Assembly: GCA_028865725.1 (NCBI GenBank)
Contig: JAGWJP010000001.1
Span: 207,143-271,142 of the forward strand
Direction of reading: 5' to 3'
Source: Patescibacteria group bacterium
GTDB taxonomy: Bacteria; Patescibacteriota; Minisyncoccia; UBA6257; JACRHW01
Length of the DNA: 64,000 nt
This document shows positions 1 to 64,000 of this stretch, one piece after another. The position numbers were made by a program, and so were the translations under genes. The first letter of the stretch is position 1, and every line of letters begins with the position of its first letter. The notes under the pieces are model-generated. The model was not told where the DNA came from. It did not search any database and worked only from the letters and a program-made list of their open reading frames with translations.

Positions 1-155
1 AAGGTGGAGCGCGATAACTATAATACCGCGGTCGAAGCGTTCAACAACTGCATTGGGCAGTTTCCTGGGAATATTTTTGCGGGCGGAAGAACGGAGAAGC
101 CTATGTTTCAGCTTACTACGCCCGACGCGCAGAATGCGCCGCAAGTAAAGTTCTA
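1..155 (+). CDS. LemA family protein, C-terminal fragment (5' end outside the window)
   Basis: Frame 1 translates to ...NYNTAVEAFNNCIGQFPGNIFAGGRTEKPMFQLTTPDAQNAPQVKF*. This is typical of a LemA C-terminus. A TPM-domain gene follows, which is the usual LemA-TPM pairing. Confidence 0.5.
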
Positions 156-240
156 AGATTTTTAAGGGGTGCTGTCGCGTATGAAAGCGGCGGTGCCCCT
201 TTCTTATAAACCTAAACTCACCCAAAGGAGAAGGGGACCA

Positions 241-972
241 ATGAAAAGAATTGCGGTATTAATGCTTGGTGTCATGATATTTTTGATGAGCGGATGTACA
301 CCTGCCGTGCATAAGGATTTGAAACCTACAGGCTATGTGAATGATTTTGCGAATGTGTTGTCTCTTCAAACGAAAGGCAAGCTTGAGTCCGACCTTTTGA
401 ATTACAAAAAGACGACGACGAATGAAGTGGTAGTGGTGACTGTCGATTCGCTCGACGGGCAGGATATCGCTGATTTTGCAAATCATCTCGCACGCAAGTG
501 GGGCATAGGGACGAAAGAAAAGAATAACGGCGTGTTGATTCTTGTTGTGAAAGACACGGGAAAGCGTAGGATTGAGGTGGGGCGTGGTCTCGAGGGTGTG
601 CTGCCCGACGCGACAGCAAAGAGTATTCTTCTTGAAACAAGGCCACAGTTTAAGAATAGGCAATATGACGAGGGCGTAAGTCTTCTTGTTGAAAAGGTGG
701 TTCTTGCAACCAAGGGAGAATATAAAGCTCCGCCTACCGAGGAACAGCGTTTCATCGCATGGTTCATCTCGCTTGCATGGTGGGAGAAAGTGCTATTTGT
801 CATAGGTGCCCTTATTCTTTTGTGCCTTGTTATTGCGGCGCTTGGTTCTGATAGTGGTAGCGCTATCGTAGGAGCGTTCATCGGTGGCGCGCTTGGTGGT
901 GATGATTCAGGCGGTGGAGGTTTTGGGGGTTTCGGCGGTGGAGATTTCGGCGGTGGCGGAGCCAGCGATTAG
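241..972 (+). CDS. TPM-domain (YgcG/TLP18.3-like) lipoprotein with glycine-rich C-terminal tail
   Basis: MKRIAVLMLGVMIFLMSGC is a lipobox signal. The TPM core reads VNDFANVLS...VVTVDSLDGQDIADFANHLARKWGIG...NGVLILVV. A transmembrane segment and a GGFGGFGGGDFGGGG tail follow. AAGGAG lies upstream of the ATG at 241. Confidence 0.6.
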   Translation: MKRIAVLMLGVMIFLMSGCTPAVHKDLKPTGYVNDFANVLSLQTKGKLESDLLNYKKTTTNEVVVVTVDSLDGQDIADFANHLARKWGIGTKEKNNGVLILVVKDTGKRRIEVGRGLEGVLPDATAKSILLETRPQFKNRQYDEGVSLLVEKVVLATKGEYKAPPTEEQRFIAWFISLAWWEKVLFVIGALILLCLVIAALGSDSGSAIVGAFIGGALGGDDSGGGGFGGFGGGDFGGGGASD

Positions 973-1092
973 GAGTTAAAAAAAGAAAATAGCGTCCATG
1001 AGAGGCGCTTTTTGTTTTCCCAGTAAAAAAGTAGACAAACGAAGAAATATTATGTCATTATATTTTCGTATCCCCGAAAGGAGGAGAATGAG

Positions 1093-1383
1093 ATGCTAGA
1101 GTTCAAAAGGACAGCGGGCGGATTCGCGGTGCATGTTAATGGACAGCTCTTTGGCCACATCTCGAAAGAGCGTGGATTCTTTACCGACTCATCTGTGGTG
1201 AAGGCGTTTCTTGAGGTGTCCCCAGATGATCTTGAGCAGATTGTTCATAAGGCAAAGGAAGTGATGACGCATGGAGTGAATATTCCTACTTGTTCTGCTT
1301 GCCACGGTACACCCCAATTTCCCGCAATGATTTATAATCCAAATGAAGGTATGCAGTTATGTCAAAATGAACTTCATTCATGA
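1093..1383 (+). CDS. hypothetical small protein
   Basis: 96-aa ORF with GGAGGAG upstream and ATG at 1093. No recognisable domain. Confidence 0.35.
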   Translation: MLEFKRTAGGFAVHVNGQLFGHISKERGFFTDSSVVKAFLEVSPDDLEQIVHKAKEVMTHGVNIPTCSACHGTPQFPAMIYNPNEGMQLCQNELHS

Positions 1384-1551
1384 GGGCATACGCTAAGGTT
1401 AAGGCACAGGCTACTTCTTATGAAGTAGTTTTTATTCTGAGTGCGGGTGCTTCAAAGCCGAAGCTGCGAGGAGGGTATAAGTTTTTTGGTTTCCAAGAAT
1501 GTTCCATGTTTTATATGTTATGCCTCTCCTTTGATGACTTAGGATAAGTGC

Positions 1552-1579
1552 TTGACATTATAAATCCGTTCTGTACAAT
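1552..1579 (+). promoter_or_regulatory. sigma70-like promoter candidate for the 23S-5S rRNA operon
   Basis: TTGACA at 1552-1557 and TACAAT at 1574-1579 are separated by a 16-nt spacer. The pair lies ~410 nt upstream of the mature 23S 5' end. Confidence 0.35.
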
Positions 1580-2622
1580 AAGAGAACACGAATAATGGAT
1601 ATCAGAGCATACGAAAAAGGGTTTTGAAGAAAAGGGTTTTCAACCACTTCTTTTCAAAACCGCTCTTGTTTCCCGATGAGGCGGTTTTTAAAAATATGAC
1701 GATTGGCTATCCAGTTCTCCGACTTTGAAAGAGGGTGGAGAACTGGGAAGCGAATCAGTGACGGAGGAAGGACTGGTGTTTGAAAAGTGAACATATTTCG
1801 TAAATCGCATTTTCCCAGCTTATAAGGTGTAAACCATATAAGCGGGTTATCTCTTTTATGAGGAAGCAATTCTTCATAATAAGAAAATCAAACGATTTCC
1901 CTAAGTCCTCATGACATGCAAATGTGATGAGGCAGCGTTGAATGTAGAAAGACTCTTCCAAGTCTGTTCAACGTGTAATATCTATCTAGTTGGATACGGG
2001 TAATAGTAAGGGCACACGGTGGATGCCTAGACACTAAAAGGCGATGAAGGACGTAGCGTAGCTGCGATAAGTTTCGGGGAGGTGTGTAGCAACCTTTGAT
2101 CCGGAAATTTCCGAATGGGGCAACCCAGCACAGCAAACCTGTGTTACTTCGATATTAATAAATCGAAGGGCAAACCTGCTGAAGTGAAACATCTCAGTAA
2201 GCAGTGGAAAAGAAAAAATGTACGCGAATTTATACTGGCGTACAGGATGGCACATGTCATCGCGTCGTCAGTATAAATTCGCATTATTTCCTCAGTAGCG
2301 GCGAGCGAACAGGAAAGAGCCCAAACTTATTAGTCCTGAGTTTATCGAAGGATTGATAAGGGTTGTAGGGGAAAACACTCAATGTTTTAATTGTTCTGTA
2401 TCGGTCTTGTGCTTACAAGACTGGGAGAACAATTAGAACGTTGTAAAGAGTTACAAAATGAGTTCTTAGCTGAATCTGCCTGGAAAGCAGAGCCAAAGAG
2501 GGTGATGGCCCCGTAAGCGAAAAGAATTTCATCTCTTGTTTTTATCCCTGAGTACACCGACAAACGAAAGCGTTGGTGGAAGCATCCCACACTACAGGGA
2601 AAGGCTAAATACTTTTAGTGAT

Positions 2623-2659
<37 letters not shown>

Positions 2660-3748
2660 TAGGCCGGGAGGCCGATGAAATAGAACCTGAAACCGTGTGC
2701 TTACAAGGAATCGGAGCCCCCCACCATTTTTACTGATAGGCGTTGTTGTCTTCTTCTCTGTTGAAAAGAAGACAATAGCGTAAAATCAAAGATGCACTAT
2801 TGGTGAAAATGGTGGGGGGTGACGGTGTGCCTATTGAAGAATGAGTCAGCGAGTTATCCTGCATTGCTCGTTTAACCCCGCCCCACTTTTATGAAAAATG
2901 TTGTTGTACCAGCATTGAGTAATAGTGCATAACTGGTCTCTTTTGGTGGAGGAGATATCATGTTGTAGAAGTGGGGCGGGGGAAGGCAAAGCGAAAGCGA
3001 GTCTGAATAGGGCGTCGCATTTTCTAAGTTTATACGTTTTTGTCGCAAGACCGAACGTATAGACTTGGGATTTTGCAAGCAGTGCGGGCTAGACCCGAAG
3101 CCGGGTGAGCTTGCCGTGGCCAGGATGAAAGTCGACGAAAGTCGACTGGAGGTCCGAACCGGTTGGTTGTGCAAAACCTTCGGATGAGCTGCGGTAAGGA
3201 GTGAAAAGCTAATCGAACTCGGTAATAGCTGGTTCTCTCCGAAATAGTTCTAGGACTAGCCTTGGGACAACTACGTGTGGGGGGTAGAGCACTGGATGAA
3301 GGGTAAAGGGCTTCGGCTCGGCCGTTCAATCAAACTCCGAATACCCATACGACTATCCTGGGAGTCAGACAGTGGGGGCTAAGCTCCATAGTCAAAAGGG
3401 CAAGAACCCTGATGTTCATCTAAGGTCCCTAAGTTTTGACTAAGTGTAAAGGAAGTGACAAGCCGAAGACAGATAGGAGGTTGGCTTAGAGGTAGCCATC
3501 CTTTAAAGATTGTGTAACAACTCACTATCATATCCCTCACCTTTCGGTCGTAGATTTTTGTCAGATTAAGTTATTATTTTCTTATTTCTGATTATCAATG
3601 TACGTTCGAAAGGTGAGGGACTGGCTTGTTGCGCCGAAGATATATCGGGACTAAGTCAAATACCGAAGATAACAATTCCGTGCCTCACTTTTGTGTATAT
3701 ATGTATAAAATATAAGGAAATCTATCGAAATTAAGAAAAGGGATTTAT

Positions 3749-3885
3749 GTGGAGGTAGCTCAATTGGCAGAGCTTCAAGGAGGTGGTTCGTCATCATGCG
3801 ACGGGCAAGTGTGCGCACGCTTACCCGTAGCAGACACCTGCTAAAACCTTGAAGGTTCGAGGTTCGAATCCTCGCTTCCACACCA
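3749..3885 (+). ncRNA. tRNA-like element with genomically encoded CCA, embedded in the helix-45 intervening sequence of the 23S rRNA
   Basis: The acceptor stem is GTGGAGG/CTTCCAC with one G-U pair. U8 and A9 are present. The D-arm is GCTC-AATTGGCA-GAGC. The T-arm is CGAGG-TTCGAAT-CCTCG. Discriminator A and CCA follow. The anticodon-arm position (TCAAG...CTTGA) carries a ~68-nt structured insertion (AGGTG...CACCT, ACGGGCAAG...CTTACCCGT), so no normal anticodon loop exists. Confidence 0.5.
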
Positions 3886-5234
3886 GGGAAGCAGCGTCTT
3901 CCCTCCCTTTTCTTGGTTTTGATAGTGAAAATATATCCATAAAAGCGAGGCACGGTCTGGTAGGAGAGCATTCCAAGGGCGTTGAAGGTCAATCCGCGAG
4001 GAAGACTGGAGCGCTTGGAAGAGAGAATGCTGACATGAGTAACCGCAAGCACGATGAGAATTCGTGCCCCCGCAAATCCAAGGTTTCCGTGGCAATGGAA
4101 GTCAGCCACGGGTTAGGCGGCCCTAAGGCGATGGCGAAAGCCGCAGCTAATGGACAGCTGGTTAATATTCCAGCCCTCCGACATAACGTTCGATGGGGTG
4201 ACGAAAGAAATAAATGGGAGGGGATCAATGGTTATTCCCTCATTTGAGCTGAGAATGGTGTATTAGGAAAATCCGGTACACTATCTTTAATGATGGCATT
4301 CGGGCTTCGATGAAAGCGGGGATTATATTCTCGCGATTCCCGTGAAGAGCTTTCCAAGAAAACCCTCTAAGAATTAAGGTATGGCGGACCCGTACTGTAA
4401 ACCGACACAGGTGGATGAGGCGAGTAGCCTCAGGGGAACGGGTGATTTCTCGTTAAGGAACTCGGCAAAAAAGCGACCGTAACTTCGGGATAAGGTCTGG
4501 CTCACGCAAGTGAGCCCGCAGCTAAAGTTTCTCTGGCGACTGTTTACCAAAAACACAGCTCCCTGCTAACTCGTAAGAGGATGTATAGGGGGTGACGCCT
4601 GACCAATGCGAGAAGGTTAACGGTGGCGGTGTGTGCAGCACTTAGTTTGTAAGTAAGTAACGCTTATCAATTAAGTGCTGTGCATGCTAACTGCCCGAAG
4701 CCCTCGTCAATGTCGGCGATAACTATAATCGTCCAAAGGTAGCGCAACTCCTTGTCGGGTAAGTTCCGACGTGCATGAATGGCGTAACGACTGGAGAACT
4801 GTCTCAACGAGAAGCCCGGTGAAAGTGCGACACCAGCGAAGACGCTGGTACCCTATAGCGGGACGAAAAGACCCCGGGAGCTTTACTGTAGCTTGATATT
4901 GGGTTTACGTTCTAATTACGTAGCGTAGTGGGGAGAGGTTGAAGGTTTGATTTCGGTTGGACTGGACTCGTCAATGAAACACCCATTTTTTAGAATGTAT
5001 ATCCTAACCTTTGCGGAAAAACCGCAGGGGGACAGTGTCTGGTGGGCAGTTTTCGTGGGGCGCGATCCTCCCAAAGAGTAACGGAGGAGTTTATCAAGGT
5101 CAGCTTAGCCTGGATGGAAATCAGGCTGGACGTGTAAAGGCACAAGCTGGCTTAACGGCAAGGCTTACAAGCCGCGCCGATGCGAAAGCAGAACTTAATG
5201 ACCCGATGGCACTTTGTAGAAAGGCCTGAGACAT

Positions 5235-5270
<36 letters not shown>

Positions 5271-5401
5271 GGTCCGAGCGTCCCTAGCGACGACCAGGTT
5301 CGGCACCTCGATGTCGGCTCATCTTATCCTGGGACTGAAGAAGGCCCCAAGGGTTTGGCTGTTCGCCAATTAAAAAGATACGCGAGCTGGGTTCAAACCG
5401 T

Positions 5402-5850
5402 TAAGAGACGGACGTTATGAACATGAATCATATCGCTCGGTTTTTTAACAGTTTGAACCCCGAGGAAAAGACATGAGTCACGGCGGCATCTAAACATTTG
5501 TTTAGTGTAAAGTTAACTTATATCGGTAGAATCCACTCATCAATGGACAATACCGAGGGAACAATGCAAAACTCAAAATGCAAAATTATGAAGATATGAA
5601 AATGTGCATTTTCATATCTTCATTTTAAACTTTGAGATTTACTTTTTACATTTAAGTATCATGAAATGACACGATTGGCCCGTAGAGACTACACGTTAAC
5701 TATTCCTAAATAGAAAGACTCGAACTTTTAAGGGAAAGTTCGTTCGATCTTAAAGATTTAGGAAGAAAGATATAGTCCAATACACTTAGTAATAAGTGAA
5801 AACAACCACTGAGCTTTTATTCTTACGAGAGTTGAAGTGAAGTAATATGC
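5402..5850 (+). other. ~450-nt ORF-less insertion in 23S domain V, a candidate group I intron or large intervening sequence
   Basis: The conserved sequence GGGTTCAAACCGT ... GTGAGACAGGTTGGTCTCTATCTGC corresponds to E. coli GGGUUUAGAACGUCGUGAGACAGUUCGGUCCCUAUC at ~2586-2615. It is split by ~450 nt of AT-rich structured sequence containing a perfect 16-bp hairpin, GAAGATATGAAAATGTGCATTTTCATATCTTC. No ORF longer than 60 aa is present. Confidence 0.35.
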
Positions 5851-5992
5851 GTGAGACAGGTTGGTCTCTATCTGCTATAGGCGTTCGAAACTTGAGAGGA
5901 GTTGCCCTTTGTACGAGAGGATCAGGGTGAACGAGCCTCTGGTGTATCGGCTTTCATACCAATGGAATTGCCGAGTAGCTATTGCACGGAAG

Positions 5993-6025
<33 letters not shown>

Positions 6026-6195
6026 CACCTCAAGATTAGGTTTCGTGGTTCGACGCGAGTCGAACGAAAGACCCCTTGAAGATGACAAGGTTGATAGGCT
6101 TCAGGTGTAAGGCCAGTAATGGTTTCAGCCGAGAAGTACTAATAGGTCGAACTTCCCGTATCCAACTAGGTTGATATTGGAAAATTTATTTCTTT

Positions 6196-6310
6196 GGCGC
6201 ACTGCTTTGTCAGAAGCTGCGTTTCTCGCTCACTGTACTTTCCTCGTACAGCTCGCAAGAAGCCTTGCTTCTTTCGCGCATTGCATCCAAATAAAATAAA
6301 TTTTCAGGAT
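6196..6310 (+). repeat. dispersed structured repeat, copy A, in the 23S-5S spacer
   Basis: TGCTTTGTCAGAAGCTGCGTTTCTCGCTC-[hairpin CTGTAC..GTACAG]-CTCGCAAGAAGCC..TTCTTTCGCGCATTGCATCCAAAT. It is about 80% identical to the copies at 9880 and 25925. Confidence 0.6.
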
Positions 6311-6418
6311 CGGAAGTTGTTTGTTGATTCCAAGGTTCATTTGCCTTGGGTAGAAAAAATGCGGTCTACGAAATATGGCTACTGTTACTGAGATCGTACC
6401 ACACATTTTTGGTATTGA

Positions 6419-6538
6419 TCTCTTGGTGATTTAGCGTTCTAGGAACCACCTCTTCCCATTCCGAACAGAGTCGTGAAAATAGAAAGCCCTGATGATACTG
6501 CTTGCGCAAGCGAGGGGGAAAGTAAGGTTTGCCGAGAG
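6419..6538 (+). rRNA. rrf: 5S ribosomal RNA
   Basis: TCTTGGTGATTTAGCG...CCCATTCCGAACAGAG...GCCGAGAG. The CCGAAC loop C motif is present and the terminal helix pairs. It lies 250 nt downstream of the 23S. Confidence 0.75.
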
Positions 6539-6647
6539 TTCAATATCCGAAATGTGTGGTATTTTTTAGCTTTTAGGAATGAAGTTGACTTTTTGAGGAG
6601 ATGTGATATACTACTAACTAGTATCCGAAAGGAAGGAGCATGATCTC

Positions 6648-6950
6648 ATGCTTACTGGAGCCGGTGATGTTGCAGTATTGGCCATTGTTGGATATCTTTT
6701 ATTGTTTGCTTTGGCGTATGTTTACCATACGATTGTATCTCAACATACTGAAGAAGTTGAGCGCTATTTGAAGTATGTGCGCCATGAGGTATGGTTGCGA
6801 CAATGTGAGGATGAGGCAGTAGGACGTGATTTTGGGTGGCGTCAATCTGCTTTCTGGGCCATCAATCAGAAGAAGATGGTTAGCAAGTGGTGGAAAAAGC
6901 CTGAAGATTGCATCCCTGATAAACGATTTTACGAACAAAAAAGTTCTTAA
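6648..6950 (+). CDS. hypothetical membrane protein
   Basis: 100-aa ORF with an N-terminal transmembrane helix (VAVLAIVGYLLLFALAYV). GGAAGGAG RBS 8 nt upstream of the ATG. A terminator follows. Confidence 0.4.
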   Translation: MLTGAGDVAVLAIVGYLLLFALAYVYHTIVSQHTEEVERYLKYVRHEVWLRQCEDEAVGRDFGWRQSAFWAINQKKMVSKWWKKPEDCIPDKRFYEQKSS

Positions 6951-6954
6951 TACA

Positions 6955-6980
6955 AGCGCCTTTGATGGGCGCGTTTTTTA
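6955..6980 (+). terminator. rho-independent terminator
   Basis: AGCGCC-TTTGATG-GGCGCG followed by TTTTTT. Confidence 0.55.
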
Positions 6981-7090
6981 GCATGTTTAGACAATATGGA
7001 TAAGTTGAGATTCAGATGCAGTATGGACATCTTTTGATGTATGTGCTATCTTTGATTTGGCTCATAAAAATTAAATAAGGAGAAAGTAAG

Positions 7091-7960
7091 ATGGATATTA
7101 GCGCATTGGCTCTGAGCGTCGCGATCCGCTATACTCTCTTGGACAAGGAGTTGCAAGAGGCCGCCAAGTCTCTTAAGGACGTTTATGCTTATGAGCGTGC
7201 TCATGACGTATCCCGTAGAGATGTGGTGCAACGGAAGAGGACCGTTTCTGTGTTAAGGCGGGGAAAATCCATATTACATACGCAGGGTATCGTACTTCCA
7301 CTACATCAGTATGTCGTGACGGTAGAATATGATACTCCGATTGCGCTGACTCAGGAATTACTACAGTTCGAACTCAAGCAATTTGAGATTGCTCATTTGC
7401 GTTCGGATTCGTTTGGAGACGATCTTGCGTTGAAGCCAAGCGGTTTGTCGAAGCTTACCGGGTTTTGGGGAGGACACAAGAACAGCATATATACTGAGGA
7501 ACCTATTTCTCGCGATCCATGGTGTGAAGTGGAGATGCTTGTCCCGGGAGCGGCGGATGAGACAGCAAGGCGGGCGCTTGTGTCTCTCGGGAGTCAAGTT
7601 TATTTTCCAGAACGTAATTCAGATGGATCATGGACTACCAGAACGCCATCAAGCACGCAAACCAGCGGAGTACCTCATATTCTTTTTCGAAAGAAATTTG
7701 ATTGTGCGGTTTCTCCAGATTTTGAGAGATTGTTGTATGGGTTGGCGGCATCCCTCAGGGATATTATTGTCCAACATTGCAGTATGAAGGAGATACCGGC
7801 GGAAGCAATGAATTTCGTTATTCCTCATGCGTTTATTTCATCGAAGATTCCTATCGGCGAGCCTTATGAAAAGGAGTTGTGGATTTACGGAAAACAACGC
7901 ACGATGCGTGCACAAGACTTGGTTGAGATATCGCGTGATTGGTTTTTTAACCTTAGGTAA
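7091..7960 (+). CDS. hypothetical protein
   Basis: 289-aa ORF with AGGAGAAAG RBS. No recognisable motif. Confidence 0.5.
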   Translation: MDISALALSVAIRYTLLDKELQEAAKSLKDVYAYERAHDVSRRDVVQRKRTVSVLRRGKSILHTQGIVLPLHQYVVTVEYDTPIALTQELLQFELKQFEIAHLRSDSFGDDLALKPSGLSKLTGFWGGHKNSIYTEEPISRDPWCEVEMLVPGAADETARRALVSLGSQVYFPERNSDGSWTTRTPSSTQTSGVPHILFRKKFDCAVSPDFERLLYGLAASLRDIIVQHCSMKEIPAEAMNFVIPHAFISSKIPIGEPYEKELWIYGKQRTMRAQDLVEISRDWFFNLR

Positions 7961-7993
7961 CGCAAATAGAAACCCGAGTACTTTTATTATCCC

Positions 7994-8299
7994 ATGTACT
8001 GCAGGGAGGTGATGAGCGTGGGATTCTATGCAGTTGAGGACAGATATCGTCAGCTGATTCTCAGAAATCCTGATGGACTGGAAGCAAAAGTGTTTCGTAT
8101 TTTTAACGTGCAGCCGCGCCTTGTGGGCCCAGGGCTCTTTTGCCTTCGCCCCGTCGATCTTAAGAATACGGATGATTGGGAGATGTTTATGCGTTCCGCA
8201 CGCGGTGATTTTGCTCATTTGCGTGAAACGTTCACTATTCAGGATCGAGTGCGTGCCGAAGAAATTTTTGAGGAAGCAACACAGCTCCTGCGTAGTTAG
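7994..8299 (+). CDS. hypothetical protein
   Basis: 101-aa ORF in the same orientation and cluster as 7091. Confidence 0.4.
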   Translation: MYCREVMSVGFYAVEDRYRQLILRNPDGLEAKVFRIFNVQPRLVGPGLFCLRPVDLKNTDDWEMFMRSARGDFAHLRETFTIQDRVRAEEIFEEATQLLRS

Positions 8300-8336
8300 C
8301 GAAGAAATCGTCTATAGTATTTCTAAAAAAGCAAGA

Positions 8337-8362
8337 GGCGTCTCATAAGGACGTCTTTTTTG
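8337..8362 (+). terminator. rho-independent terminator
   Basis: GGCGTC-TCATAAG-GACGTC followed by TTTTTTGTTTTTTT. Confidence 0.55.
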
Positions 8363-8456
8363 TTTTTTTACCGTGGAACTATGAGCAAAAGTATTACCTT
8401 TACAAATTATATTTAATATGTTATATTGATTTTATACCTTGAAAGGAGGTCTCGCT

Positions 8457-8999
8457 ATGGGACTTAAAAGGATAGTGAAAGAATGGTGGGTAAGGCCATT
8501 GGATCGCCTTCGAGCGATGGAACCTGATTTGCGCCACATGGCTGAAATGTTTGCGGTGCTTCTCGATGATTGTGCGGTCCAAGAAAAAAGCGCACCTTTC
8601 TTGCTCGTCAAGTTCTTTCATGAAGTGTCTAGGCTGCATGATAAGATGAGCGAATTTTATGCGATGATTCAGGCCTTTGAGAGCGTGAATGACGGGCGCT
8701 ACGACGCACTCATCCGCGATCTTCATGCGATGAGTGTGCACATTCAAGCTGCGGGCCGCAACCGCTATCAGATGAATCGTACCGAAAAGGGTGAGACGGT
8801 AACTCCTGAAAATGTCTTTCTTGGTGGTATCTTCGGCATTTGGACTTTTTCTGTCGCATATTGGATGGAACACCAGGAGAGTGATGCATTTCCCGTTATT
8901 GTTGAGCAAGCGAAGTGTTTTATGGAGTTCCATGTTTTTTTCATGATAAAAACTACGACGAAGCTTCTCGTAATGACTGACACGGGACGCTACGAGTAG
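8457..8999 (+). CDS. hypothetical protein
   Basis: AAAGGAGG RBS then ATG at 8457 (MGLKRIVKEWW...). 180 aa. A terminator follows. Confidence 0.5.
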   Translation: MGLKRIVKEWWVRPLDRLRAMEPDLRHMAEMFAVLLDDCAVQEKSAPFLLVKFFHEVSRLHDKMSEFYAMIQAFESVNDGRYDALIRDLHAMSVHIQAAGRNRYQMNRTEKGETVTPENVFLGGIFGIWTFSVAYWMEHQESDAFPVIVEQAKCFMEFHVFFMIKTTTKLLVMTDTGRYE

Positions 9000-9022
9000 T
9001 TTATAGAAATAGTAAAAACACA

Positions 9023-9046
9023 CCGCCTTTCGAGAGGCGGTTTTTC
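9023..9046 (+). terminator. rho-independent terminator
   Basis: CCGCCTT-TCGAG-AGGCGG followed by TTTTTCTTTTGTTTT. Confidence 0.6.
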
Positions 9047-9089
9047 TTTTGTTTTGGAATGATTTTATGTATAATGGGGTATTCGTTCT

Positions 9090-9866
9090 ATGAGTCGAAC
9101 CGCGAAACAAACCATCATTATTGCGATTTATCTTGCTCTTATCGGGAGCATCGTGTTTGGCGTGTATTGGATTTGGTTTAGGCCTATTCCTTCTTGTTTT
9201 GACCACAAACAGAATCAAAACGAAACGCAAATTGATTGCGGGGGAGTTTGTATGCCGTGTGAACTGAAATATCCTAAACCGCTTGAAGTGGTATTTGCAA
9301 AAAATTTGCCGCGTTCTACCTCCCAAAGCGATGTGTTCGCCGAACTCAAAAATCCCAATCTCACCGTCGGCGCTTCCGAAGTTGATTATCATATTACCTT
9401 GTACGGCCATTTTGATGAAGTGCTTGGCGAGCGGGATGGAACGACGTTTGTGTATCCCGGAACCTCTCATTATGTGTATGAGCCTGCATTTGCAATCGGC
9501 GCGACAAACGTGGGGCGTGTCGACTTTGCTATTACCAATGTCATTTTTGAGCCTCAAGATAAGTTTTATTTTTCAGATCTTCAGGCAACCGGTGTCGCGC
9601 TTGAAAAGAATAATGATGTGGTTCGTCTTACCGGCACGGCGCGCAACGGAAGCGATCTTACGATTGATAATCTTTCTGTGGTCGGTATTCTCTATGACGG
9701 CGATAAGCAGAATGTTCTTGCAGTGTCCTCCACACTTTTAAAGACCGTGTTAAGCAGAGAACAACGTTTCTTTGAGATTTCATTTCCTTCCTCATTGCTT
9801 CAGTTTGTTCCTCTGACAGGAAAAGAACCTTTTGATATCGAGCTGTCCGCACCACCTCTCCAATAG
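9090..9866 (+). CDS. hypothetical membrane-anchored protein
   Basis: 258 aa with an N-terminal transmembrane helix (IIIAIYLALIGSIVFGVYWIWF) followed by a soluble domain. Confidence 0.5.
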   Translation: MSRTAKQTIIIAIYLALIGSIVFGVYWIWFRPIPSCFDHKQNQNETQIDCGGVCMPCELKYPKPLEVVFAKNLPRSTSQSDVFAELKNPNLTVGASEVDYHITLYGHFDEVLGERDGTTFVYPGTSHYVYEPAFAIGATNVGRVDFAITNVIFEPQDKFYFSDLQATGVALEKNNDVVRLTGTARNGSDLTIDNLSVVGILYDGDKQNVLAVSSTLLKTVLSREQRFFEISFPSSLLQFVPLTGKEPFDIELSAPPLQ

Positions 9867-9879
9867 TAAACTTCCACAT

Positions 9880-9990
9880 TTGACGTATTGCTTTGTCAGA
9901 AGCTTCGTTTCTTGCTCGATGTACGGTAGTGAGTACACCTCGCAAGAGTACTCGCTTCCTTCGCGCACTGCATTCAAATGTGAAAGTTTT
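9880..9990 (+). repeat. dispersed structured repeat, copy B
   Basis: TTGCTTTGTCAGAAGCTTCGTTTCTTGCTC-[hairpin]-CTCGCAAGAGTACTCGCTTCCTTCGCGCACTGCATTCAAAT. Same orientation as the upstream gene. Confidence 0.6.
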
Positions 9991-10237
9991 TTGTTCGTAG
10001 ATTAATGTTGAGAGGTCGAGAAGTATTGTTTGCGCGGTTGCCTGGGGCTCAGGTGTTTCCTCGAACTGCATCCCTCACCTTTAAACAAAGGGGAGGGATG
10101 CATCCGAATACGTGGATTTATAAATTCAAAATCTATGTAAGGTTGTGTTATGTAAGTGCCCCATATCCTTTAAGTGAGATGGGCTGTTTTTACAAAATAC
10201 GAGATTTTTTATACTATATCATACACAATACTCATTT

Positions 10238-11329
10238 ATGGTGGCTGCACTCAAAAAAATTGATTGGTGGCTTATGGCGGGAGTGGGTTATCTAGCTCTC
10301 GTAAGCCTTCTTGTGATCCGCGGACTTCCTGGTACGGATGCGGTATCTTATTTTTGGCGACAGCTTACGTGGTGCAGCATTGGGCTTATCTGTGTGATGA
10401 TATTCGTGATTGCTGATTGGAGAAAGATATTTGAAAGCCAACTTGTGATTGTTGTGTTTTATTTGTGTTCTCTTTTTTTACTTCTAGGAGTATTATTGGT
10501 AGGGAATCGTATACGAGGCGCATCGTCGTGGTTTGAGCTTGGTAGTTTTAATTTTCAGCCTTCTGAGTTTGCGAAGTTGGCGCTTATGTTTTTTTTAGCG
10601 CGTTACTTTTCTCGGCGTCATTCCGATATTTGGTCGGTGCGCTATCTCGTCGTTCCCGCACTCTATACAACAGGACTTGCAATCCCCACCTTTTTACAGC
10701 CCGCGCTCGGCTCCGCACTTGTTATTTTATTTATGTTTTTTTCGTTGATCGTGCTGTTGGGACTTCGTGTTCGGCACATTCTCTTTGGATTGTTCATAGC
10801 CTTTTTTTTTGCGGGTATCGCATGGGTGATGCTTTTAAAGCCCTATCAAAAGGAGCGTATACTTAATTTTGTAAATCCAGGACGAGATCCTCTTGGGTCT
10901 GGATATCACGCATTACAAGCAAAGATTGCTGTGGGGTCTGGTGGTTTCTGGGGAAGAGGATTGGGTCAGGGAACAGAAACGCAGTTGCAGCTTTTACCCG
11001 AGACACGAACTGACTTTATTTTTTCGGCATATGCAGAAGAGTTTGGGCTTGCCGGTGTTTTGTTGCTTCTTGCTGCGTTTGGGGTTATGTTTGGTCGCCT
11101 TACTTTTATTGCGGCGCGTACGCGTTCTAATTTTTCTACTATTTTTGTTCTTTTGTTTTTACTGAAGATATATATTGAAGTGACTATTAATATAGGGGGA
11201 AATATAGGTTTGCTTCCCATTACCGGAATTGCGCTTCCTTTTGTAAGTTATGGAGGATCCAGCTTGCTTGTAAATTATATTGGACTTGGTATCGTACAAG
11301 GCATATATGTGCGATCTCGCTCTGTCTAA
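10238..11329 (+). CDS. SEDS-family peptidoglycan glycosyltransferase (FtsW/RodA/SpoVE)
   Basis: Ten transmembrane segments and the SEDS signature ...GSGYHALQAKIAVGSGGFWGRGLGQGTETQLQLLPETRTDFIFSAYAEEFGLAGV... Confidence 0.85.
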   Translation: MVAALKKIDWWLMAGVGYLALVSLLVIRGLPGTDAVSYFWRQLTWCSIGLICVMIFVIADWRKIFESQLVIVVFYLCSLFLLLGVLLVGNRIRGASSWFELGSFNFQPSEFAKLALMFFLARYFSRRHSDIWSVRYLVVPALYTTGLAIPTFLQPALGSALVILFMFFSLIVLLGLRVRHILFGLFIAFFFAGIAWVMLLKPYQKERILNFVNPGRDPLGSGYHALQAKIAVGSGGFWGRGLGQGTETQLQLLPETRTDFIFSAYAEEFGLAGVLLLLAAFGVMFGRLTFIAARTRSNFSTIFVLLFLLKIYIEVTINIGGNIGLLPITGIALPFVSYGGSSLLVNYIGLGIVQGIYVRSRSV

Positions 11330-11346
11330 AGGAACACCGTAGATAT

Positions 11347-12363
11347 ATGCGTATTTATTTTTCCTCCATTTTTCGCGTCCTCATATTGCGTATCGCTCTC
11401 GTTTCACTTGGTATTATAGCCAGTTTATATTGTTTTCTCCCCACGTATGCACACACCGCTGTACCTATTGAAGTGAAACAGGGAGATTCATTGCATGCAG
11501 TCGGTATTATGCTTTATGATCACGGACTTATTCGTTCTGTTCCATTTTTTATTTTTTATGCGGCGATTACCAGGAGAGAAACAATGATAAAGCCGGGGAT
11601 ATATACGTTCTCTGGATTTACGACGCCGGAGGAGATTCTTTCTCACATGTCGAGCGTGCAAGGCGCAGTGAAAATCACGATCCACGAAGGTGCTACCGTA
11701 CGCGATGTGGATACTCTCCTTGCTGACAATGCGATTATTGAGCGCGGTTCTTTGATTGCATTTATGCCTCGTGGCACATTGCGCGATCACCTCCGTTCTT
11801 ACGGGTTTTCTTCATTTACTTCTTCGTATGAACTCGAAGGGTTTTTGTTTCCCGATACCTATTGGTTTCAAAAAAATGAAGGAGTAGACGCGGTCGTTGA
11901 AACTATGGTCGATAATTTTGACACAAAAGCTGGTCCTCTGCTTCAGCCCTTATCTCCTCCGGAACGTTTCCGCATGCTTATTGTCGCCTCACTTATTGAA
12001 AAAGAAGTGGCAAACGTATATGATAGAAGTATCGTGAGCGGTATTATATGGAAACGCCTTTCGACCGGTGTCCCGCTACAAATTGATGCATCGGTACATT
12101 ACGGTGTGTGTGTCACATCTACTCAGTGTCCACGCGCACTCCGCCACTCTGATTTGTTAATTGATACCCCATTTAACGGGTATCTCCATAAAGGGTTGCC
12201 GCCTACTCCTATTGCAAACAGTGGCATATCCGCATTGTACGCCGCACTTCACCCACAGCAAAGTCCGTACTGGTACTATCTTTCGGCTCCTGACGGAACA
12301 ACCTTTTTTTCAAAAACACTTGAAGAACACAGCACACTTCGTGCTCGATATCTCTCTTTATAA
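11347..12363 (+). CDS. mltG: endolytic murein transglycosylase MltG (YceG-like)
   Basis: N-terminal transmembrane segment and a YceG fold: PGIYTF...EGATVRDVDTLL...ASLIEKEV (catalytic-Glu region)...DTPFNGY...LPPTPIAN. Confidence 0.75.
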   Translation: MRIYFSSIFRVLILRIALVSLGIIASLYCFLPTYAHTAVPIEVKQGDSLHAVGIMLYDHGLIRSVPFFIFYAAITRRETMIKPGIYTFSGFTTPEEILSHMSSVQGAVKITIHEGATVRDVDTLLADNAIIERGSLIAFMPRGTLRDHLRSYGFSSFTSSYELEGFLFPDTYWFQKNEGVDAVVETMVDNFDTKAGPLLQPLSPPERFRMLIVASLIEKEVANVYDRSIVSGIIWKRLSTGVPLQIDASVHYGVCVTSTQCPRALRHSDLLIDTPFNGYLHKGLPPTPIANSGISALYAALHPQQSPYWYYLSAPDGTTFFSKTLEEHSTLRARYLSL

Positions 12364-12431
12364 GCTATGGAAGCGATATGGATAAGGAAGTATCCTGCAT
12401 TTAGGGGATTTTGATGGGTACATGAAAAGAC

Positions 12432-12459
12432 TTGACTTTTTGTGTAAAGGATATATAAT
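12432..12459 (+). promoter_or_regulatory. consensus sigma70 promoter upstream of rpoB
   Basis: TTGACT at 12432-37 and TATAAT at 12454-59 with a 16-nt spacer. It lies ~215 nt upstream of the rpoB ATG, giving a long leader. Confidence 0.45.
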
Positions 12460-12674
12460 TAAATTCACTGCCTTAAAAAGCCTTCATACAAGTCCATAGG
12501 TGATTTTGTTTTTTCTTTTTTTGGCAATTGTCAAGTTTTTCTCTCTATGAGTTGCCTATACATTGATTTACAATGATTGCTTTTTTACGTAGAGACAGAG
12601 AGGAATGAGATACGTTTTTAATCTTGGTTTACGCGTGGCACGTATTGTTATCCATTAATTAAACATCATCCCCA

Positions 12675-15600
12675 ATGTTTACTAAAACAAAGCTTTTCTC
12701 TCATTTCCAGAGAAGTCCTCTCGCGATTCCCAATCTTATCGAGGTTCAAAGAAACTCCTTTGATTGGTTTATCAAGGAAGGACTTCAAGAGCTTTTTGAT
12801 GAAATTTCTCCTGTCAAAGATTATACCGGTAAAGACCTTGAGCTCTCTGTGGTCGGGTATTATTTTGATGAACCAAAATTTTCTGAGGAAGAAACGCGCG
12901 AGCGTGATTTGTCGTTTGAGGCGCCTCTTCGGGTTAAGATGCGCCTTTTGAATAAACGTACAAAAGAAATCAAGGAGCAGGAGGTTTATTTTGGGGATAT
13001 CCCCATGATGACTGATCGCGGCACCTTTATCATTCATGGGGTAGAACGTGTGGTGGTGTCTCAACTGATTCGTTCAAGCGGTATTTATTTTAATACAAAA
13101 GTATTTCGCGGTGAAAAGTTGTTCGGTGCAAAAATTATTCCGAGTCGCGGTGTGTGGATCGAATTTGAGACAGATCCAGACCACAGTCTGATAATTAAGA
13201 TTGATCGCAAGCGCAAGATTGCCGCATCAGCACTTTTGCGTATTTTCGGATTAGAATCGAACGAGGCGATTGAAGCCGCATTCAAAGGGGTCATTGATGA
13301 AAAGGATATTATCAAAAAAACACTTGCCAAAGATCCTTCTCAAAATAAAGTGGATGCCTACGTTGAGATCTATAAGCGTGTACGCCCGGGAGATTTGGCG
13401 ACGCCTGAAAATGCTCAAGCATTCGTTGATGCCTTATTTTTCCGTAACGACCGGTATGATCTTTCGCCCGCGGGACGTTTTAAGATGAACAGCCGTTTGC
13501 GTATAAAAGGAGATGACAAATTATTGACTCAGGGAGATTTGATCGCCATTCTCAAAGAAATTATCCGTTTGAATAATGATTCGGAAGCCGATCAGGATGA
13601 TATTGATCATCTTGGAAATCGCCGCGTTAAAGGCGTGGGGGAATTGCTGCAGAGCAGAATGCGCGTTGGGTTTGCGCGTATGCGCAGAGTTATCCAAGAT
13701 AAGATGTCAACAAACGATATCTATCTGGTTACACCAACCCAACTTGTCGTTCCACGACAATTAATGGCGGTTGTTAAAGAGTTTTTCTCTTCCTCGCAGC
13801 TCTCACAGTTTATGGATCAGGTGAATCCATTAGCCGAGATTGAACACAAGCGAAGAATTTCTTCCATGGGCCCCGGCGGTCTTACTCGTGAACGAGCGGG
13901 CTTTGAAGTGCGTGATGTGCACACGAGTCATTATGGTCGCTTGTGTCCTGTGCAAACGCCGGAAGGAGCAAACGTAGGTCTTATTAACTATCTCGCTACC
14001 TATGCGCGTGTGCGAGAATTTGGTTTTATTGAAACGCCATATTTAAAAGTAGAAAAAGGTGTCGTGACCAAGGAGGTGGTCTGGTTAAATGCGTATGAGG
14101 AAGAGCATCATGTGATTGCACACGGAGGAGTTCCCTACGATGAGCATGGAAAAATCATAGATAAAAAAGTAACGGCGCGTACCAAGGGACAGCCGGCTTT
14201 ATGTATGCGTGACGATGTGGAATATATGGATATTGCCTCGAATCAACCATTTAGCGTGGCTGCATCTATGATTCCATTTTTTGAACATGATGACGCCAAC
14301 CGTACCTTGATGGGCGCCAATATGCAACGCCAAGCGGTTGTATACGTAAGACCTGAGGCCCCATTGGTGGGAACTGGAATCGAAGAAAAAGTAGCAGAAG
14401 ATTCCGGGTATCTTATTAAAGCTCCTTATGATGGAGAGATCATGGAAGTGGATGCGAATCATCTCGTTTTCAAGGCGGAAGGAAAGAAAGATCCCATATT
14501 GTATAAGATTCATCACTTTCGACGCTCGAACCAATTTACGTCTCTCAGCCAGCGTCCTGTGGTAAAGCGTGGAGATAAGGTAAAAAAAGGACAGGTGTTA
14601 GTCGATGGGCCTGGCATGCAGAATGGCGTGTTGGGTTTGGGGCAAAATCTTCTTGTCGCATTCATGACATGGGGAGGTGGTAATTATGAAGATGCCATTC
14701 TTCTCTCAGAGCGCGTGGTGCAGGCGGATCGTTTTAGTTCCATTCATATTGAAGAATTTGATGCAGATGTGCGAGAAACCAAACTGGGTCCTGAAATTAC
14801 TACCCCGGATATTCCTAATGTTTCAGAAGATAAATTGAGAAATCTTGATGAAGAAGGAATTATTCGTGTGGGTGCCGAAGTGAGTGCGGGCGATATCCTT
14901 GTGGGGAAAGTTTCTCCAAAAGGAGAGACAGATTTAACCGCAGAGGAACGATTGTTGCGCGCCATTTTTGGAGAAAAATCTCGTGATGTAAAAGATACCT
15001 CTCTTACGTTACCGCACGGCAAACGAGGGAGAATCGTCGGGGTTCGCATTTTTTCGCGCGAACGCGGCGATAAACTGGAGCCTGGTATTATCAAGCGTAT
15101 CCGCGTCGAAGTGGCAGTATTTCGTAGGGTTATGGCAGGAGATAAGCTTGCGGGTCGCCATGGAAACAAAGGGGTTATCTCTCGTATCGTTCCCGTTGAA
15201 GACATGCCATACCTTGCGGATGGAACCCCTGTGGATATTATCTTAAATCCTCTTGGTGTTGCGTCGCGTATGAACATTGGACAGATTTTAGAGACACATC
15301 TTGGTTGGGCTGCGCAGAAAAATGGCTACCGTGCCATCGTGCCTATTTTTAGCGGCACCACAGAGGATGACATTCGTGAAGAGCTGAAGAAGGCTGGTCT
15401 CCCTGAGGGGGGAAAGATAGAGTTGCATGATGGAAAATCGGGAAAACGTTTTGATCACAAAGTAACTGTCGGATACATCTATATGTTGAAATTGGATCAT
15501 TTGGTAGAGGACAAATTACATATGCGTTCCATTGGTCCTTATTCGCTTATCACTCAACAACCATTGGGAGGAAAGGCACAGCATGGAGGCCAGCGTTTCG

Positions 15601-15887
15601 GGGAAATGGAGGTGTGGGCACTTGAGGGGTACGGTACCGCTCATACGTTGCAAGAAATGATTACGCTGAAATCCGACGACGTATTGGGCCGTTCCGCTAC
15701 CTATGAATCTATTATCTATGGAGAAGACATTAAAACGGCAAATATCCCCGCATCGTTTAATGTGCTTACCAGCGAATTAAAAGGGTTGGGGTTTGAGGTC
15801 GATCTTTTAAGTGCTGAGGAAGTTGAAACAGGGGAAAACAGGATGGGATCGTCTCCGTCATCAGCACGTACATCAAAGAGAAAATAA
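12675..15887 (+). CDS. rpoB: DNA-directed RNA polymerase subunit beta
   Basis: 1070 aa with all beta-subunit conserved blocks, including ...GNRRVKGVGELLQ..., ...NMQRQAVP-like..., and HGNKGVISRIVPVEDMPY. Confidence 0.97.
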   Translation: MFTKTKLFSHFQRSPLAIPNLIEVQRNSFDWFIKEGLQELFDEISPVKDYTGKDLELSVVGYYFDEPKFSEEETRERDLSFEAPLRVKMRLLNKRTKEIKEQEVYFGDIPMMTDRGTFIIHGVERVVVSQLIRSSGIYFNTKVFRGEKLFGAKIIPSRGVWIEFETDPDHSLIIKIDRKRKIAASALLRIFGLESNEAIEAAFKGVIDEKDIIKKTLAKDPSQNKVDAYVEIYKRVRPGDLATPENAQAFVDALFFRNDRYDLSPAGRFKMNSRLRIKGDDKLLTQGDLIAILKEIIRLNNDSEADQDDIDHLGNRRVKGVGELLQSRMRVGFARMRRVIQDKMSTNDIYLVTPTQLVVPRQLMAVVKEFFSSSQLSQFMDQVNPLAEIEHKRRISSMGPGGLTRERAGFEVRDVHTSHYGRLCPVQTPEGANVGLINYLATYARVREFGFIETPYLKVEKGVVTKEVVWLNAYEEEHHVIAHGGVPYDEHGKIIDKKVTARTKGQPALCMRDDVEYMDIASNQPFSVAASMIPFFEHDDANRTLMGANMQRQAVVYVRPEAPLVGTGIEEKVAEDSGYLIKAPYDGEIMEVDANHLVFKAEGKKDPILYKIHHFRRSNQFTSLSQRPVVKRGDKVKKGQVLVDGPGMQNGVLGLGQNLLVAFMTWGGGNYEDAILLSERVVQADRFSSIHIEEFDADVRETKLGPEITTPDIPNVSEDKLRNLDEEGIIRVGAEVSAGDILVGKVSPKGETDLTAEERLLRAIFGEKSRDVKDTSLTLPHGKRGRIVGVRIFSRERGDKLEPGIIKRIRVEVAVFRRVMAGDKLAGRHGNKGVISRIVPVEDMPYLADGTPVDIILNPLGVASRMNIGQILETHLGWAAQKNGYRAIVPIFSGTTEDDIREELKKAGLPEGGKIELHDGKSGKRFDHKVTVGYIYMLKLDHLVEDKLHMRSIGPYSLITQQPLGGKAQHGGQRFGEMEVWALEGYGTAHTLQEMITLKSDDVLGRSATYESIIYGEDIKTANIPASFNVLTSELKGLGFEVDLLSAEEVETGENRMGSSPSSARTSKRK

Positions 15888-15910
15888 CGCAATTAAATTA
15901 TACGTTTTTT

Positions 15911-18900
15911 ATGATTCGAGATTTTGATGCCTTACGTTTAAAAATCGCCTCTCCCGAAGAAATGCTTTCTTGGTCGCATGGCGAAGTTTTGAAGCCTGAG
16001 ACTATTAATTATCGCACTCAACGTCCCGAAAAAGATGGGTTGTTTTCCGAGCGCATTTTCGGACCTACCAAAGACTGGGAGTGTTATTGTGGTAAATATC
16101 GCCGCATTCGTTATAAGGGGGTAGTGTGTGATAAGTGTGGCGTGGAAGTAACGCGTTCCATTGTGCGACGAGAACGTTTTGGTCATATCGCGCTTGCGAC
16201 CCCTATTGCACATATCTGGTTTTTGCGCAGCATTCCTTCCCGCCTTGCGCTTTTACTTGGCGTTCCGAGCCAGAAAATTGAAAAAGTAATTTATTATTCA
16301 AGCTATATTATTACTAAAGTAGACGAGCCTGCACGCAAGAGAGTGCTTGATGAGGTGAATCGTGAATTTGAAAATAAATTTAAGAAGGCAACCTCGAAAG
16401 AAAAATCCCAGCTTGAAGAGTTAAAAAAGGAAACAATGGATGAACTTGCGCGACTTCAAGTAATGAATGTGGTGACTGAGATTGATTATTTTACGCTAAG
16501 TCGAAAATATGGAGAGGTGTTTGAGGCGAGCATTGGCGCTGAGGCAATTCGCAATATTCTTGAACATATTGATCTTCATGCTATGCGTGCAGAACTGGAA
16601 GCAGGTCTGCAAGGGAACAAAGAATTAGATAAAAAAGTGTTGCAACGTTTGCGTCTCGTAAAAAATCTCATCCAATCCAATCAGCGTCCCGAGTGGATGA
16701 TTCTTACCGTTCTTCCCGTAATCCCTCCTGATTTGCGTCCTATGGTGGCACTTGACGGCGGACGTTATGCATCTTCTGATCTCAACGATCTTTACCGGCG
16801 CGTCATTAATAGAAATAATCGCTTGAAAAAGCTCAAAGAGCTGAAAGCGCCGGAGGTGATTATTCGCAACGAAAAGCGCATGCTCCAAGAAGCGGTGGAT
16901 GCATTAATCGATAATAGTATTCGTGTGGGAGGACAACAACAAACGAATGCGCAGAAGCGTCCATTAAAGTCCTTGGCGGATATGCTCAAAGGAAAAGGAG
17001 GGCGTTTTAGACAAAACTTGCTTGGAAAACGCGTGGATTATTCGGGGCGCTCTGTAATTGCGGTCGGTCCCGACTTGAAATTAAACGAGTGCGGACTTCC
17101 GAAAAAGATGGCGTTGGAATTATTCAAGCCTTTTGTGATTCATGAACTCTTAGATTCTGGGATTGCAAACACGATCAAGCGTGCCAACCGTCTTATTGAA
17201 GAAGCACCACCTGAGGTATGGGGTATTTTGGAGGAGGTGATTAAGGGACGCTATGTGCTCTTGAATCGTGCTCCCACTCTTCATCGATTAGGAATTCAAG
17301 CGTTTCATCCGCTTCTTATTGAAGATCTTTGCATCCGCATTCCACCTATGGTGTGCTCTGCGTTTAACGCAGATTTTGACGGCGACCAGATGGCAGTCCA
17401 CTTGCCATTAACTGAGGATGCCCAAAAGGAAGTAGAAATGTATATGGATGCAAAGAAGAATGTGTTAAAACCCGCGACCGGAGAGCCCATCACATTGCCT
17501 ACTCAGGATATGGTGCTTGGATGTTATTATCTTACGCGTACGCAAAGTTCTGTAGAAAAAAAATCCGATCGTGTGCGTGCATTTAGTTCCGTTGATGAGG
17601 CGCTGCTTGCCTATGAACATGAAATTATCTCCCTTCATGATCCAATTTTAGTATTGCATCCGAAACACGAAAATGGGAAAAAACCGTTTGAGACGACCGT
17701 GGGACGATTGATCATGAACAATATTCTTCCCGATGATTACGAATTTGTGAATCACATATTGACCAAGGGGGAGTTAAAAAAACTAGTGACTGATTTGCAA
17801 AAACATTACGACAACGACATCTTTACCGACCTTCTTGATAAAATAAAATTCTTAGGATTCGAATATTCAACGCGTTCTGGCATTAGTTGGTCGATGTCCG
17901 ATTTGTTGGCACCAAAGGAAAAAGCGGAAATCGTGGCGAAGGCGGATGCAGAAACAGAAAAAATCTGGGAACAATATCAGGAAGGTTTGTTGAGCACTGA
18001 AGAACGTCGCGTACGTTCTGTGCTTGTGTGGCAAAAAGCAAAGGCGGAACTTTCCAAAATGGTACCGGCTTCATTTACGCCTGAGAACTCGATCTTTATG
18101 ATTATCGATTCCGGCGCTCGCGCCACGTGGGCCCCTGTGGAACAAATGACTGCGATGAAGGGACTTGTGGCCAATCCACGCAATGAAACTATTGAACTGC
18201 CTATCAAATCATCGTTTAAGGAAGGCTTGAATCTTCTTGAGTATTTCATTTCCACCCACGGTGCGAGAAAGGGTACTACTGATACAGCATTGAAGACAGC
18301 TTCTGCGGGCTACCTTACGCGCCGATTAGTTGATGTGGGACAATCCACCTTTATTTCAGAAGAAGATTGTGGCACTGAGAATGGTATTACCGTGGAGCGT
18401 AAGGTTGGTGAAGCGTTTCACCACTGGCTTAAGGATCGCATTTTTTCTCGCACTCTTCTTGAGGATGTGAAAGTGGGCCACAAGATTATTGCAAAAGCAG
18501 GAAATGTGGTGACCCTTGATATGGCACAAGCGATTGAGGAGAGTGGGGTAGAATCGGTACGCATACGATCATTGTTGACCTGTAAATCTCTATTCGGTAT
18601 CTGTCAGACATGCTATGGGTATGATTTGGGATATAATAAGCCAGTCGAATTAGGAACTGCCGCAGGAGTCATCGCGGCACAGTCTATTGGCGAACCTGGA
18701 ACACAGCTCACGATGAGAACATTTCATATCGGAGGTGTCGCGGGGCTTGATATTACGCATGGGTTGCCCCGTGTGGAGGAATTGTTTGAAGCACGTGCCA
18801 TTAAGAATAGCGCAGTCATTGCAGAATCCGAAGGATGGGTTGAGGCGATCGAAGAACAAGTAAACGGCGATGTAGTGATTCGCATCGTACAGGAAGGCAA

Positions 18901-19522
18901 GAAAAAACAACGTAAGGAATATTCCATTCCGCACGGCATCGGTATTGAAGTCGTAGAAGGGCAGGAGGTAAAGCCCGGGACTCAGCTTACTGAAGGTCAT
19001 GTGGATATCCATGATCTCTACAAAGTCGCAGGAAAGGAGGCCGTCTGGCACTATATTATTCAGGAAATCCAGAAGGTATACTTATCGGAGGGAGCAAAGA
19101 TTCATGATAAGCATATCGAGATGGTGGTGCGCCAGATGTTTAGCCGCGTGCGCATTGTGGATCCCGGCGATTCGCTTTTCTCTATAGGAGAGGTCGTGGA
19201 ACGTCCGGTGTTTATTGCACGAAATCGTGATCTTGTATCAAAGAAAAAAAATCCGGCACACGGGAGAGAGTTGCTTTTGGGTATCAAAAATATTGCATCG
19301 AGCAGTTACTCATTTCTTTCTGCGGCGTCATTCCAGGAGACAACGAAGGCTTTGGTGTCTGCCGCGGTAGAAGGGCGTATTGATCAGCTTCGCGGACTCA
19401 AAGAGAATGTCATTATCGGACGCCTTATTCCCGCAGGTACTGGATATCGCAAAGAAGGAGATGAGGAAGAACCTCTCTATACCCGTTCTGACGAGACATC
19501 TCAAGAAACCGCTATTTCTTAG
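15911..19522 (+). CDS. rpoC: DNA-directed RNA polymerase subunit beta'
   Basis: 1203 aa with a zinc-finger [21 protein letters not shown], the [12 protein letters not shown] catalytic motif, and trigger loop/bridge helix blocks. Confidence 0.97.
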
Positions 19523-19542
19523 AAAGAGGATTTTAGAAACAA

Positions 19543-19582
19543 AAACGCATAGCTTCTTATCAGCGAAGCTATGCGTTTTTTG
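19543..19582 (+). terminator. rho-independent terminator after rpoC
   Basis: AACGCATAGCTTC-TTATCAGC-GAAGCTATGCGTT followed by TTTTT. Confidence 0.65.
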
Positions 19583-19692
19583 TGTTCACCCTATCGTTTT
19601 CGAGCGTAAAACACGTTCTTTTGCTTATTATGTATGAGTATGATACTATGCATTAGATCTTTGGAACCTAAAAAAGAAGGAGGGTCTTTAGA

Positions 19693-20895
19693 ATGATTAG
19701 GCTCTTCATGGATTCAGCAGAACATGCTGATGCGTCGCTTCCGTTGCGGTGGGCGGTGAGTCCTGGTACGCTCCAGGCATTGAAGGCGCAAGAAGCGCGC
19801 GATCCCCATCTTCTCCTTTGCATAGTACAAAAATATCCTAATGGACGCATCAATGAGATTCAGCGTTTGTTGATACCTTTCGAATATGCGATGCACTATA
19901 TTTCATTTCCACGTCCCGGGACATTTATGTTGTATGCTACGATTGTATGGCCAAAAGAGAAGTGGGCTCATTCAAACGATCTCCGTGGTAACTTTTTGAG
20001 GAAGGATTGGGATTACTATCGCATGCGTTTGTTTAGAAATGTGGTCGATGAGGCAGTCGCATTAGATATTGATAGTCAAGAAAATTCTTCAGAAAACGAT
20101 GAGGGCGAAGTGTTTGACGGTTCTCGTGAAATTGAGTTTGCGCCCGATCGTCACAATGGTCCTTTTTACGGTGTGATCGATTGCGGAGAGCTTGAGCTGG
20201 TTGTTGGAAAAGAATTTTTTGCAAAGGAGCCTCCTCAATGGTTGAGCGATTGGGTCAACTGCTGGTTTGAATCTCCTGCAAGAAATTCGTGTCAATTCAG
20301 GAAGCGCACGATTATGGCGTTTACGATTCAACCCGTCTTACTTGGGATCGGAGCTCTTTTTTTAGAGGCGTATATCTTCGTGAACGCTCTCATTCTGTTT
20401 CTTATCGGAGGCGTGCTCAAAGGTGAAGTTTTTTTAAGTCCCTTTGAATATTGCTGGCACAACAATCCTGGAGAATTGCTGTCTAATAATTCGCGCTGGT
20501 TTATTCCGCTTCATAAATCCATCTTCTATTTTCCGCTCGTACCAGGATTCTGGTTGTCGTGTGGGTTGATTGGACGTTCGTTGCATGTTCATCACATCGG
20601 AGCATTCATTGCGGTGTGCATGCTTGTAATGTTTGCCCTTCTTGTGGCTATTGTGGGCGTGGCATTGTTTCTACAGAATTGCGCTGAGAAGTCGGACAAG
20701 AAACCTGCTGAGTCGACCGAAAGCCAGCGCGAGAAGGATCGCATCCGTCATTTTTACGCGACGAAGATGAATGGTCTTACTGATACGGGAGATGCGTTGG
20801 CTCCAAGCCTTTCTTCCCTTCCTCCTGAAAAGAGAACGATTCGTCTGCGTCTTCAGGAATTGAAAGCGAAGTACTGCAAACTCTACGCGCGTTAG
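19693..20895 (+). CDS. hypothetical membrane protein
   Basis: 400 aa. AAGGAGG RBS. A soluble N-terminal half is followed by four or five transmembrane helices. Confidence 0.5.
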   Translation: MIRLFMDSAEHADASLPLRWAVSPGTLQALKAQEARDPHLLLCIVQKYPNGRINEIQRLLIPFEYAMHYISFPRPGTFMLYATIVWPKEKWAHSNDLRGNFLRKDWDYYRMRLFRNVVDEAVALDIDSQENSSENDEGEVFDGSREIEFAPDRHNGPFYGVIDCGELELVVGKEFFAKEPPQWLSDWVNCWFESPARNSCQFRKRTIMAFTIQPVLLGIGALFLEAYIFVNALILFLIGGVLKGEVFLSPFEYCWHNNPGELLSNNSRWFIPLHKSIFYFPLVPGFWLSCGLIGRSLHVHHIGAFIAVCMLVMFALLVAIVGVALFLQNCAEKSDKKPAESTESQREKDRIRHFYATKMNGLTDTGDALAPSLSSLPPEKRTIRLRLQELKAKYCKLYAR

Positions 20896-21069
20896 TGTAG
20901 GCTTTATAGCCTTGATATCGATCGGGGCTTTTTATTTGATCAAAATCACAGGTGGAAATCTGTGAATATTCATTCATGGCATGGTTTTCTCGGGTGGAAA
21001 CTCTTGTATTTATCTGTCTATCATGTTATTATGTTATTTAGTTCCTTTCCTCTAAAGGAGAGTTTCTTT

Positions 21070-21897
21070 ATGGATAATATCCTCGAGAAGCGCCTTTTGT
21101 CATGGTATGAGCTTGATATTGTCGGAACCGATCTCATTATTCGTATCCACGACATGGTGATACCTCACGTGAAAGACATATTGCTTGCGTGCACCGGTCA
21201 GTTATTGCATACGGAAACTGAGCTTTCTCTACCGGCATTTCTCCCCTTCGGTACTGATGCGCAATGGGGGTTCGGCGGATGCGTGGAATGTAAACCAGGG
21301 AAACCTGAGAAAAAGAGATGGGTTACTTTTTATGCCCCGCTTCCTGTAGTAAGTAAAACAGGCGCTTTAGAAGATACTGATTGGAGCGGCGCCTACGCAC
21401 TTTCTGCAACATTGAATATTCTCTTTTACGCGTTGAATGCATGTGCAGGAATTGTTCGTGCGGGGACACCACAACATTGTTGTGTGTCGCTTAGTACAAG
21501 AAAAGCTATGTATGGCTGTTCTCTTTCTTGCGCACTTTCTTCCGGGGTAGGGATATGGGTTTCTCGCGAACCTGATGATGCAGCGCCGTATCAAAAAAAC
21601 CGCAAACAAGTTCGTCCTGAAGTAAATGATGCCATGGCGCGCGTATATCAGCATATGATGGGGCCCCCTAAATATCCGGAATTGCCATGTCGCGCTAAGG
21701 CATATTTCGTGGGTCCGAAATGGATCCATCTTGACTGTCCGGGGGATGCGTGCGGTTTGGATCCAGAAACATATGCTTCCCCGAAGCTTAATGTCGGATA
21801 TCGCCTCGTACCACACAATGTCGATACGCCTATGCAGCAGCTTACTCTTTTGGCTGGTATTGCGGCGGTTATGGCACTTGTCCGCAATGGACGTTGA
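21070..21897 (+). CDS. hypothetical protein
   Basis: AAAGGAG RBS then ATG at 21070 (MDNILEK...). The six-frame ORF starts earlier at a GTG (20962). Confidence 0.4.
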   Translation: MDNILEKRLLSWYELDIVGTDLIIRIHDMVIPHVKDILLACTGQLLHTETELSLPAFLPFGTDAQWGFGGCVECKPGKPEKKRWVTFYAPLPVVSKTGALEDTDWSGAYALSATLNILFYALNACAGIVRAGTPQHCCVSLSTRKAMYGCSLSCALSSGVGIWVSREPDDAAPYQKNRKQVRPEVNDAMARVYQHMMGPPKYPELPCRAKAYFVGPKWIHLDCPGDACGLDPETYASPKLNVGYRLVPHNVDTPMQQLTLLAGIAAVMALVRNGR

Positions 21898-21991
21898 TCA
21901 TTATTCTATTCAGGCTACATAGCCTGTTTTTTCATGCAGGGTGCTTGTGATGAGGGCTATATTTTTGTTACAATAAAAGCGTATTCACGAT

Positions 21992-24193
21992 ATGGGAAGA
22001 AGAAAAAACAAAGAACAAAAATCAAAGGTTAGCGACAGTATTCGTGTGCTTCCGGCACCTTTTGCACATATTTCAATAGAAACGAAGAAAAGTCTCAATG
22101 CTATTTTTTTTATTACCGCTGCTCTTGTCGTGACGCTTAGTTTTTTTGGACTTGCAGGCGCATTTGGTATGGGACTGCTTCATGTGGGTGTGGGGTGGTT
22201 TGGGTGGGGTTTTTATACTATTCCTGTTATTCTTATGGCGATGGCGGGTGCATTTTTGTGGACATTGCACTCTCAGCATACTCATGGAACAGGTCTTTCC
22301 GGCGCGCTTCTTTTTGTGAGCATACTTGGCGTGTTGCAGCTTCTTCATCCGAACGCAGGCGGTGTAGTGGGGGGTGCGGTGGCGAGTATTAAGAATCTTT
22401 TTGGATTTTGGGCCAGTATGATTATTTTACTGAGCCTTTTTCTTAGTTCTTTGATTATCATGTTCGATATCCCGCTCTTCGTACACAAGCCGAAAGAGGA
22501 TCAGAGGGACAATGCGAACGTTCCTCCCGTGACGCCTTCTGATGTTATGGCAGTGTCGCAACCCCCCTCCATCACACCGCCTGTTGTTTCAGGCGTGGGA
22601 GCTGCGAAAGGAGCTCATCCTGCTGAAGAGAACAAAGAAAAGGAGGATGATATGTCTTCCTCATTCCCGCAAAAAACACATATGCGCAAGCAAGTTATGC
22701 CCGCTGTCAAAAGCGATTACGTGCTCCCCCCGCTTGATTTACTAGAAGCAGAATCGACCAAGCCTATCGCGGGCGATATTAAGGCACAAGCGAATATTAT
22801 TACACGTACGCTTGAAAAATTTGGTATTCCTGTCGAAATCGGAGAAGTGAATATCGGCTCGTCGGTGACGCGATATGCCGTAAAGCCTGCAGAAGGAGTA
22901 AAGCTCTCGAAAATTACTAATTTGCACAATGATCTGGCCCTCGCTCTTGCTGCGCATCCTGTACGCATCGAGGCGCCGATTCCCGGAAAATCATTGGTGG
23001 GCATTGAGGTTCCGAATAAGGCATCGATGATCGTTCGTCTTAAAAATTTGTTACAAGAAAAAACATTTCAAGAAAGCAATCTTCTTTCGTTTGCGATTGG
23101 ACGTGATGTAACGGGTGAGGCGGTGGTAGCGAACTTGGCGAAAATGCCGCACTTGCTTGTCGCAGGTGCCACAGGTTCTGGAAAATCGATTACTATTCAT
23201 GCGTTTATGACCTCACTCCTTTTTAAGAATGCTCCCGATACCTTGCGTTTTATTCTTATCGATCCCAAGCGTGTGGAACTTTCTGTCTATAATGAAATCC
23301 CGCATCTTGTCGCTCCTGTGATTACTGATGGCAAGCGCGCGGTGATGTCTTTGAAATGGGCAGTACAAGAGATGGAACAACGCTACCAGATGCTTCTTGA
23401 AGAAAAGACGAGGGATATCGATGCTTACAATGAAAAGATGGCGCTTCAAAAAAAAGAGTTTATGCCCTACATTATTATTGTTATTGATGAGCTTGCGGAT
23501 CTTATGGCAAGTTTTGGTAAGGTGGTCGAGGCATATATTGTGCGTCTTGCGCAGATGTCTCGCGCGGTGGGAATCCATCTTGTGGTTTCTACTCAGCGTC
23601 CTTCTGTGGATGTGATCACCGGTCTTATCAAAGCTAATATCCCTTCTCGCATTGCACTGCAGGTAGTATCACAGATAGATTCACGCACCATTCTTGATAC
23701 GATGGGCGCAGAAAAATTATTAGGAAACGGAGACATGTTGTATCTCGCCCCCGATGCCTCCAAACCAAAGCGTTTGCAAGGTGTTTATGTTTCAGATGAA
23801 GAAGTAAAACGTCTCGTTGGGTTTTGGATAAAACAAAAGGTTGGAGGGGGGGAGGTGAGCGGTCTGGAACAAGTATTGCGGCAGGATAAATCTAATAATG
23901 ATACCATTCCTGGCGGTGTTACTTCTTCATTTGTTGATTTTGATAGTATGGGGAATGATGACGAGGCAAATGATGACATGTATGACCAGGCGCTCCAGGT
24001 GGTACGAGAGGCTAAAAAGGCTTCTGCTTCGTTGTTGCAAAGAAGATTGCGCGTTGGATACGCCCGTGCGGCACGCCTTCTTGATTTGCTCGAGAATAAA
24101 GGAATCATAGGTCCCGGTGATGGCGCCAAACCGCGTGAGGTATATGTAGATACGGTAGACAATAGTGTCGGGGAAGAGGATAGCATCCTTTAA
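21992..24193 (+). CDS. ftsK: DNA translocase FtsK/SpoIIIE
   Basis: N-terminal transmembrane helices and a Pro-rich linker. The motor carries Walker A (GATGSGKS) and Walker B (IVIDELADLM). A C-terminal gamma winged-helix (...LLQRRLRVGYARAARLLDLLE...) is present. Confidence 0.9.
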   Translation: MGRRKNKEQKSKVSDSIRVLPAPFAHISIETKKSLNAIFFITAALVVTLSFFGLAGAFGMGLLHVGVGWFGWGFYTIPVILMAMAGAFLWTLHSQHTHGTGLSGALLFVSILGVLQLLHPNAGGVVGGAVASIKNLFGFWASMIILLSLFLSSLIIMFDIPLFVHKPKEDQRDNANVPPVTPSDVMAVSQPPSITPPVVSGVGAAKGAHPAEENKEKEDDMSSSFPQKTHMRKQVMPAVKSDYVLPPLDLLEAESTKPIAGDIKAQANIITRTLEKFGIPVEIGEVNIGSSVTRYAVKPAEGVKLSKITNLHNDLALALAAHPVRIEAPIPGKSLVGIEVPNKASMIVRLKNLLQEKTFQESNLLSFAIGRDVTGEAVVANLAKMPHLLVAGATGSGKSITIHAFMTSLLFKNAPDTLRFILIDPKRVELSVYNEIPHLVAPVITDGKRAVMSLKWAVQEMEQRYQMLLEEKTRDIDAYNEKMALQKKEFMPYIIIVIDELADLMASFGKVVEAYIVRLAQMSRAVGIHLVVSTQRPSVDVITGLIKANIPSRIALQVVSQIDSRTILDTMGAEKLLGNGDMLYLAPDASKPKRLQGVYVSDEEVKRLVGFWIKQKVGGGEVSGLEQVLRQDKSNNDTIPGGVTSSFVDFDSMGNDDEANDDMYDQALQVVREAKKASASLLQRRLRVGYARAARLLDLLENKGIIGPGDGAKPREVYVDTVDNSVGEEDSIL

Positions 24194-24194
24194 T

Positions 24195-24824
24195 ATGGAA
24201 GAAGACACAACGCTCGGAACTATGATAAAACGAGCGCGGCTTATTCAGAAAAAAAGTCTTGAACGAGTTGCGCGTGATTCTGGTGTTCCTCTTGAACGTC
24301 TTGTTTCTTTGGAAAACGATAGAATACTACCAACCATTCCTCGTACTTATGCGGTTGCCTACTTAAGGAAGATAGCCCAATGTTTGGATATATCCGAAGA
24401 GTTGATTCTCGCGCAGTACAATAAAGAGGTTAAAGAAGATGGAGGGGGGGTACTGTTTCCCTCTGCTTCTCGATCACTCAGCATGCGCATTCCTTTTTCT
24501 CGAGATGTAGGTCTTGGAATTCTCGTTGCGTGTATTGTGTTTGGTTTTTTGGGCTATCAGGCTTACAATTATTTCCGTTACCCCTTTCTTTCCATAAGCT
24601 TTCCTGAAGATAGCTACCTTAGTTCCAGTAGCCAGATTGTCGTCGTGGGAAAGACAGAAGCGGGTGTGTTGGTGGCGATCAATGGGGTGCATGTTAACGT
24701 GGTAGGAACTTCTTTCTCCTATCCCTACACACTTGCGCCGGGAGTAAATGTTCTTACGATTACTGCACAAAAACGATTTGGTAAACAATTGCATCTTGAG
24801 CGGCTTGTGATGTATAATCCATAA
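24195..24824 (+). CDS. RodZ-like HTH-domain membrane protein
   Basis: N-terminal XRE-type HTH (TLGTMIKRARLIQKKSLERVARDSGV), then a single transmembrane helix, then a C-terminal beta domain. Confidence 0.45.
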   Translation: MEEDTTLGTMIKRARLIQKKSLERVARDSGVPLERLVSLENDRILPTIPRTYAVAYLRKIAQCLDISEELILAQYNKEVKEDGGGVLFPSASRSLSMRIPFSRDVGLGILVACIVFGFLGYQAYNYFRYPFLSISFPEDSYLSSSSQIVVVGKTEAGVLVAINGVHVNVVGTSFSYPYTLAPGVNVLTITAQKRFGKQLHLERLVMYNP

Positions 24825-24888
24825 ACGATGAAAACGTTTCTGAACACAAGATATATCTTGTGTTCAGAAAATTATTTACTGTAGAGAT

Positions 24889-25914
24889 ATGAAAAAACAA
24901 AAAGAGGAAAAAAAAGAAAAAGAAGATAAAGGTGGATTGCAAGCTATTATCGACGAGCTTAGGGAAAAGTTTGGCGAGGGCGCGATTATGACGCTTGGCG
25001 AAGCGGAAAAAGTTGATGTGCGGGCGATTCCTACCGGTTCATTGAGTTTGGATTTGGCGCTTGGGGTCATGGGTGTTCCTCATGGAAGAATTATCGAGAT
25101 CTATGGTCCTGAATCGAGTGGTAAAACTACGCTTGCACTGCATATTGTTGCAGAGGCACAGAAGAAGGGTGGTAAGGCTGCATTTATTGATGCAGAGCAC
25201 GCACTCGATCCTGAATACGCGCGTCGTATTGGTGTAAAGCTCCATGAGCTTTTAATTGCCCAGCCTGATAACGGAGAAGAAGCGCTCAATATTTTGGAAG
25301 CATTAGTACGTTCCGGGGATATTGATGTATGCGTGGTTGATTCCGTAGCCGCGCTTACGCCAAAGGCAGAAATAGAAGGAGAAATGGGACAGCAATATAT
25401 TGGGCTTCAGGCGCGCCTTATGTCCCAAGCATTGCGTAAATTAACTGCAATTACTGCTAAGTCAGACACGATCATTATTTTCATCAACCAGATACGTTCC
25501 CAAATAGGAACAGTGATGTTTGGCAACCCAGAGACGACCCCTGGAGGAAGAGCATTGAAATTTTATGCGTCAGTGCGCCTTGATGTGCGCCGCATCGCTC
25601 AAATTAAACGAGGGGATGATATCATAGGCAATCATGTGCGCGTGAAGGTGGCAAAGAATAAAGTCGCCCCTCCATTTAAGGTTGCCGAGTTTGATATTTT
25701 TTTCAACAAAGGAATAGTGCCAGAGACTGAATTGCTGAATCTTGCCTTGAAGTATGGGATTGCAACAAAATCCGGGGCATCTTATAGTTATAACGGCGAG
25801 CGCTTGGGGGTAGGTATGGATGCGGCTTCTGAGGCATTGAAAGAGAACCAAAAAGTGAGAAAAGAGGTATTGGAAAAGGTAAAGGCAGCGTGGAAAGACC
25901 AAAACAAGTTTTAA
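24889..25914 (+). CDS. recA: recombinase RecA
   Basis: Contains GPESSGKTT, ...FINQIR..., and the L2 loop. Confidence 0.97.
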
Positions 25915-25924
25915 AAATTAATTC

Positions 25925-26040
25925 TGTTAGCACATTGCTTTGTCAGAAACTACGTTTTTGCTCATCGTGCGTTTTAGCACGTCTCGCAAAAAGCCTCATT
26001 TCTTTCGCGTCGCGCATCTCATCCGAACCTGCAAGCTTTT
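25925..26040 (+). repeat. dispersed structured repeat, copy C, after recA
   Basis: TTGCTTTGTCAGAAACTACGTTTTTGCTC-[hairpin CGTGC..GCACG]-CTCGCAAAAAGCCTCATTTCTTTCGCG.. Compensatory changes TTTTTGC/GCAAAAA here versus TTCTTGC/GCAAGAG in copy B. Confidence 0.6.
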
Positions 26041-26125
26041 CCCACCAGACGTTTCTTATGTGTGGTTTGAAAAAATTCATTAAAGTTTAAAATGTTATTC
26101 AAAGAAATAAGAACCTGTTTCTTGT

Positions 26126-26683
26126 ATGTTGCAATTCGTCACCGGCAACACGCGAAAGTATGAAGAAATGAAAGGGATGCTTGATATTCCGTTTGAACAA
26201 CATGATATTGATTTGCCTGAGCCGCAATCGCTGTCCGCCGAGGAAATTATTCGAGAAAAACTGCGTGCTGCAGAAATGTATGCTGAGGGAGAATATTTTG
26301 TGGAGGATACCTCCCTCTATTTTGATTGTTTTCGCGGTATGCTTCCGGGCCCACTTGTTAAGTGGTTTTTAGAAGTGCTCCGCCCCGAAGGACTCGCAGA
26401 TCTTGTTGCGAGGATGGGAACGAACACGTGTGTGGCAAGGACGTTGATCGGCTATCTTAATGCGGAGGGCGAAATTGCTATTTTTGAAGGGACACAAAAA
26501 GGCATTATTGTATCTCCTCGCGGTACGCTTGATTTCGGTTGGGGTCCTGTCTTTCAACCTGAAGGAGAAACGCGTACTTTTGGCGAAATGGAACGAAGTG
26601 AAAAATTTCGTACGAGCATGCGCGCTTTCGCTGCTCGTCGATTCAGCGATTATTATATGAGGACTACAAAAAGACCCGCGTAG
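26126..26683 (+). CDS. non-canonical purine NTP pyrophosphatase (Ham1/RdgB/ITPase family)
   Basis: FVTGNTRKYEEM...FVEDTSLYFDCFRGMLPGPLVKWF...GWGPVFQPEG is the Ham1 signature. Confidence 0.75.
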   Translation: MLQFVTGNTRKYEEMKGMLDIPFEQHDIDLPEPQSLSAEEIIREKLRAAEMYAEGEYFVEDTSLYFDCFRGMLPGPLVKWFLEVLRPEGLADLVARMGTNTCVARTLIGYLNAEGEIAIFEGTQKGIIVSPRGTLDFGWGPVFQPEGETRTFGEMERSEKFRTSMRAFAARRFSDYYMRTTKRPA

Positions 26684-26698
26684 GGGCGAGTCTTTTTG
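26666..26698. terminator. bidirectional terminator between the ITPase gene and rpsR
   Basis: AAAAAGAC-CCGCGTAGGGGCGA-GTCTTTTT, flanked by an A-run on one side and a T-run on the other. Confidence 0.4.
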
Positions 26699-26704
26699 TA
26701 GTCA

Positions 26705-26923
26705 CTATTTTGTGTGAAGATTGGTATAAGGGAGAAGTGCCATCACACGCGCGCGTTTAATGGCTTCACTCAGTTTGCGTTGATGAGACGCACAAATCCC
26801 TGTTTTTTTAGGCTTATAGATCTTTGCTTGAAGGGATACAAAATGACGAAGAGTATTAATATCTTTATAATCAATATATCCTGTATTCTGCGAGCAAAAA
26901 TGGCATTGTTTGTTATTGAGCAT
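26705..26923 (-). CDS. rpsR: 30S ribosomal protein S18
   Basis: CHFCSQNTGYIDYKDINTLRHFVS...KKTGICASHQRKLSEAIKRARVMALLPY. Confidence 0.9.
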   Translation of the reverse strand: MLNNKQCHFCSQNTGYIDYKDINTLRHFVSLQAKIYKPKKTGICASHQRKLSEAIKRARVMALLPYTNLHTK

Positions 26924-26937
26924 ATGCGTGCGATGGG

Positions 26938-27408
26938 TTAGAAGGGAAGATCTTCGCTTTTAATTCCATTTGTGTCATCAATATCAATAACAGGGAGTTC
27001 TTCCTCGGGAGAATTATCCGCCTCTTTTCCATTATCATGCGCTGAAGGCGCTGATGCGTTTGGCGCAAATCCTGTGCCTTGCGCGCGAGGACCGAATTGG
27101 ATATTTTCGGCGACAATTTCGGTGACTTTGCGCTTGTTCCCCGTAGTGTCATTCCAGGAACGAGTACGGAGCCGTCCCTCAACGTAAATCAGCGCGCCTT
27201 TTTTCAAAAACTGATGAACCGTTTCTGCCTGTCGCCCCCACACTACTACGGAGTGAAATTCTGTATCTTCTTTTTTTTGTTTATTTTGGTCAAACCACAC
27301 CCGGTTGGTGGCGACAGAAACAGTAGTAACGGACTGCCCGCTTGGCGTCGTGCGGAGATCTGGATCATTTGTCAGCCGCCCAATAAGGATAACTTTATTA
27401 AGATTCAT
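26938..27408 (-). CDS. ssb: single-stranded DNA-binding protein
   Basis: MNLNKVILIGRLTNDPDLRTT...VTTVSVATNR. The OB fold and the acidic C-terminal tail DDDIPF are present. The start is placed at MNLNK with an RBS. Confidence 0.9.
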   Translation of the reverse strand: MNLNKVILIGRLTNDPDLRTTPSGQSVTTVSVATNRVWFDQNKQKKEDTEFHSVVVWGRQAETVHQFLKKGALIYVEGRLRTRSWNDTTGNKRKVTEIVAENIQFGPRAQGTGFAPNASAPSAHDNGKEADNSPEEELPVIDIDDTNGIKSEDLPF

Positions 27409-27418
27409 AAGTGATACG

Positions 27419-27949
27419 TTATAATATTTCTGCAAGTTTTTTATCCAACTCTTGTACATCTACCTCAGATGAGGAAAGCTGATCCTTCGAAGAAGAGGAA
27501 TGTTGTTCTGACGGAGTAGGTTCTTCTGTGACTATTGGAAGGGACGTTTCTTCTTCCTTTTTATTTTTTGTTTCTTTTTCTTGTTTTTGTTTCATGTGTT
27601 CAGTGTAACGTCGTTCATGCCGTGTTTCCTGCGTGAGGTCTCCTCGATCAAGTTTAATAATAAGAGAGCGCAATACCTGCGGGTTGTAGCGCAAGATATC
27701 GGTAATGGCTTTTATAGCTGAGGATTCCGCTTCAAAGCGAATCCATGAGAAATACGCCGTTTTTTTCTTATTAATACGGTATGCCAACGGCTGGAGAGCT
27801 TGCGCACCTTGTTCTGTAATAGCGGTGGCATGCTTTTCGATAAGTTCTTCAACGGTTTTCTGTGCCTTATTTGCATCGGATTCATCAAGATCTCCGTTGA
27901 TGAGAATACCGATTTCGTAGAGCGTTTTTGTTTCTTCTGTAGTATCCAT
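27419..27949 (-). CDS. rpsF: 30S ribosomal protein S6 with long acidic/Lys-rich C-terminal extension
   Basis: YEIGILINGDLDE...AITEQGAQALQPLAYRINKKKTAYFSWIRFEA. It is first in an rpsF-ssb-rpsR operon. Confidence 0.85.
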   Translation of the reverse strand: MDTTEETKTLYEIGILINGDLDESDANKAQKTVEELIEKHATAITEQGAQALQPLAYRINKKKTAYFSWIRFEAESSAIKAITDILRYNPQVLRSLIIKLDRGDLTQETRHERRYTEHMKQKQEKETKNKKEEETSLPIVTEEPTPSEQHSSSSKDQLSSSEVDVQELDKKLAEIL

Positions 27950-28189
27950 ATGTTGTATCTAATGTAGCACCTATCCCCAAAAAGGTCAATCCTTCACCTT
28001 TGTACCCCAAATTTTTATAATACCGCTATTCTTGTCTCTATGCGTAGATTTATTCAAAAAAAGTATGGTTTTTAGGGTACGAAACTCCCCGAGCTTACGC
28101 TCTGGGAGTTTCGTACTTTATGCCGAAGTTTTTGGTAATAATAAAAATCCCGATTGATATCGGGATTGCGGTCATCTCGTGTGATAATC

Positions 28190-28651
28190 TCATTCGTTTT
28201 CTTCAAAAGACAGATGCGACGTTCCACGTTCGATTTCTTCATGAATGACGCGTCGACAATGAGTACACGCAAACGGAGATGATATATACATTTCTCTTGC
28301 AAGATCTTCAAGTATTTCTATAAAAAGGTTTTTGTGTTTTACGCATAACCGTTGGGCAATGCGGCGCATTAACATTCGGTTTTTGTTTTCCTGCACTGCT
28401 GTTACAAATGCGGAACACAGGTATGCGATTCCAGAGCATGCGCCACGTACATATTCAGCCTGGGGATGCTCGTTGCTCAAAGTATCTACAAAACGGGCTA
28501 ATTCTGCACGTACTTCGGAAATGAGTTCTTGCCTGTTACGCGGTAACTCGTTGCCTATATCAGAAGCAATCTCATTTATAATTTGAGGTGTAGCTCCTGA
28601 GTCCGCTTGCTCCAGCTTTGTCAATTTTTCTTGGAAATGATCTAGACGCAT
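28190..28651 (-). CDS. hypothetical protein
   Basis: 153-aa ORF with no recognisable motif. Confidence 0.4.
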   Translation of the reverse strand: MRLDHFQEKLTKLEQADSGATPQIINEIASDIGNELPRNRQELISEVRAELARFVDTLSNEHPQAEYVRGACSGIAYLCSAFVTAVQENKNRMLMRRIAQRLCVKHKNLFIEILEDLAREMYISSPFACTHCRRVIHEEIERGTSHLSFEENE

Positions 28652-28734
28652 CGTGTCACACTCCTTTCCAAAAATACCTTATACAACTTAACACGCAAAA
28701 CATCTCGTTGTCTAGCGTTTCGGGGTGCTCGCAA

Positions 28735-29214
28735 TTATGCTTTTTTAATTTTGAGTTTTCGTTCGCCGAGCGCTGCTTTTTTGGGGAGTTTGATAAGAAG
28801 GACCCCGTTCTTAAATTCTGCAACGGCAGAATCAGCATCAATCTGTTCTGGAAGGATAATGCTTCGCGAAAAATTGCCCCAGAAGATTTCGCGATAGAAA
28901 TACTGATCGCTTGCCACGTGTGCGGTTTTTTTTCGGGTGCCCTTAATTGTCACCATGTCATTTGTAATGCTTACATCGAGATCGTTTTCATCAATTCCCG
29001 CGATTGTTGATTGGATGTAGATATTCTCTTCATCCTGAAAGACGTCTACCGTAAGCTGACCCTCTTCGGCGTTTTCTGTCTCTTCGTTTTTGGACCCTGG
29101 AAATTGGCGCGCGAGCGAACGACCGATTGAAGAACCAGCTTTTGCGAGGAGGGGATTAAAAAATTCATTTCCTTGATAGGATGACTCTTCTTCGTAGTGT
29201 TGTTCTTCTTCCAT
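28735..29214 (-). CDS. Hsp20/alpha-crystallin family small heat-shock protein
   Basis: LTVDVFQDEENIYIQSTIAGIDENDLDVSITNDMVTIKGTRKK...EFKNGVLLIKLPK. Confidence 0.85.
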   Translation of the reverse strand: MEEEQHYEEESSYQGNEFFNPLLAKAGSSIGRSLARQFPGSKNEETENAEEGQLTVDVFQDEENIYIQSTIAGIDENDLDVSITNDMVTIKGTRKKTAHVASDQYFYREIFWGNFSRSIILPEQIDADSAVAEFKNGVLLIKLPKKAALGERKLKIKKA

Positions 29215-29245
29215 AAATGAATTGAGAGGGGGCGCTTCTACCGCG

Positions 29246-29974
29246 CTACACTCTCTCTTGTGAATTAGTTAAATTACCTTTTAGGAGTTCAAAATCGTTG
29301 AGAAGAAAAAACCCGGCAACAATGAGAAGTGATGTGGTATAAAGGAAACTCACATTCCCATAATATATTATAAGGTAGTTAAACGCAGTGTGCAAACCAA
29401 TAGCTGTGAAGAACCCGAATATTAAATATCGTGTCTTATGGGTTTGCATGCTTTGCGCCCAATAGTATCCCAATAATCCGCTTGCAAGCGTGTGGAGAAG
29501 CGTCGCTCCCATAAAACGAATACTTAGTAACTGGATCGTGGAAGACAGTGAGATATTTGCGAATGCAAACCAGTTTATGGGGGAGAGCGGGTTGTGGATT
29601 TCACGAAGTACGAGGACGATATTTTCTGCGGTTGCAAAACCAAGACTCGCCGTGATCATGTAGATCATTGCGTCAATTGGTTCGTCGAATTCTTTGTCGT
29701 GTTTCATGGGAAGTGCGGCAAGAAATTTAAACCCTTCTTCAATAAGGGCCGCAATGAGAAATGCATAAAAAAGCGTCCACGAAGGATCAAAGCTAAACAG
29801 TGGTTTGGAAAAAATGTTTTCGAGAATAAGCACGATGGGAGCTGCTGCAATTCCCGAGATAAATGTGCGAAGAAGTTTTTTCCATGGTTCGGGATGGATA
29901 TCCTCTTTCAAATAAAAATATAGCCAGCCGATCGCAGGCGCACTCCCTAATATGAGTGCGGTGAGTAGTTCCAT
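29246..29974 (-). CDS. PrsW-like intramembrane protease family membrane protein
   Basis: Polytopic membrane protein with the ALIEEGFKFLAA (EExxK) and FATAENIV motifs. Confidence 0.55.
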   Translation of the reverse strand: MELLTALILGSAPAIGWLYFYLKEDIHPEPWKKLLRTFISGIAAAPIVLILENIFSKPLFSFDPSWTLFYAFLIAALIEEGFKFLAALPMKHDKEFDEPIDAMIYMITASLGFATAENIVLVLREIHNPLSPINWFAFANISLSSTIQLLSIRFMGATLLHTLASGLLGYYWAQSMQTHKTRYLIFGFFTAIGLHTAFNYLIIYYGNVSFLYTTSLLIVAGFFLLNDFELLKGNLTNSQERV

Positions 29975-30111
29975 ATCTTAATAATTATATTGTAGCGTGT
30001 ATCGTGTGTCTTGTAACTAGCATATTCCCATATCCTGATTAGGCATTGTTGATATGTAGTATATAATATGTTATGTTTGTCGTGGGTCATTGAAATAAGG
30101 AGGAGACTTGT

Positions 30112-30366
30112 ATGGCGAGGGAGATAGGTTTTCGTCTTAAAGAGAATGATGATCGCGAGAAAATTCTCGAAGAGGTAAAAGCTATAGAGGGAATCATGTC
30201 TGTTTCTCAACTGCGTCCTTGTAGTAAGAGCGCTAGGATTCGCACGATCACGATGTGGTGTGCTGTGTTGCGAGAAGAGGCGCCTATTCGAGAAATTATG
30301 GAGACAATGCGAGAGATCCCTGGTGTGTTAGGTGTGACATCTTTCGCTGATTGTGAGCTTATGTGA
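30112..30366 (+). CDS. small Lrp/AsnC-type RAM (ligand-binding) domain-like protein
   Basis: 84 aa. AGGAGG RBS. ...ILEEVKAIEGIMSVSQL...REIPGVLGVTSF resembles stand-alone RAM domains. Confidence 0.3.
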   Translation: MAREIGFRLKENDDREKILEEVKAIEGIMSVSQLRPCSKSARIRTITMWCAVLREEAPIREIMETMREIPGVLGVTSFADCELM

Positions 30367-30545
30367 TGAAAGGGAGCGTACTTCCCATGAGACCACGCGC
30401 ATCATATTCACTGCGCCTCTTTGAGCACTATATTCTCATATGGCGTGCTATTGCGCACATACGGATTATTAAATCACCCTTTTGGCGATCCTAGTTAATC
30501 GTTATAGATAATAGATAGGAATTATGAGACCTGAGGAGAAAATGT

Positions 30546-30570
30546 AAACCGCGTAATTTGCGCGGTTTTA
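30546..30570. terminator. bidirectional terminator downstream of valS
   Basis: AACCGCG-TAATTTG-CGCGGTT followed by TTT. Confidence 0.55.
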
Positions 30571-30618
30571 TATTGAGATGAGATTTTTGAGAAAGGAAAA
30601 TTTTCAAATTTATAATAG

Positions 30619-32808
30619 CTAAGTTTCTACAACCGGCCACTGCTCGATCATGAGCGTTGTTTGTTTTTCGGAGAAGGGGAGTTGTTGATAGAGGACTTCC
30701 GTGACAAAAGGCATGAAAGGGTGGAGAAGTTTCAGGATGGTGAGCAGGCAATAGAGAAGAATTGTATCGGTGTTTTCTTGTTGTGTCGCATCGGCACGTT
30801 GCGCTTTGCTTGCTTCTATATAGACGTCGGCAAAGTCATGCCATGTAAATTGGTAGAGTTTTTGAGCCGCTTCATGGAGCTGAAATGCTTCAAGGTCGCG
30901 CGTGACGTTCACGACTGTTTCCTTAAGTGTCTGAAGGATCGTAGCGTCTGCTTCTGTGTTTCCATAGGGAGCATACATCAGCGGGCGTGGTGCATGATTC
31001 CTTGCACACACAAACCGGGCGATGTTCCAGAGCTTGTTTGCAAAGTGCTTCATGCCCCTTATCTTGTCTTCCGCAAGCGCACTATCGGTACCCGGAGCGG
31101 TATTGAATATCAGTGCAAAGCGGAGCGCATCGGTGCCATACTGCTCAATCATTTCGAGCGGGTCTACCATATTGCCCTTGCTTTTTGACATCTTTTGTTT
31201 TTGCGCATCGCGCACGATGCCATGAAGGAGTACGGTCTTGAAGGGAATTTGTCCAGTGAGATAAGTAGTCATTAGAATCATGCGTGCAATCCAAAAGAAG
31301 AGAATATCATATCCTGTTTCGAGAACATCGGTGGGGTGGTAGGTGAGGAAATCTTTTGCGCGTTTGTCAGGCCATCCGAGTGTGGAACATGTCCATAACC
31401 CTGAAGAAAACCATGTGTCGAGCGTGTCAGAATCTTGTTTCCATCCTTCGCCCTCAGGAGGGGTGATGTCGCAATAGATTTCTTCTCCTCGATACCAGAC
31501 TGGAATGCGGTGTCCGTACCAGATTTGACGGCTTATACACCAGTCACGAAGATTGTGAATCCAATGGCGATAGATTTTGGTGAAGTGTTCGGGAATAATC
31601 GCGGTGTGGTTTGGTCCTACCGCGAGTTCCATGAGTTTTTTAAGCGTTGTTTTTGTGCCCTGAGGCAAGAGATCGCTTTTAGCGTGTGGAAATGCAAATT
31701 CTTTGTTTACATCCACAAACCACTGTAGTTTAGGGAGTGGTTCAATAATCCCACCCGTGCGTTCTGCCGTGGCGACATTTTGTGTGATCGTTTCTTCTTT
31801 TTCGAGAAGCCCTTCATCCTTGAGCCATGTTACAATTGTTTCGCGCGCTTCGGTGGCCTTTTTTTCTTTAATACGCTCGTCGCCTACCATTATCTTGCCG
31901 CGCTCGTCGATTACTTGTACGGAGGGGAGGTTGTGGCGTTCTGCGATTTCAGCATCGATCATGCTGTGTGCGGGCGTGACGCCGAGCGCGCCTGTGCCAA
32001 AATCTTTTTCTACGCTTTTGTCCGCGATGATCGTGACGTTCACTGGAACACCGCAGAATGTAAATGAGTATGTCTTTCCGACAAATTCCTGATAGCGTGG
32101 ATCATCAGGATGCACCGCGACCGCGGTATCGCCGATTTTTGTCTCGGGACGGGTTGTGGAAATTGAGATAGGGAAATCTTTGCTATAGCGGAATGTGTAG
32201 AGCTTCGCCTCGCGTTCTACATAGACCACCTCATCATCAGAGATCGTAGTTTGCCCCTTTACATCCCAGTTTACCACGCGGTTTTTTCTGTAGATCAGTC
32301 CATCGTCATACATGCGTTTAAATGCGGTGCGTACGGCGAAGTTGCGTGTGTTGTCGAGCGTGAATGCTTCACGAGACCAGTCGCACGAGGCGCCCATGGA
32401 GCGCAACTGACTTACAATTGTGTCGTGGCTTTGTTTCGCAAATGTTTCCACGCGTTTCAAAAATTCGTCGCGTGGAAGATCATGCTTTCGTTTTCCTTCC
32501 TCCTTTTCCAATAGTTTTTCTACTTTTGATTGGGTAGCAATGGCTGCATGGTCGGTGCCAGGGAGCCATAGTGTCTTGAACCCTTGCATGCGTTTGAAGC
32601 GGATCAGAATGTCCTGGATCGTAACCCCAAGTGCATGCCCAAGGTGCAGAGTACCTGTAACATTTGGTGGAGGCATAATGATACAGTAAGGAGTTCTGTC
32701 CCGGCTCGGAAGATTGTCCGGATTAAAAAGTCCTGATTGTTCCCAGCGCGCATAGACATCGGATTCATAGTGGCGTGCATCGTATGATTTTTCGAATTCA
32801 TGTTCCAT
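30619..32808 (-). CDS. valS: valine--tRNA ligase (short form lacking C-terminal coiled coil)
   Basis: PPPNVTGTLHLGHAL (HIGH) and KMSKSKGN. An editing domain is present. Confidence 0.9.
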   Translation of the reverse strand: MEHEFEKSYDARHYESDVYARWEQSGLFNPDNLPSRDRTPYCIIMPPPNVTGTLHLGHALGVTIQDILIRFKRMQGFKTLWLPGTDHAAIATQSKVEKLLEKEEGKRKHDLPRDEFLKRVETFAKQSHDTIVSQLRSMGASCDWSREAFTLDNTRNFAVRTAFKRMYDDGLIYRKNRVVNWDVKGQTTISDDEVVYVEREAKLYTFRYSKDFPISISTTRPETKIGDTAVAVHPDDPRYQEFVGKTYSFTFCGVPVNVTIIADKSVEKDFGTGALGVTPAHSMIDAEIAERHNLPSVQVIDERGKIMVGDERIKEKKATEARETIVTWLKDEGLLEKEETITQNVATAERTGGIIEPLPKLQWFVDVNKEFAFPHAKSDLLPQGTKTTLKKLMELAVGPNHTAIIPEHFTKIYRHWIHNLRDWCISRQIWYGHRIPVWYRGEEIYCDITPPEGEGWKQDSDTLDTWFSSGLWTCSTLGWPDKRAKDFLTYHPTDVLETGYDILFFWIARMILMTTYLTGQIPFKTVLLHGIVRDAQKQKMSKSKGNMVDPLEMIEQYGTDALRFALIFNTAPGTDSALAEDKIRGMKHFANKLWNIARFVCARNHAPRPLMYAPYGNTEADATILQTLKETVVNVTRDLEAFQLHEAAQKLYQFTWHDFADVYIEASKAQRADATQQENTDTILLYCLLTILKLLHPFMPFVTEVLYQQLPFSEKQTTLMIEQWPVVET

Positions 32809-32818
32809 ACTTCCCAGT

Positions 32819-33922
32819 TTAAAGATTTAAGTTTGATTGAGCAACTATAGGGCGTGTGGTATGGGTGAGAGTGTTCATATAGGCCGCAGTAGCAATCATG
32901 GCAGCGTTGTCGGTAATCGCGTCCCGCGCAGGGGTGATGAAGATAAGCTTTTCTTGTTCACAGGCTTTTTCAAATATGGACCGCAGGGTTTTATTGGCAG
33001 CCACCCCGCCCCCGATTATTATGGATCGTGCGTGATACTGTCGCGCTGCACGCATGGTTTTTGCGATGATTGTTTCAATCACTGCAGTCTGAAATGATGC
33101 CGCAATATCATTGCGTACCGCTTCATCGAGTATAAATGGAGTATCCGGATTTGCATGAGTTTCGAGATCCTTTATGTGATAGAGCACTGCGGTTTTGAGT
33201 CCTGAGAAACTGAAATCAAAATTCTGCTGATCGAGCATGGGGCGTGGAAACGCAATAGCTGCAGGGTTCCCTTGTTTTGCGGCTTGTTCTATTTCTGGTC
33301 CTCCTGGATAGGGAAGAGAGAGCATGCGTGCGACTTTATCAAATGCTTCTCCGACGGCATCATCGCGTGTTTCCCCTATTTTTTTCCATGAGGTGAGCGA
33401 AGACATTTCGAGGAGCATCGTATGACCACCGCTGATAATCAGTCCTATGGCAGGGAGGTTGATTATTGTTTTCTTTTTTGTGGTACGGGTTGGAGCGGCA
33501 AGGAGAAAAGAGTAGAGATGTCCTTCGAGATGGTTGGCTCCGATCAGGGGTTTTCCAAAACGTCTTGCTAAATCTTGTGCGGCGTTGATTCCTGTCCACA
33601 AAGCGGGTTCAAGTCCTGGGCCCACGGTGACGGCAACCGCATCTACGCGTTTCATCATGGCAACAATATAATCCTCGGGCGCCACAAGACGTTTTGTTGT
33701 TTTTACATCATGCCGCGCCAACTCCTCAAGAAGGAGCGGAAGATTTTTGAGATGTTCTCGTTTGGCAAGATGAGGCACCACACCTCCAAATGGACGATGA
33801 ATAGGGATTTGTGAAGAAACAAGATTAGCATGCACCTTAAATGAGGGGGCTTCTGTTCCTTTAGCATCTACAAGAGCTAACGCTGTTTCATCGCAACTTG
33901 TTTCTATAGAAAGAATACGCAT
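32819..33922 (-). CDS. tsaD: tRNA N6-adenosine threonylcarbamoyltransferase TsaD (Kae1/YgjD)
   Basis: MRILSIETSCDETALAL...GGVAAN... Start placed at MRIL. Co-oriented with valS. Confidence 0.9.
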   Translation of the reverse strand: MRILSIETSCDETALALVDAKGTEAPSFKVHANLVSSQIPIHRPFGGVVPHLAKREHLKNLPLLLEELARHDVKTTKRLVAPEDYIVAMMKRVDAVAVTVGPGLEPALWTGINAAQDLARRFGKPLIGANHLEGHLYSFLLAAPTRTTKKKTIINLPAIGLIISGGHTMLLEMSSLTSWKKIGETRDDAVGEAFDKVARMLSLPYPGGPEIEQAAKQGNPAAIAFPRPMLDQQNFDFSFSGLKTAVLYHIKDLETHANPDTPFILDEAVRNDIAASFQTAVIETIIAKTMRAARQYHARSIIIGGGVAANKTLRSIFEKACEQEKLIFITPARDAITDNAAMIATAAYMNTLTHTTRPIVAQSNLNL

Positions 33923-34030
33923 GGTATGAGTGGATATCTCATATAGAGTATCCGGTATTATATAGTATAATTGAACAAGAAGACTTTTATTTCTTTTTGA
34001 AGAATTTCTACACACTAAACCTATCAGGGT

Positions 34031-34960
34031 ATGACTGAAGAATCAACAGCACCCAAAAAACCACTGTCCGAACTTTTGCAGCTTAAAGCGCAGTATGAGT
34101 TGCAGTCTACGATTTTGTTTCGTACGGCAATAGTAAGTCAGCTCCTCGGCAAAGAAGGGCTTGGGTTTGTGGGGATCGATGGCAAGGAGTATCCCGTCCC
34201 TTCCTACGAGGAAGTGAAGGCGATGGTGGACAGACAGGAAGATATCCTCACAAAAAAAGCAGAGCAGGGATTTGTAAAACTTCTCCTTGTTCCTTTCGGT
34301 ATGCGCCTCGGCGTACTCATTGAAAAATATAAACAAGCGCTTTTAACGCATTTGCGCGAGGGCGCATTATTTGCCACCAAGAAATCTTCGGATGAACCTA
34401 ATGAGCCAATCGAGCTTGACGGTGCAAAGCCGGTGTGGGTATGGGATGGTTTTGTGGATGCAGATGCGAACAATCTTCTTTTATATTATCCTCATCAGTT
34501 TTCGGCGAAAGAACATGGGGGAAAGACCAAACTTCAGTTGCTTGCGGAGGGAAAAGCGTGGAACGTACTCTTGGTAGAGTATCTTCCTAATATTCCGCGC
34601 GCAGGAAAAGGGCTTGTGGTGGGCGAGCGGCATCAACTTGAGGCGGGCAAAAGTCCGCGCGATTATCTCACCGCACTCTCCGCCGACTCTTGGTATGCAC
34701 ACGAGCGGGGCACCTCAATCGAAGATCAGTTGCTTTATGCGATGACGCATCTTGAAGAGACAAATCAAATTATGAATGATTGGGAAGGGAACGGAAGCAG
34801 CGCGTATCAGCTCGGCACGTATATGGTAGATGGAGATAGTGTTCCCGTCGTGTCGTATGGCAGGGGGTACATGCGGGCCGGCATCGTACGGCTGAGTGTC
34901 GACTTCCATGGTTCTATCTATGGCGCTCGTACAGAAGTCGATCTCGCCACATTACAATGA
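34031..34960 (+). CDS. hypothetical protein
   Basis: 309-aa ORF with no recognisable motif. Confidence 0.5.
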   Translation: MTEESTAPKKPLSELLQLKAQYELQSTILFRTAIVSQLLGKEGLGFVGIDGKEYPVPSYEEVKAMVDRQEDILTKKAEQGFVKLLLVPFGMRLGVLIEKYKQALLTHLREGALFATKKSSDEPNEPIELDGAKPVWVWDGFVDADANNLLLYYPHQFSAKEHGGKTKLQLLAEGKAWNVLLVEYLPNIPRAGKGLVVGERHQLEAGKSPRDYLTALSADSWYAHERGTSIEDQLLYAMTHLEETNQIMNDWEGNGSSAYQLGTYMVDGDSVPVVSYGRGYMRAGIVRLSVDFHGSIYGARTEVDLATLQ

Positions 34961-35036
34961 TGCGCTCTTGTTGCATCGTAGGTAATTTTAGGTACAACAA
35001 TAAAAGCCGCCCCAAAGTAGCGGGGCGGTTAGTTTG

Positions 35037-35522
35037 TTATACAAGCGTGTACAATTTGAGCCAGTTCGCAACATGACTGCGATGGCGTCGCCTAAAATCT
35101 TGCGGCATCAAAGGTAGGCTTATAATGACGTGCCGGCATTTTCGAGATCTACATCTGCACGGGCTCATTTCCCAGTACTCATCTTCTTCAGTGAGCGTAT
35201 AATCGATGGTGATTTCCTCTCCGGGTTGAATTTTGCGGAGCGCAACGCATGTCGAGACGTTTCGTATGCACGCATTGGGGGCGCACGAATGATTGAGATT
35301 CCACAAGGGGTCATTTCGTGCGGTGCCGATCCAGCGGCGTGGCCCCACCGCAAGCATATGCTGACCTGTTCGTGCGTTTGCTTGCGTATAGCGAGAACGA
35401 GTGTGAACGACGCGCACGCAGGGTTCAAAGATGGTCTCGCCTTGTCGAATTACCGCAAGAGCAAAGACGCCTCTGCCCGCAATCCGCGAGGCTCTTATTT
35501 CAACTTTCTTCTCACCACTCAT
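35037..35522 (-). CDS. SET-domain protein (putative protein lysine methyltransferase)
   Basis: GRGVFA, NHSCAPNA, GEEITIDY and a post-SET CRCRSRKC motif. Confidence 0.8.
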   Translation of the reverse strand: MSGEKKVEIRASRIAGRGVFALAVIRQGETIFEPCVRVVHTRSRYTQANARTGQHMLAVGPRRWIGTARNDPLWNLNHSCAPNACIRNVSTCVALRKIQPGEEITIDYTLTEEDEYWEMSPCRCRSRKCRHVIISLPLMPQDFRRRHRSHVANWLKLYTLV

Positions 35523-35645
35523 GGCACTTCCCCTTATGCAAGATCTACGCCTATTGAACCAAATTTCCCCACAAGAATCAAGAGGTTATGTGAGAAACTA
35601 AAAAGTCTCAAGACGGATTATATATAATTACCCGCGGTGTGTTAT

Positions 35646-35906
35646 TTATCGTGGTTCCCATGGTTTTGGCAAGTCGATGAGAGTGTTCCGTTCGGCGAAT
35701 TTTACCGAAGCAAGTGCGTTGAAGGTTTCTATCCACTTCTTTTCAGAGCCGCCAGGAACCTCAACCAGATAAGTGGATCGTGAATCTATATTGCTCATTT
35801 GAGCACGATCAAACCCGACCGCGCGGCAAATGTCGCCTTGCGACATTTCCTTTTGCTCGCGTATTCGCTTGATGTTTTTGCCAAGTTTGGATGTTGGGGT
35901 TTTCAT
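35646..35906 (-). CDS. small HTH (XRE-like) protein
   Basis: LGKNIKRIREQKEMSQGDICRAVGFDRAQMSNI. Confidence 0.4.
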   Translation of the reverse strand: MKTPTSKLGKNIKRIREQKEMSQGDICRAVGFDRAQMSNIDSRSTYLVEVPGGSEKKWIETFNALASVKFAERNTLIDLPKPWEPR

Positions 35907-35910
35907 ATTC

Positions 35911-36650
35911 TTATAGTTTTTGTTTATCTATTTGCGGCCGATCAGCAATATATCGCAAGATCGGATTCGTTGATACTTTCCAAGCGCGAGACTTGCGACG
36001 AAAGAGAATCACGAATTGAGCAAATAATATATAACCGACTGTAACACCAATCATATTGAATATTACGTCGTTGATGTCGGCAATTCGGAATGTTGTACTT
36101 GATATGAACCCCGTTATGAACTGCAAAAGCTCGATAGTGATGCTTAAATAGAGACCTGTCATAACTACCTTCTTGAAGCGAAAATTGGTAATAAACGGCA
36201 GTCCGAAGCCGAATGGCATCATCATGAGGATGTTGAGAAGTGTAGTCTTCACATCCACGAGCCTGAGCGTGGCGAGTGGAATAAGATTCACGGTTCTTCC
36301 AGCCCCTACACCCCTCAGCATTAGATCTGGCAAAAAATGTTTTAGGAGAAGTAAGGATTGAAATTGAATTAGCGTAATATCTATAACCTTATAAAGGTAG
36401 ATGTAGAAAATAGTAAAGAAAAGCAAATACACAATATTTTTTTGTTTCTTCAACTTAAGGAATAGGATAATGCCTAGCCAAATCAAGCCAACAAGAACTA
36501 TTGTTACCGTGTTTATTGTGCCGCTTATTTTCTTATAATTAGCCTCATTATTTAATACGATAGTAGGAGTTGTTTGACCTGTCCCAGTTACTTCCGTTGC
36601 AGCTTCTTGGGATCCACCGCAAACTACCACAGTATCTGCGACAAAGCTGC
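35911..36650 (-). CDS. VanZ-like family membrane protein (start uncertain)
   Basis: NLIPLATL...ITIELLQFITG...DINDVIFNMIGVTVGY. The six-frame ORF runs through the tRNA-Ser at 36735-36824, so the true start must be downstream of it. No clear ATG/RBS is visible, so the 5' coordinate is approximate. Confidence 0.45.
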
Positions 36651-36734
36651 CATCAGAATTAGGCCCACCGACGAGCGTTATCTCCTCTCCGGCTTTTAAA
36701 TCGGATATGGGAATGTTCCCACTTGAAGTTTCTA

Positions 36735-36824
36735 TTGGCGGAAAGGGAGGGATTCGAACCCTCGGTGCCATTGCTGACACACAGTCTTTCCAGGACTGCC
36801 GTTTCAACCACTCACGCACCTTTC
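36735..36824 (-). tRNA. tRNA-Ser (anticodon GGA), type II with long variable arm, CCA encoded
   Basis: Reverse complement reads GGAAAGG-TG-CGT-GAGTGGTTGAA-ACG-G-CAGTC-CTGGAAA-GACTG-(variable arm GTGTCAGCAATGGCAC)-GAGGG-TTCGAAT-CCCTC-CCTTTCC-G-CCA. Confidence 0.85.
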
Positions 36825-36961
36825 CTTTTATGGTGTACTATAAAATAGTACCAGCCTTTCAGTCCGTTTGGCAACTTTTGCTCTCAAACATTGAGGTTGC
36901 ATAACATTGTTATTTTCGGTAAAACTAGAGATGCAAAAGATATTAGTGAGAGTAGACTAGA

Positions 36962-37009
36962 GATCTGTGTCCGCCTGTAGCTCAGTCCGGTTAGAGCACG
37001 GAGCTTATA
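36962..37009 (+). pseudogene. tRNA-Ile(UAU) 5'-half duplicate (leader + acceptor/D-arm/anticodon-stem 5' side)
   Basis: ATCTGTGTCCGCCTGTAGCTCAGTCCGGTTAGAGCACGGAGCTTATA is identical to the 5' part of the complete gene at 37032-37079, then diverges. Confidence 0.6.
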
Positions 37010-37040
37010 ACGACAAGTGAGGATCATTAAAAATCTGTGT

Positions 37041-37115
37041 CCGCCTGTAGCTCAGTCCGGTTAGAGCACGGAGCTTATATCTCCGCGGTCCCAGGTTCGA
37101 ATCCTGGCGGGCGGA
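37041..37115 (+). tRNA. tRNA-Ile (anticodon UAU), no CCA encoded
   Basis: CCGCCTG-TA-GCTC-AGTCCGGTTA-GAGC-A-CGGAG-CTTATAT-CTCCG-CGGTC-CCAGG-TTCGAAT-CCTGG-CGGGCGG-A. U8 and A9 are present. The anticodon loop has U33-UAU-A37. Confidence 0.7.
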
Positions 37116-37159
37116 CACATCTTTTTAAGTGAAACGAACACAGGCGTTATATCGAAGAT

Positions 37160-37207
37160 ATATCTTCGCGGTCCCAGGTTCGAATCCTGGCGGGCGGACA
37201 CAGATCT
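37160..37207 (+). pseudogene. tRNA-Ile(UAU) 3'-half duplicate (anticodon-stem 3' side through trailer)
   Basis: TATCTTCGCGGTCCCAGGTTCGAATCCTGGCGGGCGGACACA matches the 3' half of the complete gene with one substitution. The trailer ACAGATCT is the inverted complement of the leader AGATCTGT at 36961. Confidence 0.6.
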
Positions 37208-37382
37208 GTAAGTATGGTTGAATGCAGATAATCATTGTGTTTTGTACGGCAGTTATCGCATCTGATGCAATTGCAGTATAAGCAAGAGAAGTGAGACAAA
37301 AACGCAACGATGTGCACCTGTGTCATTTACAAAATACATCAGATACGGCATATATTATTTAGGAGAGGAGGTGAGATGAACG

Positions 37383-37625
37383 ATGGACAATATGTCTGTT
37401 GCGTCGTTTGAGCGGTATCAGCGTGTGCGCGTGAAGTACCCAGGTTTCCTCCGTTTTTTATGCATGCCTTCCGCATATCGCGCTCTTCTCGGCAGGGTCG
37501 GGATTGTAGGCATGGTGGAAGTAGGGTATTATTCCGGAAAACATATGTATGGAGTGATTTTCCAGGTTGAGGGAGGCCCCAAGTCATTCACTTTTTTCGC
37601 GAATGAATTAGAGGCAGTAAAGTAG
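37383..37625 (+). CDS. hypothetical small protein
   Basis: 80 aa. AGGAGGTG RBS. Confidence 0.4.
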   Translation: MDNMSVASFERYQRVRVKYPGFLRFLCMPSAYRALLGRVGIVGMVEVGYYSGKHMYGVIFQVEGGPKSFTFFANELEAVK

Positions 37626-37650
37626 TTCAAAAAAGGAGGAGAAGAGAGCA

Positions 37651-37797
37651 ATGGCATATCACGCGCGAAAAACAGAACATGCCGGTTCCAAGAAAGGGCG
37701 CGGTGCATATTGGGGACGCAAATGTGACGCAAAGCGCGAGAGCAACAAGAAGCGCCGCCAGGATGGCAAGAAGGAGATCTTTTCCGCGGACTGATAA
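37651..37797 (+). CDS. hypothetical small basic protein (48 aa, below the ORF-track cutoff)
   Basis: AAAAGGAGGAGAAG RBS then ATG at 37651. Translates to MAYHARKTEHAGSKKGRGAYWGRKCDAKRESNKKRRQDGKKEIFSAD. Confidence 0.35.
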
Positions 37798-37898
37798 TTC
37801 CGATCTAAGCGACCCGAGTATGCGGCCGCTTTTTACTTTTTCATATTATTATGTTATGTTTTACTATCATCAGATCTTTTCAAAACGGGGGTTTGTGT

Positions 37899-38228
37899 AT
37901 GCGCGAGCGAAATTATGTTAATGATACACCGATTGATGATGTGCAGTATGCGTTAAAACTGCTTATTGGGGAACGTCGTTCAAGCGGTGAGTTGCGTGTG
38001 CAGAATCCCGAACCTTATCTTGCGGAGTATATTTATTGCGGGCCGTATGATAGTTGCAATAATATCCGTTATTATAGGGTTACCTCTCGTCTTGTGCGCA
38101 GCCTGCGAGAAGAGGGGTACGTGGAAGGGACGCCTCAGTGGGGGTACACAGACGATACGAGATTACGAATCTCTTCGCGGGGACGATCCTACTATTGGGA
38201 AATGAAAGAACCGAAAACCAAGGAGTAG
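37899..38228 (+). CDS. hypothetical protein
   Basis: Start at MRERNY; 109 aa. Confidence 0.35.
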   Translation: MRERNYVNDTPIDDVQYALKLLIGERRSSGELRVQNPEPYLAEYIYCGPYDSCNNIRYYRVTSRLVRSLREEGYVEGTPQWGYTDDTRLRISSRGRSYYWEMKEPKTKE

Positions 38229-38330
38229 CATGAGAAAGTGGCAGAATCAAAGACACTTCTTAGTGAGTTGCTTGATATGGTAAAGGATTTTTGGTATATT
38301 TTTTGAGAACTTGAGAGGAGGAGCGCGCAT

Positions 38331-38585
38331 ATGGCCAAGTTTCTTACTAAAAAGCAAGTTTCTCGGCTGAAAGAGACACTTCGTGTATGGGTTTCACGTC
38401 ATCCCACTCCGGATAAAGAAGCACTACGGAGCGGAAACGGGGTTTCCTACACGCCCCGCGAGATGCTTTCACATGTGGAGCAGGGGACAGAGGATGGAAT
38501 ATTCATTATTCGTCTTGTGGCACAGTCTATCAGTCATCGCGTTTCATTCGAAGATGTTCTTGCGTTGTTCTACCCTGCGCACTAA
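38331..38585 (+). CDS. hypothetical small protein
   Basis: GAGAGGAGGAG RBS; 84 aa. A terminator follows. Confidence 0.45.
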   Translation: MAKFLTKKQVSRLKETLRVWVSRHPTPDKEALRSGNGVSYTPREMLSHVEQGTEDGIFIIRLVAQSISHRVSFEDVLALFYPAH

Positions 38586-38597
38586 TGTAAAAAATCA

Positions 38598-38621
38598 ATC
38601 CGAACCATGCTCGGATTTTTC
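38598..38621 (+). terminator. rho-independent terminator
   Basis: ATCCGA-ACCATGC-TCGGAT followed by TTTTT. Confidence 0.55.
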
Positions 38622-38689
38622 ATTTTCATAGAATAGTCATGTTTATTTTTTTCTTGTTTTTGTGTATATTCATAGTATATATACTATAT

Positions 38690-39025
38690 ATGACAGAAGA
38701 ATTTAAACCAGAACAACCAAAAGAAGATCATGGTAGTGGGGAAGATGTACATGAGACAATGCGGCATCTTATCGCGGAAGAAAAGTTTTTGGATGCTGCT
38801 CATTATGGAGCGCGCCAAGGCCTTATTGTGAGTGATTCTGACGTAGTTGATCTGCTTCAGAAAATAGGCGATAGAATGGACGAGCTTACTTCCGCGCAAC
38901 GACATGCACACGAAACTGGGGACGAGGTAGGTGTCGTTCGTTGTCAAAAACAAATAGATCGATTGGAACAAGAATTTGATAGAATTATTGCCTGGAGAGT
39001 TGGTGATTTGGATCAGAAGATGTAA
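38690..39025 (+). CDS. hypothetical protein
   Basis: Start at MTEEFKPEQ; 111 aa; acidic. Confidence 0.4.
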   Translation: MTEEFKPEQPKEDHGSGEDVHETMRHLIAEEKFLDAAHYGARQGLIVSDSDVVDLLQKIGDRMDELTSAQRHAHETGDEVGVVRCQKQIDRLEQEFDRIIAWRVGDLDQKM

Positions 39026-39040
39026 TTTTTTTAGCAATAT

Positions 39041-39063
39041 AAAAACCCCATCGGGGGGTTTTA
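39041..39063. terminator. bidirectional terminator between 38690-39025 and ftsH
   Basis: AAAACCCC-ATCG-GGGGGTTTT. Confidence 0.55.
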
Positions 39064-39082
39064 TATGCGCACAGTCTGATGT

Positions 39083-40954
39083 TTAGGTTGTTGCGGTGAG
39101 CTGTTTTTTGATGGCAATACCGCCGAGCTCGAGAAGGCGTTCAAAGGCTTCGCGTTCCAAGGTCTCTTCTTGTACCAGCGAATCAGCAATCAGTCCAAGC
39201 GCTTTACGTTGTTTTTTTACGATGCTTTCCGCGACCTTAAATGCCCCCGTCATTATTTTTTGTACCTCATCATCGATTTCGCTCGCTACTTTTTCTGAAT
39301 AGTTTTGTTCTGAAGTAATTTCGCGGCCCAGAAATACGAGATCTTGAGATTTTCCGAATGTAATAGGACCAAAGACATCGCTCATCCCATAGCGCGTAAC
39401 AATAAGACGGGCCATGTTTGATGCTTCTTTCAAGTCATTCGAGGAGCCCGTACTTACGTCGCCAAATATCAATTTTTCTGCGGCGTAGCCTCCGATAGCT
39501 ACCGCAATATCAGCCAAAAATTGTTTTTTTGTTTTGAGATGTGTTTCTTCAAGGGGAAGTTTTAAGGTGTAACCTCCTGCACGGCCGCGTGCAATAATAG
39601 TAACCTTATGAACCGGATCCGCCTCTGGCACCACTGAGGCCACAAGAGCATGCCCCGCTTCATGATAGGCGGTAATTTGTTTTTCTCGTGGAGAGATGAT
39701 CCGCGATTTTCGTTCCGGGCCCAAGAGCACTTTATCGATTGAGTTTAAAATGTCAGCCTCCGAAAGCATTTTTCTATTCATGCGCGCGGCGTATAGTGCA
39801 GCTTCGTTGATGAGATTTGCAAGATCGGCTCCTGAGAAGCCGGGTGTGCGTTCCGCTATTTTTCGGAGTGAGACGTTTTTGTCGAGATGCTTGTCGCTTG
39901 CATGGATTTGAAGAATGGCTTCGCGTTCTTTGATGTCAGGAAGGTCGAGAAGAACGCGTCGATCAAAACGTCCGGGGCGCAAAAGGGCGGAGTCGAGAAT
40001 ATCAGGGCGATTCGTGGCGGCGATCACAATAATTTGTGTTTCGCGATCAAATCCATCCATCTCGACGAGAATTTGGTTTAATGTCTGTTCGCGTTCGTCG
40101 TTGCCGCCGCCAAGTCCTGCGCCGCGTTCGCGCCCGATCGCATCAATCTCATCGATAAAAATAATAGCAGGCGCTGCTTTTTTAGCGACAGAAAAGGCGT
40201 CACGCACCCGTGAAGCTCCAACTCCCACAAAAAGTTCGACGAACTCTGAACCTGAAATATGAAAGAAAGGCACGTTTGCTTCGCCTGCTACTGCGCGCGC
40301 AAGGAGTGTTTTTCCTGTTCCGGGAGGCCCCACGAGTAGAATACCACGTGGAATACGCGCACCCATTTCAAGATATTTTTTCGGATACTTCAAAAAATCC
40401 ACTACTTCGCGGAGCTCCTCTTTTGATTCTTCAAGTCCTGCCACGTTCTTGAACGTTACCTTATCTTTTTCGCCGGGTGAGAAAAGACGGATATTCGAAC
40501 GACCGAAGAACATCGCCTGATTTGTATTTTTCTGTGCTTGGCGGAACATGTACCAGAAGATAAACAAAATGAGGAGCGCAGGAAGCACGGTAGGAACGAG
40601 CAAACCAACCCAGAACATAAAGCCCGAGTCGTTATTGATCTCAATCGTGATGCCCTGCAATTGGTCTTTTTGTACGCCGAGATTCGTGAGTGTTTGTGAG
40701 ATACCAAGTTCCGATTCTTTTTGCGCGACAAGGACCGTATTATCTTTTAGGGTCGCGTCGAGCTCGTTTCCCGTAACGGAGAGCTTGGTGACTTGTCCCG
40801 TGTTGATGTCGTTTACAATGTCGGAGAGCGTAACTTGTTTTGATGATTTGGGGAAGCCAATCAGCTCGCCGGCAATGAGGACAAGAAGGGCGAGCGTAAG
40901 GAATGCCCACGCAATATTTTTAAAAAGTTCTTTTCCGTTTTTAGGTTGTTGCAT
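39083..40954 (-). CDS. ftsH: ATP-dependent zinc metalloprotease FtsH
   Basis: Two N-terminal transmembrane helices. AAA+ module with GPPGTGKT, the second region of homology (SRH) and DEIDA. Protease domain with HEAGHA. Confidence 0.95.
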
Positions 40955-41068
40955 TGTGAAATAGGATGAATCGGTAATACATTATTATACGATACGAAAT
41001 ATGCATACGCAATAAGAAAAAAGCGCGTGTTACGATGCACACGCGCTTTGCGCCACACGGCGCTTTTT

Positions 41069-41917
41069 TTAGATCCACCCTCGCTTCCGTGCGAAGATGT
41101 ATCCGGCGGCGCCTATGCCGCCGAAGATCCCAACACCGAGGAGTAGCGGTACTACTCCTACGGCGAGGGCGAGCCCCACGGCGAGGATGAAGCCCGCGAC
41201 ACACGCCGCAGGCCTCCATCCCCACCGTTTGTAGACTTGCCACACCCCCACGCCCGCCGCAACGACGAGCGCGAGGGCGAGGATCGTCTTTCCGTAGAGC
41301 CAGATGGCGATGCCACTGGCCACAACGAGAAGTGCGATCCCCGTACGGCGCCACCCGAGTTTGCTCCCCACCCACGCGACGAATGCGAGGGCGAGGATCA
41401 CCCCAAGCAGCTGTACTGCCTGGGGCACCCACGTGGGCATGCGCATCTTCGGCGCGTGCCACGTGGGTAACACGGGCCAGGAAAACTTCTGGTTCCTGGC
41501 GACGGGCGCGGATTGCCCTCCATGGACCGCCTTCGCCGCACTCGCGCCGCCGCTGTGATGGCGGGTGGCAGGGGAGGCGACGGGTTTCGGTGTTTCCGTC
41601 CCGCCCGTCTTTTTTTCTTCCTCTTTTTTCTTTTCTTTTTTTGCCACCGGAGGGATGTAGCGTACCCGTCCGTTCGGGTTGGGCTTGCTCCATCTCCCTC
41701 CGGGTTTCTCATGAGAAAGCTCTTCGTCGTCTCGGGAGACGTACGTAGAGGCCTTCCCATGTATTCGTCCATCCGGCAGTTTCGCCGGCCGGACGATGTT
41801 CTCCATCGCCGCAGGCGAGGCGACAGCCTCGCAGGGGGTTTGCCCTCCATTTACCTCTGCCTTGCACGGCGGTGCGGAGATGAGACAAAAAAACAAAATC
41901 CAGATGAAAGTCTTCAT
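41069..41917 (-). CDS. hypothetical secreted/membrane protein encoded in a high-GC (~60%) segment
   Basis: Signal peptide MKTFIWILFFCLISAPPCKA, then a KKEKKKEEEKK linker, then four Ala/Gly/Val/Trp-rich transmembrane helices. GC content is sharply above the ~43-45% of flanking genes. Antisense ORFs here are Arg-rich artefacts. Confidence 0.5.
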   Translation of the reverse strand: MKTFIWILFFCLISAPPCKAEVNGGQTPCEAVASPAAMENIVRPAKLPDGRIHGKASTYVSRDDEELSHEKPGGRWSKPNPNGRVRYIPPVAKKEKKKEEEKKTGGTETPKPVASPATRHHSGGASAAKAVHGGQSAPVARNQKFSWPVLPTWHAPKMRMPTWVPQAVQLLGVILALAFVAWVGSKLGWRRTGIALLVVASGIAIWLYGKTILALALVVAAGVGVWQVYKRWGWRPAACVAGFILAVGLALAVGVVPLLLGVGIFGGIGAAGYIFARKRGWI

Positions 41918-42058
41918 AATAAAGACCTCCCATTTTCAATATACTAAGCCTATTTTATCATATATACATACATTTGTCAAATGCTCTTGACGTGAATTCC
42001 TTAAGCGCGCTACACTTTCTATTAGTTCTTTTTATGTGAGGAACAGGAGGTGCGAAGC

Positions 42059-42313
42059 ATGTCTGCAGGGAGTCATCCTTTGGATGATGATCTAAACGCA
42101 CTCGAAGATTACCAGAAGGAGCCTTATGTGCACCCGCTTACCTGCGGTCATGATTCTACTCATCCGCTTCTGGAGCCGATTATCATGAATAACGTGCTCT
42201 ATTTGTGGTGTCCGGAGTGTGATTATCGGCAAAAGGTTGATTCTGATCTTCTCGCAATGGCGCGGAATACGAATGCATACTATGCCAAACTTCGTGAAGG
42301 GGGGATGCTGTAA
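42059..42313 (+). CDS. small zinc-ribbon-like protein (paralog 1)
   Basis: AGGAGG RBS 8 nt upstream. Contains ...YQKEPYVHPLTCGHD...LWCPECDYRQKVDSDLL. Confidence 0.45.
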   Translation: MSAGSHPLDDDLNALEDYQKEPYVHPLTCGHDSTHPLLEPIIMNNVLYLWCPECDYRQKVDSDLLAMARNTNAYYAKLREGGML

Positions 42314-42603
42314 TGTCTCAGATGTTACGGGATCAGGTGAGCCTTTTAGAGTATCAGAGAAATCCTCACGTGGATGCATTTCAATGTCTTAATACCGGAC
42401 ACGATGTGCTCGTACCTGTTTTTGCTTCTGCGCTCCCAGGAGGATTCCTTCGCAAGAGAGATACCGCGCGTTCATGCGATGTGGGCATTGTTTTGGTGTG
42501 TCGTGATTGCGGCTATCATCGTCCCGTTGATCGCGGACTTCTTCGCCGGGTAGAGAAAGTCATCACGAGTGCGCGCGTGTTTCCTCACGTATTTCCGGCG
42601 TAA
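42313..42603 (+). CDS. small zinc-ribbon-like protein (paralog 2)
   Basis: Start overlaps the preceding stop (TAATG). Contains ...YQRNPHVDAFQCLNTGHD...LVCRDCGYHRPVDRGLL, the same pattern as paralog 1. Confidence 0.45.
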   Translation: MSQMLRDQVSLLEYQRNPHVDAFQCLNTGHDVLVPVFASALPGGFLRKRDTARSCDVGIVLVCRDCGYHRPVDRGLLRRVEKVITSARVFPHVFPA

Positions 42604-42734
42604 TCCTGTTGATCTCTTCAATGAATTTTCCGCTCTCATGCGGATTTTTTTGACAATGAAACAAATAATGCTATAGTAGTTATCTCGATGCCTTCTCATA
42701 GAAGAAGGATAGAATAATAAAGAAGGAGGTTTCC

Positions 42735-42998
42735 ATGAGTAAGGAAACGACCGTGTCTGGTACTGTCCTTGATTTTATTTGGAATGGAACGCATTATCGT
42801 GTACCTGTGAAGATTCGCGAGACGTGTTTCATTATTCTTCCTACGCGTGAAATTCTTGGCGTGCAGGAGTGGTGTGCGCAGACTATTCCTTCACCGCAAC
42901 TTGTAACAACCGGTTCAGTTCCTCCCATACAGTCCCTTTCTGATGCCGCGGCGCAACTTTTTCATGCGGTGCTTGCGACCGAAGTGAAAGAAGACTAA
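42735..42998 (+). CDS. hypothetical small protein
   Basis: GAAGGAGG RBS; 87 aa. Confidence 0.4.
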   Translation: MSKETTVSGTVLDFIWNGTHYRVPVKIRETCFIILPTREILGVQEWCAQTIPSPQLVTTGSVPPIQSLSDAAAQLFHAVLATEVKED

Positions 42999-43099
42999 AC
43001 GATCTATTATATCATCAGCGCTCTCTCACGAGCGTTTTTTGTTCTTTGGTGCCATCTATACAAAATGGAAATTACGATGTAGTATTATACACATCAAAC

Positions 43100-43171
43100 G
43101 CTCTCGTCGTTCAACGGATAGGACGCAAGATTGCGGATCTTGCAATAGAGGTTCGATTCCTCTCGAGAGCA
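43100..43171 (+). tRNA. tRNA-Arg (anticodon read as GCG), no CCA encoded
   Basis: GCTCTCG-TC-GTTC-AACGGATA-GGAC-G-CAAGA-TTGCGGA-TCTTG-CAAT-AGAGG-TTCGATT-CCTCT-CGAGAGC-A. Confidence 0.7.
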
Positions 43172-43210
43172 CAAGACAGGACGTATGAATCGAGAATTGT
43201 GAAAACAAAC

Positions 43211-43741
43211 ATGCCGACAATTTTTACTATCGGACACTCAACGAGAACGATTGATCAGTTCCTAGCGTTGCTGAAGGCTCATGGTATTGAAAAACTTGTC
43301 GATATACGCACGATTCCAAAGTCTGAACATAATCCGCAGTTCAACCAAGAGGAGATGCGTACATCTCTGGAGAAGGCCTGTATTTGTTACGAGCATCTCA
43401 AAGCATTGGGAGGATTGCGTCATGCGAAGAAGGATTCAAAGAATCTTGGGTGGGAGAATCTTTCGTTTCGGGGTTTCGCGGATTATATGCAAACCGAGGA
43501 ATTTTCAAAAGGATTAGAACGATTGGAAACGATAGCGCAAAAGAAAACCACGGTTATCATGTGCGCCGAAGCGGTACCATGGAGATGCCATCGTTCATTG
43601 GTTGCTGATGCCCTCGTTAAAAAGAAGTGGCGTGTATTACATATCCAAAGCAAAAAAACCGCCTCCCCGCATAAGCTTACCCCCTTTTTAAAAATGCAAA
43701 GGGGTCAATTGACGTATCCAAAAAGTGCATCTCATGCATGA
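43211..43741 (+). CDS. DUF488 (YeaO-like) family protein
   Basis: MPTIFTIGHSTRTIDQFLALLKAHGIEKLVDIRTIPKS...VIMCAEAVPWRCHRSLVAD. The start is placed after the tRNA-Arg, which the six-frame ORF overruns. Confidence 0.65.
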   Translation: MPTIFTIGHSTRTIDQFLALLKAHGIEKLVDIRTIPKSEHNPQFNQEEMRTSLEKACICYEHLKALGGLRHAKKDSKNLGWENLSFRGFADYMQTEEFSKGLERLETIAQKKTTVIMCAEAVPWRCHRSLVADALVKKKWRVLHIQSKKTASPHKLTPFLKMQRGQLTYPKSASHA

Positions 43742-43955
43742 AAAAGAAAAACTCGGTGAACTTCGTAAGAAGATGGAGTTGATACAACCGCACATACTGT
43801 GTACGGATCACTCTGGTTTCCGATCATTGTATACAAAAACGAAAAATACCAAAACAATACTGCAACGGTATTTTGTTTAATTTATTCTTGCAACAAACTG
43901 CAGAGAATAGAAGTCGATTTTTATTCATGCTATCATAGATGCATCATGTTATTGT

Positions 43956-45326
43956 ATGATAACTCAAGAACTTATCGCGCATATCAATCAACAGCTTGCC
44001 CAGGGTGCTACGTCGGAGGCAATACGGGAATCGTTGCTTCAAGCAGGTTGGCCCACGTCAGATATTGATGAGGCATTTAAATCACTTGATTCACAAACAT
44101 CGACGCTATCATCTCCCAAGAAGTCGTCCAATACATTGCTTATAAGCATTAGTGCTCTCTTAATTTTTTGTCTTATTGGAGGAGGTGCATTTGCATATTT
44201 TACATTTTTGACCCCCAATCCGACTGAAATTTTTAAAAAGAGTCTTCAAACATCTCTCAATACCACATCGTTTTCTTTCGCGGCTACAAGTACTGCTGAT
44301 GCAGAAATTCAGATCGATAATGAAATAGTACCGCCACTGTCAAATGTGTCTATCGCCTCAAACTCAAACGGGTCTATTGATTTTCGTTCATTAGATGCGC
44401 CCTTATTCGATGTTGCTTTTGGAACGCTTACAAATTTTAATACAGCCACCAGTAGCGGATTGATTTCGATGAGACTCAATGAGAGATACCTTAATAAAAA
44501 TCTTTATATTAATTTAAAAAATTTTAATGTCTCTTATACATCGACCGATCCTAGGGCCGCGGGAATGCAAGTGTTTATTGGATTGGCAAATGGTTTTATG
44601 GCTTCATTGGAAAATAAATGGATACGAATTGATATCGATAAAACGATTCATTCAGTCAACTCTTCTCATCAAATCTTTCTGACCCAAGAAGACATGACGA
44701 TGATTCGGAACTATGTATTGAGCATGAGTTATGTCACTTCAATGAGCAATGGTGGCCGTGAAACAGTAAACAATGTTCCCACATATCATCTCAAGGTAAC
44801 AACGCAACACGGCCAGGAGTTAATCAACCTCATACGAAAAATTATCCTTGAAAAACAAACGATTGTTCCCAAAGACATGGATGCATTTAACAAAAATATG
44901 GAGGTGCTCTCAAGAAATATTAGTCAAAAGATTAATTGGGATATTTGGGTTGGAAGGAATGATTCGCTTATTTATAGAATTACGTCGTCTTCTCTAGTAA
45001 TTCCTATAGTAATGAATGGTGCACAAATAGGGACGGTAACGGGAAATTTAGAAGTCAATCTCAGTAACTATAATCGACCCATATCAGTGACTGTTCCTCA
45101 GAGCGCCCTTCCGTTAGAACAAATACTGCAAAATCTCTTCACGAGCATGTTTGGCAGCAAGGCGATATCGGCTTCAGGAATAACTATTCCTAATGTATCT
45201 GTTGGAGCAAATAACATCCAAGGATTGTTGTTTCCACGAGCACAAAATGTAATACCGTCGATTAATTACACTGAAGCACCTTTGCACGCGGGAGATTATG
45301 GGCATAGAGCGCACACCAGGTCGTAG
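43956..45326 (+). CDS. hypothetical membrane-anchored protein
   Basis: 456 aa. Short cytoplasmic N-terminal domain, one transmembrane helix, and a large Ser/Thr/Asn-rich extracytoplasmic domain. Confidence 0.5.
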   Translation: MITQELIAHINQQLAQGATSEAIRESLLQAGWPTSDIDEAFKSLDSQTSTLSSPKKSSNTLLISISALLIFCLIGGGAFAYFTFLTPNPTEIFKKSLQTSLNTTSFSFAATSTADAEIQIDNEIVPPLSNVSIASNSNGSIDFRSLDAPLFDVAFGTLTNFNTATSSGLISMRLNERYLNKNLYINLKNFNVSYTSTDPRAAGMQVFIGLANGFMASLENKWIRIDIDKTIHSVNSSHQIFLTQEDMTMIRNYVLSMSYVTSMSNGGRETVNNVPTYHLKVTTQHGQELINLIRKIILEKQTIVPKDMDAFNKNMEVLSRNISQKINWDIWVGRNDSLIYRITSSSLVIPIVMNGAQIGTVTGNLEVNLSNYNRPISVTVPQSALPLEQILQNLFTSMFGSKAISASGITIPNVSVGANNIQGLLFPRAQNVIPSINYTEAPLHAGDYGHRAHTRS

Positions 45327-45384
45327 TTCAAGAGACCTCGGTTCTTACCTTGCGCAGACGGCAATAAAAATAAGTAAATCGGAT

Positions 45385-45972
45385 TTAGAAACGAAGCGCG
45401 CGTCCTAAGAGATGAATAAAGGATTCAGAGCGTTGCCGTTCCTGAAGATGAGGTTGCAGAGCTTCGCGTACCGGTTCGATATGATTGAGATGTACATAAA
45501 AATCGAGCGGGAGATGCAGTCGTTTTTTAGGAGTAAAGGAGAGTTCGAATACTTCTTCACCAAGCGGGATAATGCTGAAATCCTCATAATCACTCATGGG
45601 ATGCCATCGTTCATGCACCATAATTCCTTTGTCGTAGATATCCACAACAAATACATGCGGATCATGATGGGCCGTCATTAAAAAGTAAAAGATGGCGATC
45701 AGGATGAATAACAAAAAAAGATAATCGTTTGTGAAAAACGCAAATGCACACAAGATGAGCCCGATGCCTCCCGCCCACCAATACCATGTTACAGAGCGTT
45801 CATATTCGAGAAATGTTTGGGAAGGGAAACCAAGCACAAAGAACCCGTGCGGAGGGGTTTTGGTATTATGATACACTCCCTGTTCATCTTGTTCTCCACG
45901 CGGGGCGCCAGGGGTAGGGGGAGGAAGTTTTCTGAGATTGATTGTTGTCATACTCTTCTTCAAGTGTATCAT
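45385..45972 (-). CDS. hypothetical membrane protein
   Basis: 195 aa with two transmembrane helices. Confidence 0.4.
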   Translation of the reverse strand: MIHLKKSMTTINLRKLPPPTPGAPRGEQDEQGVYHNTKTPPHGFFVLGFPSQTFLEYERSVTWYWWAGGIGLILCAFAFFTNDYLFLLFILIAIFYFLMTAHHDPHVFVVDIYDKGIMVHERWHPMSDYEDFSIIPLGEEVFELSFTPKKRLHLPLDFYVHLNHIEPVREALQPHLQERQRSESFIHLLGRALRF

Positions 45973-46045
45973 ACTTATCCCGGAAGGGCGGTGTGCATAA
46001 AAACACTCGCCGGGAAGAAGCGAGTGCTGTGAATTTAATTATGTG

Positions 46046-46768
46046 CTATTTTTTTTGAACAGTGATCCATACCGGATTGCGCGCGGAAGATAGTGCAGAA
46101 CTTCCCCCGTCAAAAAAGACGATGGTATTCCATTCTGGATGATCAAAGAAAAGTCGGATGATATCCCATGCCGTACCATAACGTGTGACGAGTGCGCAGG
46201 TCGCGCCATTATTCGAGATAAATAACGCATTACGAGTGGTCGTGTCCCATGGTCGTATTTTACTCCGACGCAATACTGCATTAATATTTCGTTCTGAAGA
46301 GGAACGATAAAAGATAGGGCCGGTTGCGATGACCCAATGGACATGGAGAGGATTTTTACGGGATATCTCATTCAAGTGCCTCGCGGTATGCAAGAGGAAG
46401 GTGCGGGTGGTAGTATTTTCATTGCAATAGAGGTAGGGAAGAGGTTTTCGCGTGTTTATCGCTGAAATAATTTTTCCTTCGATCTCGACATAATCCATGG
46501 GTGCCCAATTTCCGTATTGACGGAACTTGTAGCCCGCAGGAGAAAGGTCGACACAGTGGGTGCGGAAGAGTACATTAGCACGCGTCGTTCCATGCGGAAC
46601 ATATACGACATTTATGCGATAGGAAGCGAGCGAATACGTACGCGGCATGTGTGAGTAGTATGTCGGAGGGTGGGACAATGCCCGCGCGCCGATTATACAT
46701 GCACTACAAAGAATAATTGCAGCGAAAAATGCTTGTATTCGCACGAGACCCACCTCTTTTCTTTTCAA
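46046..46768 (-). CDS. secreted phosphodiester glycosidase-like (DUF2233/NAGPA-like) protein
   Basis: Signal peptide. ...FISNNGATCALV... and FFDGGSSALS resemble the LDGGGSS motif of that family. The fit is weak. Confidence 0.4.
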   Translation of the reverse strand: MKRKEVGLVRIQAFFAAIILCSACIIGARALSHPPTYYSHMPRTYSLASYRINVVYVPHGTTRANVLFRTHCVDLSPAGYKFRQYGNWAPMDYVEIEGKIISAINTRKPLPYLYCNENTTTRTFLLHTARHLNEISRKNPLHVHWVIATGPIFYRSSSERNINAVLRRSKIRPWDTTTRNALFISNNGATCALVTRYGTAWDIIRLFFDHPEWNTIVFFDGGSSALSSARNPVWITVQKK

Positions 46769-46893
46769 GGATTTCTGCGTATACTATACCTGGTTTTTCT
46801 TATTTTGAAAAGATGTATCTTGTTGGATTGGTGCTATGGATACATTCCTTCTGCGCCTAGGGGTAGAGAGGCTGCGGTCGTGCATTGTAATGT

Positions 46894-46964
46894 GCGAGAG
46901 TAGTACAGTGGTAGTATGCGACCTTCCCAAGGTTGAGATGCGGGTTCGATTCCCGTCTCTCGCT
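46894..46964 (+). tRNA. tRNA-Gly (anticodon CCC)
   Basis: GCGAGAG-TA-GTAC-AGTGGTA-GTAT-G-CGACC-TTCCCAA-GGTTG-AGAT-GCGGG-TTCGATT-CCCGT-CTCTCGC-T. Confidence 0.85.
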
Positions 46965-47432
46965 CAATATTATCGCAGCCTTACTCGGCAATGATTAGAG
47001 CGTTCGTTCAAAATTTCTTCTGTCACGGTATAGCACGCAAGAGTATATTTGAAAAATTCGGCATTGTGCAACTTATCCGCCATAACATTACGCATCCCGC
47101 ATCGCCGATTTTTTTTGTTGTCCTTTGAAAAATGTAGATGGAATTATCGGTGAAAGAAGGTCACGACGACGTGCTGTCATGACCGCGCATAGTGTGCCGG
47201 AGTTATAATAAGACAGATCGGAAGCCTTGGAGGGATTTATTAAACTTGAAAGAAAATCCCGACCAATAGGGTCGGGGGATGTATCACAAGCCTGAGGGCA
47301 TCATTGCATCGGAACGAAGAAATCTAAAAAATTCCTGAATTGCATCAAGGTGTCCGTGGAAGTTTATCTTTAATAGCGTTCTCTATAAGTTTGATGGTAT
47401 AGTAAGGATGATAGTTAGTTGGTATTTTTTGT

Positions 47433-48608
47433 ATGAATGTTCAGAAAATTTATATAGGAGGATGGTTTCAACGGACGACGCTTCACTTGTCCGAAATTTA
47501 TGATTTTCTTAAAAAGGCAGAATCTCCTCTTGACCTTGAACATGAACGTCTCGTCGCCTTGCGTGATGCGATGGATCTTCAATCGGTCGAAATGAAATTA
47601 TGGCACCTTGACTATGTGGATCTTATAAGTCGTACCGGCATCGAAACGAAGATTTATGAGGACGGTTTGATGATAGTGAGCATCGAAAACACAAGGGAGG
47701 TAGATAATGATGTAACCGCACTTACTACCTACTATGAACAAAAATTGTCTCCTGGTATAAGTTACATTTTTAGCTTAGGCGCTCCCATTCCCAAAGAGCT
47801 TGCGCATATTAAAACAATTTATCCCTATTTTGTCGTTTTGGATCATGCGGAGCAAAAGGATATTGATGCTCTCATGCATCAGTTTGAACAGGAGCGTTAT
47901 TTTGATATTCATGAGAAGGGGTTTGAGATTTATCGGGGGGACAAGCTGTATATTATTAACAATACGTCCGAGTCACTTTCCGATATTGAGAAATTTATTG
48001 AGGAACAAATATTTATCCGTGAATTTAAGACTCAACTGCATCGTTATCTGAATCTGCACCGCATTATCTGGGAACGGATCGCGGAGGTCAAGGAGCGCGG
48101 CGCGATACGCGGGGATGAGGTCGGTGCGTTTAAGGGAAAGATCGAAAGTTACGCAAAGACCATCAATCTTATTGAGGCACGTATCAACCAGATGGGTACC
48201 TATATTCGTACCCGCGAATCTATTGCGAAAGAGAACACGTGCCTTACTCATTTTTTGAATGTGTTGGAATTTAAATACGAAACGCTCGCCGATACGCTCG
48301 AGTATATAAAAGATATTTGGACGATGACAAAGAATTATGTTGAATCTGCGCTCTCTTTGTTTTCTGGTATTCAAGCGAAAAGTACAGAAAGTTCTGTGCG
48401 CAACTTGACAGTCATTACCTCGATGGGAGTAGGTGCTACGTTGATTGGTCTCTTTTCTCAAAAGTTGCCTCAATTGCATGTATCGGGTGTGATTTATTTT
48501 GTGGTTGTTGCGGGGGTAGGCTACTCCGCCGACAAGCTTATGAAGCGTATTTATCAGCGCCGTATGTATAGCATTGGTGATATTAAGATTGCAAAAGACA
48601 TCGCATAA
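47433..48608 (+). CDS. hypothetical protein with two C-terminal transmembrane helices (CorA-like topology, no GMN motif)
   Basis: 391 aa. A soluble N-terminal ~320 aa is followed by VITSMGVGATLIGLF and VIYFVVVAGVGY helices. Confidence 0.45.
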   Translation: MNVQKIYIGGWFQRTTLHLSEIYDFLKKAESPLDLEHERLVALRDAMDLQSVEMKLWHLDYVDLISRTGIETKIYEDGLMIVSIENTREVDNDVTALTTYYEQKLSPGISYIFSLGAPIPKELAHIKTIYPYFVVLDHAEQKDIDALMHQFEQERYFDIHEKGFEIYRGDKLYIINNTSESLSDIEKFIEEQIFIREFKTQLHRYLNLHRIIWERIAEVKERGAIRGDEVGAFKGKIESYAKTINLIEARINQMGTYIRTRESIAKENTCLTHFLNVLEFKYETLADTLEYIKDIWTMTKNYVESALSLFSGIQAKSTESSVRNLTVITSMGVGATLIGLFSQKLPQLHVSGVIYFVVVAGVGYSADKLMKRIYQRRMYSIGDIKIAKDIA

Positions 48609-48747
48609 TGAAAGTGAGGCATGAGAGGTGTGTCCAACTTCGAATGTCAATCTGTATCTTAAGGTGTGATATTCAGGTGTAGTACGTTTTGCTGCGGGGT
48701 TTATTTTTTGAGCAAAATATGTAAGTATGAGACCTGCAGAACATCAT

Positions 48748-48820
48748 GCCAATGTAGCTCAGTTGGTAGAGCAACGCTTTCGTAAAGCGTGGGTCGCCGG
48801 TTCAAGTCCGGCCATTGGCT
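48748..48820 (+). tRNA. tRNA-Thr (anticodon CGU)
   Basis: GCCAATG-TA-GCTC-AGTTGGTA-GAGC-A-ACGCT-TTCGTAA-AGCGT-GGGTC-GCCGG-TTCAAGT-CCGGC-CATTGGC-T. Confidence 0.9.
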
Positions 48821-48937
48821 CATATGATCTTTGGGTGGTTTGCGCGCTCTTTGTGTCTACCTAAAAAACGCTGGACTTTTTGATTTTTTTAGTCTATATT
48901 TCCTTGAGAAGCAGAACTGCTATCTTGAAAAAGGGGG

Positions 48938-49429
48938 ATGCATACAGATATGAATATGCCATTGTGGTTTCGTATCGTTTTTACTTTTCTTATTCTCGTA
49001 TGTATGCTCAATTTTGTTGGTGACGTTGCTCAGAGAATGGATGGTCCGGTACCTCCTTCCATAGTGTATCGTCCGCGTGTGATACCTAGGGCAATGCACA
49101 AAGGCCTATTCCCGCTCGAACCCACTGTGGCTTATAACCAGATATTTAAACTAGGAAGTCTTGATGAGTTTTTTGACAGAGCGTATGATTCTGTTCTTCT
49201 CTCACAGAGAGGCGGAGCGTTGATGCTTTGTGGGCTTAAAAATGGTATGTATCGCATTGCGGAATATAACGTGCCCGATGCTTATGCGTCACACGCCGAA
49301 CTTCATTATTATGTGACGGATCGTCATGAAATTATCATTTATTTTACAAAGCTAGGATGGATAGGCCTTATCGTTCAGTTCGCGGTAATTCTTTTGATGG
49401 GTTTTTTACTTTTACTTTTGTGGCAGTAA
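48938..49429 (+). CDS. hypothetical membrane protein
   Basis: 163 aa with N- and C-terminal transmembrane helices. A terminator follows. Confidence 0.45.
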   Translation: MHTDMNMPLWFRIVFTFLILVCMLNFVGDVAQRMDGPVPPSIVYRPRVIPRAMHKGLFPLEPTVAYNQIFKLGSLDEFFDRAYDSVLLSQRGGALMLCGLKNGMYRIAEYNVPDAYASHAELHYYVTDRHEIIIYFTKLGWIGLIVQFAVILLMGFLLLLLWQ

Positions 49430-49439
49430 TTTAAAAACA

Positions 49440-49468
49440 TGCCGCATTCATTATTGTGCGGTTTTTTA
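49440..49468 (+). terminator. rho-independent terminator
   Basis: GCCGCA-TTCATTATTG-TGCGG followed by TTTTTT. Confidence 0.6.
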
Positions 49469-49575
49469 TTTCTCTCTTTTGGTTGCTCATAGGAGACAAA
49501 AATTAAAGTTTACTCGCTCGGGCGGGAATTTCACAAAAAATCCTCGTCTTTGATAAATTTAGAAAATAGATTTTT

Positions 49576-50910
49576 ATGGACTATCATCTTGAAAAAAACT
49601 TTGCTTCCCACAAAACCAATTACTTCTTTTCAATTCTTGGACCACGATTCGAAGCAATGAACGAACTTATGGCCGATTCATTAAGTCGGCGTTTTGGAGG
49701 CGAATATAAACCAATTTATGTTTTCTCAAGTCATCCCAACAAGCATGTTAAGAAAGAAAACTATATCGTGCTAAACGAACGTGCTGATTCCCTTGAAAGA
49801 GAATTGAAAAAAAAAGTTGTTTATCCCCAAGAGTACGAGGATTTAAATGAAGAGTTTGCCAGATGCTCGCTTGTAAAAAAAATCTCCGAATCGTTATTTG
49901 CGAAGCAAACGCAAATACCTGTTTACTCTTTTACCACATCGTTTCTTAAATTCTCTGATCCGCGCTGGCTCCTATTGGGTCCATCGCCATCAATTTCAAC
50001 TTTTTATGACAACAAAATAGAGCAGTACAAGGTATTTAAACGTCTCGGACTATCAAGAAACGATGCTCGGATTTTTGAAAATAAAGAAGAATTGTTAAGA
50101 AAAAATAATATGTATCCTGGTTATATCACCGCTTCATATACTTCTGGAGGGAACGAAAGTGGATTAATTTACAGCAAAGAAATGCTGCATAATTTTCTTT
50201 CAAGACTTCGAGACGTGAATAAGAGGGGGCGATTTCTCGTTGCACACGTTTTTGAACACATTGTCGCCATGCCGAACGTTAACGCTATTGTAACTGGCGA
50301 GGACAAAACGAATGTTTTAATCATTTCAGATCAGATCATGCGAGGTACGCGATATTTAGGAAATGTCTACCCGACTTCTATTGCGCCAAAACATATTGAG
50401 CTGATAAAACAGGTTGCGATGAAAATCGGAAACTTTCTTTCACAAAAAGGATACCGTGGATTATTTGGCTGCGATTTCCTCATAAACGATAAGGGTAAAC
50501 TTGTTATTGTGGATTTAAATCCAAGACGGCAAGGCGGATATGTTTGTAATGCCTTGGCCTTAAAAACCGTCGGTATTAATCTTACTGATATTGAATTGAG
50601 CTGCGCTCTTCGCGAGGAAGTTTCAATTAACCTTGACTATGAAAAAATTCAATATCCGGGTACGTGGGCGCATTTGAAAGTTAAACCGTATTTTACTGGA
50701 CAAGACATCGTCCAAGAAATTGCGTATGGAGACGTACAGAAAATTTTTTCAAAGAGGGTTGGTCAATTCTACAGAACATTTTATCGGAAAGGGTCTTTAT
50801 TTATTGACGGTTACATTGGATATGTCGTAAGCGTTGGTAAAAAAAGAGAGAAAGTATTTCGTTTTGTTAATGAAACTTCTGATAAAATCTTAAGAGACAC
50901 GTTGCTTTGA
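49576..50910 (+). CDS. ATP-grasp superfamily ligase (carboxylate-amine ligase-like), AT-rich gene
   Basis: The C-terminal catalytic block GYRGLFGCDFLINDKGKLVIVDLNPRRQGG matches the ATP-grasp E/D-x-N-P-R signature. GC is ~35-37%, versus ~45% for rpoB. Confidence 0.6.
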   Translation: MDYHLEKNFASHKTNYFFSILGPRFEAMNELMADSLSRRFGGEYKPIYVFSSHPNKHVKKENYIVLNERADSLERELKKKVVYPQEYEDLNEEFARCSLVKKISESLFAKQTQIPVYSFTTSFLKFSDPRWLLLGPSPSISTFYDNKIEQYKVFKRLGLSRNDARIFENKEELLRKNNMYPGYITASYTSGGNESGLIYSKEMLHNFLSRLRDVNKRGRFLVAHVFEHIVAMPNVNAIVTGEDKTNVLIISDQIMRGTRYLGNVYPTSIAPKHIELIKQVAMKIGNFLSQKGYRGLFGCDFLINDKGKLVIVDLNPRRQGGYVCNALALKTVGINLTDIELSCALREEVSINLDYEKIQYPGTWAHLKVKPYFTGQDIVQEIAYGDVQKIFSKRVGQFYRTFYRKGSLFIDGYIGYVVSVGKKREKVFRFVNETSDKILRDTLL

Positions 50911-50919
50911 TTTAACAAT

Positions 50920-52002
50920 ATGAATCTACAAAAAATCATAAATCTTTCAAGCACACAGAAAACACCATTTTTTGTTTACGATAAAAAAAACGTAAAAAAG
51001 CAAATTAATAAAATTTTGACCGCGTTTCAAGACTATCCAAATTTTGAATTGCTCTATGCGGTAAAAGCGAATCACTCTAAATTCATTCTCGAGGAGGTTA
51101 AAAGAAATGGTTTGGGTATTGCAGTATCTTCATTGCAAGAGTTGGAATTGGCTGTAAAATATGGCTTTGAAAGTATTTCTTATACCGCTCCGTATATTTC
51201 TGCAGAAGTTATGCGGTTCTCAAAAAAACGAAAAATTGACATCAACTATAACAACCTTACGGAAATAAAACAACAAGATAAACTCATCGGTTTGCGAATC
51301 AACCCTGAAGTTGGCTGGTCTTATCTTAAGGACTATGCCGCGTCAGGAATAAATAGTCAATTTGGTATTCCTTTAGAAGAGGTAAAAATCGATCTTGCGA
51401 GAATCGTAAGAATCCAAATGCATACAAGCTCCGACTCTTATAAGATAAATCTTTTTATCAAAGCGCTGGAAAAATTATTAGATTTAGCTGCACAATGCCG
51501 AAATATAGATACAATAAATTTAGGGGGGGGAATTGCAACGCCAATATTGCGGGAAGATGATGAATTTGATATCGGACAATTTAGTAAAAGAGTCTTGCGA
51601 TTGGTAAATAAATTTAATCGTAAATATAATAAGCAGATAAAACTTCAATTTGAGCCAGGAAATTATATTACCAGAGAATCAGGCTATTACGTCTGCAGGA
51701 TTATGGCCAAAGAGAAAAAGTACAATAAAATTTTCTATTTTGTAGATGGGACCAAACATCACGTAAGAGGGCTTCATAATATTCAAAAAATTTTTTTTTC
51801 TCGAGACAGCATATCTGGAAAAAGGGGGTCGAATATCGTCGGTTGTACGTGTCAGAGATCGGATATTTTGGTCGATAATATTGTTATGCCAGAATTATCT
51901 ATTGGTGATTTAATCGTTATTCCTATGGCAGGAGCTTATTGTTCTGTGCAGGTAGATACTTTTCATTTATTGAATTCCCCTCGTGAACTTCAATTAAAAT
52001 AA
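50920..52002 (+). CDS. PLP-dependent decarboxylase, Orn/Lys/Arg/DAP decarboxylase family (alanine-racemase fold III)
   Basis: N-terminus TPFFVYDKKNVKKQINKIL...FELLYAVKANHSKFILEEVKRNGLGIAVSSLQELELA carries the PLP-lysine AVKAN block. At 360 aa it is shorter than LysA. Confidence 0.7.
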   Translation: MNLQKIINLSSTQKTPFFVYDKKNVKKQINKILTAFQDYPNFELLYAVKANHSKFILEEVKRNGLGIAVSSLQELELAVKYGFESISYTAPYISAEVMRFSKKRKIDINYNNLTEIKQQDKLIGLRINPEVGWSYLKDYAASGINSQFGIPLEEVKIDLARIVRIQMHTSSDSYKINLFIKALEKLLDLAAQCRNIDTINLGGGIATPILREDDEFDIGQFSKRVLRLVNKFNRKYNKQIKLQFEPGNYITRESGYYVCRIMAKEKKYNKIFYFVDGTKHHVRGLHNIQKIFFSRDSISGKRGSNIVGCTCQRSDILVDNIVMPELSIGDLIVIPMAGAYCSVQVDTFHLLNSPRELQLK

Positions 52003-52105
52003 AAGGCGGAAGGGTGCGTTTTGTAACACGTTCCTTCCGCGGATTGTTGGCGCGGTTCATGAATAGTTCCCTGCGCGTCTTACCTATTTGATGTTATGAG
52101 TTTTT

Positions 52106-53251
52106 CTATTTGTTGTTCCACGATCGATTTGTTAGATCGCCGCCCAATGGAACGTAGAATCCTGATTTGTCGGGAAATACGACGGTATTGTGATGACACG
52201 GCATACAGCGTGGTCCGGGTTTGAGACCAGTACCGCTTTTATTGCAAATCCGTACTGTTTCAAAGTAGACTTTTTGCATTTCCCCTATAGTCGCTGGTTG
52301 CTTTTTACTCATCGGAGTTGTGAAGTCGGGTCGGAAGGGACTCAAGACGGGAATGCAACCACGCTCGACGAGTGCGCGCACGCCATCCAGAGTGCTCTCG
52401 ATGGGCTCGATCGCTTCTCCAAAAACCATGAGCGACTGAACAAAGCCGATTCCGAATGCTTTTACCGCTTCTTCGATGTAGTTCAGGTAGTGTTCTCGCC
52501 CCAATTGTCGAGCTTTGTTTGGTGTAATTCGTTGCGCCCGGTCAGGGTCCCATATCTCTATATTTATGGAAAGCATGTTGACACCTACTGAGCGAAGCCA
52601 TGCTGGATAATCCATTTCGTGTCTGGCGGGCATCATCACGTCAACTGGAATCGGAGAATTCTGTGCAATGAACGCATAAATATCGTCGATCCACGGCTCA
52701 TCTTCCGGTCGTGGCGTGCCGCCGCTAATGAGAACGTGTCGAGCTGGTGAAAGTGAGTCGCTCTTTGCCAGCTCTATGGCTCGAAGAAGTTCGTGTTTCG
52801 GATTCTTCCCGTATCGTTTTTCGTAGGGCAAATCGCAGAAGGTGCACACCCACGCACAGCCCTCGATTGGCGAAATTCGACAACGATCCGTATGAGTTAC
52901 TCCGATTTTCGTGTATGGAAACTCTTTTCCACCGTCGCGATACATTATGTGGTGATATGCAGGAACTGGAATCACCGATACAGGAATTCGCGTGTCTCGC
53001 CGCACGATTGCAAATTCGCCGTCGAAAACGAATCTTGCTTCCGTCGTTTTAGTGAAAGCCTCGATGAATGGAGCATTGATGTAGATCCCGCTTGTAGTGA
53101 AGAGACAGATTCCACTTGTCGAAGCATACTCACTTAAACTCATGGGTCCCCCGAACCTTTTCATCCATTCTTCTTCCGCCTCTGCTTCAATTCGTATTCC
53201 ATGTGCAAGTAGATACAGCTTGAGTTCTTGTTCCGTTGTGAAAGAGCTCAC
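52106..53251 (-). CDS. radical SAM enzyme of unknown function
   Basis: CAWVCTFCD is a CxxxCxxC cluster. Additional Cys residues are present (CRISPIEGC, CMPCHH). 381 aa. Convergent with the ATP-grasp/decarboxylase pair. Confidence 0.65.
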   Translation of the reverse strand: MSSFTTEQELKLYLLAHGIRIEAEAEEEWMKRFGGPMSLSEYASTSGICLFTTSGIYINAPFIEAFTKTTEARFVFDGEFAIVRRDTRIPVSVIPVPAYHHIMYRDGGKEFPYTKIGVTHTDRCRISPIEGCAWVCTFCDLPYEKRYGKNPKHELLRAIELAKSDSLSPARHVLISGGTPRPEDEPWIDDIYAFIAQNSPIPVDVMMPARHEMDYPAWLRSVGVNMLSINIEIWDPDRAQRITPNKARQLGREHYLNYIEEAVKAFGIGFVQSLMVFGEAIEPIESTLDGVRALVERGCIPVLSPFRPDFTTPMSKKQPATIGEMQKVYFETVRICNKSGTGLKPGPRCMPCHHNTVVFPDKSGFYVPLGGDLTNRSWNNK

Positions 53252-53357
53252 CGTTTGTCTCCTTTATCTTTGGGATTCAGCGATCAAAAATTAATTTAGC
53301 ATAAGTTAAGACGCGAGTAAACTTAAGTTTGTTATGAATTTTTGACAAAGTGGGTTC

Positions 53358-53367
53358 GGGGGGGGGG
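53358..53367 (+). repeat. G10 homopolymeric tract in the divergent intergenic region
   Basis: GGGTTC-GGGGGGGGGG-AAGTC lies between the radical SAM start (53251, minus) and the gene at 53545 (plus). Confidence 0.7.
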
Positions 53368-53544
53368 AAGTCATAAAGATGGGTTTTAATTTCGAGGACA
53401 TTTTTCTAATTGAATAATGTGATATCTCCCGCATACGTATATGCGGGATTTTTTTATTATTTATATTTACGGAGTCATTTACCTTTATTTTGTAGTATGC
53501 TATTGTTTTCCCAGATCTTAATAAAATGAGAGGAGTGGAACCCT

Positions 53545-53991
53545 GTGCGCTTTCAGCTTTTGTATTATGATAACATGAGTACTATTGTAACTGTGGGGAT
53601 CGATTGTGACCTTCCGCACGAGGTGCAATATCAGTCGTATGAAAAGAGAAATGATGTGTTGCATCAGCGCGAATGCCCCGGTTTCGTGAAGAGCCTTTTT
53701 GGCATAAAGGGTGTTCTCTCCGTGCAATTTCATCCTTACGAGATTGTTCTTGAAAAAGCTCTTCCATTTTCTTGGGACGAACTGATTTGGGAAGTATGTC
53801 GTGTTCTTCATCTCTATTGCGCCCCCGAAGAAATTATGGGTGAAATCTCCTCTCCCTTACATCGCTTTTTTGATATTCGCACCAATTATTTTTCGGATCG
53901 CGTTGACCCAAACCCTCATTATGTATTATTTCACGACCCGCCTCTTTATAGTACTTTGATGCGCTCTAAGCGTTCAGACTCCTCTTCGTAG
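53545..53991 (+). CDS. hypothetical protein
   Basis: GAGAGGAG RBS then a GTG start; 148 aa. Confidence 0.4.
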   Translation: MRFQLLYYDNMSTIVTVGIDCDLPHEVQYQSYEKRNDVLHQRECPGFVKSLFGIKGVLSVQFHPYEIVLEKALPFSWDELIWEVCRVLHLYCAPEEIMGEISSPLHRFFDIRTNYFSDRVDPNPHYVLFHDPPLYSTLMRSKRSDSSS

Positions 53992-54046
53992 GAGTTTTTT
54001 ACAAAATGGTAAGGAGTGTGGTATATAATGATTATCTTGATTAATC

Positions 54047-55201
<1,155 letters not shown>

Positions 55202-55264
55202 TTAGATTTTAGACGTATTTTCAAAAAATCAATTTCTATTTTCTCTGTACTAATTACTTACCAC

Positions 55265-55948
55265 ATGATCACGTTTCAAGGCGTTTCAAAAATTTATAGT
55301 CCTACAAGCAAGGCATTAGACAATGTCAGTTTTAAGATTGATGATAATGAGTTTATTTCATTTGTAGGAAAATCGGGTGCGGGGAAATCGACCGTGGTAA
55401 AAATGTTAATAGGAGAAGAGGCGCCTTCGCGAGGAAGGGTACTCGTGCACAATATCGATGTTGCAAAACTTCCTCGTCCGCAGTTGCCACTTCTTCGCCG
55501 CAAGATTGGCGTCATTTTTCAGGATTTTCGCTTGCTTCCTCATAAGACGGTTTTTGAAAATGTCGCATTTGCGCTTGAGGTAAATGGCAGGAGCGAAGGA
55601 GAGATTCGCGAGTTTGTACCGCAGGCGATTGAGCTCGTAGGACTGAAGGATCATGCAAAACGATTTCCTCACGAGCTCTCGGGCGGTGAAAAGCAGCGCA
55701 CGGCCATTGCGCGTGCACTCATTCACCATCCTGATGTTTTGATTGCCGACGAACCTACGGGAAATCTTGATGCTATTAACACCTGGGAAGTAATGAAATT
55801 ACTTGTTAAAATAAATGAGCTTGGCACGACAGTGATTCTTGCGACTCATGACAGAGACGTGATTAACACGCTTGGGAAGCGCGTCGTAACACTGGACAAT
55901 GGGCGCGTCATCCGCGATGAAGCGGATGGAAAATATATCCTTGCATAA
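55265..55948 (+). CDS. ftsE: cell division ATP-binding protein FtsE
   Basis: GKSGAGKST (Walker A), LSGGEKQR (ABC signature) and ILIADEPTGNLD. Confidence 0.9.
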   Translation: MITFQGVSKIYSPTSKALDNVSFKIDDNEFISFVGKSGAGKSTVVKMLIGEEAPSRGRVLVHNIDVAKLPRPQLPLLRRKIGVIFQDFRLLPHKTVFENVAFALEVNGRSEGEIREFVPQAIELVGLKDHAKRFPHELSGGEKQRTAIARALIHHPDVLIADEPTGNLDAINTWEVMKLLVKINELGTTVILATHDRDVINTLGKRVVTLDNGRVIRDEADGKYILA

Positions 55949-55968
55949 TATTTATAGTTTTATAACTC

Positions 55969-56877
55969 ATGTTCACCGCACTTGTTCGTATTTTCAAATA
56001 TGGGTTTAGCAGCTTCTGGAGGAGCGGGCTTTTGACGACTGCGACGGTTGCAATCATGGTCGTGGCGCTTTCCGTGTTTTCCGGACTCATCTTTTTTAAT
56101 GTGGTGACGAAAACCGCGCTTACCTCGCTTCAAGACAAGATTGATATCACGGTTTATTTTAAGACCGATGCGGATGAGGCGGCGATTTTACAGGTGAAAT
56201 CAGCCATTGAGAATCTCGATGAGACGCAGTCAGTGGCTTATATCTCACGCACCGAAGCGCTTGATACGTTCCGTGAGAAACATAAAAATGATACGGTAGT
56301 TATCAGCGCACTCGACGCGCTAGGCGACAATCCGCTTCAGGCATCATTGAATATCAAGGCAAAAGATCCGCGCCAATATGCCACCATCGCGTCGTATTTC
56401 GATACGCCTTCCGTGCAGCCGATTGTTGACAAGGTGAGCTATCAGCAGAACGAGGTAGTGATTAACCGCCTCATCAAAGTTATTGATACGGCAGAGCGCG
56501 GAGGACTTATTATCACGATTTTATTCTTGTGCATCGCGGGACTTGTGGCCTTCAATACGATCCGTCTTGCGATTTATGCGAATCGCGAGGAGATTGGCGT
56601 GATGCGTCTCGTGGGAGCACTTAATAGTTTTATTAGCGCGCCGTATGTGGTACAAGGAATCTTACAAGGAATCGTTGCATCGTTCATCACGCTGCTTATT
56701 ATGCTTCCCACAATTCATCTGGTCTCTCCCTATATTCAGGCGATGATTCCTGAAATGGATTTGTGGAGTTACTTTGTCGCCAACATGCTTGGTATTTTTG
56801 CGCTTCAAACATTGGCAGGCATCGTGCTGGGAGGCGTCTCAAGTCTTATTGCGGTACGTAGATATCTTAAGGCCTAA
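55969..56877 (+). CDS. ftsX: cell division permease FtsX
   Basis: Lies immediately after ftsE and has four-transmembrane FtsX topology (N-terminal transmembrane helix, large periplasmic loop, three C-terminal helices). Confidence 0.85.
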   Translation: MFTALVRIFKYGFSSFWRSGLLTTATVAIMVVALSVFSGLIFFNVVTKTALTSLQDKIDITVYFKTDADEAAILQVKSAIENLDETQSVAYISRTEALDTFREKHKNDTVVISALDALGDNPLQASLNIKAKDPRQYATIASYFDTPSVQPIVDKVSYQQNEVVINRLIKVIDTAERGGLIITILFLCIAGLVAFNTIRLAIYANREEIGVMRLVGALNSFISAPYVVQGILQGIVASFITLLIMLPTIHLVSPYIQAMIPEMDLWSYFVANMLGIFALQTLAGIVLGGVSSLIAVRRYLKA

Positions 56878-56907
56878 TACTTGTGAATGAGATAAGCTGT
56901 TTCTTGG

Positions 56908-56939
56908 ATACTGCGATACTTATGTGCGCAGTATTTTTT
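56908..56939 (+). terminator. rho-independent terminator after ftsX
   Basis: ATACTGCG-ATACTTATGTG-CGCAGTAT followed by TTTTTT. Confidence 0.55.
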
Positions 56940-57050
56940 GTGTTCATGTTTTCCTACCACAATTGACAAAGATGAAAAATATTATATAATATATTAAGAA
57001 CTTGTCCCCTTCCAAAAGAGAAGGTATTTCCGCAGAAAAGGAGCATAGCC

Positions 57051-57533
57051 ATGACAGAGACTTCCGCTTATTGGAAAACTGTTACGATTGGTATACATAA
57101 GAATCTTATCAAGGTCCGTCAGGCCCTCAAGGCCAGCGGAAGCAGGATTGCCGATTCCACCGTGGATGATATTCTGAATAAGGTTCCGCTTGCAAAAGAA
57201 CCGGTGAAACTCAATCTTGTCGTCAAGACGACGAAGGAACTCACGGAGAAGGATATCGCGACGACCAAAGAGGTCTTCAAGAGCGCCGCTCGTCTAGGAC
57301 TCCAGAAATGTCCTGCCGAGGTCGGTCCCTGCTTGCGCGAGCAGTATCGTGACCAGCCGATTGGTGAGATACTTCTTATCGGGATGGATCCTATTGCGGG
57401 ATCTCATGGTGGTGTTTCGAACTTATTTTCCGTGGAACAGGATGACGATTTTTGCTGGCTCGAAACTTTTGAGGACGATTCTTCAAGGGAGTGGTATGGC
57501 GATGATTTGTGGGTGTTCATTTCCGGTACGTAG
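57051..57533 (+). CDS. hypothetical protein
   Basis: 160 aa. GAAAAGGAG RBS. Confidence 0.45.
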   Translation: MTETSAYWKTVTIGIHKNLIKVRQALKASGSRIADSTVDDILNKVPLAKEPVKLNLVVKTTKELTEKDIATTKEVFKSAARLGLQKCPAEVGPCLREQYRDQPIGEILLIGMDPIAGSHGGVSNLFSVEQDDDFCWLETFEDDSSREWYGDDLWVFISGT

Positions 57534-57535
57534 CT

Positions 57536-58228
57536 TCAGTCCTGAGATGAGAACCAAGAAGAATAATCAAAAAACCTCGTAGCAACATGTACGGGGATTT
57601 TTTGAGTGTGCGATGTGATTTTCGACACGTGAGAATCTATTTTTCTTTGGCGGAAGGGGCGGGAGCGGGATCCTCCTTTTTCTCTTCCATTTTTATCACA
57701 TGTTGTGCAACTTCTCGTTTCGTATAAAAGTTCATAAGAGAAAAAAATAATGGTGCTTGCGAAAATAATGCCGATTGTGTTCACGAGGAAAAGGAGGAGT
57801 GCGCCAAACATCATCGTGGTGTTGAGTTCTGCAAGCCCGATACCGACCACTGCAAGAGGAGGGACAAGTGCAATTGAGATTGCGACACCCGGAAGCGTTT
57901 CGCTAAGTTGCGGTTTTACGAGCGCAAAGGCAGCGGCAAAACCTGCGACGACGCCTATTGTTGCGTAGAGAAGCGAGGGGGCGGTGCGGTTCACGCTCTC
58001 CACTGTGGTGCCTCCAAATTGTGAAGAAAAGAGAAGCGTGATCCCTGCAGCAACGCCGATGCTCACGATCACGGCTTTAAGGAGAGTGGTAAATGATTTT
58101 GATATGAGTGCAGGATCAGACATGACAATTCCCATTGCGAAACTAAGGATGGGGTAGAGGATGGGGGCAATGAGCATGCTCCTTACGATCACCGTTGCGC
58201 TATTCGCAAGAAGTCCAAGAGTGGCCAT
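57536..58228 (-). CDS. hypothetical polytopic membrane protein (DUF389-like)
   Basis: Multiple Ala/Gly/Ile-rich transmembrane helices. The start is uncertain. Confidence 0.4.
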   Translation of the reverse strand: MATLGLLANSATVIVRSMLIAPILYPILSFAMGIVMSDPALISKSFTTLLKAVIVSIGVAAGITLLFSSQFGGTTVESVNRTAPSLLYATIGVVAGFAAAFALVKPQLSETLPGVAISIALVPPLAVVGIGLAELNTTMMFGALLLFLVNTIGIIFASTIIFFSYELLYETRSCTTCDKNGREKGGSRSRPFRQRKIDSHVSKITSHTQKIPVHVATRFFDYSSWFSSQD

Positions 58229-58489
58229 GAGTACTGAGAAGATGGCTATGAGAAAAAATGAACGCGTGGCGTGTTTCGTGCGAGCAGATTTTTTATCGTG
58301 TCTGTTTTTTCTCTTCCCGATGTATTCTCAAAAAGTTCTTCAAACATATGAAGTAAAAGTTATTTCCTTCATCATACAAGAAAGATGTCTTAACGAAAAA
58401 CCACAATTATCTTTTGGATTATCGGGACCTATTATATAAGTTGCGGGTTTGTGTTTTTTTTGTTACAAAGAATGAACATCTACGGAGAT

Positions 58490-58560
58490 TGCCGGATCGT
58501 CTAATGGTAGGACATCGCCCTCTGGAGGCGAGTATCTTGGTTCGAATCCAGGTCCGGCAG
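58490..58560 (+). tRNA. tRNA-Gln (anticodon CUG)
   Basis: TGCCGGA-TC-GTCT-AATGGTA-GGAC-A-TCGCC-CTCTGGA-GGCGA-GTAT-CTTGG-TTCGAAT-CCAGG-TCCGGCA-G. The U1-A72 pair and G73 are typical of bacterial tRNA-Gln. Confidence 0.8.
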
Positions 58561-60123
58561 CAATCGTGGATTTTTGGCATAGAGATGCTCTAAATCCTCT
58601 TGTTTTATCTGCTTTTTTCGAGGTTCTAACCGCTTGTGAATCTCTGCAACCTCTTTTGAGACTATTTCCATCGGCACAAGCGAATTTTCTAGGTCAATAC
58701 TGATGATCCTATCTTTTAGTATGAGGTTCTGACCGAGCGTTGAGAAAATGCGTTTTCTGATCTCCAAAGAGCCATTATTAAACTTGTCGGCGGCGTCTCT
58801 TACGAACTGAAGCATTTCATCGGCTGTTTTGATTTGTTTATCTACTCGGTCGCCCGTATCGTTGAATAGCTCCTCAAGACGTGCCTTATCACGCTTCAAT
58901 GGCGACATTTTGACGTTGAAGTCGGTATCGTCGATAAGTCCGCTTGCTCGCATATCAATAAGCCCGTCTATCTTTTTGAGACAGAGCTTGTATTCTTTCT
59001 GCTGGACGTCGATCACGGCGTTTCTCCCGACTGCTTCTTTGGCGAACTCATTCCTAAACCACTTGAGACCGAAAGCGTGGAACTCGGGCGGTATCCTCAA
59101 GCTCATGATTTTGCCTACGATCTGTTTTTCGAGTTTTTTCGTCTCAACGCATTTCTGTGAGCATTTCGGATTGATGCGTTTGGTGCAGTGATAATAGATA
59201 TAGTGATGTACCTTGCCGTTCTGCTGCCTTTTGAATTTTTCTTCGGCGGTAATTGATCCGTTGCATTCTCCGCATCGCATCATTCCCGTGAAATCAAAGA
59301 TATGGCTTTTCGGTCTCGGTTTTCCTTTTTTGCCCAGCAAGAATTGTATGCGATCGTATTCTTCCTCGGTGATCATCGGTTTATGGACGCCTTTGACCCA
59401 ATTTCCGCTACCCATCGGATACTCAAACATGCCGTAGTAAAACGGTCTGCTGAATATGTTGTACATCGTTGATCTTCCAAGTTTCTTGCCTTGTCGGGTT
59501 TTATAACCCCATTCTTCGTTTGCGATACGGAGAATATCAATAGGCGTGTAAGTTCCTGTAAGCATGAGATCGAACATGCGGCGTACTGTATCAAAGCGTT
59601 CAGGATCGGGCAGAATGGTCTTTGTGCCACGTTCCGCATATTTATCATTCATGTATCCCTGCGATGCAGGGGCGGGCATTACGCCCTTATCAACCTTGGC
59701 TCGCAGTCCACGCTTGGTGTTCTGGCTCAAGTCTCGCAGGAATTGGTTCGCCATGCCGAATTCAACGCTCATCATAAGAACATTGTCGGTTGGGTAATAG
59801 CTCTTCTCAAACGTTCGTATATGCTGAATGACGCCTTGCTGGAGCATCCAGTTGATATTGCCGCCGTCCACGGGATTGCGTGCCAGACGGTCTAGTTTCC
59901 AGCACAAGATGCCTTGAGCCTCGCCTTTGTAGATTCGCTCTATCATTTCGTTGAATACGGCTCTTCCTGGAGCTTTGGCGGACTTGGATTCAAAGAGTGG
60001 TGTTACGATCTCCAGCCCCTCTCGTTTTGCCAATCGTTCAAGCTCTGCAATCTGGGATTCGATTGAGGCGACTTGGCGATCTTCCGATTCGGACGATTTT
60101 CGAGCATAGAGGAAGTATTTCAT
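58501..60123 (-). CDS. large serine recombinase (resolvase/invertase-type integrase); C-terminal coding overlaps tRNA-Gln antisense
   Basis: MKYFLYARKSSESEDRQ... carries the catalytic Ser within YxRxS. ...GILCWKLDRLARNP... is also present, plus a large C-terminal recombinase domain. The ORF has no stop until 58501, so the last 19 codons are the reverse complement of the tRNA-Gln 3' half. Confidence 0.8.
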   Translation of the reverse strand: MKYFLYARKSSESEDRQVASIESQIAELERLAKREGLEIVTPLFESKSAKAPGRAVFNEMIERIYKGEAQGILCWKLDRLARNPVDGGNINWMLQQGVIQHIRTFEKSYYPTDNVLMMSVEFGMANQFLRDLSQNTKRGLRAKVDKGVMPAPASQGYMNDKYAERGTKTILPDPERFDTVRRMFDLMLTGTYTPIDILRIANEEWGYKTRQGKKLGRSTMYNIFSRPFYYGMFEYPMGSGNWVKGVHKPMITEEEYDRIQFLLGKKGKPRPKSHIFDFTGMMRCGECNGSITAEEKFKRQQNGKVHHYIYYHCTKRINPKCSQKCVETKKLEKQIVGKIMSLRIPPEFHAFGLKWFRNEFAKEAVGRNAVIDVQQKEYKLCLKKIDGLIDMRASGLIDDTDFNVKMSPLKRDKARLEELFNDTGDRVDKQIKTADEMLQFVRDAADKFNNGSLEIRKRIFSTLGQNLILKDRIISIDLENSLVPMEIVSKEVAEIHKRLEPRKKQIKQEDLEHLYAKNPRLLPDLDSNQDTRLQRAMSYH

Positions 60124-60302
60124 TTTTTGAGTGTAGTCTTTCATAAACTTAAACGGACGGTTCTGGCTATCCAATTCGCTTGCTCCAGAGGAGTAGCCAT
60201 ACTGGCAGAACCGCCCGTTTAGGGAGAGTATGGCTCAACAAAAAACCTCTGGGATTGAAAACGAATTTGGATAGCATATTGATTATACTATATTTTTGAA
60301 GA

Positions 60303-61526
60303 TTAGTGAAAGTCGATGCTTGGGTTGTAAGTTGGTTTTGGTTTCCAATTATGTCTCTCGAATTTATCAAGTGCTATCTGTATGTCGCTTACTATGTGAT
60401 CTGTGGGCAGATCTTTGAGATTTTCCAACGTGCGATCCAGTTTTACATGCATACGATTCCAACTTTTTGGTGTCCAATTTTTTTCAATTTTGTCTCTTAT
60501 TTTGCGAGCACCGCATTTGTTTACAAGGGTATACAGTGCAAAATCCTGCAAAAGCTTATTCAAAGAGTGGGCTTTTCTTTTGCCAGTGGAAATATAACTG
60601 TTAATCATTGCATCGAAGATTTCTTCTGGGGGTCTATCCATTTTTAAGGCGAGCTGACTTGCTGATCCGCCAATGATCTCTTGCCAGCTTTGGAGAACTG
60701 CCTTTTTGCACAATTCTTGATCAAAGATTTCCTCGAAGACAATGCCGCTTATTTTTCTGCTCAAGGCTTTTGTGAGGAAGGCATTAAGACTTGGCTGTTT
60801 TGTTAATCTTACCTCGAAACGCAGAATGTCCTGTTCAAAATCACTGGTGCGGATCAGTTCCTTTTCGAATTTAAGCTTATCCTTTTCTACAGCCCTATTT
60901 TTTGGTTCTTCCATTTCTTTGAGTTTATCGTAGAAAATGATGTTGTAAGACGATGCGTAAAAATACAACGCCTGACCCCCGTTTTCATAATGACGCATAT
61001 TGATGGCTTTGCTTTTTCCTACATCCGCTTTATAAAGCTCTGCAATTGCGTCTTGAGCCGTTAACGGGCTTGGAAGCGGGATATTCTTACCAAAGTGAGC
61101 CTCTATGACCATTGCCTTGCGTAGCGTGGTTTCAGTGGCTTCTATTCCCATAAATTGAAGTTGAGTCTTTAGAGTGCTGACAACTCTGCTAAAATCGTCG
61201 TTGGAAAGCTCTTGAAGGCTTTGCCTAAAAATCAATTTTGGGATCGAGAAACGAATGTGTAGAAAATAAATAGGCATATTATTTTCAAAGCGTTGGTATC
61301 CCGTAAGCGAGGGTTTGTAATTATTAACTTTTTTGTCCTCGGAGGTCATATTCTGCTTATATTTTTCATACTTGTTATGTCCATAAGCGAAATTTGAATT
61401 ATAGTTTTGGGGAGAAAACGCAGGCGTGAAGAAGCTCGGATTCGTTACCCTAAAGTCTGGATATTTTAGTTTTAGGGTTACCGTATCGAGCATGTAATCC
61501 TTCGCTTTGTTGTTTGGAGTATTCAT
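60303..61526 (-). CDS. hypothetical protein of the integrated element (possible replication-initiation/relaxase-type protein)
   Basis: 407 aa. It lies between the recombinase and the R-M genes. No catalytic motif can be assigned with confidence. Confidence 0.45.
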   Translation of the reverse strand: MNTPNNKAKDYMLDTVTLKLKYPDFRVTNPSFFTPAFSPQNYNSNFAYGHNKYEKYKQNMTSEDKKVNNYKPSLTGYQRFENNMPIYFLHIRFSIPKLIFRQSLQELSNDDFSRVVSTLKTQLQFMGIEATETTLRKAMVIEAHFGKNIPLPSPLTAQDAIAELYKADVGKSKAINMRHYENGGQALYFYASSYNIIFYDKLKEMEEPKNRAVEKDKLKFEKELIRTSDFEQDILRFEVRLTKQPSLNAFLTKALSRKISGIVFEEIFDQELCKKAVLQSWQEIIGGSASQLALKMDRPPEEIFDAMINSYISTGKRKAHSLNKLLQDFALYTLVNKCGARKIRDKIEKNWTPKSWNRMHVKLDRTLENLKDLPTDHIVSDIQIALDKFERHNWKPKPTYNPSIDFH

Positions 61527-61585
61527 TGTTGTCTTATTGAGCTAATTTTGTTGTCCCGAAATTTCGAGGAATACTCCGAACTTTT

Positions 61586-61783
61586 TTAACGCTTCTCTTT
61601 TTCCTCGACTTTAATGCGACCAAAAGAAGACTCGTCGTAAACGGCTTTATAGAGATTTACAAGGTTATTGGCTCGGTATGACGCTTCCTCATCTGAAAGC
61701 TCGATGCCGTAGCGTTCCTTGTAAAGTTTTTTGAATTCTTCTATGGCTTCTTTTGGCAACACGATAAAAAGTCCGCTATTCAC
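61586..61783 (-). CDS. hypothetical small protein
   Basis: 65 aa. Lies downstream of an inverted-repeat operator-like structure. Confidence 0.3.
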   Translation of the reverse strand: MNSGLFIVLPKEAIEEFKKLYKERYGIELSDEEASYRANNLVNLYKAVYDESSFGRIKVEEKEKR

Positions 61784-61870
61784 TTAGCAGGTTCTTGAAC
61801 GCCACGAGGCGACCTACTAAGTAAGCAACGGACTTACTTATCGGGCGTTCAAGATTATTTGTTGATTTTG

Positions 61871-61904
61871 AAAAAATAAAAAAACCAGCAGTTCATTCTG
61901 CTGG
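61871..61904 (-). terminator. rho-independent terminator for the 62117-62704 gene
   Basis: On the minus strand: CCAGCAG-AATGAA-CTGCTGG followed by TTTTTTT. Confidence 0.55.
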
Positions 61905-62116
61905 TCATTTATGTGTGGAATTAAAAAAGCCAAAACAATAAATACCAGTTCTAAAGTGAACCGCTATTCATTGTTCTGGCTTCCACAGCCCGCCTTTGCG
62001 GGTTACCTGTATGGCTCTAAAACAACGTGTCGCAACCGCATCCCGTGGTTGCAACGATTTATTTATCAAACCTTATTATTAATACTAGCGTATCCAAGCT
62101 ATTTCGTCAATGGGTG

Positions 62117-62704
62117 TTATTTGGTTTCGAAATGAATGACACCAGAATCATCAATTTTGAAGTAATTCAGTCTTCCGCAGGAACGGCAACGCCAGTATTT
62201 TTCTTCCTCAAATTTAACCATCAATGCTCTTATTTCCTCGTAAGAAATAAGCCCCTTTCCTTGAAAACGACCGCATTGACACACCCATTTGGGATTATTC
62301 GAATGAGCAAGAAATTTATTTATGGAATCTGGTATTTTGAAAACCTCGTCTTCTATTTCACGCAATAAAGCGGAAAGATATTCTCGATCTTTTAATTTAT
62401 AATCGGCTGGATAGCTATAAGCTTGCGAAAATACAGGGAGATCGTTTTCGTCAGTTTCAACTTCTACGTCCTCTATGTTGATTAACTCTATCGCTCCAGT
62501 TTTTTCTTCCACGTATTTTGCTAATTCCCAATTCCACGGAGCCGCACGTAACAAATCCCCATGTTCATCCAATAGCATTCTTTTTAATATACGTATCACT
62601 TCTTGGGATGACATCTTTGTCTTTTCCTGTGCGTATTTTAATAAGCTGTGAGCCTCCCTTTGTGGGTTGGGTTTGATTATCTTGCGTTTTGCGTAAATGG
62701 ACAT
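62117..62704 (-). CDS. hypothetical protein with C-terminal Cys4 zinc ribbon (CQCG...CRSCG)
   Basis: 195 aa. Transcribed divergently from the C5 methyltransferase. Confidence 0.45.
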   Translation of the reverse strand: MSIYAKRKIIKPNPQREAHSLLKYAQEKTKMSSQEVIRILKRMLLDEHGDLLRAAPWNWELAKYVEEKTGAIELINIEDVEVETDENDLPVFSQAYSYPADYKLKDREYLSALLREIEDEVFKIPDSINKFLAHSNNPKWVCQCGRFQGKGLISYEEIRALMVKFEEEKYWRCRSCGRLNYFKIDDSGVIHFETK

Positions 62705-62791
62705 AATGTTTTACAGAAATGCTTTTTTGGGTGTATTCTCAATAGTAAGCATAGTTACGTCAAAAATCAATTTGAGGAGTACTCCAAAAAA

Positions 62792-63781
62792 ATGACAAAA
62801 AAGAAATCGCCTCTCAAAAAGTACACTGTTACTTCTTTATTTTCGGGATGCGGGGGTCTTGATTTGGGTTTCAAGGGAGGTTTTTCCGTTTTGGGCAAAA
62901 AATATGGACAACGGTCTTTTGATATATTGTGGGCGAACGATTTTGATGAAAATGCTTGTTTCACTTTCTCAAAAAACTTTGGAGATCCAATAGTTTGCGG
63001 TGATATTGTCCAAATTCTTAGAGGAAATTATCCAGAATCTTCGAATCCAAAGATTCCAGAAAAGGCTGATGTGATTCTTGGTGGTTTTCCTTGTCAGGAT
63101 TTTAGTTTGGCTGGCAAACGAAAAGGATTTGCTGGGGGACGTGGCTTACTTTATCAAAGCATGGTTGAGGTGGTTAAAAGATTGCGACCAGCACTTTTTG
63201 TTGCCGAAAACGTAAGGGGTCTTTTAAGCATGAATAATGGGGCGGCGATAGCCACGATCATTAAAGATTTTTCTGATCTAGGGTATAACGTTGTTTATAA
63301 ACTACATCACGCTGCTGATTTCGGCGTGCCACAAAATAGGGAGCGTGTAATCATTGTTGGTACCGACAAAAAAAGGAATCTTCCAGCCTTCGAATATCCA
63401 AAATCAACTCATGATAACGAGGAGAGGGTAACGCTTTTAGACGCCATTGGGGATCTTGAAAACAAAAAAGAGGGCGAGTTGCCCAATCATTATTGGTCTA
63501 AAGCAAAAATGTTTCCTGGTACTCAAGGCAATACTATAACCAGCCCCGACAAGATTGGTCCGACTATGCGAGCGGAACACCATGGTAATATTGAATGGCA
63601 TTGGAATAAAAAAAGGAGGTTGTCCGCAAGAGAGGCGGCGAGAATACAAACATTTCCAGACGATTTTATTTTTTACCCCTCAACATCGAGTGCTTATAAG
63701 CAAATCGGAAATGCTGTTCCCCCTGTACTTGGTTGGCATATTGCTACAGCAGTAGAAAAATTTCTAAATAAATATCTCTAG
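62792..63781 (+). CDS. DNA (cytosine-5)-methyltransferase
   Basis: Motif I LFSGCGGLDLGF, motif IV GGFPCQDFSLAGKR, motif VI ENV, and motif X at the C-terminus. GAGGAG RBS. Confidence 0.9.
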   Translation: MTKKKSPLKKYTVTSLFSGCGGLDLGFKGGFSVLGKKYGQRSFDILWANDFDENACFTFSKNFGDPIVCGDIVQILRGNYPESSNPKIPEKADVILGGFPCQDFSLAGKRKGFAGGRGLLYQSMVEVVKRLRPALFVAENVRGLLSMNNGAAIATIIKDFSDLGYNVVYKLHHAADFGVPQNRERVIIVGTDKKRNLPAFEYPKSTHDNEERVTLLDAIGDLENKKEGELPNHYWSKAKMFPGTQGNTITSPDKIGPTMRAEHHGNIEWHWNKKRRLSAREAARIQTFPDDFIFYPSTSSAYKQIGNAVPPVLGWHIATAVEKFLNKYL

Positions 63782-63785
63782 TAAC

Positions 63786-64000
63786 ATGATTTACGTGAAC
63801 AAGAACGAAGTATCGGAAAACGATTTTCTTTCTCTTTTGGACAAGACGAAAGTTAAGTTGGAGAGTCTTTTGCAAACGAAGGAAAGACCGAAAGCGATGA
63901 ATGGCGTTGAGTTTGAAAATATGGTTTATGCCAATATGGTAACCGAAGCGGTCGGATCTGATTTTGATGGATATATCGAACAAACTGGTGCCCATGCGTT
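63786..64000 (+). CDS. hypothetical protein, 5' partial within window; candidate cognate restriction endonuclease
   Basis: ATG 5 nt after the methyltransferase stop, co-oriented. MIYVNKNEVSENDFLSLLDKTKVKLESLLQTKERPKAMNGVEFENMVYANMVTEAVGSDFDGYIEQTG... continues past the window end. Confidence 0.4.
   Translation, partial: MIYVNKNEVSENDFLSLLDKTKVKLESLLQTKERPKAMNGVEFENMVYANMVTEAVGSDFDGYIEQTGAHA

Follow-up and report, generated by a model that had tools for sequence, protein, structure and literature searches.

What is the DNA that follows the tRNA-Gln gene near the right end of the window (the whole 64,000-nt stretch of Patescibacteria DNA analyzed here, to which all positions refer)? The initial annotation, made from the letters alone, had read it as an integrative element. 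We conclude that the region is very probably the left part of such an element, which entered the genome at the tRNA-Gln(CTG) 3' end and would excise and replicate by rolling circle. We classify it as an integrative replicon of the rolling-circle type or as IME-like, and we found no published description of this family. A contig of a Patescibacteria MAG (GCA_028868355.1; loci L001/L123) carries the locus beyond the window end, and we estimate the size of the element at ∼9.5 to 10.3 kb, its boundary being set by gene content only.

The tRNA-Gln(CTG) gene that we regard as the integration target lies at 58490..58561 on the + strand according to ARAGORN and Rfam (RF00005, 58.4 bits, E = 6e-11); it is complete, as first annotated, but ends at 58561 and not at 58560. 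On the - strand (58501..60123) lies an intact gene for a large serine recombinase (LSR), which had been recognized from the start, but whose length from the ATG at 60123 is 540 aa and not 541; an alternative TTG start at 60174 would extend it to 557 aa (58501-60174, -). The protein has the three-domain architecture of a large serine integrase, with Pfam matches to Resolvase (PF00239, 3.5e-19, from profile position 2), Recombinase (PF07508, 2.9e-09), and Zn_ribbon_recom (PF13408, 1.7e-08), and it matched the PHROG 95 integrase (3.8e-69) and the C-terminal structure of the A118 integrase in the PDB (1.9e-08). Its translation, read directly, contains Y-A-R-K-S-S and L-D-R-L-A-R, which we take to be the canonical catalytic motifs, and the catalytic-serine motif is retained. 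The gene records of the NCBI assembly list nothing at this position. The recombinase ORF reads the 3' 61 nt of the tRNA in antisense (19 sense codons plus the stop), which agrees with the earlier observation that its last 19 codons are the antisense of the tRNA 3' half.

We then looked into related loci. Three relatives (L019, L020, and L045) have an FtsX that is 75 to 77% identical and the same tRNA-Gln(CTG), which is empty in L019 and L020 (both Parcubacteria) and occupied in L045 and in the window. The recombinase of the L045 element is 85% identical to that of the window in a gapless alignment, but the identity falls to 27% for the Rep-like protein, and its neighbors differ from those of the window element over the 2 kb that are visible. 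Evaluation of 13 independent related elements revealed that the 3' end of the LSR gene lies antisense over a tRNA (Gln, Asn, Ser, or Glu) in 10 of them, a recurrence that places the arrangement beyond chance; in two of the exceptions (L006 and L098) the 5' end of ychF is overlapped instead, and the third, L103, resembles the attP form. The conserved core consists of a ∼60-aa gene, a Rep-like gene, and the LSR gene, mostly with a large uncharacterized ORF before them. We found this core at different tRNAs, mostly with other host genes and other cargo, in L002, L005, L010, L013, and L113, while in L115 and L117, which retain the LSR and the ∼60-aa gene, the place of Rep is taken by other proteins. 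The search yielded, at E ≤ 1e-30, more than 6,000 homologues of the recombinase. The best 120 of them are 53 to 85% identical to the window protein, and 54 of these 120 carry, within their last 32 residues, a [DE]SN-type tripeptide, such as the T-loop of a tRNA encodes when read in antisense. Many of the C-terminal tails listed thus bear an antisense-tRNA signature, and the combination, which the initial annotation had called rare in small-genome lineages, is not rare in this lineage. The family of the element comprises 1,469 or more clusters (50% identity), from metagenome contigs and MAGs, the taxon-labeled members being nearly all Patescibacteria; no relatives were found in IMG/VR, PLSDB, or INPHARED.

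These comparisons bear on the simplest alternative, in which ordinary host genes happen to lie beside a tRNA and a fortuitous extension of the ORF produced the overlap, with no mobile element at all. It could appeal to the attR that was not found and to a GC content that differs only mildly (∼0.38 to 0.41 in the element versus ∼0.44 in the host) and shows no sharp boundary. The empty sites in related genomes, the occurrence of the same core beside ychF and other tRNAs amid different neighbors, and the overlap in 10/13 elements together with the peptide signature in 54 of the best 120 homologues refute this explanation, to which we assign next to no probability, and they bear out the reading of the region as an integrative element at tRNA-Gln.

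Where would the element have joined the host sequence? Locus comparisons and a palindromic-match scan place a putative attL junction at 58536..58583, with the host tRNA as its left arm and the element arm AATCGTGGATTTTTGGC on the right. The tRNAs of the occupied L045 and the empty L019 are identical, and divergence begins 1 nt past the tRNA end; L072, which has the tRNA, and L103, which lacks it, are 90% identical until the last 7 nt of the tRNA. The scan over 10 junctions peaked at a CA dinucleotide (8.1 of 20, versus ∼5). The crossover thus probably falls at or near the CA at 58558-58559, just 5' of the discriminator base G at 58560, and a crossover within these last few nucleotides would leave the tRNA intact.

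The opposite end of the element is less well marked. Extension of the contig by 9.8 kb, which was expected to reveal the right end, yielded no attR. Over the 15 kb next to the tRNA, we detected neither an attR nor a pseudo-tRNA arm nor a direct repeat of the tRNA 3' end that would mark a distal boundary, and the best right-end candidate (∼68.2 kb in window-equivalent coordinates) is at noise level. We found no circular or excised form of the element and no contig with a terminal overlap. A 3.3-kb piece of the element is identical in a second sample (L124). It is therefore possible, though we consider it distinctly less likely than a competent element, that the window copy has decayed into an immobilized, fixed defense island that has lost its attR and distal end: the identical sequence in another sample suggests a stable chromosomal copy, and the sister element L013 has a clean 19-nt tRNA-end repeat 11 kb away. 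However, L013 is the sole sister with such a repeat; long repeats are missing from most of the other elements too, which is no surprise if a 2-bp crossover is all that a serine recombinase requires. Moreover, the alignment of the recombinase with its homologue (85% identity) is free of gaps, the Rep-like gene is full length with all invariant residues kept, and the origin-like motif described below is intact. This copy may still be active.

We then analyzed the Rep-like gene (60303..61526, -), which encodes the 407-aa protein initially suspected to be a Rep or relaxase. Its Pfam matches are weak (Phage_CRI, 3e-4; Rep_trans, 6e-3) and below the cutoffs (21.1 versus 21.7 bits and 16.7 versus 29.6 bits, respectively). 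Phage_CRI is matched at E ≤ 0.01 by 5 of the 32 aligned homologues and, among 10 distant representatives, by a single one, which exceeds the cutoff (30.1 versus 21.7 bits). The fold match is to Rep_trans, with its crescent-shaped beta-sheet catalytic fold, and the invariant residues Y199-D-K201, R236-x-E238, and G184 lie on predicted beta-strands, as the Y-x-K and R-x-E motifs do in Rep_trans. The Rep_trans residues R140, D142, and D146 have no obvious invariant counterparts in the family, and an equivalent of R189 was not identified. Given the scores under the Pfam cutoffs, we file the protein as a Rep_trans/Phage_CRI-like rolling-circle initiator (or relaxase) of a distinct family with the same fold rather than as a Pfam member. 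The 16-nt inverted repeat that a repeat search detected between the stop of this gene and the start of the recombinase gene (60150..60221, 94% complementary) may be a terminator or an operator.

Directly 5' of the rep ATG, on the - strand (61511..61581), we found what may be a double-strand origin or a binding site for Rep. Its sequence is GGAGTATTCC-TCGAAATTTCGGG-ACAACAA, and its outer arms, GGAGTATTC and GAATACTCC, bracket the rep start codon. The motif occupies this position in 18 distinct loci, whose Reps are only 27 to 65% identical; the palindrome is maintained by symmetric, compensatory changes in both arms in L002 and L013, and a metagenome scan found the extended motif next to rep genes only. 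Its hairpin is not unusually stable (z = -1.7). Since it brackets the rep start codon, it may, instead of being an origin, serve as an operator for translation or transcription.

Upstream of rep lies the small ORF noted at first behind an inverted repeat, a 65-aa core gene (61586..61783, -; LPKEAIEEFKKLYKERYG... family). BLASTP matched it to small ORFs of L003, L005, L013, L113, L115, and L120, and in most of the elements examined it immediately precedes rep; after the Vsr gene there is a second paralogue, and the protein has no match in Pfam or PHROGs. It is followed by a structured noncoding region of 333 nt (61784..62116), whose ssDNA fold has a z of -7.1 over its entire length. This region holds a hairpin at 61793-61854, a terminator-like hairpin at 61883-61906, and three more stems. 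The first corresponds to the inverted repeat of the initial annotation, but its perfectly complementary arms (61793-61803 and 61844-61854; hairpin z = -5.3) have 11 nt and not 12; the second, with its T-run on the - strand, was recovered by a terminator scan and supports the terminator proposed there. The spacer is private to the window element, with no conservation in the other elements compared, and no Rfam family matched it above threshold.

The affinities of the Rep-like protein raise two further explanations. In one, the element is an IME, its Rep_trans-like protein is mainly a MobT-type relaxase, the motif is an oriT, and the conjugative or competence machinery that transfers the excised element is encoded elsewhere, all of which would be compatible with rolling-circle replication. 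In Tn916, ICEBs1, ICESt3, and numerous IMEs of streptococci, relatives of Rep_trans function as MobT relaxases, and there are Rep_trans-type proteins that serve both replication and transfer (PMC5704250). The fold match is to Rep_trans, and the absence from the element of any other recognizable transfer function is typical of IMEs. Yet the sequence affinity is nearer to Phage_CRI, i.e., to phage replication proteins, than to MobT, and no coupling protein, type IV secretion system, or FtsK/TraB-like gene was found within any element examined, so that we consider a dedicated relaxase unlikely. In the other explanation, that very Phage_CRI affinity (the filamentous-phage replication protein G2P), the size of ∼10 kb in an integrated state, which would fit inovirus prophages, and a 115-aa membrane protein of the element with weak holin/hemolysin-like PHROG matches would point to a small temperate ssDNA phage, an inovirus-like prophage whose genome is replicated by a gpII-like protein. 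Pfam and PHROGs, however, revealed no morphogenesis ATPase (pI/Zot) and no coat or capsid protein in this element and its sisters. Searches of IMG/VR and INPHARED gave no relatives of the Rep family, and the variable part consists mostly of restriction-modification genes. We judge a prophage very improbable, and the label "phage-like" was dropped. No conjugation or packaging genes were recognized in the element.

Beyond this noncoding region comes the gene for a protein of 195 aa, whose C-terminal part bears a CxC...CxxC motif resembling a zinc ribbon (62117..62704, -). The gene is divergent from the methyltransferase gene, as first described, and the protein has no match in Pfam, PHROGs, NCBIfam, or PADLOC. 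It occupies the slot of a 360- to 793-aa uncharacterized protein in L002, L005, L006, L013, and L113 and shows no similarity to the large ORFs of the sister elements. The next gene (62792..63781, +; ORF open from 62648, called start at 62792) encodes a 329-aa type II cytosine-5 DNA methyltransferase, an assignment that Pfam (PF00145, 1.7e-78), TIGR00675 (2.7e-73), and PADLOC (MTase_II, 5.6e-99) confirm. The ORF behind it, presumed from the outset to be the endonuclease, is indeed a type II restriction endonuclease gene (PADLOC REase_II PDLC03508, 6.8e-42), but the gap before it is 4 nt and not 5; the window holds its 5' end (63786..64000, +), and in full it encodes 349 aa and extends to window-equivalent position 64835. 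A Vsr gene follows (window-equivalent 64832-65299; PADLOC Vsr, 3e-15; Pfam Vsr, 3.3e-19). These three genes are 4 nt apart or overlapping and constitute a type II restriction-modification system with Vsr. Further cargo comprises a TM0106-type RecB-like nuclease and small genes.

We propose that the large serine recombinase would catalyze integration at the 3' end of tRNA-Gln(CTG), using an attP that sits within the 3' end of its own gene; with attP in this position, the inserted recombinase frame would exit the element and read through the tRNA in antisense. After excision, the 407-aa Rep_trans-like protein would nick the palindrome plus ACAACAA upstream of its own start codon, driving rolling-circle replication of the excised circle, and might also act as a relaxase for transfer. 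The cargo (methyltransferase, restriction enzyme, Vsr, TM0106-type RecB-like nuclease, and small genes) would stabilize the element and defend the host. A bolder scenario, which taken as a whole we put forward only as a long shot, is that this recombinase clade evolved to use as attB the acceptor/T-arm end of tRNAs, which is universally conserved, with the 3' region of its own gene (...SP-R-L-L) as the mirror-image half-site, and hops among Gln, Asn, Ser, and Glu tRNAs. Integration would then swap the C-terminal tail of the recombinase for one encoded by the antisense tRNA, which could bias the direction of the reaction without a separate directionality factor. To our knowledge, there are almost no genetic tools for Patescibacteria; if true, this scenario, together with the self-contained Rep_trans-like replicon, would offer them a native integrate-and-replicate toolkit.

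How does the element compare with known systems? The large serine integrases A118, Bxb1, phiC31, CcrA/B, and XisF share the Resolvase-Recombinase-zinc beta-ribbon plan of the window recombinase, which also has the long helical C-terminal part and keeps the catalytic-serine motif of known LSRs, while its identity to the LSRs in INPHARED and PLSDB does not exceed 27%. These characterized LSRs integrate within protein-coding genes or repeat elements, whereas the window clade uses tRNA 3' ends, with an attP that would overlap the end of its own gene. The actinomycete elements of the pSAM2 type, of ∼11 kb, are also integrated at the 3' end of a tRNA, from which they excise, multiply by means of a rolling-circle initiator, and integrate again; pSAM2 does so with a tyrosine integrase and Xis, a Rep of the HUH type, and a transfer protein resembling TraB, all of which are absent from the window element.

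For the 407-aa protein, filamentous-phage gpII (Phage_CRI) has the best sequence-level affinity, and Phage_CRI shares its motif arrangement with Rep_trans (Carr et al.), but the window protein has no phage structural or assembly genes beside it. The pT181-family initiators RepD/RepDE and RepSTK1 (Rep_trans; PDB 4cwc and 4cij; PMC4797284) are 11 to 13% identical to it. In contrast to these, it has an extra C-terminal helical domain of ∼110 aa, shows no evident R140/D142/D146 block, and is encoded on an integrated element rather than on a free plasmid. Pleolipovirus SNJ2, with its Rep-Arvir (PMC13107129), is likewise integrated and has a Rep only distantly related to Rep_trans and recognizable by structure; its origin, adjacent to rep, is conserved and forms a hairpin, and excision or circularization alters its gene arrangement. 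It differs as an archaeal virus with a tyrosine-type integrase, virion genes, and a different Rep family (PMC13107129). Finally, the Firmicutes IMEs and ICEs with Rep_trans/MobT proteins (Tn916/ICESt3 superfamily and streptococcal IMEs; PMC5704250) are likewise small and integrated, combine a recombinase with a Rep_trans-type nicking protein for replication and/or transfer, and, like the window element, have cargo genes, for instance for restriction-modification or toxin-antitoxin systems. Some of them use serine recombinases, but those disrupt the dispensable protein genes into which they insert, and the IMEs listed at gene ends use tyrosine integrases (PMC5704250), whereas the window element, hosted by Patescibacteria, has a serine recombinase that targets tRNA 3' ends and a Rep-like protein of a separate family that is mostly invisible to Pfam.

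The tRNA-Gln(CTG) at 58490-58561 (+ strand; called by ARAGORN and Rfam) is overlapped by the recombinase ORF, which runs on the - strand from a TTG at 60174 or an ATG at 60123 (540 aa) and ends with a stop codon at 58501-58503. The tRNA, read antisense from its 3' end to the D-loop, supplies the final 19 sense codons of this ORF (L-P-D-L-D-S-N-Q-D-T-R-L-Q-R-A-M-S-Y-H). The initial annotation had described a large serine recombinase, and the three Pfam domains of such a protein are present (Resolvase, 3.5e-19; Recombinase, 2.9e-09; Zn_ribbon_recom, 1.7e-08); the features that it listed in the window were likewise found, with only trivial corrections. The protein also matches PHROG 95 "integrase" (3.8e-69) and the A118 integrase structure, and its translation contains Y-A-R-K-S-S and L-D-R-L-A-R, which we take to be the positions of the family's catalytic serine and arginines. 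Among the called genes on record for the NCBI assembly, none occupies this position, probably because of the overlap with the tRNA, and annotators can easily miss elements of this kind.

We then looked into the recombinase end in related elements. Of the 13 independent elements whose sequence continues beyond the recombinase stop, 10 have the recombinase overlapping a tRNA antisense, so this arrangement is the rule. The tRNAs are Gln-CTG (the window, L045, a relative with an occupied site, and the sister locus L005), Gln-TTG (sister loci L013, L072, L113, and L115), Asn-GTT (L002), Ser-GCT (L010), and Glu-CTC (L117), and the measured overlaps range from 13 nt to the entire tRNA. At L006 (8830-9010) and L098 (13790-13970), the recombinase end runs instead into the 5' end of ychF, a GTPase gene of the same strand, and L103, an 8.3-kb metagenome contig, has no tRNA there. 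Among the closest 120 of >6,000 recombinase homologues, the tails end ...Y-S-x-S/N-P-x-L-L, and 54 of the 120 have a [DE]SN-type tripeptide in their last 32 residues, for a roughly estimated chance expectation of <1; D-S-N is what the T-loop GTTCGAATC encodes when read antisense. In cultured phages and plasmids, identity to the nearest recombinases does not exceed 27%. Tyrosine integrases usually take tRNA 3' ends and serine integrases insert inside genes, a rule of thumb that this abundant clade of tRNA-using large serine recombinases breaks.

Relatives with an empty tRNA-Gln site, for which the initial annotation had advised a search, do exist. A scan of the neighboring FtsX against species-representative genomes gave four close relatives (FtsX 75 to 77% identical). 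L019 and L020 carry tRNA-Gln(CTG) ∼1 kb downstream of ftsX, followed by unrelated genes and no recombinase. In L045, a 547-aa recombinase lies behind the tRNA-Gln and aligns to that of the window without gaps (85% identity), with the same tRNA-antisense reading of its tail; its Rep-like neighbor is only 27% identical to that of the window, and the single further gene visible before the contig end is unrelated to the window's. The occupied (L045) and empty (L019) tRNAs are identical over 72/72 nt, and their flanks part one base past the tRNA end. This empty/occupied polymorphism at the same tRNA-Gln supports the proposed integrative element, and the region very probably is, or was, a mobile element of this family. 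No contig with terminal overlaps was found that would represent a circular form, and the candidates L016 and L017 were rejected as circles, both being truncated integrated copies. The empty site of L019 also contains a 17-nt copy of the tRNA-Gln 3' end (AATCCAAGTCCCGCAGC, L019:11995-12015) ∼50 nt downstream of the tRNA; this copy matches the tRNA of L020 more closely than that of L019 itself and looks like the scar of a past element.

Comparison of L103 with L072 bears on the crossover site. The two are 90% identical in DNA through the recombinase and rep genes, and their similarity ends within the last 7 nt (CCAGCCA) of the L072 tRNA-Gln; where L072 has its tRNA, L103 has a degenerate T-arm-like sequence (L103:2094-2283). 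L103 is thus a candidate attP-type form, unintegrated or differently integrated. Read in this way, it confines the crossover to the final few nucleotides of the tRNA, and the divergence of L045 and L019 one base past the tRNA gives the other bound. A dyad-symmetry scan of 10 junctions had a single peak, at the CA two bases before the discriminator (8.1/20 versus ∼5 elsewhere), and in the window, TGGATT lies 7 nt from the center of this CA on both arms. We infer from these sequence comparisons that crossover occurs at the extreme 3' end of the tRNA, at the CA before the discriminator. The tRNA would then remain host encoded, with the discriminator and trailer alone coming from the element, and the integrated recombinase gene would end in ∼19 codons of host DNA. 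The attP site would be embedded in the 3' end of the recombinase's own gene, as ...CCACGATTGC joined to the distal end of the element, and in attB the tRNA-Gln 3' end would adjoin sequence near 68.1 to 68.8 kb in window-equivalent coordinates (the window numbering continued past 64000 on the source contig). No long direct repeat is expected from a crossover at this position.

Crossover may lie deeper in the tRNA for some members, as suggested by L013, where a 19-nt stretch of the tRNA end is repeated 11 kb away, and by the tRNA-end remnant at the empty site of L019. A T-loop crossover model had been derived from the L013 repeat and was set aside for the extreme-3'-end crossover after the L072/L103 comparison. 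The assemblies L013 and L015 represent one sister element and agree except for a 63-bp indel (L013:1882-1945), which has CGCTTCG repeats on either side and is situated just inside the distal end, adjoining the 19-nt repeat, and an inverted 16-nt copy of the T-arm lies 124 nt further in. In the window, the T-stem of the tRNA-Gln (58539-58555) has a U50-G64 wobble (CTTGG/CCAGG), and the tRNA-Gln genes of L045, L019, L020, and L005 have a perfect T-stem (CTTGG/CCAAG); the wobble could be the trace of a hybrid tRNA if crossover took place in the T-loop, or a mere mutation.

The right end and attR, which the initial annotation had hoped to reach by extending the contig, were sought in 9.8 kb added past the window (L001 and L123) from the 260-kb source contig (GCA_028868355.1, a "Patescibacteria group bacterium" MAG in which the Rep-like protein is on record). 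Exact, mismatched, gapped, and half-site searches found no attR above shuffle level within 15 kb. Exact and 3-mismatch searches with the tRNA 3' end gave zero matches, blastn-short with the tRNA and its flanks gave nothing significant against 10 to 15 kb, and both a gapped local alignment for a pseudo-tRNA arm and an ungapped 46-nt attL scan stayed at shuffle level; the half-site pattern search gave one weak candidate at ∼68.2 kb window-equivalent, on which we do not rely. Since tblastn with the genes downstream of the empty sites in L019 and L020 found no orthologues in the window and its extension, synteny cannot place the boundary, and the GC content of the element is only mildly below that of the host. 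Gene content puts the boundary between a 130-aa gene and an ATPase gene, at window-equivalent 68.1 to 68.8 kb, for an element of 9.5 to 10.3 kb. The recombinase, the rep gene, and the motif described below all appear intact from their sequences.

Upstream of the recombinase lie, on the - strand, the ORFs for the 407-aa Rep-like protein (60303-61526), a 65-aa protein (61586-61783), and, past a 333-nt noncoding stretch, a 195-aa protein with a C-terminal Cys-rich zinc-ribbon-like motif (62117-62704). The inverted repeat noted in this spacer is present, with perfect arms of 11 nt (61793-61803/61844-61854) rather than 12. Its hairpin folds far more stably than shuffles (z = -5.3), as does the whole spacer folded as single-stranded DNA (z = -7.1); no Rfam family was found above threshold in the spacer and no conservation in sister elements, and we can only speculate that it is a single-strand origin (sso).

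Divergent from the 195-aa ORF is a C5 methyltransferase gene (62792-63781, + strand; PF00145, 1.7e-78). The ORF that begins 4 nt past its stop and exits the window had been presumed to encode the endonuclease, rightly so: the 349-aa product (window-equivalent 63786-64835) matches a PADLOC type II restriction enzyme model at 6.8e-42, and this match settles its identity. No homologues were found for its N-terminal 71 aa, and BLASTP found no similarity to the positionally equivalent enzyme of L115. A Vsr gene follows (64832-65299; Pfam, 3.3e-19), and the cargo is, as judged from these matches, a complete type II restriction-modification (R-M) and Vsr cassette. Next come a pair of small ORFs (one paralogous to the 65-aa gene), a 486-aa TM0106-family RecB/Cas4-like nuclease (TIGR03491, 2.4e-90), and ORFs of 149, 130, and 115 aa. 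The host-like part comprises a P-type cation ATPase gene (68839-71367) and then a methyltransferase gene. A tandem second element, first suggested by the 63-aa paralogue, was rejected because L115 has the same methyltransferase/endonuclease/Vsr/small-ORF cassette with its own copy. Both elements carrying C5-MTase, REase, and Vsr have two copies of this ∼60-aa core family (L001:5849-6040 and L115:4915-5106), one upstream of rep or in the core and one directly past Vsr, and the protein could be a regulator traveling with the R-M cassette. The 149-aa protein matches PHROG 5737 (7.7e-09) and the PADLOC candidate-defense model PDC-M28A (3.5e-05); its gene overlaps the start of the 130-aa gene, whose function is unassigned (L001:3448-4283, window-equivalent 67244-68079 for both), and the two may form a small defense candidate.

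Elsewhere in the window, the 23S rRNA match (1994-6163) spans 4,170 nt compared with a 2,925-nt model, hence ∼1.2 kb of inserted sequence, within which no ORF of ≥120 aa has an obvious homing-endonuclease look; the 5S rRNA follows at 6421-6538. A tRNA-Ile with anticodon TAT (UAU) at 37041-37116 adjoins a divergent tRNA-Ser(GGA). The GC content peaks at 0.587 at 41000-42000, with three overlapping - strand ORFs, and falls to 0.35 to 0.36 at 50000-52000, over ATP-grasp and Orn/DAP decarboxylase genes.

We then analyzed the Rep-like protein. Its Pfam matches are below threshold (Phage_CRI, 21.1 bits for a cutoff of 21.7; Rep_trans, 16.7 for a cutoff of 29.6), nothing was found in PHROGs, NCBIfam, or PADLOC, and the family profile gave only spurious weak matches against PDB sequences. 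Fold comparison with an AF2 model predicts a Rep_trans fold, with an extra helical C-terminal domain of ∼110 residues. The family has invariant G184, Y199-D-K201, and R236-x-E238 on predicted strands, which parallel G180, Y191-x-K193, and R212-x-E214 of RepDE; the R140/D142/D146 block of Rep_trans has no clear counterpart. Y199 is the likely nucleophile, judging from these parallels. Given the subthreshold scores, the residue parallels, and the few members that pass the Phage_CRI cutoff, we place the protein in a distinct family of the Rep_trans/Phage_CRI fold rather than in a Pfam family. It has 89 word-indexed homologues, and a profile search returned at least 1,469 clusters at 50% identity (E ≤ 1e-3; 682 at E ≤ 1e-30), nearly all of 365 to 410 aa; no relatives were found in IMG/VR, PLSDB, or INPHARED. 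The family is large, unannotated, and barely seen by Pfam.

At 18 distinct loci, the rep start codon is directly preceded by GGAGTATTCC-CCGAAATTTCGGG-ACAACAA, with (A/G)TG-AATACTCC 20 to 25 nt past ACAACAA, and their Rep proteins are only 27 to 65% identical. The inner palindrome is kept through changes in both arms in L002 (CCAGAAATTTCTGG) and L013 (CTAAATTTAG), and L013 further shows covariation of the outer arms. A metagenome-wide scan with the exact 18-mer gave 55 hits: 14 lie beside a rep gene, all with the extended motif or a close variant, and the other 41, which do not have it, were dismissed as chance matches. The exact 18-mer had no hit in IMG/VR. Since the nick and binding sites of pT181-type plasmids are located at an inverted repeat in the 5' end of rep, we propose by analogy that window positions 61511-61581 are a double-strand origin. 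The motif might alternatively act as an operator for autoregulation or form a translational hairpin; its own hairpin has only modest stability (z = -1.7). Favoring the origin, we lean toward the view that the Rep-like protein replicates the excised circle from this motif.

The contexts of six Rep-like and three recombinase homologues revealed a common layout, with cargo on one strand, including R-M genes in most elements examined, and the core on the other. The core consists of a large ORF (360 to 793 aa) without known identity, often a DUF5659 protein, a ∼60-aa protein of the LPKEAIEEFKKLY... family, the Rep-like protein, sometimes an HTH_17 protein, and the recombinase. The cargo is a type III-like MTase with ResIII, an MTase-Mrr fusion, or C5-MTase with REase and Vsr; L010 has VKOR and thioredoxin-family genes beside the core in place of R-M genes. 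Since R-M cargo is common, this family probably serves as a main route by which defense systems are exchanged among these small genomes. Host genes past the recombinase mostly vary (DnaG/sigma-70, IF-2, DNA polymerase III tau, and MurE/PBP), with FtsX the neighbor in both L005 and the window. In the Rep slot, L117 has a tyrosine-recombinase-like protein and L115 has smaller proteins without known identity, so the recombinase clade is broader than the Rep family. The host DnaB helicase of L115 (14922-17567) contains an intein with a LAGLIDADG domain.

To our knowledge, genetic tools are almost nonexistent for candidate-phyla-radiation bacteria. The rep gene with its ∼70-bp motif and the integrase with its tRNA attB are testable parts, which could seed replicative or integrative vectors for these organisms. 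By analogy with described systems, the element would work like an integrative rolling-circle replicon or IME. The pSAM2-type elements of actinomycetes are near relatives in concept. Also near in concept are the streptococcal IMEs/ICEs with Rep_trans/MobT proteins (PMC5704250) and the archaeal virus SNJ2, which has a structurally Rep_trans-like Rep and a hairpin origin (PMC13107129). Serine-recombinase IMEs disrupt dispensable genes (PMC5704250), the large serine recombinase survey of Durrant et al. makes no mention of tRNA, and full-text literature searches found no description of such elements. The present elements differ from their described relatives by a serine recombinase acting at tRNA 3' ends, a Rep family of their own, and Patescibacteria hosts.
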